A stretch of 59,114 nt of DNA. It comes from Savitreella phatthalungensis. Its lineage: Eukaryota. The notes beneath the pieces were generated by a model. That model made no database searches. It worked only from the letters and a program-made list of their open reading frames with translations, and had not been told where the DNA came from. Location: positions 558,001 to 617,114 of the forward strand of contig AP039696.1 in assembly GCA_051599415.1 (NCBI GenBank), written 5' to 3'. Numbering within the stretch: the stretch's first letter is position 1; the number at the start of each line of letters is the position of its first letter. Positions 1-59,114 of the stretch are shown piece after piece. The position numbers and the translations under genes are program-made.

Positions 1-164
1 ACTGGCAACAGGCTGAGGCTCAGATCAAGAAAGGTGGAGCCACCCAGGTCGGTGTAAGAGGTGCGGCTTCGACTGACAAACGTGGGATCGCACAGGAGAT
101 TTTGGACAAGGAGGACAAGCACCGCCAAAAGAAGCGCGGCAAAAAGGAAAAAGCCAGGTCATAA
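1..164 (+). CDS. 3' end (partial) of probable RNA cytidine acetyltransferase Kre33/NAT10
   Basis: Frame from base 3 reads WQQAEAQIKKGGATQVGVRG...AQEILDKEDKHRQKKRGKKEKARS*, with TAA at 162-164. It resembles the W..AE.Q...GG / EI / Lys-rich tail of fungal Kre33 as I recall it. Only 53 codons are visible. Confidence 0.5.
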   Translation, partial: WQQAEAQIKKGGATQVGVRGAASTDKRGIAQEILDKEDKHRQKKRGKKEKARS

Positions 165-1659
165 GTGTATAGATATGCCAATAAGATTGACGTTGAAACG
201 CTCGTCACGTCGCCAGCTAGCCCACGTCAGGCACTGGCCGAGGTCTGACGTAGCATTCTTAAAACACGTCGGCGCTTGGGACAATCCTGGACTCAGACTG
301 CGAATCAAGCTTGTTGAGTCAATCAGATGATGCTTGCGGTTTTTGGACCGGGCGACTGAGTCGAGGAAAACGTCATCCGCAGTCACAAGCCCGTGCTTCG
401 CTCGAGGGAAGCTAACTTTGATAGAAACCTGCCACGCTCGCGCTCAAATTCTGAATGACGCAGTTTTGAATGTCGTGTTCGATCAAGTCGCGGGACTATG
501 TAACTCTACTTGGGTTTCGGTCGGCATGTTTGCCCGGGACAAGGAGATGACCATCCTCGACGGGCGGTTAGACGCTGTGAGAGCGAGGTTTGGACTGCAA
601 TTAGACACATTGTGCTCTCAAATACGCTATAGCACATCGTACTCTCAACACTGTAGCCGTACATGGCGCTGAGAGCTGTCATGCGCCAGTATCAATGTAC
701 TGCATCTTGACGGCCGGGCCCATTAATGTATGCAACGAACTCATTTGATCGATCGATAATTAAATGAATTATGCATGATCGATCGGTTCCTTCGTGAAAA
801 ACAGATTCGGAATTGAGTCGTCATGCAGTGTTATGAGTTATTCCCGTTGAGTTTGATTTCAGTTACTCGATTGACTACTTGCACTGTCTCAATGTCTAGC
901 TAGCTAATCATGCATGCGTGTCAATGGCTCGTATTCAGCGTATGCACGTACGCACGTACATCGATCACTAGAATTGATCGATTCATTGGCAGTAGCGAAT
1001 GTCTGAATACCGCTATCATTTACTCTCAATTCAACTACGAGATTCAATATATTGCATGCTGATCTACTATATGTATAATGAATGAATCAGCTCAAATAGT
1101 GCCAGATCTCTTGAACTGCATCGATATCTCGATCTTGATATCGAGGCCTGCATCTAATTCAGAGCTCTGATCAGAGTACGTACATATATTCGTAAGTACG
1201 GATATACGTCCATACATATATGCTGTATAGTTGTACGTCTGATAAATGAATTACACATATACTATTGTACGTCCGGCCGTATGCATCTGCAGGTATACGT
1301 ACGTAGATACGTCTGACTAGACCTGAAAACACCGACGAGCCCGAGTGAGTGCGTAAGCCGCAACCCACTCCCCAACAAACAACACCATCATCTGTCTCGA
1401 TCGGATTACCTTCAAATCGTCTTGTGTTGAATCGCGTTTCTATAGTGCGATACCCGGCAGCGCAATCAGCAGCACAATCCCACAGCGCTGTTTCGCACAC
1501 GAGTGCTAGTTGTGCAAAAAGCGCACTTTATCGGGGTAGCTCCATATACCAGCGAGATATGCGCTGATCCGTTCCTGAGAAATTGAGCTCGGTGATTACA
1601 GCTGTACACTTTCTGTACACTTTCCGAGTCGCGACTTCGAATCTCTCTAGTCCCTCAAC

Positions 1660-3087
1660 ATGTCGCTTCCAACGACAACGATTTATGCCTCGACAATGTC
1701 ATCGCCAACTGCTTCTCCCACAAGCACAAGCACTTCCTCATCCGGCAGTACTGTCGACAGCCAAAAATCGCCTTTGCTGTTTTTCGTTGCCTTAGGCTTT
1801 GGCGTACTCTTCACCAATCTGTGGATTATCATTGGTGTCAAATATTGTTTTCGCTATCAGAACGCCCGTCGTCGCGGTATGACTATGAACGAGGTTGCTA
1901 TGGAGCAGATGGGCCACCGACGAAGGCGACGAGAAAAGAAGTTGATGACTCAAGAGGAAGTCGACGATAGATTCCCTTTGCAGACTTACAAGAATTGGCG
2001 CGCTGATCGCGAGCGTGCCGGTTTGAGCACTGCTGGAGGCGTCGCCTCTGTAGATGCAGATGACGCACAACAGGCGAGAGATTTGCTCAATGGCAAAGCG
2101 CCATCAGTCCGTGCTCCGTCTCGCCCAGCTAGCTTACACGGAGCTGCGTTGCCATCTCCTGCTGCGGATCGCCCGGGCTCAATCTATGAAGTGGGCAGCG
2201 GTGGCGAGCAAGAAATACTCGTCGACGGAAGGAGACAAGATCTCACGGTCGTCGGACGTGTAGACAGTCAGCAAGCGGTCGAGGGCATCAGCCACGCATC
2301 TCCAAGCAAGGGCACGCTGACGACGTCACATCGGGCTGCGAATCCGTCAATGGACTCGAGACGTTCTACAGAGGACAGGTCGGTCCAACAACGTCGACGG
2401 GAAGATGAGGACGCGGAGGACGAGGAAGAGGACGATGCGGTGGAGGCTAATCTGGCTGACGACGTACCTCAACATCTCCCGGACGACATAGCGTCAGGGG
2501 ATAATTGTGCTATCTGCATCGATACTCTGGAGGATGAAGACCAGATACGTGGCTTGAGTTGCGGCCATGCTTTCCATGGCACGTGCGTCGATGTCTGGCT
2601 GACGACTCGGAGGGCGATCTGTCCTCTGTGTAAGCGCGACTTTTATGTGCGCAAAGCGCAGGAAGGCACGGCGGCTCTCGACGAGAATGGCGATCCGATA
2701 CCGGAGCGTGTAGAGACCCGCGAGGAACGTCGTGAGCGTCGTCGACAGCGTCGCCAGGCTCGTGCCGCGCTCCTGATGGGTCAACAGCCGGTGGACGCTG
2801 CACCGCGATCTTACGATCAGCCTACGGGCAATCCAAATGCTCTGGCGCAGCGGCAGCGGGAGAGCGCTGAGATGCAAGAGCGCCGAAGCATTTGGCAGCA
2901 GCTTGTCGGCTACGCTCGACAGAATCGTCAGCCGTCTGATCTAGAGGGACAGCGGCAGCCGAGCGACCGGACGCATCCTGCCAGTGAAAGCGCCAATCCG
3001 GAGGTCTCCTTGGACTCGGACAGACCGCGCTCGGCGCGCCCGAACAACCGTGGCATCACAACGGTCGCCACCATTACAACCGGTTGA
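1660..3087 (+). CDS. Single-pass membrane RING-H2 E3 ubiquitin ligase (ATL/RNF-like)
   Basis: N-terminal TM segment SPLLFFVALGFGVLFTNLWIIIGVKYCFRY and RING-H2 CAICIDTLEDEDQIRGLSCGHAFHGTCVDVWLTTRRAICPLCK. Confidence 0.92.
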   Translation: MSLPTTTIYASTMSSPTASPTSTSTSSSGSTVDSQKSPLLFFVALGFGVLFTNLWIIIGVKYCFRYQNARRRGMTMNEVAMEQMGHRRRRREKKLMTQEEVDDRFPLQTYKNWRADRERAGLSTAGGVASVDADDAQQARDLLNGKAPSVRAPSRPASLHGAALPSPAADRPGSIYEVGSGGEQEILVDGRRQDLTVVGRVDSQQAVEGISHASPSKGTLTTSHRAANPSMDSRRSTEDRSVQQRRREDEDAEDEEEDDAVEANLADDVPQHLPDDIASGDNCAICIDTLEDEDQIRGLSCGHAFHGTCVDVWLTTRRAICPLCKRDFYVRKAQEGTAALDENGDPIPERVETREERRERRRQRRQARAALLMGQQPVDAAPRSYDQPTGNPNALAQRQRESAEMQERRSIWQQLVGYARQNRQPSDLEGQRQPSDRTHPASESANPEVSLDSDRPRSARPNNRGITTVATITTG

Positions 3088-3207
3088 CCCCGGCCTGCAC
3101 ATGTTCGTTGTGTAATTTGCTTTAGCTGTAGCATCTCATCCATTCATCTTTGCTTTCATGCGTTTTTTCAGAGTCATTCCACATTCGTATTACTCCTATG
3201 GAAACAT

Positions 3208-4239
3208 CTAGTCGATAACCATATCCATGTCTGCGTCTGCTTCCTGAGCATGATATAATGCATGCGCATGCTCGATCGCCTCATCGTCGGCCATAATGCC
3301 CGAATCGTCGTCGGTGTCGTTGTGGTCCGCGACTTGGTACGCATCAGCGTTGATAGTCCAGTGGTCTATCATGCCGTTTGGCACATGTTCTTCGACGTCT
3401 GCATCGGAGACTTCTGGCGAGTCAGATTGCTGCCGCTGAATTGTCCGCATCTCGTCCGATGTATAGCTGTAGTCGGAGGGCAATTCTTCGAATCTCGAAG
3501 CGGGGTCGTCCCATTCGCCGCCGCGTGCCCATTCGCCTTCGTCCTCGAGCAAGTCTTCTAGCGTCGTCTGTGTTCGTAATGGTGGCGAAGTCGGTTCTTC
3601 CACATCGCCGAAGACAGCAGGCTCGTGCTGCTTGAGCTGAGGCAATACGTGGCGCAACAGCACCGCAGGGTCATGTCGCATAGCAACCACGTCATTTGCG
3701 GGGCCCGCGTAGCGCACGAGCTCATCGCCGCGTCCCTTTGAGAGGATATACGTCGGAAGAATGTTGTGGTCGCGGACGAGTCGTGGATCTAAAGGTGAGC
3801 TTGTGAAGCCCTTTGCGGGTAGATGCACTCGATAAGATGGCTCAGGAAAGTAGTCACTTGATGTTTCGCTTCGAGCTTTTGCAGGCCGCGCAAATTCGTA
3901 TTTCACTCCATCTCCCTGCTCGTCAATATCAGAGGCCAATGGTGTGCCTTGTATCGCGGCCGGATCGATCTCTTCTGAGGGCTTTGAAAGCGACCGACTG
4001 CTTAATCTGTCGTCCGTGATCGTCGAAGAGCTTCTTGAGGGGCTGGCTGTCAGCGTTGTCTTGCGCGCGTGTCTCAAAAGGGAATCTTGATTGATGCTGA
4101 GGGATCTGAAGGCGTCATCAAGTCTGCGTTTCTGCCGACGTCCGAGTCTCAAATCATCGTCCAAGTCGGGTTCCGTAGCAGCATGCTCGGCCGCGGACAG
4201 TGATTTACGCTTTGCTGGCGAAGACGCGGAGAAACTCAT
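3208..4239 (-). CDS. Hypothetical protein, acidic/disordered, basic NLS-like N-terminus
   Basis: 343-aa ATG-initiated ORF filling the gap between neighbouring genes; no recognisable domain. Confidence 0.7.
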   Translation of the reverse strand: MSFSASSPAKRKSLSAAEHAATEPDLDDDLRLGRRQKRRLDDAFRSLSINQDSLLRHARKTTLTASPSRSSSTITDDRLSSRSLSKPSEEIDPAAIQGTPLASDIDEQGDGVKYEFARPAKARSETSSDYFPEPSYRVHLPAKGFTSSPLDPRLVRDHNILPTYILSKGRGDELVRYAGPANDVVAMRHDPAVLLRHVLPQLKQHEPAVFGDVEEPTSPPLRTQTTLEDLLEDEGEWARGGEWDDPASRFEELPSDYSYTSDEMRTIQRQQSDSPEVSDADVEEHVPNGMIDHWTINADAYQVADHNDTDDDSGIMADDEAIEHAHALYHAQEADADMDMVID

Positions 4240-4780
4240 CAGGGCTTTGGGACAATTGAGTGAACAGCAGTTTGTTTGGATCCGATACGAGCATGGTGGA
4301 CCAAGCCAGGGTCATTCTTATTCGCCTGGAGACTAGTCCAAGGCGGTTGACATAATGACTTGAGGCGTTCTCAGTGTGCTCACGTCTTGATCACTCTCGT
4401 TCGGATCTATGGGTTCGGTAAGCAGTCACCGCTCTCTCGAGGACGTACACCCGTACATGAATTCCATGTGTCATTCCGGTACGTGACACAATCGAAGTTC
4501 ACGCATGCACCGCATACCGATCGATCTTTTGCATTTGGACTACGGAGATTTGTATTTTTCCAGTGACTCCCGAACACAGTGAACGTACAATTTGTCAAGA
4601 CATCGCGATCCAGCCATCATAAAGGCTACAGTCCAGTCGACAAGGCTGTTGCCCCGAAGCCTAAAGGCAGCTACGCTATTTATCCCTGGCATTGTCGCAT
4701 CTCGAAATCTGCTGCGTCGATCGCTCACACCGTTCTTATCCAACTGTTTTTCTTCTTCCATCCACGTTCATACAGCTGCT

Positions 4781-7711
4781 ATGACGACAGCTGCAGGCAA
4801 CGCAGACCAAGCCTGGCCTGCGACCTTGGTGCGTAAGACTTTCTTCGATTACTTCCAAAAGCACGGGCATACATTTGTCCCTTCATCTCCGACAATTCCC
4901 TTTGATGATCCGACGTTGCTTTTTGCCAATGCCGGGATGAATCAATACAAGCCAATCTTCCTCGGCACTGTGGATCCGGACTCCGACTTCGGCAAGTTGA
5001 AGCGTGCGGTCAATTCTCAAAAGTGTATCCGTGCAGGAGGCAAGCATAATGACCTCGAAGATGTCGGTCGTGATTCGTACCATCATACTTTCTTCGAAAT
5101 GCTGGGCAACTGGTCTTTCGGCGATTACTTCAAGAAAGAGGCGATCGCTTATTCCTGGGAGCTGCTCACAAAGGTGTACGGCTTGCCTGCTGACAGACTC
5201 TATGTTACATACTTTGGTGGCGACAAGGCACAGGGCCTCGACGCTGATCTGGAAGCCAAGCAGCTCTGGCTCGCCCAAGGTGTGTCTGAAGATCACATCT
5301 TGCCGGGAAACATGAAAGATAATTTCTGGGAAATGGGAGAAGTCGGACCATGCGGACCATGCTCGGAGATACACTTCGATCGTATTGGAGGAAGAAATGC
5401 TGCAAAGCTCGTTAACATGGATGACCCGCTTGTCCTGGAAATCTGGAATAACGTGTTCATACAGTACAACCGCGAGGTCGGTGGCGCACTTCGGTCTCTG
5501 CCAAACAAGCATGTCGATACTGGCATGGGTTTCGAGCGCTTAGTCTCCATCCTGCAGAACAAGCAGTCAAACTACGACACCGATGTATTCTCGCCGATCT
5601 TCCAAAAGATCCAGGACCTTACAGGGGCTCGTCCCTATGCTGGGCGTTTTGGAAAGGAGGACGAGGGCGAGATTGATACTGCTTATAGAGTCGTCGCTGA
5701 CCACGTCCGCACATTACTCTTCGCCATCGCCGATGGTGGTTCACCGGATGCGACTGGCAGAGGCTACGTTCTTCGTCGCATTCTGCGACGTGGAGCACGA
5801 TATGTCCGCAAGAAATTTGGAGTACCGATCGGAAGCTTCTTCTCCTCGCTCGCTCCCACAGTCGTGGATCAGATGTCACATGTCTTCCCGGAGCTCAAGA
5901 AGAACCTTGATGATGCGAAAGAGATCCTGGATGAAGAAGAAAAATCCTTTGCGCAGACGCTCGATCGCGGTGAGAAGCTCTTTGAGACCTACATGGCGCA
6001 GGCGCGTGCCGAGAACTCAACTCAGCTGCCTGGAGACAAAGCATGGCTCTTGTATGACACCTACGGGTTCCCTGTTGATCTAACGACTCTCATGGCGGAA
6101 GAGAACGGTATGACCGTCGATGTCGATGCACTCGCTGCCGCAGAACAGAAGTCAAAACAGGCCTCTCGCGACGCCGCGCTTGCTGCTAAGGGAAAAGCTT
6201 CCATGCTCAAACTAGACGTGCATGCACTTGGTCAGCTCGAGGGAATGCCTGAAGTCACCAAGACGGATGACTCTGCAAAGTATCAGCTCGGCAATATCAC
6301 TGCCCGCGTCAAGGCGATCATTACAGAGAAGGGAGACTTTGTCAAGTCCTGCGCGGCAGCAAGCTCCGATAGTGGAACAAGGGCACAATTTGGGATCTTG
6401 CTGGACCGTACAAATTTCTACGCAGAACAAGGTGGTCAGGAGAACGACGTCGGCAGACTCGTCATCGACGAAACTCAGGATCGATCAGCTGTGGTCTTCA
6501 CGGTTGAAAATGTGCAGGTTTACGCGGGTTATATCTTGCATACAGGCTATATGACCGAGGGCACGTTGTCATTTGATGACGAGGTGGTTGCAACATATGA
6601 CGAGACTCGTCGCTGGCCGATCAAGAACAATCACACTGGCACTCACATCCTCAATTTTGCTCTGCGCGAGGTACTGGGTGATGGGATCGATCAGCGCGGC
6701 TCTTTGGTCGCTGCAGAGAAACTGCGTTTTGACTTTAGCCATAAGTCTCCGGTCACTCCCGAGGAGCTCGAGCGCATCGAGGCGATCTGCGATCAGCATC
6801 TGGGCCGGAATCTGAAGGTCTACTCGCAGGAGGTCGCATTAGCTGCGGCACGCGGAATCAATGGCCTGCGTGCTGTCTTTGGCGAAACCTATCCCGATCC
6901 AGTGAGAGTCGTATCTGTCGGTGCAGACCTGAAGGAAGTCCTGGCCGAGCCCAGCAAGGAGAGTTGGCGCGAGTTCTCGATCGAGTTCTGCGGTGGCACA
7001 CATGTTGCGTCAACAGCTGATATCAAGCATTTCTGTATCGTTGAGGAGTCGGGTATCGCCAAGGGCATTCGTCGAATCATCGCCTTCACAGGACGCGACG
7101 CGCAGGAGGCTGTAAGGGTAGCAGACAGCATGGCTGCCCGACTGGACGCTCTGGCTGCATTGCCCCATGGACCTCGCAAGGAAGCCGGCCTGAAGGAGTT
7201 TGCGCCTGAGTTGGCAGCTGTCCAAACGTCCGCAGTACGCAAGCACTCCATGCGCGAACGTTTCCAGAAGATACAGACAGAAACAGCGGCGGCTGAAAAG
7301 CAACGTGCAAAGCAGGAGGCCGCCAAGGCCTTGGCTTTCCTCAAAGCGCAGCTCGAACCAGAGGACAAGACACATTCACAGTCCAAACACGTGATAGCTC
7401 GTGTTCCTGATGTCAGTGCCTCCGCCAAGACGCTTAATGAGGCATTGACCTGGGCGAAGAAGGCACATCCAGATGTGGCAGTCTACCTTTTCGCTGCGGA
7501 CTCGGAAAGGGTCGCGCATTCCATCTACGTGCCGAAGTCGCTGGGCGCTCCTGACGGTTCCGCTGCGAAGGTCGCACAACAGACAGCACAACTCGTTGGC
7601 GGAAAAGCTGGTGGTAAGGGCGAGTCATGCCAGGGCGTAGGTGATTCGCCCGCTGGACTCGATGAGGCTCTTGCGCAGGCTGCCGTCTTCTTCGAGACGC
7701 TAAAGATCTAG
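4781..7711 (+). CDS. ALA1: Alanyl-tRNA synthetase (cytosolic start at 4781; in-frame ATG-less extension back to 4583)
   Basis: [56 protein letters not shown]; editing domain NHTGTH...EFCGGTH; C-Ala GGKAGG. Confidence 0.98.
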
Positions 7712-7772
7712 AGAGCCAGTGCAGGGAAATCCGTCGGAAATAGATTCATTAGTTGCCTAATCGGTCCGAGAC

Positions 7773-9092
7773 CTACTCATTACGCGACGAGACAGACTTA
7801 TTGATATACCCTGTAGCCGCAAGAATGCCGCCATCAATTTGGACTGATGCGAGGAGCTTGATCGCCCAAATTAGTGTGGCAATAGCCATGATAGTGAACC
7901 AGAAGAAGATCTGGAATTCGACGGAGACGTCTCGTTTGTTACATGCATCTCCAGCCCAGACGGTCGTTTTCTTGCCCGATCCGCCACTGCCTGTGACGTT
8001 GCGGACAGTCGGTGAGCACATACACTGATAGCAATTTTCCTGGCCCATGTACTTCTTACAGGTACCGTGACCAGAGCATTTGTCTGTCGCCTCCTCGCAA
8101 GCAGCCTGCGACTTGTAGCAGCCTCCTGCTCCACGGCCATCAGAGCTACGAGTCAGTTCGAGCGTGGGCGCAACATGCTGGTCTCCGAAGAGCATTTCGT
8201 TTTCTTCCCAGCGCTTCAAGATTCCGCCGTGCAGCGGCCCGGTCGTACTGGCTTCATGAATCGGTGGCAGGAGCGCGACTATGAGGCGCTGCTGCGTGCC
8301 AGATACTTCCACCATGCGTGAGTACAAGGTCGAAAGTGTTTGATGGTAAGCTTTCACGGCAGCAGAGTATTGATCGGAATGAGCGCCGTACTTGTTGATC
8401 AAGACTTCCAACCCAACAAGATGTCCTGCTGCATACTGAGAGTCGAGAGAGGGCGCCGGCGCGCGTCCAATGGCATCAACGAAAGACTCGAGAGCGGACA
8501 ATTCGGAGATGAAGCCACGGTCCTCAACGATCCGCATATCAAAGTGCTGCGCGATAGCCTTGCCGTAGAACTTCTCGAATCGATCCATCGAAGGTCCATG
8601 TCTGACATGTTCGTGAACTGTCTTCAGCGGTGGACTTAGATAAAGGCCTCCTCTCCTCGAATTGCCGTATACCTTCTCCAGCCGCTCGCCACGCAAATCT
8701 TCAGCTTGATTGAGAAGCTTGACCATGAGATCGCTATATGCTTCCGTTCTCGGTGAATTATCGATGTGACATAGCGGCTTGGTGTCCGGAAAGATATGCT
8801 TCGAGTCCCCGACGCCAGCGATATTCAGTACGACCGAGCCTACAGACGGCTGAAAGACGTGTGCGTAATCATTTCCGCTGATCAGATCGATCACTCGAGA
8901 CTGTTGTCCGATGAACCCCAGCCGATGGTACCGGCTCACCCGGAAGATCTCACTGTAGATTTGCCGCGATTCTGCGGGAGTCAGTGTCGGAGGCGAGTCG
9001 TGACGATGACCATCGTCAGGAAACATATACAGCGTCGCCTGAGCGGCCAGAGCCACCGGCGAGCATAAGGCTGCCAAGATTGTCAAGCGCAT
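7773..9092 (-). CDS. Vps3844 / DUF3844 type I membrane protein
   Basis: Signal peptide MRLTILAALCSPVALA; C-terminal CYKSQAACEEATDKCSGHGTC...C.C...WAGDACNKRDVSVEFQIFFWFTI followed by a TM helix and GGILAA. Confidence 0.85.
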   Translation of the reverse strand: MRLTILAALCSPVALAAQATLYMFPDDGHRHDSPPTLTPAESRQIYSEIFRVSRYHRLGFIGQQSRVIDLISGNDYAHVFQPSVGSVVLNIAGVGDSKHIFPDTKPLCHIDNSPRTEAYSDLMVKLLNQAEDLRGERLEKVYGNSRRGGLYLSPPLKTVHEHVRHGPSMDRFEKFYGKAIAQHFDMRIVEDRGFISELSALESFVDAIGRAPAPSLDSQYAAGHLVGLEVLINKYGAHSDQYSAAVKAYHQTLSTLYSRMVEVSGTQQRLIVALLPPIHEASTTGPLHGGILKRWEENEMLFGDQHVAPTLELTRSSDGRGAGGCYKSQAACEEATDKCSGHGTCKKYMGQENCYQCMCSPTVRNVTGSGGSGKKTTVWAGDACNKRDVSVEFQIFFWFTIMAIATLIWAIKLLASVQIDGGILAATGYINKSVSSRNE

Positions 9093-9354
9093 CCTTATCA
9101 CGGTCGACAATCAGCGTCACGCAAACTTGAGGTCAAACGTCTTGAGCGCGACAGGAGCCGTGCTTCCGTCATATCGAAATGCGATCAGTAAAATCCGATG
9201 CATGACAATCGTGCATATGCTGCTCGACGTCGCAGTGATCGACTGGCTGTATTATTGTAGAACGAATACACAAATTCCGATCATATGCAGCCAACAGTAT
9301 ATGTACACAGACAATAATTTACTCCAAGCCCTCATGAGAAAGACGTGCAGGATG

Positions 9355-10860
9355 CTAGGTGAAGGATTCTGCTGGCATATGACGCTTGTATCGATCAGCA
9401 TCCCTTTGATTGATGCATTCTTGCTCGTCTCCACATATCCTGTGCTTCTCGTGCACAATTCTTTTGAGTATATATAACTGTGGACTCATGCGAGCTTGCA
9501 ACTTCGCCAGATCGAGGCCGCTGTAGCCGAAGACAGTAGTTATCACTTTCCACTCTGTGCCATTGCGTAACAAGCTGGGCGTCTCTGTGACAATGTAGTC
9601 GAAAGAACGCCAGAATTCAGGGCTTGCCAGCTTGGCCTCTTCTTCAGACTTATCCCAGACAGCGCCATTCTGGAGGAAGCGGGTGGCGCCCGTCATGCAC
9701 GTTTTGACATCTAGGTGTGTCCGGCCCTCGCGTGGAAGCGAGGTCACTGCGGTCCCACCTGGATAGTTGAGGCTCGAGATACGTAGCATGCCTGCTGAAA
9801 TCAAAGCCGAAGCGGCAATGCTGCTAGCCACTAGGATTGTGCATGCTCGGCCAATCTGGTGTCTGTAACGACACAGGCTGGACAGGCAATTCGCAGCGCC
9901 AGCGGTCAACATAGGCACGATGTACACGATGAAGCGCCATTCCTTGTGCGGCTGTAGCGAGTAAAGGCCGACGAAGATGACGCAGGCCATCAGGTAGGGC
10001 GGTCGAGATCTACCACCCAGACTGCCGAGAACTCCTAGGATTGCCATCGGATTGAGCAGCAGCCTAATAATGTCCAGTCCGTACTGCCACCACGGTGATA
10101 CACCCCACTGGCGTGATTTACCCTGAACGGCGTTGAACATGAAGCCAGCGAGCTCGGGCAGCGTTGCCGCACGCCAGAAATACGTGTCCACTGTGAGCGA
10201 GACAAGTATAGCTAATAGAGACGCGAAGGCTCCGATGAGGATGGTGTAGGACATTCGAGCTAAAGATGGCTCGTCAAGCAGGTAAGAGCCAATGACAGGT
10301 GCTAGAAGCAAGAGTAACTCTGCCCGAAACACAATGGTCGCGAATGTCAACAAGGCAATTGCTTGATATGGGTTGCCGCTTGGAAGCAGAAGCTCAGCGA
10401 ATGCGCACGTAGTCAAAGGCATTGCCAGCATGTTTGGCAGCATGCGCGAAGCGTAGTACATCAAATGGAACTGCGTCGATTGTAGGAGGATATACATGGT
10501 ACCAGCCAGTCTGCCATGACGTCGACGAACTGCATAAGCAAATCGCGCCAGTGCGACGACGTTGATGATCCCGAGAGCTGCGCGAGCGTGCAGCTGAAGC
10601 TCCAATCCTGTGGGAGTGCGACCAAAGAGCATAATTTTGTGCACCATACCGAGAATGAGAGCACCAATGAAGGTCCTCGGCACTGATCCTGGGAACTCGA
10701 CATGATCGTACAGCGAGAGGGCTTCCGGTCGCACGCCCAAGGTCGTCACATCATGCACGGCCTGCATGTTGAAGGACTCCTCGACCTTTGTGAATGGAGC
10801 ATAATGAAGGTGCAGGCCTGCAGCGATCGCGAATACAATCAAGGCTGAGCGCGAGATCAT
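9355..10860 (-). CDS. ALG12: Dol-P-Man alpha-1,6-mannosyltransferase (GT22)
   Basis: APFTKVEESFNMQAVHD, YDHVEFPGSVPRTFIG, QFHLMYYASRMLPN, PHKEWRFIVY, SSLNYPGG, CMTGATRFLQ. Confidence 0.95.
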   Translation of the reverse strand: MISRSALIVFAIAAGLHLHYAPFTKVEESFNMQAVHDVTTLGVRPEALSLYDHVEFPGSVPRTFIGALILGMVHKIMLFGRTPTGLELQLHARAALGIINVVALARFAYAVRRRHGRLAGTMYILLQSTQFHLMYYASRMLPNMLAMPLTTCAFAELLLPSGNPYQAIALLTFATIVFRAELLLLLAPVIGSYLLDEPSLARMSYTILIGAFASLLAILVSLTVDTYFWRAATLPELAGFMFNAVQGKSRQWGVSPWWQYGLDIIRLLLNPMAILGVLGSLGGRSRPPYLMACVIFVGLYSLQPHKEWRFIVYIVPMLTAGAANCLSSLCRYRHQIGRACTILVASSIAASALISAGMLRISSLNYPGGTAVTSLPREGRTHLDVKTCMTGATRFLQNGAVWDKSEEEAKLASPEFWRSFDYIVTETPSLLRNGTEWKVITTVFGYSGLDLAKLQARMSPQLYILKRIVHEKHRICGDEQECINQRDADRYKRHMPAESFT

Positions 10861-11136
10861 TCGGTCGTCGACGTCACGCTGAGCTTCTGAAGCTCAACCT
10901 CAAGTTTCAAATCACTTCTACGCCCGTTGCAGCCTGAGCGACATAGTGCGGGCTATGTTATATACAGTCTAACGAATTTTACGGCATGCTCAATGCGCAC
11001 TAAATTTGTGTGGATCCGGCGGAATGAAGGGCTCGTGGATGGGATCGCTGAATGAAACTACGTTGAAGAGGGATAGTGGGCCGTGACTGCCAACATTGGC
11101 TGCATCAGGCACGGATAAATACGTGAAGGCCGGCTT

Positions 11137-12417
11137 TCAGGCGCCAATATCGCCACGCCGATCCATGTAATGTCCGGTGATAGCTTCAAAGATGTGAACG
11201 CCCTCCGTCAGGGACTTGTACGATAATTCGGTGCTATGGGCAACGAAGAAGACCTGACCTTTTCCAATTGTGCACGTGGCGTCATTGAGGCCCTGTCTGC
11301 TGTACTTCAGTTCGACCGAGCCCGTCACAACGATCACGATTCCAGGACCGTCGATAGCAGAAAGCACCTCGGTGTCCCCTTTGCAATGTAGTTCTGTCCG
11401 CAGAATGCAGAACTCTTCGATAGGCGGATTGTAAATGAGCGTTCTTCGCTCTTTTGCTCCGCGATAGCGTTGGATTTCGACGTAATGGTCGGCCATCGGT
11501 TTATTATCATAGCGCACAAGCTTGAGAAATGCCTCCTTCTGACGTTCGGACTCGGGCAGAAAGCCAGTGTTGAGCACATTATCAGAAGCCGCCATGCATT
11601 CGATCATATCACCGGTAAACCATGCGTGAATACCGTCTTCTTTCACATAGGCCGCATCACCTGGTTGAAGTAAGAAGAAGTTCATGAGGAAAACGACGAT
11701 GAAAGCGCCGGAATCGCCGGGATACATCCGATGGCAGCGCTGCAGTAGACCTCGCTCCTGCGGGAATTGTAGCAAAGCATCCTCTGCAAGCATATCGTGC
11801 AAGATCTCTGTGCTGTTTTTAACGTTAAATGCATGACGGAGCATCTTCCGAACGACCTCTGCCTGATCGTCCTTGCTCATGCTTTCATCCATTGAATCGA
11901 CATGGAAGATTCGGCGCAGCTGTGGAAGGGCATCCAGCATCCGATTGATGTCCTCGGCTGGCCGAAAGCCGGCAAAAATTTCGCACGGAGTAACAGCAAG
12001 GGCGATCTCGGGCTTGTGATTCGAATCCTTGAAGTGCTCCGGATCCCTGGAGTGCAACATTTTAGCAGCACTCTTATCGGGATGAATTTGTAGCTGTAAG
12101 GCTTTGCGCGCCGTTAGAATTTTGAAAAGAAACGGAAGCGTTGAGCCCTCGCCGAATCGCTCGAGCACTTTGCCACCGAGATAGAAGTCTCTGTTATTGT
12201 TCAGATATTGCCCAAGCGATGTTCCGTCTTGCAATGTCGCTTCACCGTTTGGATGAGTGCCCATCCAGAGCTCTGCATATTGGGTGGCCTGATCGAACTC
12301 AAAGTAGTGCGATTGTGATGCATGTGCGAGCTGTGCGGCCAGGCCATCCAGGCCAGTCTTGCCCCAAGGATAGGTCTGCAATCGACATTTCAGCTCGAAG
12401 ACGGGTTGATGAGTCAT
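11137..12417 (-). CDS. Type I mannose-6-phosphate isomerase family protein (divergent paralogue-like)
   Basis: YPWGKTG, YAELWMGTHP, LPFLFKIL, LQIHPDK, DSNHKPEI, IHAWFTGDMIECMAASDNVL. Confidence 0.92.
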   Translation of the reverse strand: MTHQPVFELKCRLQTYPWGKTGLDGLAAQLAHASQSHYFEFDQATQYAELWMGTHPNGEATLQDGTSLGQYLNNNRDFYLGGKVLERFGEGSTLPFLFKILTARKALQLQIHPDKSAAKMLHSRDPEHFKDSNHKPEIALAVTPCEIFAGFRPAEDINRMLDALPQLRRIFHVDSMDESMSKDDQAEVVRKMLRHAFNVKNSTEILHDMLAEDALLQFPQERGLLQRCHRMYPGDSGAFIVVFLMNFFLLQPGDAAYVKEDGIHAWFTGDMIECMAASDNVLNTGFLPESERQKEAFLKLVRYDNKPMADHYVEIQRYRGAKERRTLIYNPPIEEFCILRTELHCKGDTEVLSAIDGPGIVIVVTGSVELKYSRQGLNDATCTIGKGQVFFVAHSTELSYKSLTEGVHIFEAITGHYMDRRGDIGA

Positions 12418-12532
12418 GCGATGAGTGTCTGGTGTGCATGCGTGACGAGGCCGAGGAATTTCTGAACAGCAGAGACAGCGTTGACGTCACCGATCTCGTA
12501 CCCGAAAGAGTGTCCGATCAGGAAACTCTGCA

Positions 12533-13240
12533 TCAAATTGACATCACAGCTTGCTGAGCTGCCTCGAGGGACTGTTCGAGATTCTTGTTGAGCTTCTCGA
12601 CGATAGCTGTTACCTCTTTCTCGAGCTTTGCTCGCTCGTTCTCTGAACCCGCCGACTTTTTTACTGCCTTCATAGCATCACCCCGTTCGGCCCGCAGTTG
12701 GGTGCGGGCCACATCTGCACGTCTAACCATTTGAACATGCAACTCCTTGCGCTTCTCTTGCGTCATCCGCGGCAGAGAGATCGCCAGCTGCAAAGGACTC
12801 TTTGCTGTTGGCTGCGGATTAAAATTCAGGTTGGCTTCTTGTATCGCTTTTTGTACTGCTTTGACGTCGTCGCCGTCGTAGACACTGACGAGAAGCGTAC
12901 GCTGGTCGCGCTGAGAGATCGCGGCTAGGCTGTTCAGTAGAACACCGTCGTGCTGACTAGACCGTACACGTAATTGACTTAAGATCTTAGGATCCTGTCT
13001 GCCAGCCTTAAGGTCGCTCAAGTCACGAGACAGCGAGTCAATCACCTTTGCCAATCCCAGTTCGAATGAAGTCTTGTCGAAATGCTCGCGAGGAAGAGCC
13101 TCTGCCTCCTCAAGCCTTCCAACCTTTTTGTTCTTTTTTCCGAGGACAAAGGGCGTCGTCACGAACGGCCGCGTCAATTCTCTGCACTCGGGCGACCAGC
13201 GCCAGCTGACTGCAGTTTCACCAATCTTTTTACGAAGCAT
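12533..13240 (-). CDS. RRF1: Mitochondrial ribosome recycling factor
   Basis: LKAGRQDP, LNSLAAIS, AVQKAIQEANLNFNPQ, LPRMTQEKRKEL, ARTQLRAER; basic N-terminus consistent with targeting. Confidence 0.85.
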   Translation of the reverse strand: MLRKKIGETAVSWRWSPECRELTRPFVTTPFVLGKKNKKVGRLEEAEALPREHFDKTSFELGLAKVIDSLSRDLSDLKAGRQDPKILSQLRVRSSQHDGVLLNSLAAISQRDQRTLLVSVYDGDDVKAVQKAIQEANLNFNPQPTAKSPLQLAISLPRMTQEKRKELHVQMVRRADVARTQLRAERGDAMKAVKKSAGSENERAKLEKEVTAIVEKLNKNLEQSLEAAQQAVMSI

Positions 13241-13372
13241 TAGCTTCTCTTCTCACGTCCGGTGCCTTTACACACAGTGCTGAATATATAGCCCTGCGAC
13301 ATATGTTTCTATCATAAATATTAAGTGTTGTCGCGTAGTCCGGAGACTCTCAAGCAAACTACGCAACACAAG

Positions 13373-13612
13373 ATGGCAGGCAAGCCTACGACCCCCGAAC
13401 TGAAGAAGTTCATGGATAAGGAGCTTCTCCTGCAGCTGAACGGCAAACGTCGTGTAGTAGGGACATTGCGCGGCTATGATGTCTTTCTCAACCTTGTTTT
13501 GGACAACGCATATGAGCAAAAGGGTGACGATGCAGCGCAGCGCGAGTCAATTGGTCAAGTCGTCATTCGCGGTAACAGCATTGTCATGATGGAGGCATTG
13601 GAACGGATTTGA
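13373..13612 (+). CDS. SMX2: Small nuclear ribonucleoprotein SmG
   Basis: [34 protein letters not shown]...[20 protein letters not shown]; first ATG at 13373. Confidence 0.95.
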
Positions 13613-13649
13613 GGGAAGAGGCATGCATAGGAGCTACATGGGACAGTGA

Positions 13650-15863
13650 TCACTCGCTCAGATGTGCAAACAGAAGCTTGAGTTTGTCGCGTCCGGCTTG
13701 GCCTGCTATGCCCAGAGCAAGCTGTTCAAGCGAACAATCGATGACTCGTTTCTGTACATCGATGAAGCGTGAGCACCCGCCAGTCGCTACAGCTAGCTTT
13801 GAGTGATCGGTGAAATTGCACTGTACAGTACCATCACTCAAGACGAACATTATCCCGCCGCTCAGCTTCTTGTAACGTGTAAGATAGACGACTCTGTCGT
13901 TCAAGCAATCGTCTGCATCACCCTCGACCGTAGGCTCACCGATGCTCAGATTGTTGTGCATGTAGTCACGAAAGTGCTTCAGCAGGTGTACTTTCTTGGC
14001 GAGTTCGCTTTGCTGCATGCCTTGCTCGACGGCAAATCGTTGAACGCAGGTTTGGGCGGACACGAAGTCGAAAAATTGCCCTCGCGCATCGAGGACCATA
14101 GAAGAGCCGTCATTGAAGTGCACGCCTGTGGCGCGGGAAGTGAGGCAGTAGCCGAGACCGTACTTGTGCGAATAATCCACCCATCTCGAGATGAAAGTCT
14201 TGACAGGGGCCCTCGGGTTTGTTGACGCCTTGACCGCGCTATCTCGAGGACGGCTCAACACAAACTCGAGCTCAGTCGCCAGCAGAGCAAGTGCATCGGT
14301 CGGGGCGATGGTGGCACCTGAAGAAGGCGAATTCGATGGTTTGTTGCTCAGAGAATCCGCGACGTGAAGGCGCTCCAAATTTCGAGCTGCTTGATCTCGA
14401 TGAGCGGCACTGACACTGCGTGTAACCCGGCCGGTCTGGTGTGCTTTTTCGATTTGTTCGTTCAGGCCGTGGGTGACGCATCGTGATCGCGCCACTTGTT
14501 GAGCGGACGGTGCTCTTGTAGCGCCGGAAGACAGGCTCGCGGCTTGTGTGACCTCTGGCTGGTCCTGCTGACGTCGCGCCCCTCCAGCCATAGCCGATGC
14601 CGTGCTCACTCTAGCATGCTCAAGGCGCTCGGCAATGCCACCCGCCCTCTCGACTTGCAGCGAGACCATCCGAGCTTGAGGCCCTGTGCGCGGGCTTAAA
14701 CTCGGCGGGAGACATCTGCCCGACTCAGGACGTTCCACTGCTAGCTCAACACGTTGTCCCTGGGCCGAACCGGCGACTCGACCGCCTCCAACGCCAGCCC
14801 TCTCCGTTACAGCTGCGTGATTACGCTGAAAAGTGGCTGCAGATTGCTGGGAGGGCCATTCTGGCAACTGCTTGAGGGCTGATAGTGGGACAAATTTCGG
14901 CATAATTCCAGTGTTGAAGAAGCTATGTGCAGCAATGTCGTCGATACTCGGCCGCGACTGTGGATCGGTTGAGAGCAAACGCGTGATGAGATCCTTAAGT
15001 CGCGGATCTATCATTCGAGTATCAAGAGCTGGCCAGGAGTACTCGTTGGCCTTAATCCGAGCGTATATTTCCTTTACGTCCTTCGACTGGAAGGGTGGTT
15101 TCCCGACCGTCATAGCGTATAAGATGACACCGATGCTCCAGATATCGACCTCATAAGAATGACCGTGGGCTGAGCCAAATAGCACCTCGGGCGCGATGTA
15201 GTTGGGCGTTCCGCAGATGGTCTTTTTCCGGTCGTCATCGTCGATCAACAGGGCTGCCAAGCCGAAATCTCCAACCCGAAGATTCATGTCTTCGTCCAGG
15301 AAAAGATTACCTAATTTGAGATCCCTGTGAACGACTCGCCGCGAGTGCATGTATTTGACGGCTCCGAGCAGCTGCAAGCCATAGAAGCGAATCTCTGGAT
15401 CGGCGAAAGACTTCCGCGCGCGCAACATGTCCATGAGCGTGCCATTTGGGCACAAATCCAAAATCATGTAGACATTGACATCATCTTCAAAGCAGTCGCG
15501 TTGCTTGACAATGTGTGGATGGTCCATTGACTTATGTACCCGAATCTCTCCCAATAACTTCCCCTTTACCTTCTCCGAAGAAATGCTGGTCTTAGCTACG
15601 GTCTTTGCAGCCAGTCTCACCCCTTTGAAGTCAGTCACTTCGAAGCAGCGAGCAAATCCGCCCTCGCCGAGCAAGCCACGGCGAAAGTATGACCTATCCT
15701 TTTTCTTGTCATTGATCATGGCAGGCGGGGTGAAGCAGAGCGCGCTGGCCTTCTGCTTCTTCTTTGGAGCTTCGATGCGTCGGGCTTCTCCTGACACCGC
15801 CTTAACGGCCGGTATGGCTCCCTGTGCTTGACCATTGAGATCGATCGCTGCGAGAGCAGGCAT
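13650..15863 (-). CDS. CDC5: Polo-like kinase (Cdc5/Plo1)
   Basis: LGEGGFARCF, HRDLKLGN, DFGLAA, KKTICGTPNYIAPE; C-terminal polo boxes WVDYSHKYGLGY...GVHFNDGS and FVLSDGTVQCNFTDHSKL. Confidence 0.97.
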   Translation of the reverse strand: MPALAAIDLNGQAQGAIPAVKAVSGEARRIEAPKKKQKASALCFTPPAMINDKKKDRSYFRRGLLGEGGFARCFEVTDFKGVRLAAKTVAKTSISSEKVKGKLLGEIRVHKSMDHPHIVKQRDCFEDDVNVYMILDLCPNGTLMDMLRARKSFADPEIRFYGLQLLGAVKYMHSRRVVHRDLKLGNLFLDEDMNLRVGDFGLAALLIDDDDRKKTICGTPNYIAPEVLFGSAHGHSYEVDIWSIGVILYAMTVGKPPFQSKDVKEIYARIKANEYSWPALDTRMIDPRLKDLITRLLSTDPQSRPSIDDIAAHSFFNTGIMPKFVPLSALKQLPEWPSQQSAATFQRNHAAVTERAGVGGGRVAGSAQGQRVELAVERPESGRCLPPSLSPRTGPQARMVSLQVERAGGIAERLEHARVSTASAMAGGARRQQDQPEVTQAASLSSGATRAPSAQQVARSRCVTHGLNEQIEKAHQTGRVTRSVSAAHRDQAARNLERLHVADSLSNKPSNSPSSGATIAPTDALALLATELEFVLSRPRDSAVKASTNPRAPVKTFISRWVDYSHKYGLGYCLTSRATGVHFNDGSSMVLDARGQFFDFVSAQTCVQRFAVEQGMQQSELAKKVHLLKHFRDYMHNNLSIGEPTVEGDADDCLNDRVVYLTRYKKLSGGIMFVLSDGTVQCNFTDHSKLAVATGGCSRFIDVQKRVIDCSLEQLALGIAGQAGRDKLKLLFAHLSE

Positions 15864-16493
15864 CGTTCAAGCTCTAGCCAGCGATTGAAACCACTCAGAG
15901 GAGTGTCCCGGTCTGCGCAATGAATTTGTGAGAGTAGCACAGCGCCTTGTCAGTTAAGACCACAAGTAATATTGCGAGTTTCTCGTTGGAGCGTCGTCTC
16001 AGCTGTTGGGTTGAGTTCCTTTTACTCAGTGATCGAGATGGCTACTATTTGCTCTCGTCCTCAAAATCTCGCGTCTTCAGTCAGAGCGGATCTTGTGTCA
16101 TTCCCAAATAGCAACGCCATAATCCCACGTGAGTCAGACGACAGTCAAAATAAACCAACTGCACGTGTTTTCAAATTTCCTCCAGATCGATATATCGATT
16201 CAAATTTGATGATATATATATATCAGAGTCGAGATTCTGAAATTTAATTATGCAAGAATTCTATTGCTACATGCACATGCACTCGATCTAACACCATGCG
16301 TATATAGATGCTTTAAGACGTCCTCAGTTGCGGCCGGTACTCGAAATCAACCATGTATGCACATCAGTGACGCGTGAAACTGCTCGAAACGACAAACCAA
16401 AACCCCTGCCGAGCTCTTGATCATTCATATAGACGCGCTTCGGCATATCAGCAGGTACATTGTAACAGTAGAGAATTGACTGAGGTCACAGTC

Positions 16494-18782
16494 ATGGACA
16501 GTAAACGCAAGGTGGCGAAGATTCGAATGGACTCAGATGATAGCTCTGACGACGAACCGATCCAGAAGCGCATCAAGACCTTTGCTCCCGGCATCAAGAA
16601 GGAGCCACTCACTCAGGAAGGGTTGCAATCAGTAGGATACCCAGGAAAAGTAGCTCATGATGTCAAGCCCGCGAAAAAGGCGAAAAAGGAGAAGACTAGG
16701 GCGGATGACAGTGATTCTACAGATGAAAAGCCGCTCGCAAAGGTTACCAGCAAGATCTCCGCGAAGAGAGTGGAGCAGATTGCCAAGAAGGTCGACGGCG
16801 AGAGGACCAAAATAGGTAAGAAGATCGCGGCGAAGCAAGAGGAGGTCGAGGACGGTGACGAGGACGAGGAAGAAGAGGATTACAAGTGGTGGGAAAATCA
16901 GCAGGGAGACACGTCGGTGAAGTGGACGACGCTTGAACACAATGGTGTGGTCTTTCCGCCAGCATACGTGTCTCTTCCATTGAATGTCAAGATGAGATAC
17001 GACGGTCGTCCTTTGGATCTGCCTCCGGCTGCAGAGGAGGTCGCTGGCTTCTTCGGCGCGATGTTAGAGACTGATCATGCCAAAAACGAGACCTTCGTGC
17101 ATAATTTCTTTGAAGACTTCCAACAGGTCTGTCGAGATTCTGGCATGCCGCGGGTGCCTGATCGCTTTGAGAAGTGCGACTTCAGGCCGATGTACGAGTA
17201 TTTCGAGGCGAAGCGAGAAGAAAAGAAGGCTATGCCAAAGGAGGAGAAGAAGCGTCTGAAAGAGGAGAAGGACGCGATGGACGAAAAGTACAAGTGGGCT
17301 CTTGTGGATGGCCGCAAGGAAAAGGTTGGAAACTTCCGCATTGAGCCGCCAGGGTTGTTCCGCGGTCGCGGCGCCCATCCAAAGACTGGTCGACTAAAGA
17401 CGCGTGTCATGCCGGAGCAGATCACGATCAACATTGGCGACAACGTGCCAGTCCCAGCTCCGCCCGAGGGCCATGTCTGGGCGGAAGTGAAGCACGACAA
17501 CACGGTCACCTGGCTGGCCACTTGGACAGAAAACATAAACAGCAATGTCAAGTACGTCATGATGGGTGCGGGCTCATCCTTCAAAGGGCAGAGCGATCTG
17601 CAGAAATTTGAAAAGGCGCGGCGTCTCAAGAACTGTATCGCCTCGATTCGAAAAGAATATGAGCGAGAGTTGCACGATAAAATGATGGAGACTCGTCAGC
17701 GCGCAACGGCCATGTACTTGATTGATAAGTTTGCGCTCCGTGCCGGAAATGAAAAGGGAGAGGATGAGGCAGACACGGTCGGATGCTGCTCTTTGAGATG
17801 TGAGCATGTCTCCCTCAAGCCTCCAAACAAGGTCCTTTTCGACTTTCTTGGCAAGGACTCCATCCGTTACTTCAATGAGGTGGCCGTGGCGGCAAATGTC
17901 TTCAAGAACTTGCGGATTTTCAAAAAGGACAAACAGGATTCGGATATGCTCTTTGACCGGCTCAACACAGGTAAGCTCAACAAGCATCTCACGAACCTAA
18001 TGCCAGGTCTTAGCGCAAAGGTCTTTCGAACATTCAATGCGTCCTTCACTTTTCAGGAGCAGCTCAAAAATACGCCAGGTGAAGCCTCCGTGGCAGACAA
18101 GGTTCTGGCCTACAATCGTGCTAACCGCGAGGTCGCTGTGCTATGCAACCATCAGCGCAGCGTACCCAAGGCGCACGACGTGCAAATGGGAAAGATCGAA
18201 GATCGCGTTCGTGAGCTCAAATACCAGAAGATGAGACTGCAGCGTATGATGGTCGCAGCCGAGCCAAAGCTGGCAAAGAAGAAGCCGCATCTCCTCCAGT
18301 ACGAGAGCGATGTCGACGATGACTGGATCGCAGAACATCATGACGTGCTCTACCAGCGTGAGCAGGATCGCATCCGCAAGAAGTTCGAGCGCGACAACGA
18401 GAAGCTGACAGCCAATGGTGAGGCAAAGATGTCGGAACGAGATCTTCAAGAACGTTTGAAGGCCGCGGACGACATGCGGACTATGTATGCGCATGAGAAG
18501 AAGACTGGGAAGGTTGAACCCGGACCGTCTGCCACGGTGGAAAAGCTCGAGGCCAAGATCGAGAAGCTCGAAGAACGCATCAAGGTCGTAAAAACGCAGG
18601 CAATTGCCAAGGACGAAAACAAGACGACAGCACTTGGCACGTCAAAGATCAATTACATTGATCCGCGATTGACATTTGCATGGTGCGCTAAGTACAGTGT
18701 CCCAATCGAGAAGATGTTCACGAAAACTCTAAGAGAGAAATTCACCTGGGCCGCAGAGACGCCTGCTGATTGGAGATTTTAA
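16494..18782 (+). CDS. TOP1: DNA topoisomerase I (type IB)
   Basis: KWTTLEHNGV, NFRIEPPGLFRGRGAHPK, ALRAGNEK, DFLGKDSIRY, AKVFRTFNAS, LCNHQR, catalytic GTSKINYIDPR. Confidence 0.98.
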   Translation: MDSKRKVAKIRMDSDDSSDDEPIQKRIKTFAPGIKKEPLTQEGLQSVGYPGKVAHDVKPAKKAKKEKTRADDSDSTDEKPLAKVTSKISAKRVEQIAKKVDGERTKIGKKIAAKQEEVEDGDEDEEEEDYKWWENQQGDTSVKWTTLEHNGVVFPPAYVSLPLNVKMRYDGRPLDLPPAAEEVAGFFGAMLETDHAKNETFVHNFFEDFQQVCRDSGMPRVPDRFEKCDFRPMYEYFEAKREEKKAMPKEEKKRLKEEKDAMDEKYKWALVDGRKEKVGNFRIEPPGLFRGRGAHPKTGRLKTRVMPEQITINIGDNVPVPAPPEGHVWAEVKHDNTVTWLATWTENINSNVKYVMMGAGSSFKGQSDLQKFEKARRLKNCIASIRKEYERELHDKMMETRQRATAMYLIDKFALRAGNEKGEDEADTVGCCSLRCEHVSLKPPNKVLFDFLGKDSIRYFNEVAVAANVFKNLRIFKKDKQDSDMLFDRLNTGKLNKHLTNLMPGLSAKVFRTFNASFTFQEQLKNTPGEASVADKVLAYNRANREVAVLCNHQRSVPKAHDVQMGKIEDRVRELKYQKMRLQRMMVAAEPKLAKKKPHLLQYESDVDDDWIAEHHDVLYQREQDRIRKKFERDNEKLTANGEAKMSERDLQERLKAADDMRTMYAHEKKTGKVEPGPSATVEKLEAKIEKLEERIKVVKTQAIAKDENKTTALGTSKINYIDPRLTFAWCAKYSVPIEKMFTKTLREKFTWAAETPADWRF

Positions 18783-19438
18783 ATCCAGAATGCCGTCATC
18801 GAGTTCGGAGGATGTTCTGCGCAGTCTGAAAGGCTTCTTCTTTGCACGTATACTTCGTCCATTGCCTGTTCATCTGCATCCAGCTCCGATGTTGCAGCCA
18901 TTTCTCGTATCCGTTCTGGGGGATGCATCAGCGTGCCAGGAGTTCGCCAGTCCGCAAGTTCGATCGCGCTCTGACTGAGTCCGTCATCGCCTGTCAGAGC
19001 AGCCTTGACACATTGCGCTGCTTCTTCCGATGTCTGGCAAGCGACAGCTGTTCCTGATAGACCTCTAGTAATTAAAAGCGCTTGCGCCGTGAGCTCGTGA
19101 TGCCGGTCACGGAATGTCTGCAAATCGTCGCGAGTCTCGCCCGGTGTCACTATGATCAGTACGGATGATTTATGCTCCAAGCAGCAGGCGCTGCGCCTTA
19201 GCCAGTCGTCTGCGAGCAGGTCGTTTCGGTCGAGACTGAACAGGTGCTCCGAAGGCACTGCCAGTATTGCGATCTTCAGTGACGGTATGTTGACATCGCA
19301 AGGCATGGTAGCGGTGGGCTGGATCATGCGCACATCTGCGCAATCCCGCAGCTTCCTCCTCACATTCGACCAGAATGTAGCCTCACGCCGACTTCCCTCC
19401 AGAAGGTTGTCCGCTACGAGGACAATCGGGATTGGCAT
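18779..19438 (-). CDS. Hypothetical protein, possible inactive ERCC4/XPF-like fold; 5' end uncertain
   Basis: Open frame of 219 aa from ATG 19438, with its stop overlapping the TOP1 stop in TTAA. Its alpha/beta pattern recalls FAAP24/Spo16 (see findings). Confidence 0.55.
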   Translation of the reverse strand: MPIPIVLVADNLLEGSRREATFWSNVRRKLRDCADVRMIQPTATMPCDVNIPSLKIAILAVPSEHLFSLDRNDLLADDWLRRSACCLEHKSSVLIIVTPGETRDDLQTFRDRHHELTAQALLITRGLSGTAVACQTSEEAAQCVKAALTGDDGLSQSAIELADWRTPGTLMHPPERIREMAATSELDADEQAMDEVYVQRRSLSDCAEHPPNSMTAFWI

Positions 19439-20304
19439 GGAGCCGTCTCGTGCGAAGGGCTCGCTTGTGAGACTCAAACCAGATTCATGAGGTTTGCAAC
19501 GGTTATTCGCGAATCAGTTGCGGCATCCGCTGCATACATGGATGTTCGTTCTGAAGCCAGTGTAATGTCTCGGAGGTCACATCGAGCTCCACTCAATCAC
19601 TGGTTCGTTGTATGGCGGAGCATATAGTGTCGACTGTCAGTGATACATCATCCGCTCGCGACAGCTGCACCGTGAAAATATAGAGCATCAGGATCTTTGA
19701 CTTTATTCTGAAACATCTGCCACGGATCAAAGAGCAAAACAAGTCAGAAGATCGCCATGCACGACGCACATGGCCACGGTTCAATGAAGTTGGCTGAGCT
19801 GCTCGCAAATTAGGGTGGCAATAGCACAAATTGGTACTCACGTACTTGCGTACCATGACAAATTTGACCGTGATTGGAATTCAATAAATCGATCGATGAT
19901 CATGCATGATCGAATGATCGATGTGATGTTTACTGTAATTAAATTGATTAGATCAAAGTAGCCAGCTATGCATGATTTGACGCAGTCAGCATCCGTGCAC
20001 GTATATATAGACTAAACGTGAACACGTGTATGAGTTCGATCCCATGGATCACCATTGTTCTCGCGATTGAAAAAGTAAATTAAATTTAACTGGTCTAAAT
20101 TTAGCAAAGTGTAATGCACGGGTCAACTACACTATACGGATCCTGATCGATCGAGTCTGATCGTTCGAATATGATCAATATATTCTATGTGCTTGGTCGA
20201 TAGAGCTTCATCCCAGGCACGAGGGCACTTCATACACAGCCTGCTATCATATCACACGCCACATTGTCAGAACTCTACTGGAACGGCATCTGTGCTGCTC
20301 CTGA

Positions 20305-22977
20305 ATGGGAACGGCAAGGAAGCGGAAGTTCTCCGCGGCAGCCAAGCGAGATGTTCAATTGCCGGAATCGCTCAAGTGGATTCCAGGACCTCTGAAGGAC
20401 AAGAAGGACCACAAAAATGTCTCGATTCAGCCGAACGAACCCGATATCGGGCTTTTGCGTATGCAGACAGAGACTCTGCTGCGTTCACTGCGCAAGCAGC
20501 ATAGTAAGAAATGCCGAAAGGCCATCGAGCTTGCCGGGCATCTGGGTCAAATCGCAGAGATCGGCCCACACAAGCTTTCGTGGTGGACAGCTTTGGCCAA
20601 GAAGAACGGGGCATCAATCGAATTTACACACAGATCGCCCGAGTCAGACTGCAAACTAGACTTCGCATTTCGGCCCTCTCAAATTGCTGCAGTGGCGGGC
20701 AAGGTGTATGTGACGATCTCTGCGGAGGATATACAGGAGAAAGACTACCTCAATGGTCGCATATTTTGGAAGCGCGACATCTATCATCACGTGCTGCGAG
20801 AACACCGTGAGCTCCTGGAGGTCGTGATCCCCGAAAACACATTTCCAGCTGCCAAGATCGCCTCCGATAGGAATTGCGTGCGCGACCTAGATGGCCCTAC
20901 CCCGGCCTATAATGCCCAGGTACATCAACTCCAGGAGGTTCTCCCGCTTGCTCGCGAGCTTGACCGCAACGATGAAATGCGCGATGTCTGGTTACTGCTG
21001 CAGCGTTTTGCAGAGCTGAGATATACAGGACTTTCAGACCAACAGTGCCTGAGCGTCGCAAGCGTGTCCCTACGAGCCAATGCGCTTGCATCGTTCCGCA
21101 GTGCACTCGAGTGGCTTAAATCGGGCCTGACTATCCCTCTGAACTCGATTGATGGAGATCGACTCAAACACGACTGCGACAAAGCCATTAGTCTGCTTGA
21201 TCGAGCCCTTGACCGTCAAAGTCAGGTCGAAGCATTTGCCGCGGTCTTCCTACACACTCAAAAGCATATTGACACTTTTGACGTCATCGTATCCAGTACT
21301 GAAAATCTCGACTTTGCGCGCCTCCGAACAGCTGTCGGCGAAAGAGTGAGCAATCTCACATGGATAGACCCGCTTCGGTGTGGGTTGCAGCTCAACGAGA
21401 AATCCTACAACCCGTTGACCATCGGTCCTGCATCAAGTGATAGACAGGCGGCAGCCGAGTTCCGACGTTTCTGGGGCGAACGTGCCGAGCTACGCAAGTT
21501 TAAGGACGGCAGAATCCTAGAATGCGTCTCGCACAACGACCCGGACCCCTTGGCCGATTGCTGCCGATTTGCGGCTGGCCGTCAGTTGACCATCATCGGA
21601 GAAAGGTTGACCGAAGATATTGACTACCTGGTAGAGTGCAAAGCTGCTCGCGCGGAATTTGACGGTTTCGCTCGCGAGGCTCGCGCGCTGGAAGATCTGC
21701 CCTTGCGAATAACAATGCTCCAGAGGTCGACTTATGGCGCTCAAGATGGCGAAGCGCTCATCGAGTTTGAGAGCAGTGGGCGCTGGCCAGATGATATCCT
21801 AGCTCTCCAACGAACCAAGGCTGCTGTGCTTCTATCCACTGCGACCGCCATGGAGGGTTTGCGATCCGTCAAGCAGGCCCGAGTAGCTCGCGATGCTCTG
21901 CTGGAACACACTTTCTTCCTCGAAGTCACGCTTCCTTCCGGCCAGGTTTTCAATTTGCGCATTCGTCACGACCGCGAGCGCGAGCTTCTGTCTTCTCAGC
22001 ACGATGATGACAAAGCCTCGCAGATGTGGATTTGTCGCTTCGATGCGCCTATCCGGCATGTCTCCGCGATGCAGGCACTCGAAGGCCTGCACCCGTCATT
22101 CACGCTTGCGCAACACTTGCTCGACACATGGTTCGCCTCACATCTCCTTAGCAGGCACTTCCCGGCGATGTGGCGGGAGTCGCTGCTGGCTACTGTCTAT
22201 CTCTCCCCAGGTGCTTTGGATGCGCCGCGCTCAGCGTTTTGCGCCTTTCAAAGATGTCTTCGTTTCCTCGCTACCTGGGACTGGCGAGTCGATGCGCTTA
22301 CCGTTCCGACCAGCGCCGACTCTGGGGAGAGTGTCAGAGGCGACGCTCTCATAGCGCTCAATACGCGCGCAGAGAACCTGTTGCAAGCCCTGCGTTCCAA
22401 AGATCCGGCAATGCGAAAATCCGGAATGGTTGTGGTCGCAAATTGTCATCCTGCTGGCGAACTGCTTGCCGCCTTGCCTCCTCCGGACCGGACAGCATCG
22501 TTACGGCTGACGGCGTTGGCCAAAGCTTGTGTGCCGCTGCTCTGCCAAGAGGATCTTGTGTCGCAGCGCCAAGTCCTGATGTCAAGACTTTGCACACCTG
22601 CGTTGGAAGACTACGACGTCGTCCTACACTTGTATGGTGCTAGACCCCAAAAATACAAAAATCTGAACAACACACAAGAAGCGAGACTCCTAACGACAGT
22701 ACTGCAATGTTTCGTTGACGACCTGGAACGCGTCTACGGGGATACGAGCAAGTTCTTCGCTGGAGACTTTTCAGCGCAAGCCTCACAACACGCAGTCGGC
22801 ATGCTGTTCGATCGCGTAGTGCGTGATAAGACCTTGCGTTTCAGAGTCAATGGCAACATGAATGCAATGCGAGCTGAAGATGATGAGGATGAGCATGTTC
22901 AGCTCAACAGCGAAGCCGTCCTCGCCGAGATCCAGCGCCTCGGTCACGGAATCGTGTCGCGGATCCAGATAAACTAG
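20305..22977 (+). CDS. UTP22: U3 snoRNA-associated protein Utp22 / Nrap (NOL6)
   Basis: QEKDYLNGRIFWKR, AAAEFRRFWGERAELRKFKDGRILECV, LEDLPLRI, IEFESSGRWPDDILALQRTKAA, EIQRLGHGIVSRI. Confidence 0.93.
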   Translation: MGTARKRKFSAAAKRDVQLPESLKWIPGPLKDKKDHKNVSIQPNEPDIGLLRMQTETLLRSLRKQHSKKCRKAIELAGHLGQIAEIGPHKLSWWTALAKKNGASIEFTHRSPESDCKLDFAFRPSQIAAVAGKVYVTISAEDIQEKDYLNGRIFWKRDIYHHVLREHRELLEVVIPENTFPAAKIASDRNCVRDLDGPTPAYNAQVHQLQEVLPLARELDRNDEMRDVWLLLQRFAELRYTGLSDQQCLSVASVSLRANALASFRSALEWLKSGLTIPLNSIDGDRLKHDCDKAISLLDRALDRQSQVEAFAAVFLHTQKHIDTFDVIVSSTENLDFARLRTAVGERVSNLTWIDPLRCGLQLNEKSYNPLTIGPASSDRQAAAEFRRFWGERAELRKFKDGRILECVSHNDPDPLADCCRFAAGRQLTIIGERLTEDIDYLVECKAARAEFDGFAREARALEDLPLRITMLQRSTYGAQDGEALIEFESSGRWPDDILALQRTKAAVLLSTATAMEGLRSVKQARVARDALLEHTFFLEVTLPSGQVFNLRIRHDRERELLSSQHDDDKASQMWICRFDAPIRHVSAMQALEGLHPSFTLAQHLLDTWFASHLLSRHFPAMWRESLLATVYLSPGALDAPRSAFCAFQRCLRFLATWDWRVDALTVPTSADSGESVRGDALIALNTRAENLLQALRSKDPAMRKSGMVVVANCHPAGELLAALPPPDRTASLRLTALAKACVPLLCQEDLVSQRQVLMSRLCTPALEDYDVVLHLYGARPQKYKNLNNTQEARLLTTVLQCFVDDLERVYGDTSKFFAGDFSAQASQHAVGMLFDRVVRDKTLRFRVNGNMNAMRAEDDEDEHVQLNSEAVLAEIQRLGHGIVSRIQIN

Positions 22978-23004
22978 ATGGACAGAGTCTTGTAAAACTG
23001 TTAC

Positions 23005-24006
23005 TTAAGTAGATGAGCCGACCTCAGGGATCCATTTGCCGATGCGCTGCAGCATTTCGCCTTTCGGGACTATCGAACGGTTGAGGTGAACCAAGCGGGT
23101 CGGCGCGAGCTGGCTGGTGGGATCCATGAGCATGCGAACACGATCATACGTGGCCTCACCGTCCGCTGATAGAGGTGTATATGTCGAGATGGAGGGAGCT
23201 TCGGCAAACTCAGGAGCTGAAGGCTCGTATGGTATAGAAGACACAGTGCGCTTTGCCATTCTGGCTTGCACCTTTGCTTGTCTGTCGGCCTCCTCGCCGC
23301 GCGAGCCAGCACGGGGAGCCCTTGGCCGTGGTGGGCCACGGTTCCTTCGAATTGAGCTTACTTTTGCCGAGCCATCCTGCACAGAGCTATTGCCGAAACG
23401 CGTCGCGGCGGCCTTCGGCTCCCGCTGACGTTGCTGGAGACGTTGTCTCCGAGTAGGACTGGTCAGCATCCGTGAATCCAAGCGCTTCTGCCGTTCTGTC
23501 TCGAGCTCTTTTATTCTTCGAGCTAATCTAGAGTTGCCCTCGGCAGGTGTTGTTTGTGTACCGGGTCGTTGCTCTGCAGAAAGAGGATCTGGCAGCGAGA
23601 CGTCGGCTTGCTTAGAGTCCGACATTTTGCGCCGCCTGCGAGCGTCCCGATGTTGGGCCAAGACAGCTGGTCGAATGGGTTCTGCATCGACCACTTCGGT
23701 CCCGAACTGATGCTGTGATCCATTCAAAGTGCCTTTAGCCAATCTCTCGAGGAAGCGCGATCGCGGGTTATCAAAGAGCTCCGGATTCTTGCCGACGGAC
23801 TTCCTCTGTGCCAGCTTTTGTAGATCCCTGCTTAAACTCGATGATTTCGTTTTTGGAACAGTCGACGCCGCCGATGCGCCAGTCGTGGTAGTAGCAATAC
23901 CCGCGGAGGATGTAAGGCTTGCCTTCCAACGAATGAACATGCGAGACATCGCCTGACCTTTTGACGCTCGGTGTAACCAAGATGAAAGACAGAGACGTCT
24001 TTTCAT
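23005..24006 (-). CDS. Hypothetical basic protein with possible mitochondrial presequence
   Basis: 333-aa ATG ORF with an Arg/Ser/Leu-rich, acid-free N-terminus; no recognised domain; start could be a downstream Met. Confidence 0.65.
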   Translation of the reverse strand: MKRRLCLSSWLHRASKGQAMSRMFIRWKASLTSSAGIATTTTGASAASTVPKTKSSSLSRDLQKLAQRKSVGKNPELFDNPRSRFLERLAKGTLNGSQHQFGTEVVDAEPIRPAVLAQHRDARRRRKMSDSKQADVSLPDPLSAEQRPGTQTTPAEGNSRLARRIKELETERQKRLDSRMLTSPTRRQRLQQRQREPKAAATRFGNSSVQDGSAKVSSIRRNRGPPRPRAPRAGSRGEEADRQAKVQARMAKRTVSSIPYEPSAPEFAEAPSISTYTPLSADGEATYDRVRMLMDPTSQLAPTRLVHLNRSIVPKGEMLQRIGKWIPEVGSST

Positions 24007-24404
24007 ATTTGCCTGCTCATTTACAAGATCACGTGTGATTGATTTGGGCTCGCAACCTTTTGTCGTATTACAGACCTATTGCTGTCCTCAGTCAACGCAG
24101 GTACGCAACTTCAAAATAGCTCGGTGTATCCTGCATCGAGTCAAATGCTTCGATTATCCCGGCAAAGTCAAACTATGAATTGCGCTTGATCTTGGTCAAA
24201 TCATATTTTGAAGATTATGCCAATATTTAAATTCAACAATTCGATCGGGGTCGATCTTAATTACTCAGGTTTGAGACCACTTTATAGCTATTTCTATATA
24301 CGAATACACTGTCTGTACATACGCGCGCATATACACGTACGCTCGTATTCAATCACATGTGTTTTTATTCGAAATATGAGATCAGTATCCTGGATGATTT
24401 CGCC

Positions 24405-26279
24405 TCACCCGAGATGCACCAGTACGACGATACGCTCGCGATCCCTGTCATTTGGCTCACTTGATGTGGTCGGAGCCTCCGACTCAGCTTCGATTGTTAC
24501 CTCGATACAGTTGACGCCTGTACTGAGGCGTACGTCGTAAATACTGTGTTGGACCGGCTTGCTGTCCGTGCCGCGGACTTCACTTGGAGATGTTTTCCGC
24601 GTTGTTATGAGGGATCGTCCGTTGAGCCGAACTGCAAATATTGCGCTGCGCGCGGCTGGTCCATGAGCAGAATCAGTCATACGTGATGCCAGCTGAGGAG
24701 CACAGGCCAACATGTTTGCCTCCAGTGGGAGGTGCCAAACGACCTTGTGTTCAGCCTTGCCCGCTTCACCAGCGACGTGTAATACGAACGGCGGATATAC
24801 AGTGGTTGTCGCTATCGTGAATCCCTCGATCATCGGGCGATCACTCGAGCTCTGAAATTGCTCGCTTGCGGTATACTGAACACGCTCGGCTTCCGGCAGC
24901 GCTGCGGCTGCTTCCTGGGCAGCCTTGATTGCTGCATCGGGACGTGTCGGAATAGGCGCAGCCTGTGGCGCCACCGCACGTACTTCCTCGGTTTCTTGGA
25001 CGGTGACAGTCTCGCGAAGAGCACTTTCACGTCGACCGAGACCGAGTCTGCGAGCACCCGGCGACGCCTGAACACTTTCGGCACGTAGTCGACTCAGGCG
25101 ACCAAGCTGAGGTGCTGCGGCGGCAGCGGTTGCCCTGGCGGCCTCCTCCTCTTCAACTTCCTTCATTGTCTGCTTGCTCTCCATGATCATTTGATCTGAG
25201 ATTCGACGCAAAGCAATAATATCCTTTCCTTGGGCCGAGTCGCTTCCGTAATAATCGATCGTGTTCTTATAAACTTCGGCCAGATCATCGCCGAATCGTT
25301 CGAGCGTCTTGTAGGGATTCTTCCGAGCCTTGACAAATATGAAGCCAAGCGAGATTTGCCGTGAGGCTTTCTGCCAATAGCCTGGATGCTCTTTCTTGCT
25401 GGGCATATCCTCAAATTGGTCCCAGCGCAGCCGCCCGTCCGCGTCTCTATCCCAGCGAAGGTAGGCGAGAATACGTAAGATTGCATCCTTTAAATTGCGC
25501 GGCAGTGAAATCGTAGCAGGATCCACCAGCGGTGCGGGCGTCTGCTGTCTGCGAACAAGACCCCGCCGGCCAGCGCGACCGCGGCCTCTGCGCGCTGACG
25601 TAGCACGATTTGGAGATGCGCTCGCGGAGACGTCAGCTTCATCGACGACCCCATCCTCTCCTTTCATGACCCGATCGTCATCAGCGTCCGCATCGTCATC
25701 CTCATCACCAGGATCCTCGTCTCCATCAACATCCTCGTTTTCGTCCTCATTCTCTTCCTCGTCAGCATGACTCTCGCCGTCCGAATGCTCGTCGTCATTG
25801 TCGCGATCCACCAAGGTCCAGCCGTCGACAAATCCAGCAATCTGTTGCGCCGCTGCATACAGGAAACTTGCCTTGTCGTTGTATTCCTGCGCATTGCGCG
25901 CCATAAGAAGCAGGTCAGACTTAACAGCTTCGAGATCCTCATACTCACCGCGCTTGAGCGACTTCCTGATCATGTCCATAGCGATAGGCTGCTTAATGAT
26001 CTCGTAATAGTCCGGGAATGCGCGCTTCGATGGCAGTTTCATAAAGGGCTCGATTATGAAGTCCTCCTCATCCCGCAATAGGACGACAGCATCGAGCAGA
26101 GCGTTCGCGTCTGCTGTGAGATCTCCCCGACTTGACATTGGTGCCTGTCTTTGCGCTGTGAAGAGGTTAGACCTTGTCACTGTGCTCTCTCCGCCGGACA
26201 TCGAGTCAGAAGCACCGTCGAGGCGCATCCTCTTGTTCCTGCCGGGACCTCCGGAGTCCCCCTCACGCCGCCTGCTCAT
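24405..26279 (-). CDS. Tandem bromodomain chromatin-remodelling protein (Rsc4-like)
   Basis: Bromodomain 1 PFMKLPSKRAFPDYYEIIKQPIAM...NAQEYN; degenerate bromodomain 2 FEDMPSKKEHPGYW...NTIDYY; C-terminal beta domain LSTGVNCIEV. Confidence 0.8.
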   Translation of the reverse strand: MSRRREGDSGGPGRNKRMRLDGASDSMSGGESTVTRSNLFTAQRQAPMSSRGDLTADANALLDAVVLLRDEEDFIIEPFMKLPSKRAFPDYYEIIKQPIAMDMIRKSLKRGEYEDLEAVKSDLLLMARNAQEYNDKASFLYAAAQQIAGFVDGWTLVDRDNDDEHSDGESHADEEENEDENEDVDGDEDPGDEDDDADADDDRVMKGEDGVVDEADVSASASPNRATSARRGRGRAGRRGLVRRQQTPAPLVDPATISLPRNLKDAILRILAYLRWDRDADGRLRWDQFEDMPSKKEHPGYWQKASRQISLGFIFVKARKNPYKTLERFGDDLAEVYKNTIDYYGSDSAQGKDIIALRRISDQMIMESKQTMKEVEEEEAARATAAAAAPQLGRLSRLRAESVQASPGARRLGLGRRESALRETVTVQETEEVRAVAPQAAPIPTRPDAAIKAAQEAAAALPEAERVQYTASEQFQSSSDRPMIEGFTIATTTVYPPFVLHVAGEAGKAEHKVVWHLPLEANMLACAPQLASRMTDSAHGPAARSAIFAVRLNGRSLITTRKTSPSEVRGTDSKPVQHSIYDVRLSTGVNCIEVTIEAESEAPTTSSEPNDRDRERIVVLVHLG

Positions 26280-26522
26280 CGCGTTATAAGCACCGATCGT
26301 ATGAACCTGCGCTAACGATCAAATCAGGGAGGAACTAGGCCGAAGACACGCTCGTGACAATTTCGGACGCTTTCTGCAAAGCTGTCTCTTTCTTGCTGCA
26401 ATTTCGTCCGACGAGCGCAAGCACGCGAAAAAACAGATGGAGCCAATTATACCCATTGAGAGACTGGCACGACATTAAATTAAGCGCACCTTTGGGTGCC
26501 GGTGACATTGCCCACTCACAAC

Positions 26523-26831
26523 ATGCCACAGGACTCGGGCCGCGTCCGGCCACTCACAGAATCGGAAAACAAAGCACTAGATCCGTTTCGCCCTGACATT
26601 CATTACTCGACACGCTACAAGGACGATTTGCACGAATACCGGCATGTGATCCTGCCAAAGCTAATGCTCAAGAGCATACCACGCGACTACTTCGATGCAG
26701 AATCCGGTACCCTCAAGTTATTGCTCGAGGAAGAATGGCGCGCGCTTGGAATTACGCAGAGTCTCGGCTGGTCGCATTATGAGACACATCAGCCGGAGCC
26801 GTGGATCTTGCTATTCAAGCGCGACCTGTAG
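26523..26831 (+). CDS. CKS1: Cyclin-dependent kinase regulatory subunit Cks1/Suc1
   Basis: [21 protein letters not shown]...[35 protein letters not shown]; first ATG at 26523. Confidence 0.96.
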
Positions 26832-26917
26832 AGCATTTCCCCTTAGTAGCAACAAGACCCGCACGACAACGTCCTTAATCATGACATCTTCTCCAATTTT
26901 CCCACGAGCCTAGTCAA

Positions 26918-28906
26918 TCACTGCTCGGCCGTCGCGAACGGACGTACACGGGCTTCCGGGCTCACCGGCCTGCTTGCTTGTGGCGTCTCGCTCTCTGTTG
27001 CCCTCCGCCGTGCACGTGCTCTGTCTACCTGCTCTTGCAGACCTATTTGCCGTTGACGTCGTTGTTCTTCACGTTCCTTGACCTGCCACGCTGGCTCACG
27101 GTCCGGATCATCAGAAGGCGAATTCACCGGCTCGATCCCTTCGATTTCCGCAGGCACAGAAGACACGCGAGATGGTGGCGTAGCTGCGGAAGTCTCTCTT
27201 GTCCGGGCTCGTCCTTCTGTGCCAGCTCCAAGGGCACTGCCCAATGAAAATCCGGAATATGATGAGTGTCTCACGGGCGCACATTGACCTCCCACGGCCG
27301 TGCGGTGGCTCTGCGATTCCCAATAATCCGGTTCCTGCCCGTGGAAGCGGAAAGGGGCTTGAATTGTGGGAGGGTCGCGATGACGAGCTGCGGCTAGTTG
27401 AAGCCTTCGGGCGGCCTCTACGTTATCCACTGAGCCATCGCGCGCTGGCGGCGCAGTTGGGCGTCGCGCAGCTGAGAGACTTACCTGGTCGATCCTGTCG
27501 TTGATAGCTGCCAACAGGGAGTCCTCATATTTCGGCAGGGAGCCCGGCTCTGCGTCTTGGCCGTTCATACTGTCGTAGTAATCATCCGGAGGCGCATAAC
27601 GCCGACGCATCTTGATGGGCTTTCCATCCTGCTGCTCACTGGGTATGCCATAGTACTCGTCAGCGAAGATCCAGACAGGGATGCGTATGCGACATGCATT
27701 GATCGGTATACCACCGCCGCTAGACCCTGTTAATTCAAACTTCATGACCACTCGATATGTCCTATCAACGAGACAGCTTTCGAATTCTGGCACTGCCACG
27801 TAACCTTTGCCGCAGATTGTGACTGGCACCTCGAGCTCCGTGGTGTACACACCTGGCCTAGCGGCCAACCAGGTAGGTTGACGATCCTTTGCGTACTCCC
27901 ATCGATTCAGCCGACACTCAATGGCGCGTTTGGAGTCGTCCTGCCCACCCTCGAGGATGTGCTCTGAGCGGACTGATGTGATAGCAATGAGTTTGAGTCC
28001 AATGGCCGAGATTTTTGGCGGTTTGCTTGTCGTCGAGTGGAATTCGAGTGTAAAGGGAACACGCGTCGTCATCTGATGCTCCTCCAAACTGCTAAGCAGC
28101 GCCGGAGGTCGAGGGAGGACGATACGGAAGCTCCCAATCTTACCGCCGACTGTGCGCGTGACATCTTGCTCGACCGTCACGGACGAGTCATAATCCGGAG
28201 GAGGATTGAAGGTGCCCGGCACCGTAAAGTGTCGCGGAGCGACGCGGAAGGGCTGCGTGTAGCGTTTCAACAATTCTCGCCCGCGGAGTAGCTCCGCCTG
28301 GATTGTATACTCAATCTCCGCTGGTGTCGGGTGGCGAGGCGACATATCGTCCAATCCATCGTCCCGGTCAGTGCCGAGAGTCGGTGGCAACAGCAGATGA
28401 TAGGGCATCTGCAGTGGACACACAGTCTCGAGCAGTGTCTCCGGCAACCGGAACCAGAACTTTGTCAAAACTGGGCGTGTGACGCCGGCTACAGGCGTGC
28501 AGGCGCCACTGCTCGTACCTTCATTGGAGCTCGACAGCGTCGCGTCGAGTTCGTACTTCTTCGTTAGACGAAGGAACTCCCACTCGCGCTCAATGTCGCG
28601 ATAGGCGCCGTTTACGAATCGATTCTCTGTGATGTAGCAAGTGCCAACGAGGTGAATTTTGACTCGATCTGCTTCCGGTAACGTGGCGTGCTCGACCTCC
28701 CCCTGAACCTTGTCAAGCGATCTGTATGCGTATTTTTGGTCAAGAGTGATATGAGACCACTCTCGAGATTCAGGCGCACGAGTACGTGACCGGGATCTCG
28801 ACCTGTCGCGTTCGACGTGAGTCGGGACGTGGGCGTGGCTCGTCGATGCAATCATCATTGGAGGTAGCTGCGCCAACGACGGAATGGTCGGATCTGGTCT
28901 CGGCAT
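26918..28906 (-). CDS. Alpha-arrestin/Bul1-like ubiquitin-ligase adaptor
   Basis: Beta-sandwich segments (HLLLPPT, AEIEYTIQAEL, VPEFESCLVDRTYRV) plus PY motifs PPPDY and LPKY. Confidence 0.72.
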   Translation of the reverse strand: MPRPDPTIPSLAQLPPMMIASTSHAHVPTHVERDRSRSRSRTRAPESREWSHITLDQKYAYRSLDKVQGEVEHATLPEADRVKIHLVGTCYITENRFVNGAYRDIEREWEFLRLTKKYELDATLSSSNEGTSSGACTPVAGVTRPVLTKFWFRLPETLLETVCPLQMPYHLLLPPTLGTDRDDGLDDMSPRHPTPAEIEYTIQAELLRGRELLKRYTQPFRVAPRHFTVPGTFNPPPDYDSSVTVEQDVTRTVGGKIGSFRIVLPRPPALLSSLEEHQMTTRVPFTLEFHSTTSKPPKISAIGLKLIAITSVRSEHILEGGQDDSKRAIECRLNRWEYAKDRQPTWLAARPGVYTTELEVPVTICGKGYVAVPEFESCLVDRTYRVVMKFELTGSSGGGIPINACRIRIPVWIFADEYYGIPSEQQDGKPIKMRRRYAPPDDYYDSMNGQDAEPGSLPKYEDSLLAAINDRIDQVSLSAARRPTAPPARDGSVDNVEAARRLQLAAARHRDPPTIQAPFRFHGQEPDYWESQSHRTAVGGQCAPVRHSSYSGFSLGSALGAGTEGRARTRETSAATPPSRVSSVPAEIEGIEPVNSPSDDPDREPAWQVKEREEQRRQRQIGLQEQVDRARARRRATESETPQASRPVSPEARVRPFATAEQ

Positions 28907-29333
28907 CGTACCGGCCACCAGTTCTTACTTCGATCTATCGCGTCTTGATACGTCCCGGGCCTCCGACTGGACTATCTAGTGTCGCACAAAGCGTCGGACG
29001 ATAAGATCACACAGAGAGAGAAACTTCGACGACAACTGCATGCTTTATCGTCAATAATCCCGCAATTTTGTCGAGGACCATGAAGCATTTGGAAGTCTCC
29101 GAAATAGGCAAGCGGAGCCGGGCTGGAGGAAAGCTGGAGCCCGTCCGCGCCTGGAGCTGCCCGTCCGTAGGGAAACCGTAACCAGGAAAAGATGGCCTCG
29201 CAGGTAACTGTGTGCTGCAACATGACTCGCGAGATCTCCCATTGTGACAAAGTAATGAATTAAGGATTGTAAGGAAGCTTATACTATACGAGGATCGATC
29301 CGGCGAGGGTGACCGAGTGGCACAAAAGCTGAT

Positions 29334-30830
29334 CTATATGAGCTGCGCCAAGAGTGATTTGAGTTTGTCGCGCGATTGTCGCCGAGTCAAGATGTCCTCA
29401 TGATCTACGTGATCGATGGTTTCCAACTTGCCGTGATCCGACAAACGGGATAGGTCGAGTTGCTTTTCGGCCCATACCTTGGATCGCTGAACGTGCTTGC
29501 CAGCGGCGGCCACGATCATCGGAACACTGCGTGGAAGGATAGCCCGCGCAGCAAGCAGCTCATTATGAGTCAAGGCGGCACCCAAGCTCTCGCTGAGTCG
29601 CGCTTTGGTCCAACGGCCTCCGCGCCACGCGCTGCGGCCCCAAGTACGATCCTCACGAGTGCGTCCACCAAATATCCAGAGGAAAAGGCGGTCCACCCCC
29701 AGTGGAGAAATCCATCCACGTAGGAAGAGGAGGATGGCATTGTTCGCATTCAGCTGCTCGCCAAGCAAGTCCTCGTGCAGCGTGTCGATTAGCAGGAGGC
29801 CATTCGTCTGCGACGTGTGTCGAGAAGCAAACACGCGAGCATAGACACCGCCGACGCCGTGCGTCGCGATGACATAAGGACCATCGATCTCGGCCTCAAT
29901 CAGAGCTTCACTAAGGGCGTCGGCGACCGCACCGGCTGACTGCGGACTTGGTGCATTGTCAGACCAGCCATACCCTGGTCTATCCCAATAACAGAATCTA
30001 TCGATCTTTCCCTCTGCCAGCGCTTCGTTTACCCAAGGTACTAGACCATATTCGACACTGTTTTCCCCACCTTCGAGAATCACTGTCGCGCTGCCGTTCC
30101 TGCTTGAACCAACGCACGCCAGATGGACTTGATAGATATTGCCGTCTATCCAGTACCGCTGGCCTGGCGCGGCAAGTGTTCCATCATTGCAGCGCAGAAT
30201 GATCGTAAGAAAAGTGAGGACGCAGATCAGTAGCAGGAGCGAAAAGGAAATCAGAGATAGAAGCACCTTGAACCACTCGCCCAATGTCCGTCTCGTCTGG
30301 ACGTAGCCAAGCAGGCGCTCCTCTTCCTCCTCTTTACCCCACTGAACCGTGCGGTCCGTGACTATCACCCAAGCGGCCATCAAAGCAGCCCATAAGCAGG
30401 TTGCGATACCCGTCCATCCCTCATCTGTCCTAAGTCGGCTGACGGCGACGATGAAAATGAAATCGGCGAGGAGGAAGGCTGATATGGCCAAAGCGAGAAT
30501 GCGGTCAGCTTTGGAAGGTGTAGAAAAGTAAAGCAAGTCGAATGCGAGAATGAAAACCGCGATGGTCGAAAAGCTGAGCTGAGTGAATCCGGACCCGCGC
30601 GAGTGCAGCTTTGGGGAGAGAGTGATGAATGTCATGATGACCTGCACGATCCACCATGCAAAGGAGATGAGCAACAAAAAGACGGTGAATCTACGAAGGT
30701 TTCGGACCACGAGCAAATTCAAAGGTGAGATTTGCACAGCATCGTCTTCGGCGTTGATCAGCCTCGTGCGCTCTGTTGCGCGGGTCGATCGACGTGAGCT
30801 TGCATCTTGGACACTCTCGACGTCCGACAT
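29334..30830 (-). CDS. Polytopic membrane protein with C-terminal alpha/beta-hydrolase-fold domain
   Basis: About five TM helices, then YQVHLACVG, TVILEGGE, FCYWDRPGYGWSDNAPSP, GLLLIDTLHED. Confidence 0.85.
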   Translation of the reverse strand: MSDVESVQDASSRRSTRATERTRLINAEDDAVQISPLNLLVVRNLRRFTVFLLLISFAWWIVQVIMTFITLSPKLHSRGSGFTQLSFSTIAVFILAFDLLYFSTPSKADRILALAISAFLLADFIFIVAVSRLRTDEGWTGIATCLWAALMAAWVIVTDRTVQWGKEEEEERLLGYVQTRRTLGEWFKVLLSLISFSLLLLICVLTFLTIILRCNDGTLAAPGQRYWIDGNIYQVHLACVGSSRNGSATVILEGGENSVEYGLVPWVNEALAEGKIDRFCYWDRPGYGWSDNAPSPQSAGAVADALSEALIEAEIDGPYVIATHGVGGVYARVFASRHTSQTNGLLLIDTLHEDLLGEQLNANNAILLFLRGWISPLGVDRLFLWIFGGRTREDRTWGRSAWRGGRWTKARLSESLGAALTHNELLAARAILPRSVPMIVAAAGKHVQRSKVWAEKQLDLSRLSDHGKLETIDHVDHEDILTRRQSRDKLKSLLAQLI

Positions 30831-31201
30831 GCCGATGTTTGTGAGCTCTTTTGCGCTGGTCGGCGAAAGGCACCGTCCCTTTTACTGGACGACTCGGGCA
30901 CAAACAGTGTGCGCTCCTTCGTCTGCAGCCTGTATAACGCAGCTGAGATGCGTGCGAATACACATGGCACCGAATATCGTGCTGAGCTCTGTTGGGACCA
31001 ATTGCGGATGACGTCAATTACCCATTTCAAATAAAACCTAATTTACTTTCTGTTTCTGTGATGATCTAGCGAAATCTGCAATGGCTGCAATGCGCAGCGC
31101 AGCGGAGCTGTCAAATGCTCTAATCAACTCGTTCCTTGCATCACGCACTCGCGCGCGTGGTTCTTGTCATGGTGGTCGTCATGCGGTGCACCCACGGCTC
31201 A

Positions 31202-32791
31202 CTATAGCTCTTGGTGCTGAGCTTGTAGCACATCGAATACGCGTTGCCAGGCTGATGGCTGCTGCTGGGCAGCCTCAAAAGCATTCGTAAAAAGTCGGGT
31301 CCAGATCAAGCGTGGCAAGGAGGTGTAGAGGAAGAACAGCTGTTGTAGCGCACCTGTAAAGAGTCTCACTTCGTGTATAAGACTGCCAGAAATGGAGCTC
31401 TGGCCTCCGAAGCCAGTGATCCTTAGGACTTTTTGCAGATGAGGTCTGAGCTTGTCGAGATGACGAGCTAGTGCAGATCTTGGGCGAGTGCTGGCCGCAT
31501 GGGGGTTGCGAGCCGACGGACTGATGACTTCCTCGGAGACAATAGCCGTATCATCGACTGATACAGGGTCATCGGCAATTGGATAGCCAAAAAGCTTCAA
31601 ACTCGCCAGACTGTGGCTCAAACGACCGTATGTGTTGAAGAGCGCGATCAACTCCTCCCGCGACAATCCAAGCTCGGCCTCACCAACAAGCACTTTGAGC
31701 GCTGCACCATATCCTGCAGTCTGAACCTTGCCCCATAAGCGACACTTGTCACAGCCGACGCAATCCATCAGCGACGAAATGTTTCGGAATCGATTTCGAA
31801 AGTCCTGCTTGAGATCTTCGTCACCGACAAACAACGGTCGCTCATCAAATCGGACTTCAGCAGCGCGCATTGCAACGGCCTTGACCTTTTCAGAAGTCAT
31901 TTTGTCAAGCTGTATGTCGCCTGCACAGTAATTGAAGTGACTTAGTGCCGGTTGAACCTTGCCAATGGCGCGTGACAACAATACATAATTGAAGAAGATG
32001 TTGTTGATGCGCTGTGGATAATCTCGCAGTCTCTGATCAAAGCAGGTCCCGTTCGGACTCCAAGCGCCGGACAGTGGGTTTAGATACTCTGCGCAGATAT
32101 GCATCGAGATACTGGCGTGCATACCGCTGACGATGCGGTAGAATAAACGCTTCTCGAGGCATTGAGTGTGTTCGCCCACCTGGAGAAGCTTAACATGTGC
32201 CTGACCAAGCGTGTTTTCCTCGGAGATTGACTGGCCCTTCTCAATATTGTCGCCACTGTGCGCGGCGAAGCAATTTTCTCTATAAATTGAACCCCAGATA
32301 GCGTGTGCATGGGAGCCGGCATAACCAGTATAGCGCTCTGGATTGTCTGTGAGGCTGACGTAGACGCAGTCGCCCTTGCCATCGTCCTCAGGCAAGCAGA
32401 ATTGAGATGCTATGTTCGCATCCTGCACGCACGTATCCCCTCCACTGCTAGTTGCTGTCTGAAGCGGGAGGTCTGACGCAGCGGTGCCACTTGGGCCTCG
32501 GAGCTTCCCGAGCTCGCTCGCTCGCCAGACCTCGGGCACGTCCTCATCCTCTAACAGGTCGACAGCGCAAGCCCTATTACCGCAGAATGCACCGGCCTCA
32601 TTGAAGTAGGGACATTCTCGCGAGAAGAGATTGACTCGATAGTACTTGAAGAAGTCCGTAGACTGAAACAGGTCAGCCAGCAGGGGCGTTATGGCATCCA
32701 CATGCCTCGAGATATACCCTGTTGTCGAGTCTGTATCTGCTATCAGAACGGCCGTCGCATGAGCTATCCATAGCAAGGCTCGCAAGCGCAT
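31202..32791 (-). CDS. ERO1: ER oxidoreductin 1
   Basis: Signal peptide, FFKYYRVNL..ECPY, CGNRACAV, NPERYTGY, IYRENCF, SGMHASIS, active-site MDCVGCDKCRLWGK, C-terminal HQEL retrieval-like motif. Confidence 0.96.
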   Translation of the reverse strand: MRLRALLWIAHATAVLIADTDSTTGYISRHVDAITPLLADLFQSTDFFKYYRVNLFSRECPYFNEAGAFCGNRACAVDLLEDEDVPEVWRASELGKLRGPSGTAASDLPLQTATSSGGDTCVQDANIASQFCLPEDDGKGDCVYVSLTDNPERYTGYAGSHAHAIWGSIYRENCFAAHSGDNIEKGQSISEENTLGQAHVKLLQVGEHTQCLEKRLFYRIVSGMHASISMHICAEYLNPLSGAWSPNGTCFDQRLRDYPQRINNIFFNYVLLSRAIGKVQPALSHFNYCAGDIQLDKMTSEKVKAVAMRAAEVRFDERPLFVGDEDLKQDFRNRFRNISSLMDCVGCDKCRLWGKVQTAGYGAALKVLVGEAELGLSREELIALFNTYGRLSHSLASLKLFGYPIADDPVSVDDTAIVSEEVISPSARNPHAASTRPRSALARHLDKLRPHLQKVLRITGFGGQSSISGSLIHEVRLFTGALQQLFFLYTSLPRLIWTRLFTNAFEAAQQQPSAWQRVFDVLQAQHQEL

Positions 32792-32925
32792 GCTGTGGAG
32801 ACTCAAAAGTATGGACACGCGTCATGAAATCTTGCTATGCCAATAATCTAGTACGTGTAAGAAAACCTGATTCGGATCGTAATCGTAAAGTCGGAAAGGC
32901 CGATTGTTCTTTCATCACCTCGATG

Positions 32926-33696
32926 TCACGCGGTTTGAACGAGGTCTTTAGTAGATGACACTAGACGTTCAGCGAGCCTGGAAAAGGCTGAGCGTTCCGC
33001 CGTTGAGAGTTCGCCGCTGCTGGCCCATCTGACCTTGCCGTCCATGTCGACGAGATAGCTGTATCCCACATAGGCGTTGACGGCACCAACCTGTCGCAGC
33101 ATACGCTCCCAGCCGCGCTCAAGAATCATGTATCGACCGTGTCTTTCTTCGGCAACGAGCTTGCGAACCCTACCAATGAATGCCAGAAGCAGAGCGTGCT
33201 TCAGCAAGTTTGATTGTACATTCAGATCCACCTTTTGTAGACCTGGAACGTCGTCACCAAGCCCGTGAACATGCGCTTCGCCTGACGTCGCTGAGTACAC
33301 TCGCACTATCGAAGGACCGTGGGCAAGCAGCGGATAGAGCTCTTGCTCTTCGCAGACCAGTGTTCGACCATAGACATTGGGGAAATACATCGCCTTTTCG
33401 GCACGGAACAGATGCTGCGGGGCTGTCCAACCTTTGCCCCCGTTGTGCCTCATGGAATGAAAGTCTTGCCAATAAGAGCCGGACTCTTCTGCGATGATCT
33501 TACGATACTGACCCGGTGTGCTCAACAATTCCTTCGCCTGCTCGAGAAAGGTCTGTAGCCGCTCAGGCTTTCCAGGTCGCTGGGCGAAGCCTATTGGCCG
33601 TGCCAGGGCTGGTGGAATACCATCCAGCGCTTCTGTCTGCGTTGAGAGATGTCGTAGAGGCCTGAGCACGATTCTGGCTTTCCTTGATGCCTGCAT
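32926..33696 (-). CDS. ATP10: Mitochondrial ATPase assembly factor Atp10
   Basis: LARPIG, YWQDF, LFRAEKAMYFPNVYGRTL, NAYVGYSYLVDMDGKVRWASSG. Confidence 0.9.
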   Translation of the reverse strand: MQASRKARIVLRPLRHLSTQTEALDGIPPALARPIGFAQRPGKPERLQTFLEQAKELLSTPGQYRKIIAEESGSYWQDFHSMRHNGGKGWTAPQHLFRAEKAMYFPNVYGRTLVCEEQELYPLLAHGPSIVRVYSATSGEAHVHGLGDDVPGLQKVDLNVQSNLLKHALLLAFIGRVRKLVAEERHGRYMILERGWERMLRQVGAVNAYVGYSYLVDMDGKVRWASSGELSTAERSAFSRLAERLVSSTKDLVQTA

Positions 33697-33749
33697 GTCG
33701 TGACAATTATTTTTGTAGCGTCGTTGTGCTCACTTCTAGAGCTTGACAA

Positions 33750-34271
33750 ATGACGCATCAGCGCCCGATCGTCTTCCTCGACATCAGCATAGGCGGCGTG
33801 CCACAAGGCCGTCTGAAGATTCAACTGTATTCGGACATCGCGCCGAAGACGGCAGAGAACTTCAGGCAATTCTGCACTGGGGAGCATCGCACAGCCAGCG
33901 GGCCCATTGGCTACAAAGGATGCCGCTTTCATCGCATCATACGCGGCTTCTGCTGCCAAGGCGGGGACTTTGTGAAGGGGGACGGGACCGGCTCGACGAG
34001 CGTGTACGGCAGGACGACATTCCCCGACGAAAACTTCATTGTCAAGCACGACAAACCGTTCCTCCTGAGCATGGCAAACAGTGGAAAGGACAGCAATGGT
34101 TGCCAATTCTTCGTGACCACGGCTCCAGCCGCGTTCCTCGACGGCAAACACGTGGTCTTCGGCGAACTGATCGAGGGTCAGGGAGTCGTGCAGGTGATGG
34201 AGAGAGTCCGAACAGACGACAACGACAAGCCAGCCATGGCGATCGAAATGATCGAATGCGGCGAGATGTAA
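33750..34271 (+). CDS. Peptidyl-prolyl isomerase, cyclophilin H type (U4/U6 snRNP-associated)
   Basis: PKTAENFRQFCTGEHR..PIGYKGCRFHRII, QGGDF, LLSMANSGKDSNGCQFFVT, LDGKHVVFG; C-terminal ECGEM typical of CypH. Confidence 0.95.
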   Translation: MTHQRPIVFLDISIGGVPQGRLKIQLYSDIAPKTAENFRQFCTGEHRTASGPIGYKGCRFHRIIRGFCCQGGDFVKGDGTGSTSVYGRTTFPDENFIVKHDKPFLLSMANSGKDSNGCQFFVTTAPAAFLDGKHVVFGELIEGQGVVQVMERVRTDDNDKPAMAIEMIECGEM

Positions 34272-35134
34272 ATCAATGGCCCGAGCAGATCTGGCACGTC
34301 CGCCTCTTGAAGTGCACTGAGGCTTTTGGCCGATTATCGATTGTATACACTGTGACCACGGATCTGGGTGACACTACGTGCCCCGACGACCTGACGCTCG
34401 AACTAACTTCCGACGACCACACAGACACGCTTGAATGGCGTGGTCTTCAGTTGGTGCAGAAGACTTCTCTGCCACTGAGCCGGTCATTCAGTCTCGGACC
34501 TCCCAACGCCCTGCACGAACCCGGAAGCTTGAAGGTCTTGGGCGTCCATGCCGTTGTCGATGAGAAGATTAGGCAAGTTCGCAAGCTCGGACCGGTCGAG
34601 ATCGAGGAACAATTGGGAGAGTCGATCGAGGCTCATGTTTGGGACGGAGGCCTCTGTCTCGCTTCCGCGATCGCAAGCGGAGAGCTATCATTGTCTCATC
34701 TCAGAAATGTACTTGAACTCGGGTCCGGAACAGGCCTCGTAGGGCTGACACTGGCCACGACTTGCGACTGCCGGGTCACCTTGTCGGACCTGCCGAGCGC
34801 GGGGAAATGGATCAGCCAAAACATCTCTCGCAATGGTATTGAGAACGCATCGTTCCTGACTTTAGATTGGGCAAGTCTCAGCCCTGCTCCGGAGACCTAC
34901 GATGCAATCATCATGGCTGATGTTACGTATAACGAGGACTCGCACGCTGTCCTGCTCGCAACGTTGGAAAAGCTAATGACACTAAAAACCAACCTCATCT
35001 TTGCCTCCAAGCTGCGTCATGAGGCCGAACTACCGTTCATCGACATGCTCAAGCACAGATACGAAGTACTGCTGGAACGGCGCGTTGGCAAGGTCGACAT
35101 TCTCGTAATGTCTTCTATGCAACACAGTGGTTGA
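34256..35134 (+). CDS. Class I SAM-dependent protein lysine methyltransferase (METTL21/Methyltransf_16 family)
   Basis: IEEQLGESIEAHVWDGG, VLELGSGTGLVG, LSDLP, LDW, IIMADVTYN. The nearest in-frame ATG (34256) lies inside the cyclophilin CDS. Confidence 0.85.
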   Translation: MRRDVNQWPEQIWHVRLLKCTEAFGRLSIVYTVTTDLGDTTCPDDLTLELTSDDHTDTLEWRGLQLVQKTSLPLSRSFSLGPPNALHEPGSLKVLGVHAVVDEKIRQVRKLGPVEIEEQLGESIEAHVWDGGLCLASAIASGELSLSHLRNVLELGSGTGLVGLTLATTCDCRVTLSDLPSAGKWISQNISRNGIENASFLTLDWASLSPAPETYDAIIMADVTYNEDSHAVLLATLEKLMTLKTNLIFASKLRHEAELPFIDMLKHRYEVLLERRVGKVDILVMSSMQHSG

Positions 35135-36419
35135 CCCAACGGGGAAAAGCAGCAATCTCGCGAACGTTGGTAATGCCAACAAGGTAGCCAACTAGACGTT
35201 CGAAGCCAATGCCGAAGCCGCCATGACTGCACGAACCGAATCTGCGGAGGTCGAGATACCAAGACATCGCGTGCCGATCAATGCCGGCAGCCTCCATGCG
35301 TCGCTCTAAACTGTCCAGACTCCATTCGCGTAAAGAGCCGCCGCAGAGCTCACCCATGTCCGGCACGAGAAGATCGAAGCACTCGGCGGTGGCACCGTCG
35401 CTCGCCATGTAAAAAGGCTTCTGCTCGACAGGATAATGTGTAATGAAAACAGGTGACTTTGAACGGGCAGCGAGCCACAGCTCGTGCTCAGTTTGTAAAC
35501 CTTGCTGAGGATCAAACTGGAAGGGCACGCCGGATTCAATGAGCTGCTGAACCGCGGTCGTATACGCCACGCGAGGCCACTCAGCCATGATGCCTGACCA
35601 GCGTGCCTCAAGATCGAGCGCCGCATCGATGTTCTGTGCATGGCTGGCTCGGATAACTTCGATGTCCTTCTGGCCCTTACATTTCTGCGCAAGGTGCTTG
35701 ACGAGTCCTTCCACGACATCCATCACGTCATCCAATCGGCTAGTGAATGATAGCTCAGCCTCAATCATACGAAATTCGGCTAAGTGTCGTGCAGTCGTGC
35801 TCTTCTCCGCCCTGAAAGTAGGTGACAGCGTCCAGACACGACCCAGTCCAGCCGCCAGACTTTCTAGATGCAGCTGCGTTGATACCGCCAATCCGACAGG
35901 CTTTCGGAACAAGTCAGTACGCAACTCGAAGGTTTCGCCTGCGCCCTCGCAGTCAGACGCAGTCAAGATTGGTGGCAAGGTTTGGAAAAATTCCCGTTCT
36001 GCGAAGAATGTCGTCATCTGACCAAGTAAGTGCGATTGAAGGCGCAAAATGGCAGCCGCAGTCGGAGTACGTGGACGGAGATGTGCTAGGGTACGAAGAT
36101 GCTCCGCAGATGTCGCTTTCTTTTGCAGAGGGAGACCCTCCGCCCCGCCGATCACGCGAACGTCGTCAGCATGCAACTCGTATGTTTGTGTTCCCTTGGT
36201 GCTTCTTGTCAATCGCCCATGGACCTCCACCGCACTGCCGTAGCTCAGATTGTGTGGAGGTATGCCTTTGATGACCGCCTGCAGACTCTCCCCCTGCGAG
36301 CCATCATTCAATACCGCAAACGTGACATTCTTGGTTTTTCGAACCGATCGGAGCCATCCCCTCACTCGCACTTGGCCTGCGACAGGCGCAGTGAGTAGGC
36401 TTCGTATAGTGGGGAGCAT
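35115..36419 (-). CDS. SLM5: Asparaginyl-tRNA synthetase, mitochondrial type
   Basis: OB fold VRGWLRSVRK, PILTASDCEGAGETF, VSTQLHLE, FRAEKSTTARHLAEFRMIEAE, ELCGGSLRE, HGGFGIGFERL. Confidence 0.93.
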   Translation of the reverse strand: MLPTIRSLLTAPVAGQVRVRGWLRSVRKTKNVTFAVLNDGSQGESLQAVIKGIPPHNLSYGSAVEVHGRLTRSTKGTQTYELHADDVRVIGGAEGLPLQKKATSAEHLRTLAHLRPRTPTAAAILRLQSHLLGQMTTFFAEREFFQTLPPILTASDCEGAGETFELRTDLFRKPVGLAVSTQLHLESLAAGLGRVWTLSPTFRAEKSTTARHLAEFRMIEAELSFTSRLDDVMDVVEGLVKHLAQKCKGQKDIEVIRASHAQNIDAALDLEARWSGIMAEWPRVAYTTAVQQLIESGVPFQFDPQQGLQTEHELWLAARSKSPVFITHYPVEQKPFYMASDGATAECFDLLVPDMGELCGGSLREWSLDSLERRMEAAGIDRHAMSWYLDLRRFGSCSHGGFGIGFERLVGYLVGITNVREIAAFPRWVNHCVA

Positions 36420-36559
36420 CTTGGCATCGCTTTGTCTTTCTGTGCCTCGTGCGAAATTGATCGCGGGCTATGCCGGAGTGTGATTAGTGTGATTAGGTCA
36501 CCGATGCGGCAATACAAGACAACGCGCATATTAAACGACAGCGAGTTGGACAGAGCAAT

Positions 36560-37903
36560 ATGTTGCGTCAAGCCCTTCGCGCACCACTGTTACGCGCGTC
36601 GCAGCTCCAGACAGGCTTGCGTTGCGCTTCGACGACAACACCGAAGCGCGCAGCTGCGATTCAGGACTATGCAACCACGATCACTGAAGCCTCCCCGGAG
36701 AGCTTCCACGGACCACAGGGTCCGGACGGCGACCCAAAGATGCGTTACTTTACGGTCAATTTCGGACCACAGCATCCAGCAGCTCACGGGGTGCTCCGAC
36801 TGATTCTGGAGTTGGACGGAGAGGAGGTCAAGCGCGCCGATCCGCACGTCGGCCTGCTACATCGGGGCACTGAGAAGCTCATCGAGTACAAGACGTATCT
36901 ACAGGCACTGCCGTACTTCGATCGTCTCGACTACGTCTCGATGATGACAAACGAGCAATGTTTCTCGCTCGCCGTCGAAAAGCTACTCAATGTCGAAGTA
37001 CCGGAGCGGGCTAAATACATCCGAACTATGTTCGCCGAGATCACTCGTGTTCTCAACCACCTGATGGCCGTTCTGACCCACGCAATGGACGTCGGCGCCT
37101 TGACTCCATTCTTGTGGGGCTTCGAAGAGCGCGAGAAGTTGATGGAATTTTACGAGCGAGTCTCCGGTGCGCGTTTGCATGCTGCATATGTGCGTCCTGG
37201 CGGCGTCTCGCAGGACTTGCCCGTTGGCCTCCTCGAGGACATCTATGCATGGGCCACGCAGTTTGGCGACCGCGTCGATGAATTTGAGGAGCTCCTGACG
37301 AACAACCGAATTTGGAAGATGCGCACCCAGGGCGTCGGGGTCGTCTCTGCGGAAGCCGCTTTGAACTACTCTTTCTCGGGCGTCATGCTCCGTGGATCCG
37401 GCATTCCTTGGGATGTGCGCAAGACTCAGCCCTACGATGCTTATGCCGACATGGAGTTCGACATTCCGGTAGGACAGAACGGTGATTGTTATGACCGCTA
37501 CTTGTGCCGCATCGAGGAATTCCGTCAATCCCTGAGAATTATCCACCAGTGTCTCAACAAAATGCCTGCCGGCCCTGTCAAGGTCGAAGACTTCAAAATC
37601 TCACCGCCACCGCGAGCCCAGATGAAGGAATCGATGGAGGCCCTCATTCACCACTTCCAGCTGTACACGAAGGGCTACGCTGTGCCTCCAGGAGAGACTT
37701 ACTCGGCTATCGAAGCACCAAAGGGTGAGATGGGAGTTTATGTCGTCTCCGATGGCTCAGAGCGTCCGTACCGCTGCAAGATCAGAGCGCCTGGCTTCGC
37801 GCATCTGGCGGGCGCGGACATGATTTCGCGTGATCACTATCTGCCGGACGTCGTCGCTATCATTGGCACTATGGACCTCGTATTTGGCGAGGTCGACCGT
37901 TGA
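36560..37903 (+). CDS. NDUFS2: NADH:ubiquinone oxidoreductase 49 kDa subunit (NDUFS2/NuoD), nuclear-encoded
   Basis: Presequence, [41 protein letters not shown], terminal DLVFGEVDR. Confidence 0.98.
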
Positions 37904-37945
37904 CATCTAGGTCTCATCGTTCGTAATACAAATTGTTGCTCATTT

Positions 37946-40900
37946 CTATGCTATTCGCAATCGTATCTTGAGGCGATCCTGCCGTTGGAATGCTGAGAGC
38001 GGATACTCTTTCTTGATGACCATCCGCAAGGACTGCTGAGCCTCTGTGTTGGGAGAAGTCCGGCGGCAGACTGTGCGAGCCCTCATGGAGGGCAGCCGAA
38101 ATCGCAGAATTTGCCTTGGACGCGAGGTATAGAGTAGCTTGCAAACATCTAGCAAACGACGACGCACCATCGGGTCCAGCACGGTCGAGTTGCACGCCCG
38201 CCACAGGCCCCGATGAATATCGTGAGGAGGGTGTTCTCCGCCGAATTCCTCGCGCAGCCGCTGTATCGCCCCTGCCAGCGATGCCCTTGACTCGCGGTCG
38301 CGACGATCGTCGAGCGCGCTGACAGTGTCCTCTTCGACGACGAATACGTCGTCCTCATCGGTCCAGCGTTTGGGCTTAATGTGGGCCGGCCGCATAGCCA
38401 TTGCGCCGATCCCAAGCTCGATGGCAATTCCAAGCTGACGACGCATCGCGGCCGATGGATCGTTCAGAAGGGCAAAGAACAGTAACCGTGCGAGCGGTTC
38501 ATGTCGAAGCGCGCCAAGCACGAGCATACTCCTGTAGGCTTGAATTCGAACCTCGAATGGTCGTGATTCGGCGATAGCTTGCATGTACGGCTCATAATCA
38601 AGCTCTTGCAGACCGGCAGACATCAGCATCTCGTGTACTTGTAATGTAGCGACCGTGATGCGGTGGCGAAAGGTGGGCCGCCAACTATCCATACGCTCGT
38701 GGCGCCGGATTTGTTCTAAAGCCTGGCCGAGGTCAGACTTCGTGGTCTCGGTGTCGCACAGCGCCCTTCCCGTGCAGAAGATCAGATGAGCCAGGTACGC
38801 GCTGCCATCGACAGGATTTAGGGAATCATCGTAGTGCGTCAGCTGCTGCAGAAGAACGTCTCGGCCTTTGACGTCTGCGATGGCGGAGACAAGGGCAGTT
38901 CGGACAAAATACTCAGGTGCGTTAACGAAATTGTTCTCTCGGGGAACGTGATTGTCGTAGCAATATCGACGAGAGAATACTGACCAGAGGTGAGCGACGC
39001 CTGCCTCACGTGAACAGCGGGCAAGACCCCGCGCAGCCATCTGCCTGATTCCAAAATAGTATCGATCGTCCATCAGGGTGCGGTAAAGTATTGCAGAAAT
39101 CCGAGGCGATGGCTTCATATTGCAGAAATGCTCCACTGCTTCGTACTGCCCGACGACATCGCCCTCTCGAGCGAGTTGAGCTGCGTACATCTCCTCCCGC
39201 TGGCCGACCGACATCTTGCAGAGCCACTCGACATCGGCGTCTACGCGTAGCCACTCCACCATATCATCCTCTTCCGAATCTTCAAGCTGTGCAGGCATAG
39301 GGTCGTCAATGTCTTGACCGAGCCGTAAGATGTCGGGCTTCCCTCGGCGTGACTTAGCATCGTATGGTATGTCTACCTTTGTGAACTGCTCCTTGACATC
39401 GACAATATGTTCATGTGGCGTGCCGTCCGGTTCATATATCCGAATAGTCATTGGGCCTGTGAAAACAAGCTCAGTCTGAGCGACAGGATCCTTCGTAAGA
39501 TATCGAGCGGCATCATGAACGAACAGATCTTCGCTCATTGGCGGCCTGGACAATTCGCTGAATTGACCCTGACGGATGCCCAGCTCGAGCGTCGACTTCC
39601 GCTTGTTGAGGCGCTGGACGACAGCAAATTTTGGATAGCCGTTTCCGTAGATCCATTGCCGACTAAAATCATCCAGTTTAATGTGCGCCGCCTTCTCGCA
39701 TTGACGCAGAAAGTAGGCAGTAGTGATGAGGCCATTAGCGAGCTCGCCAGACATAGTTTGAAGGAAGATCTTTGGCACAACACGGGCCAAGCCGAGTGAA
39801 TTGCCACCTTTCGTCATCCGTCGGTCTAGCATATGCATGACGACGCCAGATTTGAGTCCGACGAAGTCAAGCCTGTCAGGATCCAGCGGTAGCGCCATGG
39901 CGTCGCTGCTGCAGATACCTGGATAGCCAATGTCGCGTCGTACGACCTCCATCATGGCGGTCTTGAGCCGAAATCGACGATCGTTCACACCAAAGAGCTT
40001 GCGGAGGAATAAGTCTGTCATGTGATATGCCAGACCGACGGTGACCCAGCGGTCCTGCCACTCCCGTGGTAGCATGCTGATCCCTGCCCACTGGCTTGCA
40101 AGTAAGAAGGTTAGCTGACGAATGAGTGGATACGGATCAATCTGCCGCTCATCGAGTAGAAGCCTGTCGCTTACGAACGTGCACGACGCTAGATTGATCG
40201 AGTCGCTCGCCATATCCGGGAGCACTACGAGGCGATACGCAGTATAAGGATAGCTGCCGTGCTCCTTGACGAAATGATCGACCACCTTGTATAGGAAGGA
40301 TGTGCTCGCCCGGACATTGACAGCATCGACGGCAAGGTGATGAACAAAGATGTCTACAGCATTAGAACCCATCGCGTCATCCTCGTCGGACTCTCGCAGG
40401 TCTGAAAGAGCTGTGGTCTTGAATTTGCCGATTGCAAAGCCGATGTGCGCGGCACCTGTCGCACTCATCTGGCTGAACGAGTGGACTCGCGCTCGCCCAT
40501 CGAGGCGCTCTTCCATCAGATCGCCAGAGCAGAAGACGTTGAGGTCGCTTCGAGTCCTGATGGACATTTCCCACGTGCATCGCTCCCAGAAGCCATCTAG
40601 ACAAGGCAGCCAGCCGCCAAGTCCGTGTGGCAGCGGCTCATTGACGGTGTAGGCATAGTCCTCAGCCCACTGGAAGGAGAGCTGCGGTGAACATGAGAAC
40701 CATATCTTGACAACGACAGTGCTCCAGCTGCCATCCGCTGCATCGCGTGTACACTGGATCGTTTTCGGGAACTTGATGTTGAGGTCGCAATTAGAGATTG
40801 TCCTATTGAGACCGGATAGCTTGTGATGTAAGGTGCTGTGCTGATGGAAGGTGCCGTCATCGAGCTTGAGCTTTAAAGGTACATGCTGCCACTCACATTC

Positions 40901-41080
40901 CTGACCATTCACCTCGCACCGCTGCACCTGCGATTCGATCAAATGAAAAGCCGCGCTGTCAATTGTCTCCGCCAGTGGGGTCAACGAGATCTCAGTCCAT
41001 CCTTGCAGCCTGCGATTGGCAAAGTCGACGTCGGCAAACACTCGCTGATGAGTCAGAGTGAAGTGCGAAGCGTCAAACAT
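37946..41080 (-). CDS. TAF2: TFIID subunit Taf2 (M1-aminopeptidase-like fold)
   Basis: HQRVFADVDF..LQGWTEI, WLPCLDGFWERCTWE, HIGFAIG, QWAGI, QWIYGNGYP, FTGPMTIRIYEPDGTPHEH, EWLRVDADVEW, DVVGQYEA. Confidence 0.95.
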   Translation of the reverse strand: MFDASHFTLTHQRVFADVDFANRRLQGWTEISLTPLAETIDSAAFHLIESQVQRCEVNGQECEWQHVPLKLKLDDGTFHQHSTLHHKLSGLNRTISNCDLNIKFPKTIQCTRDAADGSWSTVVVKIWFSCSPQLSFQWAEDYAYTVNEPLPHGLGGWLPCLDGFWERCTWEMSIRTRSDLNVFCSGDLMEERLDGRARVHSFSQMSATGAAHIGFAIGKFKTTALSDLRESDEDDAMGSNAVDIFVHHLAVDAVNVRASTSFLYKVVDHFVKEHGSYPYTAYRLVVLPDMASDSINLASCTFVSDRLLLDERQIDPYPLIRQLTFLLASQWAGISMLPREWQDRWVTVGLAYHMTDLFLRKLFGVNDRRFRLKTAMMEVVRRDIGYPGICSSDAMALPLDPDRLDFVGLKSGVVMHMLDRRMTKGGNSLGLARVVPKIFLQTMSGELANGLITTAYFLRQCEKAAHIKLDDFSRQWIYGNGYPKFAVVQRLNKRKSTLELGIRQGQFSELSRPPMSEDLFVHDAARYLTKDPVAQTELVFTGPMTIRIYEPDGTPHEHIVDVKEQFTKVDIPYDAKSRRGKPDILRLGQDIDDPMPAQLEDSEEDDMVEWLRVDADVEWLCKMSVGQREEMYAAQLAREGDVVGQYEAVEHFCNMKPSPRISAILYRTLMDDRYYFGIRQMAARGLARCSREAGVAHLWSVFSRRYCYDNHVPRENNFVNAPEYFVRTALVSAIADVKGRDVLLQQLTHYDDSLNPVDGSAYLAHLIFCTGRALCDTETTKSDLGQALEQIRRHERMDSWRPTFRHRITVATLQVHEMLMSAGLQELDYEPYMQAIAESRPFEVRIQAYRSMLVLGALRHEPLARLLFFALLNDPSAAMRRQLGIAIELGIGAMAMRPAHIKPKRWTDEDDVFVVEEDTVSALDDRRDRESRASLAGAIQRLREEFGGEHPPHDIHRGLWRACNSTVLDPMVRRRLLDVCKLLYTSRPRQILRFRLPSMRARTVCRRTSPNTEAQQSLRMVIKKEYPLSAFQRQDRLKIRLRIA

Positions 41081-42295
41081 CACGCCATGATCCACCCTGG
41101 ACCCAGCTGTGCAGCACTTATCAAGCACGCTGATCGAGAATTATAGGCACGCGGTATTTCGAGACATGCAATCGTCAACCGAATAGCCGGGATGAAGTCC
41201 ATCCTAAATTAGGTGCGTAATTGCTGCATTCAGACTTTGAGGTATTTTGTGATTCGTTTCAAAGCCGCGGCGCACAGTGGCGGCCCCATGCAGCACAGAC
41301 ACTATGCGCACTTCAGTGGCCGGCCGTGGAGCCTGCATGCTCGCTCAACACGCATTGATGCACAATTGATGATTGATCAGAGCCACGCGCCGCGATTGTT
41401 GGTGCACGTCCTGTCAGGTTGAGAACAGTCCACGCAATTGACTTCACAGCAATCGTATTCCGCAACTTCGACTGCATTCACCTTGGATGGACGGTCGTTA
41501 CGAGAGCGATTTTGGAAGAGCTCTTTGCGTCGACGAAATATGTGGACATCTGTGGACATCATTTGGATTTTTACCTCGTCTTTGTATACCTATAAAAAAT
41601 TTGCTCAATGCCGCTTTTGAGAGGTCTGATGCAATGAACGCAGGAAGCGGGTGGTGTGGCGACGTTTGAACATGAAGAGCAGGGACTGGACCTTATCATT
41701 TCGTGGAGGAAGAGAGATTCGGGCTCACCAGACATAGAAACACGATCCGCGCCTGTGGCACGCGTACTTGACTCGCCGGCACATGCATGCTCACATGCGG
41801 CGCTCTGACATGCGGTTGAACGATCGGACATCTCAGGCTCCATTCTCGATGAACTACATATTGCAGACTACATATGTTAGATCTCGACAGCGCTGTGGTG
41901 TGCTGCCACATCTTCGGATCTCGCTCCTGGATTATGCATATCGAGGTGTAATTCAGCTTTGGACATCAATGCGGATCGCACATGATTTGGATTGGTTGAG
42001 CTTGTTTGAGAATTGCAGGTCAAGGCTGCTGACCAATCGTTCATCGATCCGCTCGGGTATCTTAGCCTGCCCGCATCAGTAGCGTATTTAGATTACTTTG
42101 ACTTTCGAATGCTGAGCTCGGCTTTTCCCGTTCAATTCTGACCATTCATATTAGGAAGCGATGAGCGAGGGATACACATTTTGCTCACAAATCCTCCAAC
42201 ACCCAGTATGCGAGGAAGACACGACTTGTATCCCTATAAGTAACAAAGCTCTCTTCCTCCCACTGTGCAAATCATTCTCTTTGATATCCGGCAAG

Positions 42296-43969
42296 ATGTC
42301 GCCGAGCAGCGACAAGATCACTTCACCTGAAATGCCTGTGGCCGCTCCCACTTCCTCAAGCAGCGGTTCCGTAACCGATGTCGAGAAGGACGCTGGCGCT
42401 GAGCCGCAGAAGGAGATGGAGGTCCATGTTGTACCGAAGAACAACTTGCCAGTCATCACTGTCGGTCTTGTTCTCTGCGTATTTCTCTGTGCGCTCGACC
42501 AAACGATCGTCGCCGTCGCTCTGCCCACAATCGCACAGGAGCTTGGGGCTGACCAGTCTGAATACTCCTGGGTCGGGTCATCATATCTCATCGCTTCAGC
42601 CTCTCTAATCCCTCTTTGGGGTCGCTTGAGCGACCTCATTGGCCGGAAGGGCATTCTCCTCGGCGCTGTGATTACTTTCCTGATCGGCTCGGCACTGTGC
42701 GGCGCCTCGCAATCTATCGATATGCTCATAATTTGCCGTGCGCTGCAAGGCCTCGGTGGCGGTGGCGTTTTCTCCATGGTTCAGGTTACCATATCAGACA
42801 TCGTGCCTCTTCACCAGCGTGGCAAATATGGCGGTTTCCTCGGCATGACATGGGGAATTGCCTCCGTGCTCGGACCACTCATCGGTGGAGCATTTACACA
42901 ACACGTAAGCTGGCGTTGGTGCTTTTTCATCAACTTGCCCACGGGCGTCCCCGCTGTCTTGCTGATTTGGTATTTCCTCAACCTCAACAAGGTCGAGCGC
43001 AAATCATGGCACTCGATTGTCGTGCACTTTGATTGGATCGGCCTGATCTCTTTGGTCGGCGCGGTCATCCTTTTCCTCGCAGGTCTCAACAACGCGACGA
43101 CCTCGTATGGCTGGATTTCCGCAGCCTCACTCGGTCTCCTGCTAATCTCCGGTCTCCTGCTGGTCATCTGCATCGTCAACGAGTTCAACACCAAACGCCA
43201 GCCCATCCTGCCGCCGCTTCTGTTCAAAAGCCGTACTCCTGCCGCTGTCCTGGCTATCACATTTTTGCATGCAATGGCGTTCTTCGCCGGCGCCTTCTAC
43301 GTGCCGGTCATGTTCACTGTCTTGCGTGGCAGTTCGGCAACACTGGCTGGTATCGAGTCAATTCCCTTCTCTATCGGTGGCGCTTTGACTGCCATCGTCG
43401 CTGGTCTTGCCATCAACAAGACCGGACGATACAAGCCGGTGATGCTTATCGGCTTTGCCGTCATGGTACTCGGATTCGCCCTCATGGCCTCGATCAACGA
43501 GCACTCAAATATGGCGCAACTGATCCTCTATTCGCTCATCGCCTCACTCGGTGTCGGCGTCGGATTCCCCTCGCCCTTGCTTGCGATCCAAGCATCCATG
43601 CCAATGAAAGACATGGCCGTGTCGACCTCCGCGATGGTATTGACACGCTCGATGGGTGCCGCAGTCGCGGTCACTGTGGCAGGTACCATCTACGCCAACC
43701 AGCTCGAGCGCTACCTGCCAAAAGGCTATCACTACATGGGACAGCCACGCGATATCATCCACATGGCTGAGCCACTTCGTTCGGAGCTGCTGCACGCATA
43801 CGCAAAATCGCTTTCCACTATTTGGATCGTCATCGCTCCCATCGCATTCTGCGTCTGGCTGCTGACGTGGTTGTTGCGAGAGTATTCGCTGCAGCGTAAG
43901 ATTGTCAGCGCCAAGAAGGCAGGCGACAAAACAGTCGAGGTGGCAGTCGAGCAGCGCGTCGAGGAGTGA
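42296..43969 (+). CDS. MFS drug:H+ antiporter, DHA2 (14-TMS) family
   Basis: [17 protein letters not shown], motif [41 protein letters not shown]. An upstream in-frame ATG at 42161 is also possible. Confidence 0.93.
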
Positions 43970-44018
43970 ATCATAGAATAAGAATTCTGTACGAGCTATG
44001 ATATAAGGTATGATATAA

Positions 44019-44414
44019 TCAATTGCGCTGCCCTGGCAAGCGTTTCTTGACAGCTACGGACGTCTCCTTTGTTGCAGAAGTGATCGTGGCTGTCGGGGCA
44101 TCATCCCCTATGTATTCAACTGGCCCGTGCGCTCGCGGCTCATCTTGGTACTTTTCGTCGTCATTGTCTGACGAAGCAGAAATCCCTCGTCCGAGCTCAT
44201 TGCCAATTCTCGTGGCATCCAACGGAGCTCTGCCTTTTATCTGCCTCGATTTCAGGGCAGCGTCGAAAGGACCTTCGTGGTGGTAGCCGGCATCCACCGA
44301 ATCATCCAATTTATCAATTGCATCGCGAGTAATGGCGCGTCGCGCCCGCGACGTCTTGCGCTGCAGACTGACTTGGTGTTTTGCGTGCTGCAAAGGCGAT
44401 TCCGGAGATGACAT
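44019..44414 (-). CDS. Small Pal1-family protein
   Basis: DAIDKLDDS...YHHEGPFDAAL.SR matches the Pal1 core motif D.IDKLD...HHDGPFDA. Confidence 0.7.
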   Translation of the reverse strand: MSSPESPLQHAKHQVSLQRKTSRARRAITRDAIDKLDDSVDAGYHHEGPFDAALKSRQIKGRAPLDATRIGNELGRGISASSDNDDEKYQDEPRAHGPVEYIGDDAPTATITSATKETSVAVKKRLPGQRN

Positions 44415-44574
44415 GACTTGCGCTTCGCTGGGTGTGAGAAGATGCGCTTGACCATTAATTGTCCTCAGTCTCGAGACATTCTTTTTGGTAGAATGACGTA
44501 TGACGATCGATTTCACAATGATCGATATCTAAATGTTATAAATACAGACGAACATCTGGAGTGATAAGCTAGAT

Positions 44575-46131
44575 CTATTCCATACGGGCACCTGTGTGGA
44601 GGTCCATCAGTTCAGGCCTGACGCGCTGCGTGCGCTTGAAGACCTTCCAGAAGCCGATGTTAAACAGGAAGAATGGAATTCCGACGTAGGATGTCATGAA
44701 CTTGGATATATTCCAGGTCGGCAAGAAGGCATTCCAGCCGTTGAAGAGGATAACGAGAATTGTGATGAGCAGAGCCGGCCACGTGGCATACGGCAGAAGC
44801 GGATTCGAGTACGGCATTTGCGAACGCGGAATGCCCTGTGCCTTCATGCCTGCCGTCATGCTAATGTGGCAAACGAGGACGTTGACCCAGTTGAGCGCAC
44901 CAAAGACAGTGACGAGCGAAACAAAGTAGCCGAACACGGTGGAAGACGACTTCTTGGCGTTGAGGAATCCGAGGACGATGAAGAGCGAGGAGAGGCCGAC
45001 GGCATAGTATGGCACGCCCTGACGATTCGTCTTGGCAAAGATTGATGGTGCCTGACCGTCTTTGGCGAGCGCCCAGAGGGTGCGCGACGCGAGATAGATG
45101 TCGGAGTTGGCAGCTGACAGAGTAAAGACCATAAGAAGACCATTGACTGCATCACCAAGGTGACGCAGGCCGGAATTGTTGGCTGCAATGACGAATGGAG
45201 AAGTCGCACCGGACGTCTTGCCGGAAGACACCGCATCCAGCAGCTTCTTGTCTTTCGAGCTGACTGCCATGCCGAGGACAAGCACGCCAGCCATGTAGAA
45301 GAACACGATACGCAGGAGGGTCTGACGGACGGCCTTTGGCACGTTGCGGCGTGGATCAGGCGTCTCGCCGAAGGCAACTCCCACGAGTTCGGTGCCAAGG
45401 TAAGCGAACGTGGCCTGAACGATTGACGCCCAGACTCCGAGGAAACGAGCGGTGCTCTTGTCATGGATGGGCTTCTGGTAGAGGTACGGGTTGAATGCTC
45501 CTGGGTCGCGCCAGAAGCGGAAGCCCGTGCGATTGTGGTTCGGCCCACCTCCAAGTGCGACAACAAGACAGAGGAAGATGAGCATGACAATGACAAGCGC
45601 CTTGACCAGCGACATCCAGAACTCTGCTTCACCAAAGAAGCGGACGTGGATGAGGTTGAGGGCGATGATAAGGACGCCAAAGACAATGATCCAGACGGAG
45701 ACGTTGACGTGCGGCAGCCAGTATTGGAGCAAAATACCTGTAGCGGTGAGGTTATTGGGAGTAACGATCACATACTTTGCCCAATAGTTCCAGCCAGCCG
45801 CGTAACCAAGAGCCGGGTCAACGAAGCGAGTTGCGTATCCGCTGAAAGCCTTCTTGTGCGGAATCCATGCACCCATCTCACCTAGAGCGACCATGACCAC
45901 ATAGACCACAAAACCCATCAGCGAGTAGGCGATCAGGAGAGAACCCGGACCGCCACGTGACAAGGCAGATCCACTGCCGATGATCAGACCTGTGCCGATT
46001 GCACCGGCGATGGCCATCATGTTCAGCTGACGAGGCTTCATGCCGCGATGAAGGTCATCGCCGCCGTCGTGCAGTGGCTCAACCGAGACCGCTGCTTCCT
46101 TGTCCATCGAATTGTGCTTATCGAACGACAT
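44575..46131 (-). CDS. Amino acid permease, YAT family (Dip5-like)
   Basis: LHRGMKPRQLNMMAIAGAIGTGL, FFGEAEFW, GFRFWRDPGAF, FAYLGTELVG, SAANSDIYLASRTL. Confidence 0.95.
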   Translation of the reverse strand: MSFDKHNSMDKEAAVSVEPLHDGGDDLHRGMKPRQLNMMAIAGAIGTGLIIGSGSALSRGGPGSLLIAYSLMGFVVYVVMVALGEMGAWIPHKKAFSGYATRFVDPALGYAAGWNYWAKYVIVTPNNLTATGILLQYWLPHVNVSVWIIVFGVLIIALNLIHVRFFGEAEFWMSLVKALVIVMLIFLCLVVALGGGPNHNRTGFRFWRDPGAFNPYLYQKPIHDKSTARFLGVWASIVQATFAYLGTELVGVAFGETPDPRRNVPKAVRQTLLRIVFFYMAGVLVLGMAVSSKDKKLLDAVSSGKTSGATSPFVIAANNSGLRHLGDAVNGLLMVFTLSAANSDIYLASRTLWALAKDGQAPSIFAKTNRQGVPYYAVGLSSLFIVLGFLNAKKSSSTVFGYFVSLVTVFGALNWVNVLVCHISMTAGMKAQGIPRSQMPYSNPLLPYATWPALLITILVILFNGWNAFLPTWNISKFMTSYVGIPFFLFNIGFWKVFKRTQRVRPELMDLHTGARME

Positions 46132-46936
46132 CCTTGATTTTGGCTGAAGTCTGGATTGTACGGCTGGAAACCACAGGGCGTCGGCGCGAGAGCTTTATAA
46201 TACTGCAGGAGGGCCGTCTATCGGATGGCAATCCTGTCGATGGACTGACCTGGTCTGATCACGCGTATCAGCTCACCTGTGCCTCCCACGCGAATGGCTT
46301 GAATGGGACTGTAAATGAAATCTCAATCTCCGGTGGCTGAGGTCAAGGGAAGTCAGCCCTGGAAATTTACACAGTTCTTGATATGTGCTAATCGGTTGAA
46401 CTCCCCGAAGGCTGCAGATTGGCTGTCAAATGCGAAATATTAGTCCCGTCAACCTTATCTGCTCGTGTGCTCGCATAGGTTCCACCGGCCTACACGAGAT
46501 ACTGATAAAACTTGGCAGCGAGTATAGCTAACGCTGGTCAGATCCCGCAAAACACCTCCGCCGCCAGCAGCTTTAGGAACAAGTGATACTGTTGCGCAAT
46601 CCTGAAATTTTAGGGGATTGCTATCGCGGCCGACTTTTTTAAGTTGCATCAAGAAACACCTGGACGTAAACTCATACTCTACGCCTCAACGTGGCTAGTG
46701 TCGGATTTGTCGTAAACGATTTTATAGAATGAAACCAAACTCTCGGGTTCCCCAGTTTTCGAGTTCCATCATCCAGCGGCTCGGCGCCAGCCAGGCAATC
46801 ATTTCCTCAAATCTCGATCGGCAGCCGCGGATGAGGAGAAAGCCGCGGCGAGACAAAGAGGGCGACGAACGGAGAAAGCTTGAGAGGAACAGAGAGCGTC
46901 AGAGATATAGAGCTAGAGACTTGCGGTCGGCACTTG

Positions 46937-48718
46937 ATGGAGACAAAGCCAAACAAGGCGCGCATCTCGCGTGCATGCGAAAGCTGTCGCGTACGCAAAA
47001 TCCGCTGCGACGGCGAGTCTCCTTGTTCTGCCTGCAGGACTGCAAATCTGGTATGCAAATTGCGGCAAACAGATCTGCGCGGACGAAAGCGCAAGACCGA
47101 GGAAGATCCGATTGTTCGGCGGCAGACGCAATCAAGCGGACTTCAGCACGATCCTCGACAGGCTCTGCCATATCAGGTACAACCGCCTCCACAACACGCA
47201 TACCTCACGCACAACCAGCAGCATCCGCATTTAAATGGACATGCACAACATGGTCACTCTCCACAGAATTATCAGGATGACGATAGACCGACAAAACCCA
47301 GCGAGATCGTTTTTGCTGATGCCGTGCGTGGGGATGACAGAATCATCGCGGCGGCGTCGTTCAAATCTACGTTGATCCAGCTCGCCCGACCTTGTAGCCG
47401 ACTCCTTGGCAACGACTTGCTGGAGCAGACTTGCCGTATGGCTGCTGGACACTTCGCAAGCACAGACCATCACGCTCTCTCGAGTCTGTTCACCTGGGAA
47501 TCGATGACAGATCCTCAGGTGGGCGATCTTGACCTGTCGCAATGCATCGCGGCCTTCCGTCACGAATTTTTGCCATATGCGCCTGTGTTGGATGATGAGG
47601 ATTTGATGCGACTGCGCCCAGCTTGCGAGGCCGTGATCGCTGGCAAATCAGTCGACGATGTCGGAGACCACTGCCAGGCCCTGATGGTTTTAGCCTTCGG
47701 TGCACATCTTCTGGACGGCAGTCTGCCTGGATCGCGCGACACTGCGGGTTACCAGCTCTTCGCAAAAGCCAAATCATTGGTGACGCTCCTGCTGGGTAGC
47801 ACAGTCGGCATGCAATTCCTTCAGAGTGCGCTGTTGATATCCATATACCTGGAGCGATCTCACCTCATGACGCCTGCATGGATGCTCATTGCCATCATTT
47901 CGCGCGCGCTCCAGGTCAGCGGGTATCATCGGTCGGAGTCTTCCTCCGCCATGCCATTGGGCCTGCCGCCGAGGTCAGTCGCCCGAAGGCGAGATCTCTT
48001 CTGGTGCCTGTTTCATCACGAGGAAACGCTTTCCTGGTACGTCGGTACAACTGTGACCAATTCGCCAGGCTCATTCGACCAAGACCTACCTCCTTTAGAC
48101 GGGCGATTCGGCCTGCTAGTCCGAATGTCGCTAATCGCCAATCGAGTGTTCACACAGCTTTGGTACCCACAGAGCCGCAAGCAGGGGAGCTCGCGCGATG
48201 CCATTCACAAGTTTCTTCATGAACTCGATTCTCTTGTAGCCTCTATGCCGGGATGTCTGAGTGACACGGCGATCCAGTCGAAATATCATCAACTCGCCCT
48301 TCTCATCTGTAGAGGCGGTCTGGTCCACGAGTCGCAGCCCACGCCGCCATACGTCCGCTGGAAGGGCATGGACCAGGCATGGCGTCGAGATCTGTACGCC
48401 TGCGCGAAGAAGCATGCCCGTGCAGGCATAGAGGCTTCTCCGATCTGCGCCGATGTCCCAAGCTTCAGGACACTGGTGGCCACTGGCTACGACTTTGGTC
48501 AAGTCGAGCATGCCTGGGTCTTCTTCTTCGCCAGCATCATCATCGATGTGTGCAGCGGCGAGTACACCTCCAGCAACGATGATCAGCACTTGTTAATATC
48601 TACAATTCGCAACACCGTCGGCTCGCCAGGGGTACGTGCCTCTCCCATGCACAACATCGCCCTCGGCTTCTTCCTCAGGTGCGCGGAGATCTCAGACACA
48701 GCCGTCAGGCTGAGGTGA
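46937..48718 (+). CDS. Zn(II)2Cys6 transcription factor with fungal-specific TF domain
   Basis: RISRACESCRVRKIRCDGESPCSACRTANLVC; middle region AWMLIAIISRALQVSGYHR...RRRDLFWCLF. Confidence 0.93.
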   Translation: METKPNKARISRACESCRVRKIRCDGESPCSACRTANLVCKLRQTDLRGRKRKTEEDPIVRRQTQSSGLQHDPRQALPYQVQPPPQHAYLTHNQQHPHLNGHAQHGHSPQNYQDDDRPTKPSEIVFADAVRGDDRIIAAASFKSTLIQLARPCSRLLGNDLLEQTCRMAAGHFASTDHHALSSLFTWESMTDPQVGDLDLSQCIAAFRHEFLPYAPVLDDEDLMRLRPACEAVIAGKSVDDVGDHCQALMVLAFGAHLLDGSLPGSRDTAGYQLFAKAKSLVTLLLGSTVGMQFLQSALLISIYLERSHLMTPAWMLIAIISRALQVSGYHRSESSSAMPLGLPPRSVARRRDLFWCLFHHEETLSWYVGTTVTNSPGSFDQDLPPLDGRFGLLVRMSLIANRVFTQLWYPQSRKQGSSRDAIHKFLHELDSLVASMPGCLSDTAIQSKYHQLALLICRGGLVHESQPTPPYVRWKGMDQAWRRDLYACAKKHARAGIEASPICADVPSFRTLVATGYDFGQVEHAWVFFFASIIIDVCSGEYTSSNDDQHLLISTIRNTVGSPGVRASPMHNIALGFFLRCAEISDTAVRLR

Positions 48719-48881
48719 GCGTTTTGGTTCGCTGTCATTCAAATATGCATTACTAGTCAAGATAGCATTCGTAAAGATCCTGTCCAGGTGAGTTCGCAAG
48801 GGAAATCCGGGTGAACACCTGCGCCAATGTCGTCGTCATCATTATCGCTATCACCGTTAACGGCTCCCTGTCGTGCGCTGT

Positions 48882-49400
48882 CTAAATCGGCAAAGTCATC
48901 TGCGACATATCCGCGCTGCCCACGACAGCCTTGAACTCGTCGTACGATATTCGCCCGTCGCCATCACGGTCACCCTCCATGATAGTCTTGTCAACGATTT
49001 GCTGAAGCTGGACATCCCGCAGGTTGTTGCCGACCATCATCTTTAGCACCAAGAAGAGCTCACCATTCGATATATACCCGTCTCGATCGATGTCGTAGAT
49101 CTTGAACGCGAACCTCAATTTCTCGTCATTGCCGCCTTTAGTACTGAAGGTGCTCAAGGCTTCGATGAACTCGCGAAAGTCCACATCGCCGCCTGCGTCC
49201 TGATCAATCACCGCGAACAACCGATTCGCGAGCGGATTCGACGCGACCTGCGGCAGTGCGAGGAACTCATTGCGGTTGATCGTGCCGTTGCCATTCTGAT
49301 CCAGCTTGAGGAACCGGCGACGCACACGTTCGATCTCCTCAGGAGACAGATGCGTCGAATTTGAGAGCTCTTCAATCAGCGATGAGCTTGAATTGCCCAT
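48882..49400 (-). CDS. CNB1: Calcineurin regulatory subunit B
   Basis: Myristoylation-type MGNSSS, four EF-hands, [51 protein letters not shown]. Confidence 0.97.
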
Positions 49401-49558
49401 TGCGAGCGTTCGTTGTCAGACAACACTTCTCTAAGCGACCGACAGAACACGCGCGCTTGAATGAAAGGGTTCGAGCACCGGCTGCTATACGCCCGTCCTC
49501 TGTGACGTTTTCGCGGGGTCGGTCGAACATCCAGAAGATTGACAAAAAAAAGGACAGC

Positions 49559-49566
49559 AAAAAAAA
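49559..49566 (-). terminator. RNA polymerase III T-tract terminator of the tRNA
   Basis: T8 one base after the discriminator; a second T8 at 49544-49551. Confidence 0.85.
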
Positions 49567-49567
49567 T

Positions 49568-49662
49568 CGATTCCGGCATGACTCGAACACGCAATCTCCC
49601 GATTTCGAACGCTTCTGAAAGCGTCTCGTAGTCGGACGCCTTGACCATTGGGCCACGGAACC
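49568..49662 (-). tRNA. tRNA-Arg(ACG) with 22-nt intron (49604-49625)
   Basis: Minus strand folds as GGTTCCG TG GCCCAATGGTCAAGGC G TCCGA CT-ACG-A [GACGCTTTCAGAAGCGTTCGAA] A TCGGG AGATT GCGTG TTCGAGT CATGC CGGAATC G. Acceptor, anticodon and T stems pair, and the intron is at the canonical 37/38 position. Confidence 0.95.
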
Positions 49663-49799
49663 AGAAATGGGATACTGCGTCACAGCGCAGGTGGCCGTCG
49701 AAGTCGGGCATAACCCAATATATAAACCACAAGATTTGGAATCATGACCACGACTCCTTCCATATGCTAACTGCCGCCACATGCCCAGGCAGTACGGGT

Positions 49800-50990
49800 C
49801 TTCCACTGCAGACAACAGTCAATAGCGCAGGGACAGTGTAATAGCGGTAGCGATGATCACAACCAATGAGAAGTGGACTAAGCAGCAGAGTGAGGCAGGA
49901 AAGCAGCACAGACAAGCAGGATAGCAATGGCACAGACAGCATGCAATATGTGACAGGGAATAGTACGCGTGGCAATGCACATAGGCATTAGAAGCAAGTG
50001 ACAGTGGATAGGAATCAATTGTGGAGAATAGCACAGCACAAGCAGCAGTTTTGACAAGCGTCAGTGAAGGAAACAATGCATGGCATGTGACATTGCAGTT
50101 AATTGATGTTGCACAATAGGCGCCATTGCCGATTACAGGCAGAGGAATGAGAATGCAGGCAACAAGGTGGGATCAGGGCCAAGCAGGTGGGGTTCATGAC
50201 GAGCAGAGGCAGAGTCAATGGCAGGGGCCAAGTGACAAGTGACAGTGCAGCAAAGACAGTCAAAGGAATGAGAATGCAGGCAACAGAGTAGGGTCAGAGC
50301 CAAGCAAGCGGTGTTTGTGACAAGCAGAGACATAGTCAGCAAGGGCCAGGTGTTCAAATGACAAGTGACAGTGCAGGAATGACATATCAAGTGAAGTTGC
50401 AGTGTTCAACAGATGACAGTGATGGAACAGGGTATAGTGCAGGCAACAAGTGTGCGACAGAAAACAGGAGATGACAGATGAACAGCAATTGGCAGATCCA
50501 GGGTTTGACAAATGCCAGCGCCCAAAGCAGGGCAATGAGGCAAGAAGGAGCACAGGTGACGGTATTTGAGAGATGATGACACAAGTGACAGTGCAGATAA
50601 CACCGGGTGACAGATGATTGTGCAAGCAACAGCACACGGCAGACAACGGTGCAGATAACAGGATTTGAAGGAGACCAGGCAGGTAACAACATTTGACAGG
50701 GACAGGGCAGGTGACAGCATGTGAGGGTTACAGGGTGTGTAATGGCAGTTGAGAGATGGCAGTGCAGGTGTTGGGATTGATGAGTGATTTTGACAGTTGA
50801 TGGCATTTGGTAGGTGATGGCATTTGCCAGGCGGCAGGGCGGTTTTAGGGATTGGACAAGTGGCAGTTCAGGTAACAGCATTTGAGAGGCGACATGCAGG
50901 TAACAGCATGTGACAGGTGACATGCAAATAACAGTATTTGGCAGGTGACATGCAGATAACGGCATTTGGCATTTGGCAGGTGACTAGATA
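49800..50990. repeat. Degenerate, purine-skewed, CpG-depleted subtelomeric repeat tract
   Basis: Recurring GCAGGTGACA / GACAAGTGACAGTGCAG / ATTTGGCA motifs; ~120-bp direct duplication (about 50143-50250 vs 50265-50377); very few CG and many CA/TG. Confidence 0.75.
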
Positions 50991-51069
50991 TATTCCTCGC
51001 GTTTGACCCCGTTGGTTTGACCTGGGTTAGATAGGGGCAATTTTTTCGCTTGACGAACGGCGCAATGCA

Positions 51070-54010
51070 CAAAAATTTGGCGCCGTTGGTCGTGCATCCA
51101 ACCTCATTTTGGCGCCAAAATGGCGCCGTTTGTCAGCGGGGCCGGCAAGACAAAATTTGGTCCTATCTGGAGGCCCTCAGTCAAATAATTTGATCACCAA
51201 AAAAGTATCAATTTTGGCGCCGTCGGTCAAAAATAGGTCACGTTTGGCGCCGTTGGTTCTATTTGATCACCAAAAAATATCGAAATTGGCGCCGTCGGGA
51301 GAAAATAGATTACTTGGCGCCGTTGGTTTTGTGCATCCACACAGAATTGGCGCCGTTCGTCAAGCACCTGACCAAAATTGGCGCCGTCGGTTTTGTGCAT
51401 CCACACTGAATTGGCGCCGTCGGTCAAGCATTCTAGCGCAAATTTGGCGCCGTCGGTCAACCACATAGCACTGAAATGGCGCCGTTGGTTCTGTGCATCC
51501 ACACAGAATTGGCGCCGTCGGTCAACCACATAGCACTGAAATGGCGCCGTTGGTTCTGTGCATCCACACAGAATTGGCGCCGTTCGTCAAGCACCTGACC
51601 AAAATTGGCGCCGTCGGTTTTGTGCATCCACACTGAATTGGCGCCGTCGGTCAAGCATTCTAGCGCAAATTTGGCGCCGTCGGTCAACCACATAGCACTG
51701 AAATGGCGCCGTTGGTTCTGTGCATCCACACAGAATTGGCGCCGTCGGTCAACCACATAGCACTGAAATGGCGCCGTTGGTTCTGTGCATCCACACAGAA
51801 TTGGCGCCGTTCGTCAAGCACCTGACCAAAATTGGCGCCGTCGGTTTTGTGCATCCACACTGAATTGGCGCCGTCGGTCAAGCATTCTAGCGCAAATTTG
51901 GCGCCGTCGGTCGACCACATAGCACTGAAATGGCGCCGTTGGTTCTGTGCATCCACACAGAATTGGCGCCGTCGGTCAACCACATAGCACTGAAATGGCG
52001 CCGTTGGTTCTGTGCATCCACACAGAATTGGCGCCGTTGGTCAAGCATCCTAGCACAAAATTGGCGCCGTTGGTCAATCACATAGCACAAAATTGGCGCC
52101 GTCGGTCAACCACATAGCACTGAAATGGCGCCGTTGGTTCTGTGCATCCACACAGAATTGGCGCCGTTTGTCAACCACATAGCACAAAATTGGCGCCGTC
52201 GGTCAATCACATAGTAATGATTTGGCGCCGTTGGTCAACCACATAGCAGCAAATTGGCGCCGTCGGTTTTGTGCATCCACACAGAATTGGCGCCGTTGGT
52301 CGAGCATCCTAGCACAAATTTGGCGCCGTCGGTCAATCACATAGTAATGATTTGGCGCCGTCGGTCAAACACACAGCAACAATTTGGCGCCGTCGGTCAA
52401 TCACACAGCAACAATTTGGCGCCGTCGGTCAATCACACAGCAACAATTTGGCGCCGTCGGTCAAACACACAGCAGCAAATTGGCGCCGTCGGTCAAACAC
52501 ACAGCAACAATTTGGCGCCGTCGGTCAATCACACAGCAACAATTTGGCGCCGTCGGTCAAACACACAGCAGCAAATTGGCGCCGTCGGTCAATCACATAG
52601 TAATGATTTGGCGCCATTGGTCAACCACATAGCAGCAAATTGGCGCCGTCGGTTTTGTGCATCCACACAGAATTGGCGCCGTCGGTCGAGCATCCTAGCA
52701 CAAATTTGGCGCCGTCGGTCAAACACACAGCAATGATTTGGCGCCGTCGGTCAACCACACAGCAGCAAATTGGCGCCGTTTGTTCTGTGCATCCACACAG
52801 AATTGGCGCCGTTGGTCAACCACATAGCAGCAAATTGGCGCCGTCGGTTTTGTGCATCCACACAGAATTGGCGCCGTCGGTCGAGCATCCTAGCACAAAT
52901 TTGGCGCCGTCGGTCAATCACATAGTAATGATTTGGCGCCGTCGGTCAAACACACAGCAACAATTTGGCGCCGTCGGTCAATCACACAGCAACAATTTGG
53001 CGCCGTCGGTCAATCACACAGCAACAATTTGGCGCCGTCGGTCAAACACACAGCAGCAAATTGGCGCCGTCGGTCAAACACACAGCAACAATTTGGCGCC
53101 GTCGGTCAAACACACAGCAACAATTTGGCGCCGTCGGTCAATCACACAGCAATGATTTGGCGCCGTCGGTCAATCACGTAGCACTAAATTGGCGCCGTCG
53201 GTCAACCACATAGCAGCAAATTGGCGCCGTCGGTCAAGCACCTGACCAAAATTGGCGCCGTCGGTTTTGTGCATCCACACTGAATTGGCGCCGTCGGTCA
53301 GCCACATAGCACTGAAATGGCGCCGTTGGTTCTGTGCATCCACACAGAATTGGCGCCGTTGGTCAACCACATAGCACAAAATTGGCGCCGTTGGTTTTGT
53401 GCATCCACACAGAATTGGCGCCGTCGGTCGAGCATCCTAGCACAAATTTGGCGCCGTCGGTCAATCACACAGCAATGATTTGGCGCCGTCGGTCAATCAC
53501 ACAGCAATGATTTGGCGCCGTCGGTCAAACACACAGCAACAATTTGGCGCCGTCGGTCAATCACACAGCAACAATTTGGCGCTGTCGGTCAAACACACAG
53601 CAGCAAATTGGCGCCGTCGGTCAATCACATAGTAATGATTTGGCGCCGTCGGTCAAACACACAGCAACAATTTGGCGCCGTCGGTCAATCACACAGCAAT
53701 GATTTGGCGCCGTCGGTCAAGCACCTGACCAAAATTGGCGCCGTCGGTTTTGTGCATCCACACTGAATTGGCGCCGTCGGTCAACCACATAGCACTGAAA
53801 TGGCGCCGTCGGTCAATCACATAGTAATGATTTGGCGCCGTTGGTCAACCACATAGCAGCAAATTGGCGCCGTTGGTCAACCACATAGCAGCAAATTGGC
53901 GCCGTCGGTCAACCACATAGCAGCAAATTGGCACCGTCGGTCAATCACACAGCAACAATTTGGCGCCGTCGGTCAAACACACAGCAATGATTTGGCGCCG
54001 TCAGTCAAGT
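51070..54010. repeat. Subtelomeric minisatellite, ~90 units of 31-33 bp, core (A/T)TTGGCGCCGT(C/T)GGT, with higher-order repeats
   Basis: Near-invariant TGGCGCCG core with a small recurring set of tails (TCTGTGCATCCACACAG, CAACCACATAGCACTG, CAAGCACCTGACC, CAAGCATTCTAGCGC, CAATCACACAGCAAC, CAATCACATAGTAATG). A 227-bp seven-unit block repeats about three times from 51315. Confidence 0.95.
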
Positions 54011-54039
54011 ATCCGCACCAGACTCGAATGCATTCTTGA

Positions 54040-54660
54040 CCAGCGCTTGCCAGACTCTGCAGTAGCATCAACAAGCACTTGTCAGACTCTGCAGCATGAT
54101 TGACAATCACTAGTTGGACACTACAGCATGATCAACAATCACTTGTCGGACACTAAAGCATGATTGACGAGCACTCGCTAGACTCTGAGGCATTATCGAC
54201 CAGTACTTGCGAGACTCAGCAGCATCATCGATCAGCACTTGCAAGACTCAGCAGCATCATCGACAAGACACTGAAGCATCATCGACGAGACACTGAAGCA
54301 TCATCGACGAGACACTGAAGCATCATCGACGAGCATTTGCCAAACTTAGCAGCATCATTCACAAGCACTCGCCGGACTTTGCAGCATCATTGACAAGCAC
54401 TTGCTGGACTCTGCAGCATCATCAACAAGCACTCGCCGGACTCTGCAGCATCATCGACAAGTACTCGCCGGACTTTGCAGCATCATCGACAAGCACTTGC
54501 CGCACTCTGCAGCATCATCGACAAGCACTCGCCGGACTTTGCAGCATCATCGACAAGCACTTGCCGCACTCTGCAGCATCATCGACAAGCACTCGCCGCA
54601 CTCTGCAGCATCATCAACAAGCACTCGCCAGACTGCGTCAATATCAACGAGCACCCCCAC
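54040..54660. repeat. Second subtelomeric minisatellite, 32-bp unit GCAGCATCATCGACAAGCACTCGCCGGACTCT
   Basis: Period 32 (copies at 54381, 54413...), with more eroded copies on the left; internal 22-bp sub-repeat GACACTGAAGCATCATCGACGA x3 at 54267-54332. Confidence 0.92.
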
Positions 54661-54843
54661 AGACTTGACAGGAATTCTAGCGAGGTATCAACCAGAATGC
54701 GCAGACCTACAAATGTACGTATCATCACTTTTTATCTCTTCCAACTAGGACAGTTCCAAGTAATTTTGCACAAGTTGATGTGAAGGTGATTCAAGATTGT
54801 GTGGGCGCCAGCGTGCTCTACTTAGTTGACTACACCCCACTGT

Positions 54844-57800
54844 CTAGCAAGCCGGTGTGGCGCGCCTGAGTGAGCCCTCTGATTCGACAAAGAGAGACCA
54901 GAGAAGCAAGGTTGCCAGACTTGCAGGCAGAGACGAAATCCAGAACCGGAGTTGGCGAAGGTGCAAGATAAAGCTGGTGCCGCTCGACAACATTGCTATC
55001 ACTTCCTCCTCAGAGCTGAAGTAGTGGTTCAAGGCACGCAACAGATGTGGATCCTGTCTGTGGTACAGGCCCCAGAGAAGCGGCAGCACCGTGTCCCCGA
55101 GCACGCAGCTGCTTGCCCCCTGCTGCTTCCGCGCCAGATAGCATATTTTCATCGCATTGTCGCACACATAACACACAGCCATCTTGTGGTCGTACTTTGC
55201 GGCGTCCATCTTGTCGGCCACAAAGCGTCGATGTCGGGCACAGCTGTCCTTGTTCTCAGCACGGCAATCCTCATCAAACGCCAGGCAGACAGCGCACTTG
55301 CCATTGTAGGCAGTGAGGAAGTCCACCGTCTTTTGCAACGCGTAGTCGAGTTCGTTGCGCTCAGACTCTGTCAGCTGGGCAAAAGACAGCTTGGCCTCTG
55401 TCTGGCCATTTGTTGACCTCAACGAGACAGCTGCAGAGTGTACCGTGCCGGGTGCTTGCGTTGCTGAGTTTGGTGTGGCCGGCGCTCGACCTGCGCCTCT
55501 TGTGTGCAACCCAAACTCAAGGGATGCGTTCGGCGTCGACGGCACTTGGCTGTGGACATGTGGCAACGCCGTCAGGTCTCCAGGGCTGCGGCGCACAGCT
55601 GAGTATTCCCGTCTCATGGTCCTCCGTGATGTGTTGGACGGAGTGGGAGAATGTGTACCAGGGTAAGGCCATGTCTGGTCCAGTGCCGCTCGCCCTGGCC
55701 CATTGCGCTGAGGTGCCGACGGCCGACTATATCGTGGGAGGCTTGGTCCGGGATTGCTGTACAAGGGCGACGGGCTGCTGCACACATCAGCGGTCTCTCG
55801 GCGACGTTTTGGTGACTGTCTGCCACCGGATGGCTCCAGTGTCAGGTCAACCGTGGGGTGCACAAGCACACTTGTGGCGTCTGTGAGATCTGTGACCGGA
55901 GGCGCGGCGTTGTCTGCCTCAACGCGCCTGACGGGCGCTGTTGCAAGCTGGGAGGCCGTCAAGACTGGCTGGGAGTTCTCGTCGATCTGAGACTGGCAGA
56001 GGTCACACAGCCGACGGCCTGCATTGATGCAAGTCGCTCGTCTGCCATCAAGAAAGTCCTGCATTACTGCCGTCCGGCACTCGACAGCGCTCAGCAGCCT
56101 TCTCATCTGCAGCACAGACTGGATCCGTAGCAGGCCCGCAGTGTCTCGGTTCTCGTCCTCAGGAGGCAGGAAACCTCCCGACGGCATCAGAACATACGAC
56201 CACGCACCCTTGCCATCGCGCCCTGCCCTGCCAATCTCCTGTGCATAGTCGATCAAAGAGTACGGCGCGTTGCTGTGCACAACAAGCCGGATATCTGCAC
56301 AGTCCAATCCGGTGCCGAGGGCGGTGGTGCCCACGATGACGAGTCTCGAGGAATCCTGCCGCCATGCAGCAAGTATCCGCTCGCGTTGGATATGATGGAC
56401 GCTCCTGTGGATGAGCGGCCAGCTGTTCTCCTCGGCCAGCTGTGTGGCTGCGTGCCTTGTCTTGCAGATGACCATGGCACGATCGTCGGGCTTGATCCTG
56501 TGGCGGTCGAGCAGGCGCAGCACTGTCTCAGACACAAGCTTGGAGGTGAGCCTCTGGACGGTCTCGACATTCAGGCTGATGTCCTTGCGGATGGTTTTGT
56601 GGTCCCGGAAGACAATTGTTGGCATGGGGTGATCTCGCAACACCTTCTCTGCGAGGTCATTCTGCCAGCTCCTCGGCAAGGTGCCGGTCATTAGGAGCAT
56701 CGACGTTCCAATGCCTGATAGGGTGAACAATGAGTCCATAACGTTTCTGTACCCTGACGCCGTGATGGCCGAGTGGACCTCGTCCACAATGATCTTGACC
56801 AGCCTCCCTTCGGCATGCAGTCTTTTCAGATAGTCAATATGTCTGGTTGTTGTGCCTTCCTCAACACTCACGAGATGGACCTCGCAATTGTGGGGGCCGT
56901 CTGCCCAGTCAGCGACATTGATGCCATGATGAAGGAAACGTCGCTTCAGATCCACACGAAGGGTCGCAAGAGGCGCCACCACGGCGACGACCCGTTGCGA
57001 GGGGCCACAAGTCTGGCAAGCACCATGACGGGCAGTGTCTTGCCAGCGCCGGTCTGCTGGACGACCAGGGCATTGTAGCCACGATCGTTCACAAGAAACC
57101 TTGCCAGGTCGAGCTGCCCTGGCTTCCAGGCAAAATTGTCGGTGGAAGCGCCGATGATTGACTGGGCAGCCTCGAGCAATCTTGCGTCGCTAACCTGATT
57201 GGAGACCTCACTGTCGAGCTCGGCGGATGACTGACCTGCCGGCCTGATGCCAAAGACCATTTGCCAGGCACTGCTGGCACCGAGGATGGCCATGCAATCC
57301 TCAGGTCCAAGGTACTGGAGGGGCCCGACCTGCGCAAGCTGTCCGTAGTGGTGGGTCGCCGTGTGCGCCGTGTGACCGCTCTGCTTGAGGAATGCATCGC
57401 GCATGAGCGTGTCGGGCGACCCTTTGTCCGGCATGAAAGATCTGGTGATGACCTCGGCAATCTGGCGGAGCTGGGCAAGGTTGATGGGCGGACAGCCAGC
57501 TCTGGCGCAGCAAGCTTGAAGGGACCTCCGTAGCTGATCGGACGTCAGCGGCCGGTTGTTGACAGTTGCAAACATGAAGGCCACCTGTGGCGCACAAACA
57601 CCGCAGAGTGCACGCAGCATGGGCGCCACGTACACGCAGTAGTCGACGACAAGCTGAGCAACCTCCGGCGGGAGGTAACGGTGATTCCCGACGACATCGT
57701 TGCGAGTTGTCCTTGTGGTTTTTGCGTGCTGTGCAGACAACATCAGCATTCCCGACTCGAAGCTCAGGCCGCGGCGACCTCGGTAATTGGTGTTGACGGT

Positions 57801-58902
57801 AGTCTGTAGAAGCTCGGTCCCACGCATTGGTGTACTGGCGTAAGCATGGCAGAGAACCGCGAGGCTCTTGACCAGGTCCAGCGCCTGGGCCCGATAGCGG
57901 AACCGAACAGGCGAGGCGACGACGGTGGGAACAAACACAGGCATGCAGCCCGCCGCATGGCCGTATCCGGTTGTTTCCTCGAAGGAGTCTTCAAGGTCGT
58001 CAGTCTCGCCACTGGGGACGTGGTTGCTATTGTTGTCGTCATTGTCGTCGTCATCGTCCTTGTCGGCCGATGCAGCAGCACTGTGTCGTAACCAGCCTTG
58101 ACCCTCGAACGTCTTTGATCTCTCGGCAGCCGCAATCATCTCCTTGACATGGCCGTCAAGCATGTTGTCGGTGATGAACGAGGCAAACTTGTCCGAGTGC
58201 CGAGCGGGCAGTAGCTTGTCGAGCTCGACGTGCATGTCGGTGCCAAAGGTCAGCTCCCGGTAGAGACCGCGGGCGTGCGTCAAGGTGCTGTGGTAGACCT
58301 CGGCAAGCTGTTCGAGTGTGACAGACAGACCGTCGACCAGGAAGGCACCCCCAACATAGCTGCACTGTGTGCTCGAGCGCTCGTGCTCGGCCGCACGCCG
58401 GAGGGAACAATTGAGCAGGAGGAGGAATCCCATCGGCGTGCTCCGGCTGTTGCAGAGGTAACTCCCGCAGAATGCGGCGAGGGCGTCATTGATGGGGAAC
58501 TGGTGAGTCTGGGCAATGTGGCGCATGATCATGAGCTGGGCGCAGTAGATGAGTCCTGCGCACTTGGACGAGATGGTGTGGGCGGGGTAGAACGATCCAC
58601 CGCTGGGCGGTCGCGAGGTGCGCGCAATGTACATCATCATCGGCGACTCCAGCGACGACTGTTTGATTGTCTGGGTGATCATGCCCATGATGCACTCAAA
58701 CACGGCCTCGATTGTGGGTGCGACCGCGGTCTTGCAGCAGGACACGGCTCCTGCGAGGTAGGATGAGTACTTCTGGAGGGTGCTCGGCTCCTTGTCGATC
58801 CGCATGGCGGGGCTGCCCTCACCTTCCTGTCCGGTGTACTTTGTCAGGATTGTGCGGGTGAGGAGATTGAGCCAGCCGCCACGGCAGTTGTCATGGGTCT
58901 CC
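54844..58902 (-). pseudogene. Telomere-linked RecQ-like helicase (TLH-like) with upstream tyrosine-recombinase-like domain; 5' end abuts telomere, 1-nt frameshift near 56991-57004
   Basis: ORF 56946-58902 carries MRGTEL...HAKT...LRQI...SGHTAHTATHHYG, then Q-motif-like WKPGQ and Walker A TGAGKT. ORF 54844-56982 continues VAPLATL, VDEVH, MTGT, TTALGTGLD, QEIGRAGRDG, RQC-type CR...C...CDLC and C-terminal Cys clusters. The frameshift may be a sequencing error, so the gene could be intact from ATG 58805. Confidence 0.88.
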
Positions 58903-59011
58903 TTAGGGTTTAGGGTTAGGGTTAGGGTTAGGGTTAGGGTTAGGGTTAGGGTTAGGGTTAGGGTTAGGGTTAGGGTTAGGGTTAGGGTTAGGGTTAGGGT
59001 TAGGGTTAGGG
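58903..59011 (+). repeat. Telomeric repeat (TTAGGG)n, 18 units
   Basis: TTAGGG at 58903, one extra T at 58909, then 17 perfect units 58910-59011; G-rich strand runs toward the sequence end. Confidence 0.98.
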
Positions 59012-59012
59012 T

Positions 59013-59114
59013 AGGTGCTGTTCTCGCAAAGGCAGAAAGTAGTCTTAACCTTAGCAATACGTAACTGAACCAGTAGAAGTACATCTCGCAAAGGCAGAAA
59101 GTAGTACTAATACA
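59013..59114. other. Untrimmed Oxford Nanopore native barcode + ligation adapter (artefact)
   Basis: AGGTGCTG-TTCTCGCAAAGGCAGAAAGTAGTC-TTAACCTT-AGCAATACGTAACTGAAC = native-barcode flanks, reverse complement of NB06 as I recall it, and adapter; a partial second barcode copy near 59084-59105. Confidence 0.93.

What the first reader, a model, noticed from the sequence alone, without database searches (positions are those of the whole stretch)
51070..54010. ~90-unit phased array: invariant palindromic GGCGCC core plus a small alphabet of tails in higher-order blocks
Seen: the TGGCGCCG core recurs every 31-33 bp (about three helical turns). Tails come from roughly eight recurring types, ordered in a 227-bp seven-unit block (x3 from ~51315) and a ~581-bp-offset duplication (52352 vs 52933). 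The left edge has a perfect 14-bp palindrome TTTTGGCGCCAAAA (51107-51120). Established: helicase-associated tandem repeats accompany TLH genes in Magnaporthe. Inference: a conserved core and spacing with free tails suggests selected protein-binding sites on one helix face (iteron-like array, silencer or recombination platform), possibly for the neighbouring YR-helicase. The core resembles an E2F site although Dikarya lack E2F.
Basis: partly seen in the sequence, partly recalled or inferred. Interest (0 to 1): 0.72.

Follow-up and report, generated by a model that had tools for sequence, protein, structure and literature searches.

The report
Repeat-lined end of subtelomeric recombinase element
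This repeat array is part of one sharply cut end of a fungal 'telomere-linked helicase' element whose protein has a DNA cut-and-rejoin (tyrosine recombinase) fold, and because all such ends found in this genome face the nearest telomere, the element may build the chromosome ends by swapping itself onto them, with the repeats as likely docking sites for its protein.

Summary
The array is real: 84 contiguous 31-33-bp units with tail families and 227/581-bp higher-order blocks. Three details are wrong. The conserved part is an asymmetric 15-mer (TTGGCGCCGTYKGTC), not just GGCGCC. Phasing holds only between neighbours. The 14-bp palindrome is private to this copy.

The array begins 95 bp inside a base-precise terminus (CTAGATATATTCC, 50984). 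That terminus recurs at 10 places on 7 chromosome ends, with 9 different flanks. A sister terminus (CTATATATATTCC, 31 copies) lies upstream of a paralogous gene and carries its own 13-bp array. All 41 termini point toward a telomere; nested ones replace the distal DNA; 13 of 15 reconstructable targets share the terminal C. The neighbouring gene is a telomere-linked helicase (TLH) whose middle domain folds like Xer/Cre (Z 12.1) and keeps R-K-R-H-Y.

Best reading: the array is a subterminal binding array of a YR-helicase element that joins whole telomere-capped arms onto chromosome ends. Binding and movement are inferred, not shown. TLH-associated repeats are published. This scan found the YR fold in TLH before, on other DNA; the genome-wide polarised two-terminus anatomy is new here.

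The parts
49990..50983 (+). G-rich subtelomeric module, the target DNA; cut off at the junction
   Evidence: Same module lies near the telomere at most of the 56 ends. Un-inserted copies continue GGTGA|CGGTGC where the window reads GGTGA|CTAGAT.
50984..50996 (+). Element terminus ('A end'), 13-bp motif CTAGATATATTCC; 12 of 13 identical to the 'B end' upstream of the paralogous gene on contig C22
   Evidence: Alignments of all copies start at 50983/50984. Ten junctions with 9 different flanks. A and B compared. Contigs of runs X1/X2 also start at 50983.
51008..51016 (+). Partial motif copy (CCCGTTGGT) that switches with the array subtype
51050..51065 (-). Inverted copy of the array motif; can pair with the first direct copy
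   Evidence: fold z -2.8
51076..51314 (+). Fixed subterminal region with five irregularly spaced motif copies, alignable across the 9 full-length A ends
51107..51120 (.). 14-bp palindrome, private to this copy
51315..54010 (+). Regular array: 84 units of 31-33 bp, core TTGGCGCCGTYKGTC, 6 tail families, 227-bp block x3 and 581-bp offset duplication
54030..54634 (+). Second 32-bp array (GACAAGCACTTGCCGGACTCTGCAGCATCATC-like), found between array and gene in the 4 gene-bearing copies
54844..57189 (-). RecQ-like SF2 helicase and C-terminal part of the TLH gene (P0001)
   Evidence: Helicase_C E 4.5e-17; dN/dS 0.16-0.25 in the helicase core between copies
56946..58901 (-). N-terminal part of the TLH gene (P0002). 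It is cut off at its 5' end by the telomere, with a frame break near 56,990 (real or long-read error); the frame is continuous in the C1 copy
57222..57944 (-). Tyrosine-recombinase-fold domain ('TLH domain' position), catalytic R, K, R, H, Y present
58903..59012 (+). Telomere (TTAGGG)n added directly inside the gene
59013..59114 (+). Non-genomic tail, adapter/barcode-like (identity as a nanopore adapter is recalled, not looked up)
   Evidence: The same letters follow the telomere of other contigs and sit inside the C2 telomere-telomere join.

Best explanation
The array is the subterminal repeat of one end (the end downstream of the gene, 'A') of a telomere-linked helicase (TLH) mobile element in a Taphrinomycotina-type fungus. 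The element's protein joins zinc fingers/OrsD, a tyrosine-recombinase (YR) domain and a RecQ-like helicase.

Shown: (1) a base-precise terminus with a 13-bp motif shared by the upstream end ('B') of a paralogous element; (2) termini only near telomeres and always facing them; (3) stacked, non-autonomous arms in which the target's distal DNA is gone; (4) a YR fold with catalytic residues; (5) a conserved asymmetric 15-mer, present as dispersed, inverted and tandem copies, that changes in concert between two subtypes.

Inferred: the YR cuts at the C|TA terminus and joins it to a C-bearing site near another chromosome end, so that the whole arm from terminus to telomere replaces that end. This could be a single crossover, or a strand peeled off by the 3'-5' helicase and re-replicated. 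The 15-mer copies are docking sites that load the element's own protein near the terminus, as arm-type or subterminal sites do (analogy recalled). The array length (17-86 cores) and the higher-order blocks are ordinary unequal-exchange products. Odds: array belongs to the element end, about 0.9; enzyme-made junctions, about 0.75; motif bound by the element's protein, about 0.5; one-ended transfer rather than insertion followed by truncation, about 0.55.
For: Ten A termini with 9 different flanks and an identical start; all 9 arrays of this family in the 12.7-Mb genome lie behind one. 10 A and 31 B termini face the telomere and 0 face inward in 56 ends; they lie 1.0-8.7 kb from a telomere. 19 of 20 exact CTANATATATTCC hits genome-wide are such termini (control 1). 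13 of 15 independent junctions with a recoverable empty site share the terminal C, some CT or CTA. No inward-facing terminal motif lies distal to any of 13 nested junctions tested. B ends range from 67 to 100% identity, which suggests repeated activity over time. Core 88% against tail 51% identity. The motif state (TT against YG/TC) is the same at +25, at the inverted copy, at most fixed copies and in the array of each end. YR fold: the top 10 of 48,161 chains are all tyrosine recombinases, best Z 12.1, rmsd 3.4 over 153 residues; R 99%, K 100%, R 99%, H 94% and Y 93% conserved in 141 aligned sequences. Purifying selection on the gene, dN/dS 0.34 overall. Precedent for YR element ends recombining with a bare target to give translocations: CryptonF-1 (PMC9977147, passages).
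Against: No binding, expression or movement was measured. The 31 B termini do without the GGCGCC array (one partial CAGCRGCGCCAG only, plus an unrelated 13-bp array), so this motif is not needed at every end. One fixed motif copy (+129/+140) stays TT in both subtypes. The inverted copy shares 3-4 further bases with particular array units, which points to gene conversion as a cause of the covariation. No complete element with both ends exists in this assembly, so the pairing of A and B rests on a 13-bp motif and on two genes only 52% identical. The canonical His of HxxR is not conserved. Foldseek gave no match at E 0.001 or better (best 2.6e-3, XerH), and Pfam and PDB sequence searches gave no YR hit. 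C10R-distal and the C2 internal end share flank and telomere junction, so homologous copying between ends also operates. 25 of 41 junctions had no recoverable empty site, and 2 of 15 lack the C.
Confidence: 0.5

Rival explanations
1. Hitch-hiking minisatellite: the array is a by-product amplified from the element's subterminal DNA. The core stays uniform because slippage and conversion occur in register on it, and nothing binds the array.
For: Copy number varies from 17 to 86 and higher-order blocks are typical of unequal exchange. Tails such as GTGCATCC also occur in the fixed end region. The inverted copy matches specific units beyond the core. B ends lack the motif array. No global phasing.
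Against: Tails have diverged almost to background (51% against 42% shuffled) while the core stays at 88%. The core is kept although it is CpG-rich and 14 of 16 sporadic core changes are CpG transitions. Dispersed, irregularly spaced copies with unrelated flanks are also kept.
Confidence: 0.25
2. Host-factor array: the 15-mer is bound by a host protein (silencer, boundary or end-protection factor), as proposed for Magnaporthe HARs and yeast X repeats.
For: HARs were proposed to spread silencing (PMC1635262, passages). The genome encodes a DNMT5-like methylase-SNF2 protein, and core changes are mostly CpG transitions, which fits methylated repeats.
Against: The array is present at only 7 of 56 ends and always behind the A terminus. 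The motif differs between two element subtypes within one genome, which a single host factor would not need.
Confidence: 0.17
3. Same element and same role for the array, but movement is two-ended (B...gene...A inserted whole). The one-sided picture then arises later by terminal truncation, telomere healing and break-induced copying between ends. This rival concerns the movement step only.
For: A and B termini form a 13-bp inverted pair relative to the gene. All 5 gene copies at ends are cut inside the gene by a telomere or a subtelomeric tail. Terminal truncation is frequent in other fungi (PMC1635262, PMC8381367, passages). Fusarium TLH regions are bounded units, often in arrays (10.1101/2024.02.27.582403, parts 1-3 of 4 read).
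Against: 0 of 41 termini face inward, no two-ended non-autonomous copy was found, and termini are absent from chromosome interiors. The same gene-less A arms occur behind different precise junctions (C1L and C26L; C10R and C16R).
Confidence: 0.35
4. E2F-like cell-cycle element array, or a palindrome/restriction-site-based structure.
For: TTTGGCGCC resembles an E2F site (recalled).
Against: The conserved unit is an asymmetric 15-mer, and the palindrome is in 1 of 10 ends. The Pfam E2F search found nothing but had no positive control.
Confidence: 0.02
5. Assembly artefact of long reads.
For: The assembly has adapter-like tails and one telomere-telomere misjoin on C2. The exact unit order inside the array was not checked against reads.
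Against: Nine arrays differ from each other, in two subtypes. Contigs of public runs start at the same terminus with other flanks, and a run from another study holds a 93%-identical end variant and array units.
Confidence: 0.02

Closest known systems
Telomere-linked helicase (TLH) regions with helicase-associated repeats (HARs), Magnaporthe oryzae (PMC1635262, passages read)
   Same: Subtelomeric RecQ-like gene with blocks of tandem repeats found nowhere else in the genome. [quoted passage not shown] Truncation by telomeres.
   Different: There the compound array lies upstream of the gene; here the array in question lies downstream, with the gene pointing away from the telomere, and a second terminus type gives the opposite orientation. 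The units here lack telomere motifs and have a conserved 15-mer with free tails. The passages read do not describe a recombinase or a mobile element.
Fusarium oxysporum TLH-containing regions (10.1101/2024.02.27.582403, parts 1-3 of 4 read)
   Same: Protein plan of C2H2 motifs, a ~250-residue 'TLH domain' of unknown function just upstream of the RecQ motifs, and the helicase. Bounded units stacked at chromosome ends.
   Different: Those units are flanked by telomere repeats and are mostly intact. Here junctions are mostly in non-telomeric DNA, most arms lack the gene, and every gene copy is cut. The paper assigns no catalytic function to the TLH domain.
Crypton DNA transposons, e.g. CryptonF-1_cRei (PMC9977147, passages read)
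   Same: Eukaryotic YR element; a short terminal donor sequence recombines with a matching target; can cause translocations with an element at one breakpoint only.
   Different: Cryptons use a 5-bp target and insert as two-ended units throughout the genome, and no helicase is mentioned for them in the passages read. Here shared homology is 1-3 bp, termini are inverted, there is a fused RecQ-like helicase, and the location is strictly subtelomeric and polarised.
Xer/Cre/integrase family (structures 4a8e, 5hxy, 5jjv, 1kbu, 6emy)
   Same: Catalytic-domain fold (Z 9-12) and R-K-R-H-Y residues.
   Different: 11-15% identity; His of HxxR not conserved; activity untested; topoisomerase IB scores Z 8.3 on the same model.
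Helitrons (features as described in PMC4522978 and 10.1101/2025.11.13.688278, passages)
   Same: On the gene's coding strand the A end finishes in CTAG-3' with a hairpin-forming pair upstream; no target duplication seen; a helicase is present.
   Different: No HUH Rep domain (the middle domain is YR-fold); the helicase is RecQ-like, not Pif1; the hairpin is about 65 nt from the end; the other end carries the same inverted motif.

Membership tests
Telomere-linked helicase (TLH) gene | RecQ-like helicase gene adjacent to telomeres, several copies | tested here: met
   5 gene copies within 5 kb of a telomere; Helicase_C and DEAD hits
Telomere-linked helicase (TLH) gene | N-terminal C2H2/OrsD region and conserved ~250-aa domain before the helicase | tested here: met
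   The C22 paralogue has PF12013 at E 1.3e-5, just under the curated cut-off. Of 30 long homologues chosen from 150 hits, 22 have PF12013 and 29 have helicase domains. The window copy has lost its N-terminus.
Telomere-linked helicase (TLH) gene | Groups with reference TLH proteins (M. oryzae TLH1, S. pombe Tlh1) in a tree | not tested
   No reference TLH sequence was in hand; 30 homologues looked up carried no TLH name
Helicase-associated repeats (HARs) | Tandem repeats confined to TLH regions, absent elsewhere | tested here: met
   All 22 BLAST matches of the array lie at 7 chromosome ends behind the A terminus
Helicase-associated repeats (HARs) | Telomere-like motifs in some units | tested here: not met
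   No TTAGGG/CCCTAA in the unit types listed; only some Magnaporthe HARs have them, so this is not defining for all
Tyrosine recombinase superfamily | Catalytic-domain fold | tested here: met
   AF2 model pLDDT 84; top 10 VIA-align rows all YRs, best Z 12.1; Foldseek top rows XerH/XerA/Cre at E 2.6e-3 and above
Tyrosine recombinase superfamily | R-K-HxxR-H/W-Y catalytic set | tested here: inconclusive
   R, K, R, H and Y conserved at 93-100% in 141 sequences and present in the window copy; the His of HxxR is not conserved
Tyrosine recombinase superfamily | 3'-phosphotyrosine cleavage and strand exchange | not testable with these tools
   Needs biochemistry
Crypton | Two-ended element with a short terminal donor matching a 4-6-bp target | tested here: not met
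   Shared homology 1-3 bp; no two-ended copy in 56 ends or genome-wide
Starship (features recalled) | DUF3435 captain as first gene, large cargo, two ends | tested here: not met
   No DUF3435 Pfam hit on either paralogue; arms are under 9 kb with one gene or none
Helitron | HUH Rep plus Pif1 helicase | tested here: not met
   The element's protein is YR-fold plus DEAD/Helicase_C. The genome-wide Helitron search was blank but had no positive control.
Iteron / arm-type binding array (analogy recalled) | Direct repeats of a conserved asymmetric site near a recombination or replication site | tested here: met
Iteron / arm-type binding array (analogy recalled) | Sites held in helical phase | tested here: not met
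   Period 3.07 turns; no phase coherence across the array; neighbours only
Iteron / arm-type binding array (analogy recalled) | Bound by the element's own protein | not testable with these tools
   Needs EMSA, ChIP or pull-down
E2F site array | E2F/DP gene in the host | tested here: inconclusive
   PF02319 found nothing, but controls also rang nowhere

The most novel reading that the evidence does not exclude
TLH genes are the transposases of an unrecognised class of eukaryotic mobile element that moves one-ended. The YR domain nicks a C|TA terminus, the RecQ-like helicase peels or exchanges the arm out to the telomere, and the arm with its telomere replaces another chromosome end. In this fungus that process has built most subtelomeres out of autonomous and non-autonomous arms, and the array is the loading platform whose 15-mer co-evolves with the element's protein.
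Probability: 0.3. Interest if true: 0.85.

Novelty: new variant of a known kind. Interest (0 to 1): 0.62.

Why it matters
TLH genes and their repeats have been described in several fungi without a known function or route of spread (10.1101/2024.02.27.582403; PMC1635262). This telomere-to-telomere genome supplies what a test needs: the exact terminal sequence, 41 junctions, a 1-3-bp target rule, strict polarity and a candidate binding motif in two subtypes. If the reading holds, subtelomeres here are the product of a recombinase-driven element, with helicase-associated repeats as its cis sites. That would recast TLH genes from telomere-maintenance helpers to selfish or domesticated end-capturing elements. 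If the array is only a passenger, it is an ordinary helicase-associated repeat.

Tried and rejected
Two word-index homologue searches with the C22 protein found nothing; the HMMER search found 243. A single-sequence fold was unusable (pLDDT 39). A PDB sequence search with the YR alignment hit only RecQ5 and RecQ4 weakly. The ESM Atlas gave unnamed fungal clusters and Phage_integrase only at 0.86, a lead.

A metagenome scan for the YR gene found no relative. A scan for two tandem cores gave 10 loci, none with the terminus, telomere repeats or a run of 31-33-bp units, so the array was not found outside this lineage there. No RNA holder was listed. Uneven contig depths in run X2 (8 to 428) were not interpreted. 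No A-B circle junction appeared among the loose ends shown, but contigs drop rare forms.

tRNA targeting was rejected: 2 tRNA genes in 55 end loci. Rfam found only a tRNA in six flanks. E2F and Helitron family searches had no working control. One-face phasing and the palindrome were rejected.

Paper searches that returned no paper linking TLH to a tyrosine recombinase: (listings seen; open-access library only). Rehmeyer et al. 2009, which defined the TLH domain, was not seen, nor were bioRxiv supplements. One search found nothing on Taphrina subtelomeres.
Full report
Setting. The window is the right end of contig C8 of a 12.7-Mb, 27-contig assembly, ending in (TTAGGG)n at 58903-59012. The genes are ordinary fungal housekeeping genes. 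The nearest named relative of the window's TAF2 is from Protomyces (38% identity), so I infer a Taphrinomycotina-type host. Contig C2 joins two telomeres through an adapter-like stretch, so I treated the genome as 56 ends and fetched 8-17 kb of each.

The observation. The array is real and far above chance: 81 exact 12-nt motif hits on one strand against 0 in window 1-51000. From 51315, 84 cores follow at 31-33 bp without a gap. The 227-bp block (x3, 99.6-100%) and the 581-bp duplication are as described. Six tail families cover the window, and 12 cover all arrays. Corrections: the conserved part is the asymmetric TTGGCGCCGTYKGTC; 3 of 84 units carry a change in GGCGCCG; the period is 3.07 turns, so phase is lost over the array; the 14-bp palindrome is in 1 of 10 copies. 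Because units tile the window array completely, core conservation there is not an artefact of selecting units by their core. Among 12 family representatives the core is 88% identical and the tails 51% (shuffled 42%).

What it belongs to. The array family occurs 9 times, on 7 chromosome ends, and nowhere else among the BLAST matches (the tool notes that repeat counts are lower bounds). Every copy starts behind the same terminus, CTAGATATATTCC, at window 50984; there are ten such 'A' termini, counting a 114-bp nested stub, with 9 different flanks. Four arrays lead through a second 32-bp array into the helicase gene, which points toward the terminus and is cut at its 5' side by a telomere. Two of these four are recent duplicates of each other. 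Four arrays lead into the common subtelomeric modules and one is cut by a telomere. A paralogous gene on C22 (52% identical) points the other way. Upstream of it is a second terminus, CTATATATATTCC ('B'), followed by a 13-bp array. B termini occur 31 times by pattern and range from 67 to 100% identity. All 41 termini lie 1.0-8.7 kb from a telomere on 30 of 56 ends and face it; none faces inward. Genome-wide, 19 of 20 exact hits to the shared motif are such termini. Sixteen of the 41 junctions (15 independent) had a copy of the empty site elsewhere. In 13 of these 15 the target has the terminal C, sometimes CT or CTA; 2 do not, and some rest on few or imperfect hits. Distal to 13 nested junctions no inward-facing terminal motif was found. 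Contigs of public runs X1 and X2 (possibly the source sample) also start at 50983 with other flanks. Run X4, from another study, holds a 93%-identical end variant at low depth.

The protein. The C22 copy has an OrsD/zinc-finger start (just under the Pfam cut-off) and a DEAD motif. Of 30 long homologues picked from the 150 best HMMER hits, 29 have helicase domains and 22 have OrsD. This is the TLH plan described for Fusarium and other fungi (10.1101/2024.02.27.582403, parts 1-3 of 4 read). The stretch in the position of the unexplained 'TLH domain' keeps R, K, R, H and Y at 93-100% in 141 aligned sequences. An AlphaFold model of the window's domain (pLDDT 84) matches only tyrosine recombinases in its top ten (best Z 12.1, rmsd 3.4, 153 residues; topoisomerase IB 8.3). 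Against this, Foldseek's best E is 2.6e-3, sequence searches show no YR, and the His of HxxR is missing. Copies of the gene show dN/dS 0.34, and 0.16-0.25 in the helicase core, but all five copies at ends are truncated.

The motif. Besides the tandem units, the A end holds a partial copy at +25, an inverted copy at +66 and five or six irregularly spaced direct copies. Ends fall into two subtypes. In 7 ends all of these read TT at the variable positions; in 3, including the window, they read TG, CG or TC, with one fixed copy staying TT. That is what a binding site co-evolving with a protein would give. It could also come from conversion, since the inverted copy shares a few extra bases with certain units. 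Of 16 sporadic changes in the core, 14 are CpG transitions, 8 of them in one array, so they are not all independent. The genome has a methylase-SNF2 (DNMT5-like) gene. Methylation, or base-calling error at methylated sites, is a likely cause (inference).

How it most likely works. Shown: precise termini, polarity, stacking, YR fold, conserved motif. Inferred: the YR joins a terminus to a C-bearing site near another chromosome end, so that the arm out to the telomere replaces that end, by one crossover or by helicase-driven strand peeling; the array loads the element's protein near the terminus. A Crypton precedent exists for one-breakpoint translocations (PMC9977147, passages). The main alternative for movement is whole-element insertion followed by truncation and copying between ends, which is known to be common in fungi (PMC1635262, PMC8381367; passages). 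For the array, the alternatives are a passenger minisatellite or a host-factor platform. B ends manage without this motif, which limits how essential it can be.

Comparison and novelty. Tandem repeats confined to TLH regions, and a sharp boundary at the C of CCTAACC, are published for Magnaporthe (PMC1635262, passages), so the array is a variant of a known kind. I found no paper tying TLH to a tyrosine recombinase (open-access library; Rehmeyer 2009 and bioRxiv supplements not seen). Other agents of this scan reported the YR fold in TLH genes, and one reported a CCTAAC start with stacking, on other genomes (read after my own fold test). No note existed for this genome or this protein, and none matched a word search for a polarised terminus with a subterminal array. 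What this locus adds is the whole-genome anatomy: two inverted termini, each with its own subterminal array, 41 of 41 polarised, with a 1-3-bp target rule. It is not filed as Crypton, Starship or Helitron because defining features were tested and not met. Passages only were also seen of PMC9940879, PMC4522978, 10.1101/2025.11.13.688278 and PMC12857005; none describes such an element.

Verdict. Interest 0.62, mostly for the element that the array marks.

Noticed in passing
L027:9653-9850 (G000:C2 ~311,050-311,250): Two chromosomes are joined telomere to telomere through about 55 nt that match the adapter-like tail of the window: an assembly misjoin.
   Followed up: yes
window 59013-59114: Adapter/barcode-like tail left beyond the telomere, also on other contigs.
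   Followed up: partly
L089:1889-8146 (-) (G000:C27): 2085-aa C5-methylase + SNF2 + Helicase_C gene (DNMT5-like); a second, 508-aa methylase frame on C4.
   Followed up: partly
L028:8050-9500 and equivalents on C1L, C10R, C15L, C26L: CTAG-rich subtelomeric module of about 450-bp period containing a 43-bp repeat with an inverted TGGCACC pair and CACGTG boxes; TGGCACC resembles the array core.
   Followed up: no
L032:4090-5300 (G000:C22 right end): Two stacked B termini, each followed by a 13-bp AAACCAAACTGCA array whose unit echoes CCCAAACTG in the terminus.
   Followed up: partly
L030:8500-8560 (G000:C18 right end): Telomere added directly inside an array core; this array carries 8 of the 14 CpG transitions seen in cores.
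   Followed up: partly
L033 (G000:C13:196,852-197,459): Decayed internal relic of the helicase with stops and no array.
   Followed up: no
G000 C16L, C17L, C23R, C27L: Four of 56 ends carry none of the shared subtelomeric modules within 8 kb.
   Followed up: no
window 49568-49662 (-): tRNA gene 1.3 kb inside the terminus; tRNA genes are not general at the other ends.
   Followed up: yes
L054 (G000:C22 left end), about 500 bp telomere-ward of the B terminus: tRNA-like B-box sequence within the ~700-bp segment of gene-less B arms, seen by eye; ARAGORN calls no tRNA there.
   Followed up: no
L032:1175-3100 (-): 641-aa ORF with no Pfam hit next to the C22 element.
   Followed up: no
window 50651-50968: 28-bp repeats (GCAGGTAACAGCATTTGACAGGTGACAT-like) in the G-rich module shared by most ends.
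   Followed up: no
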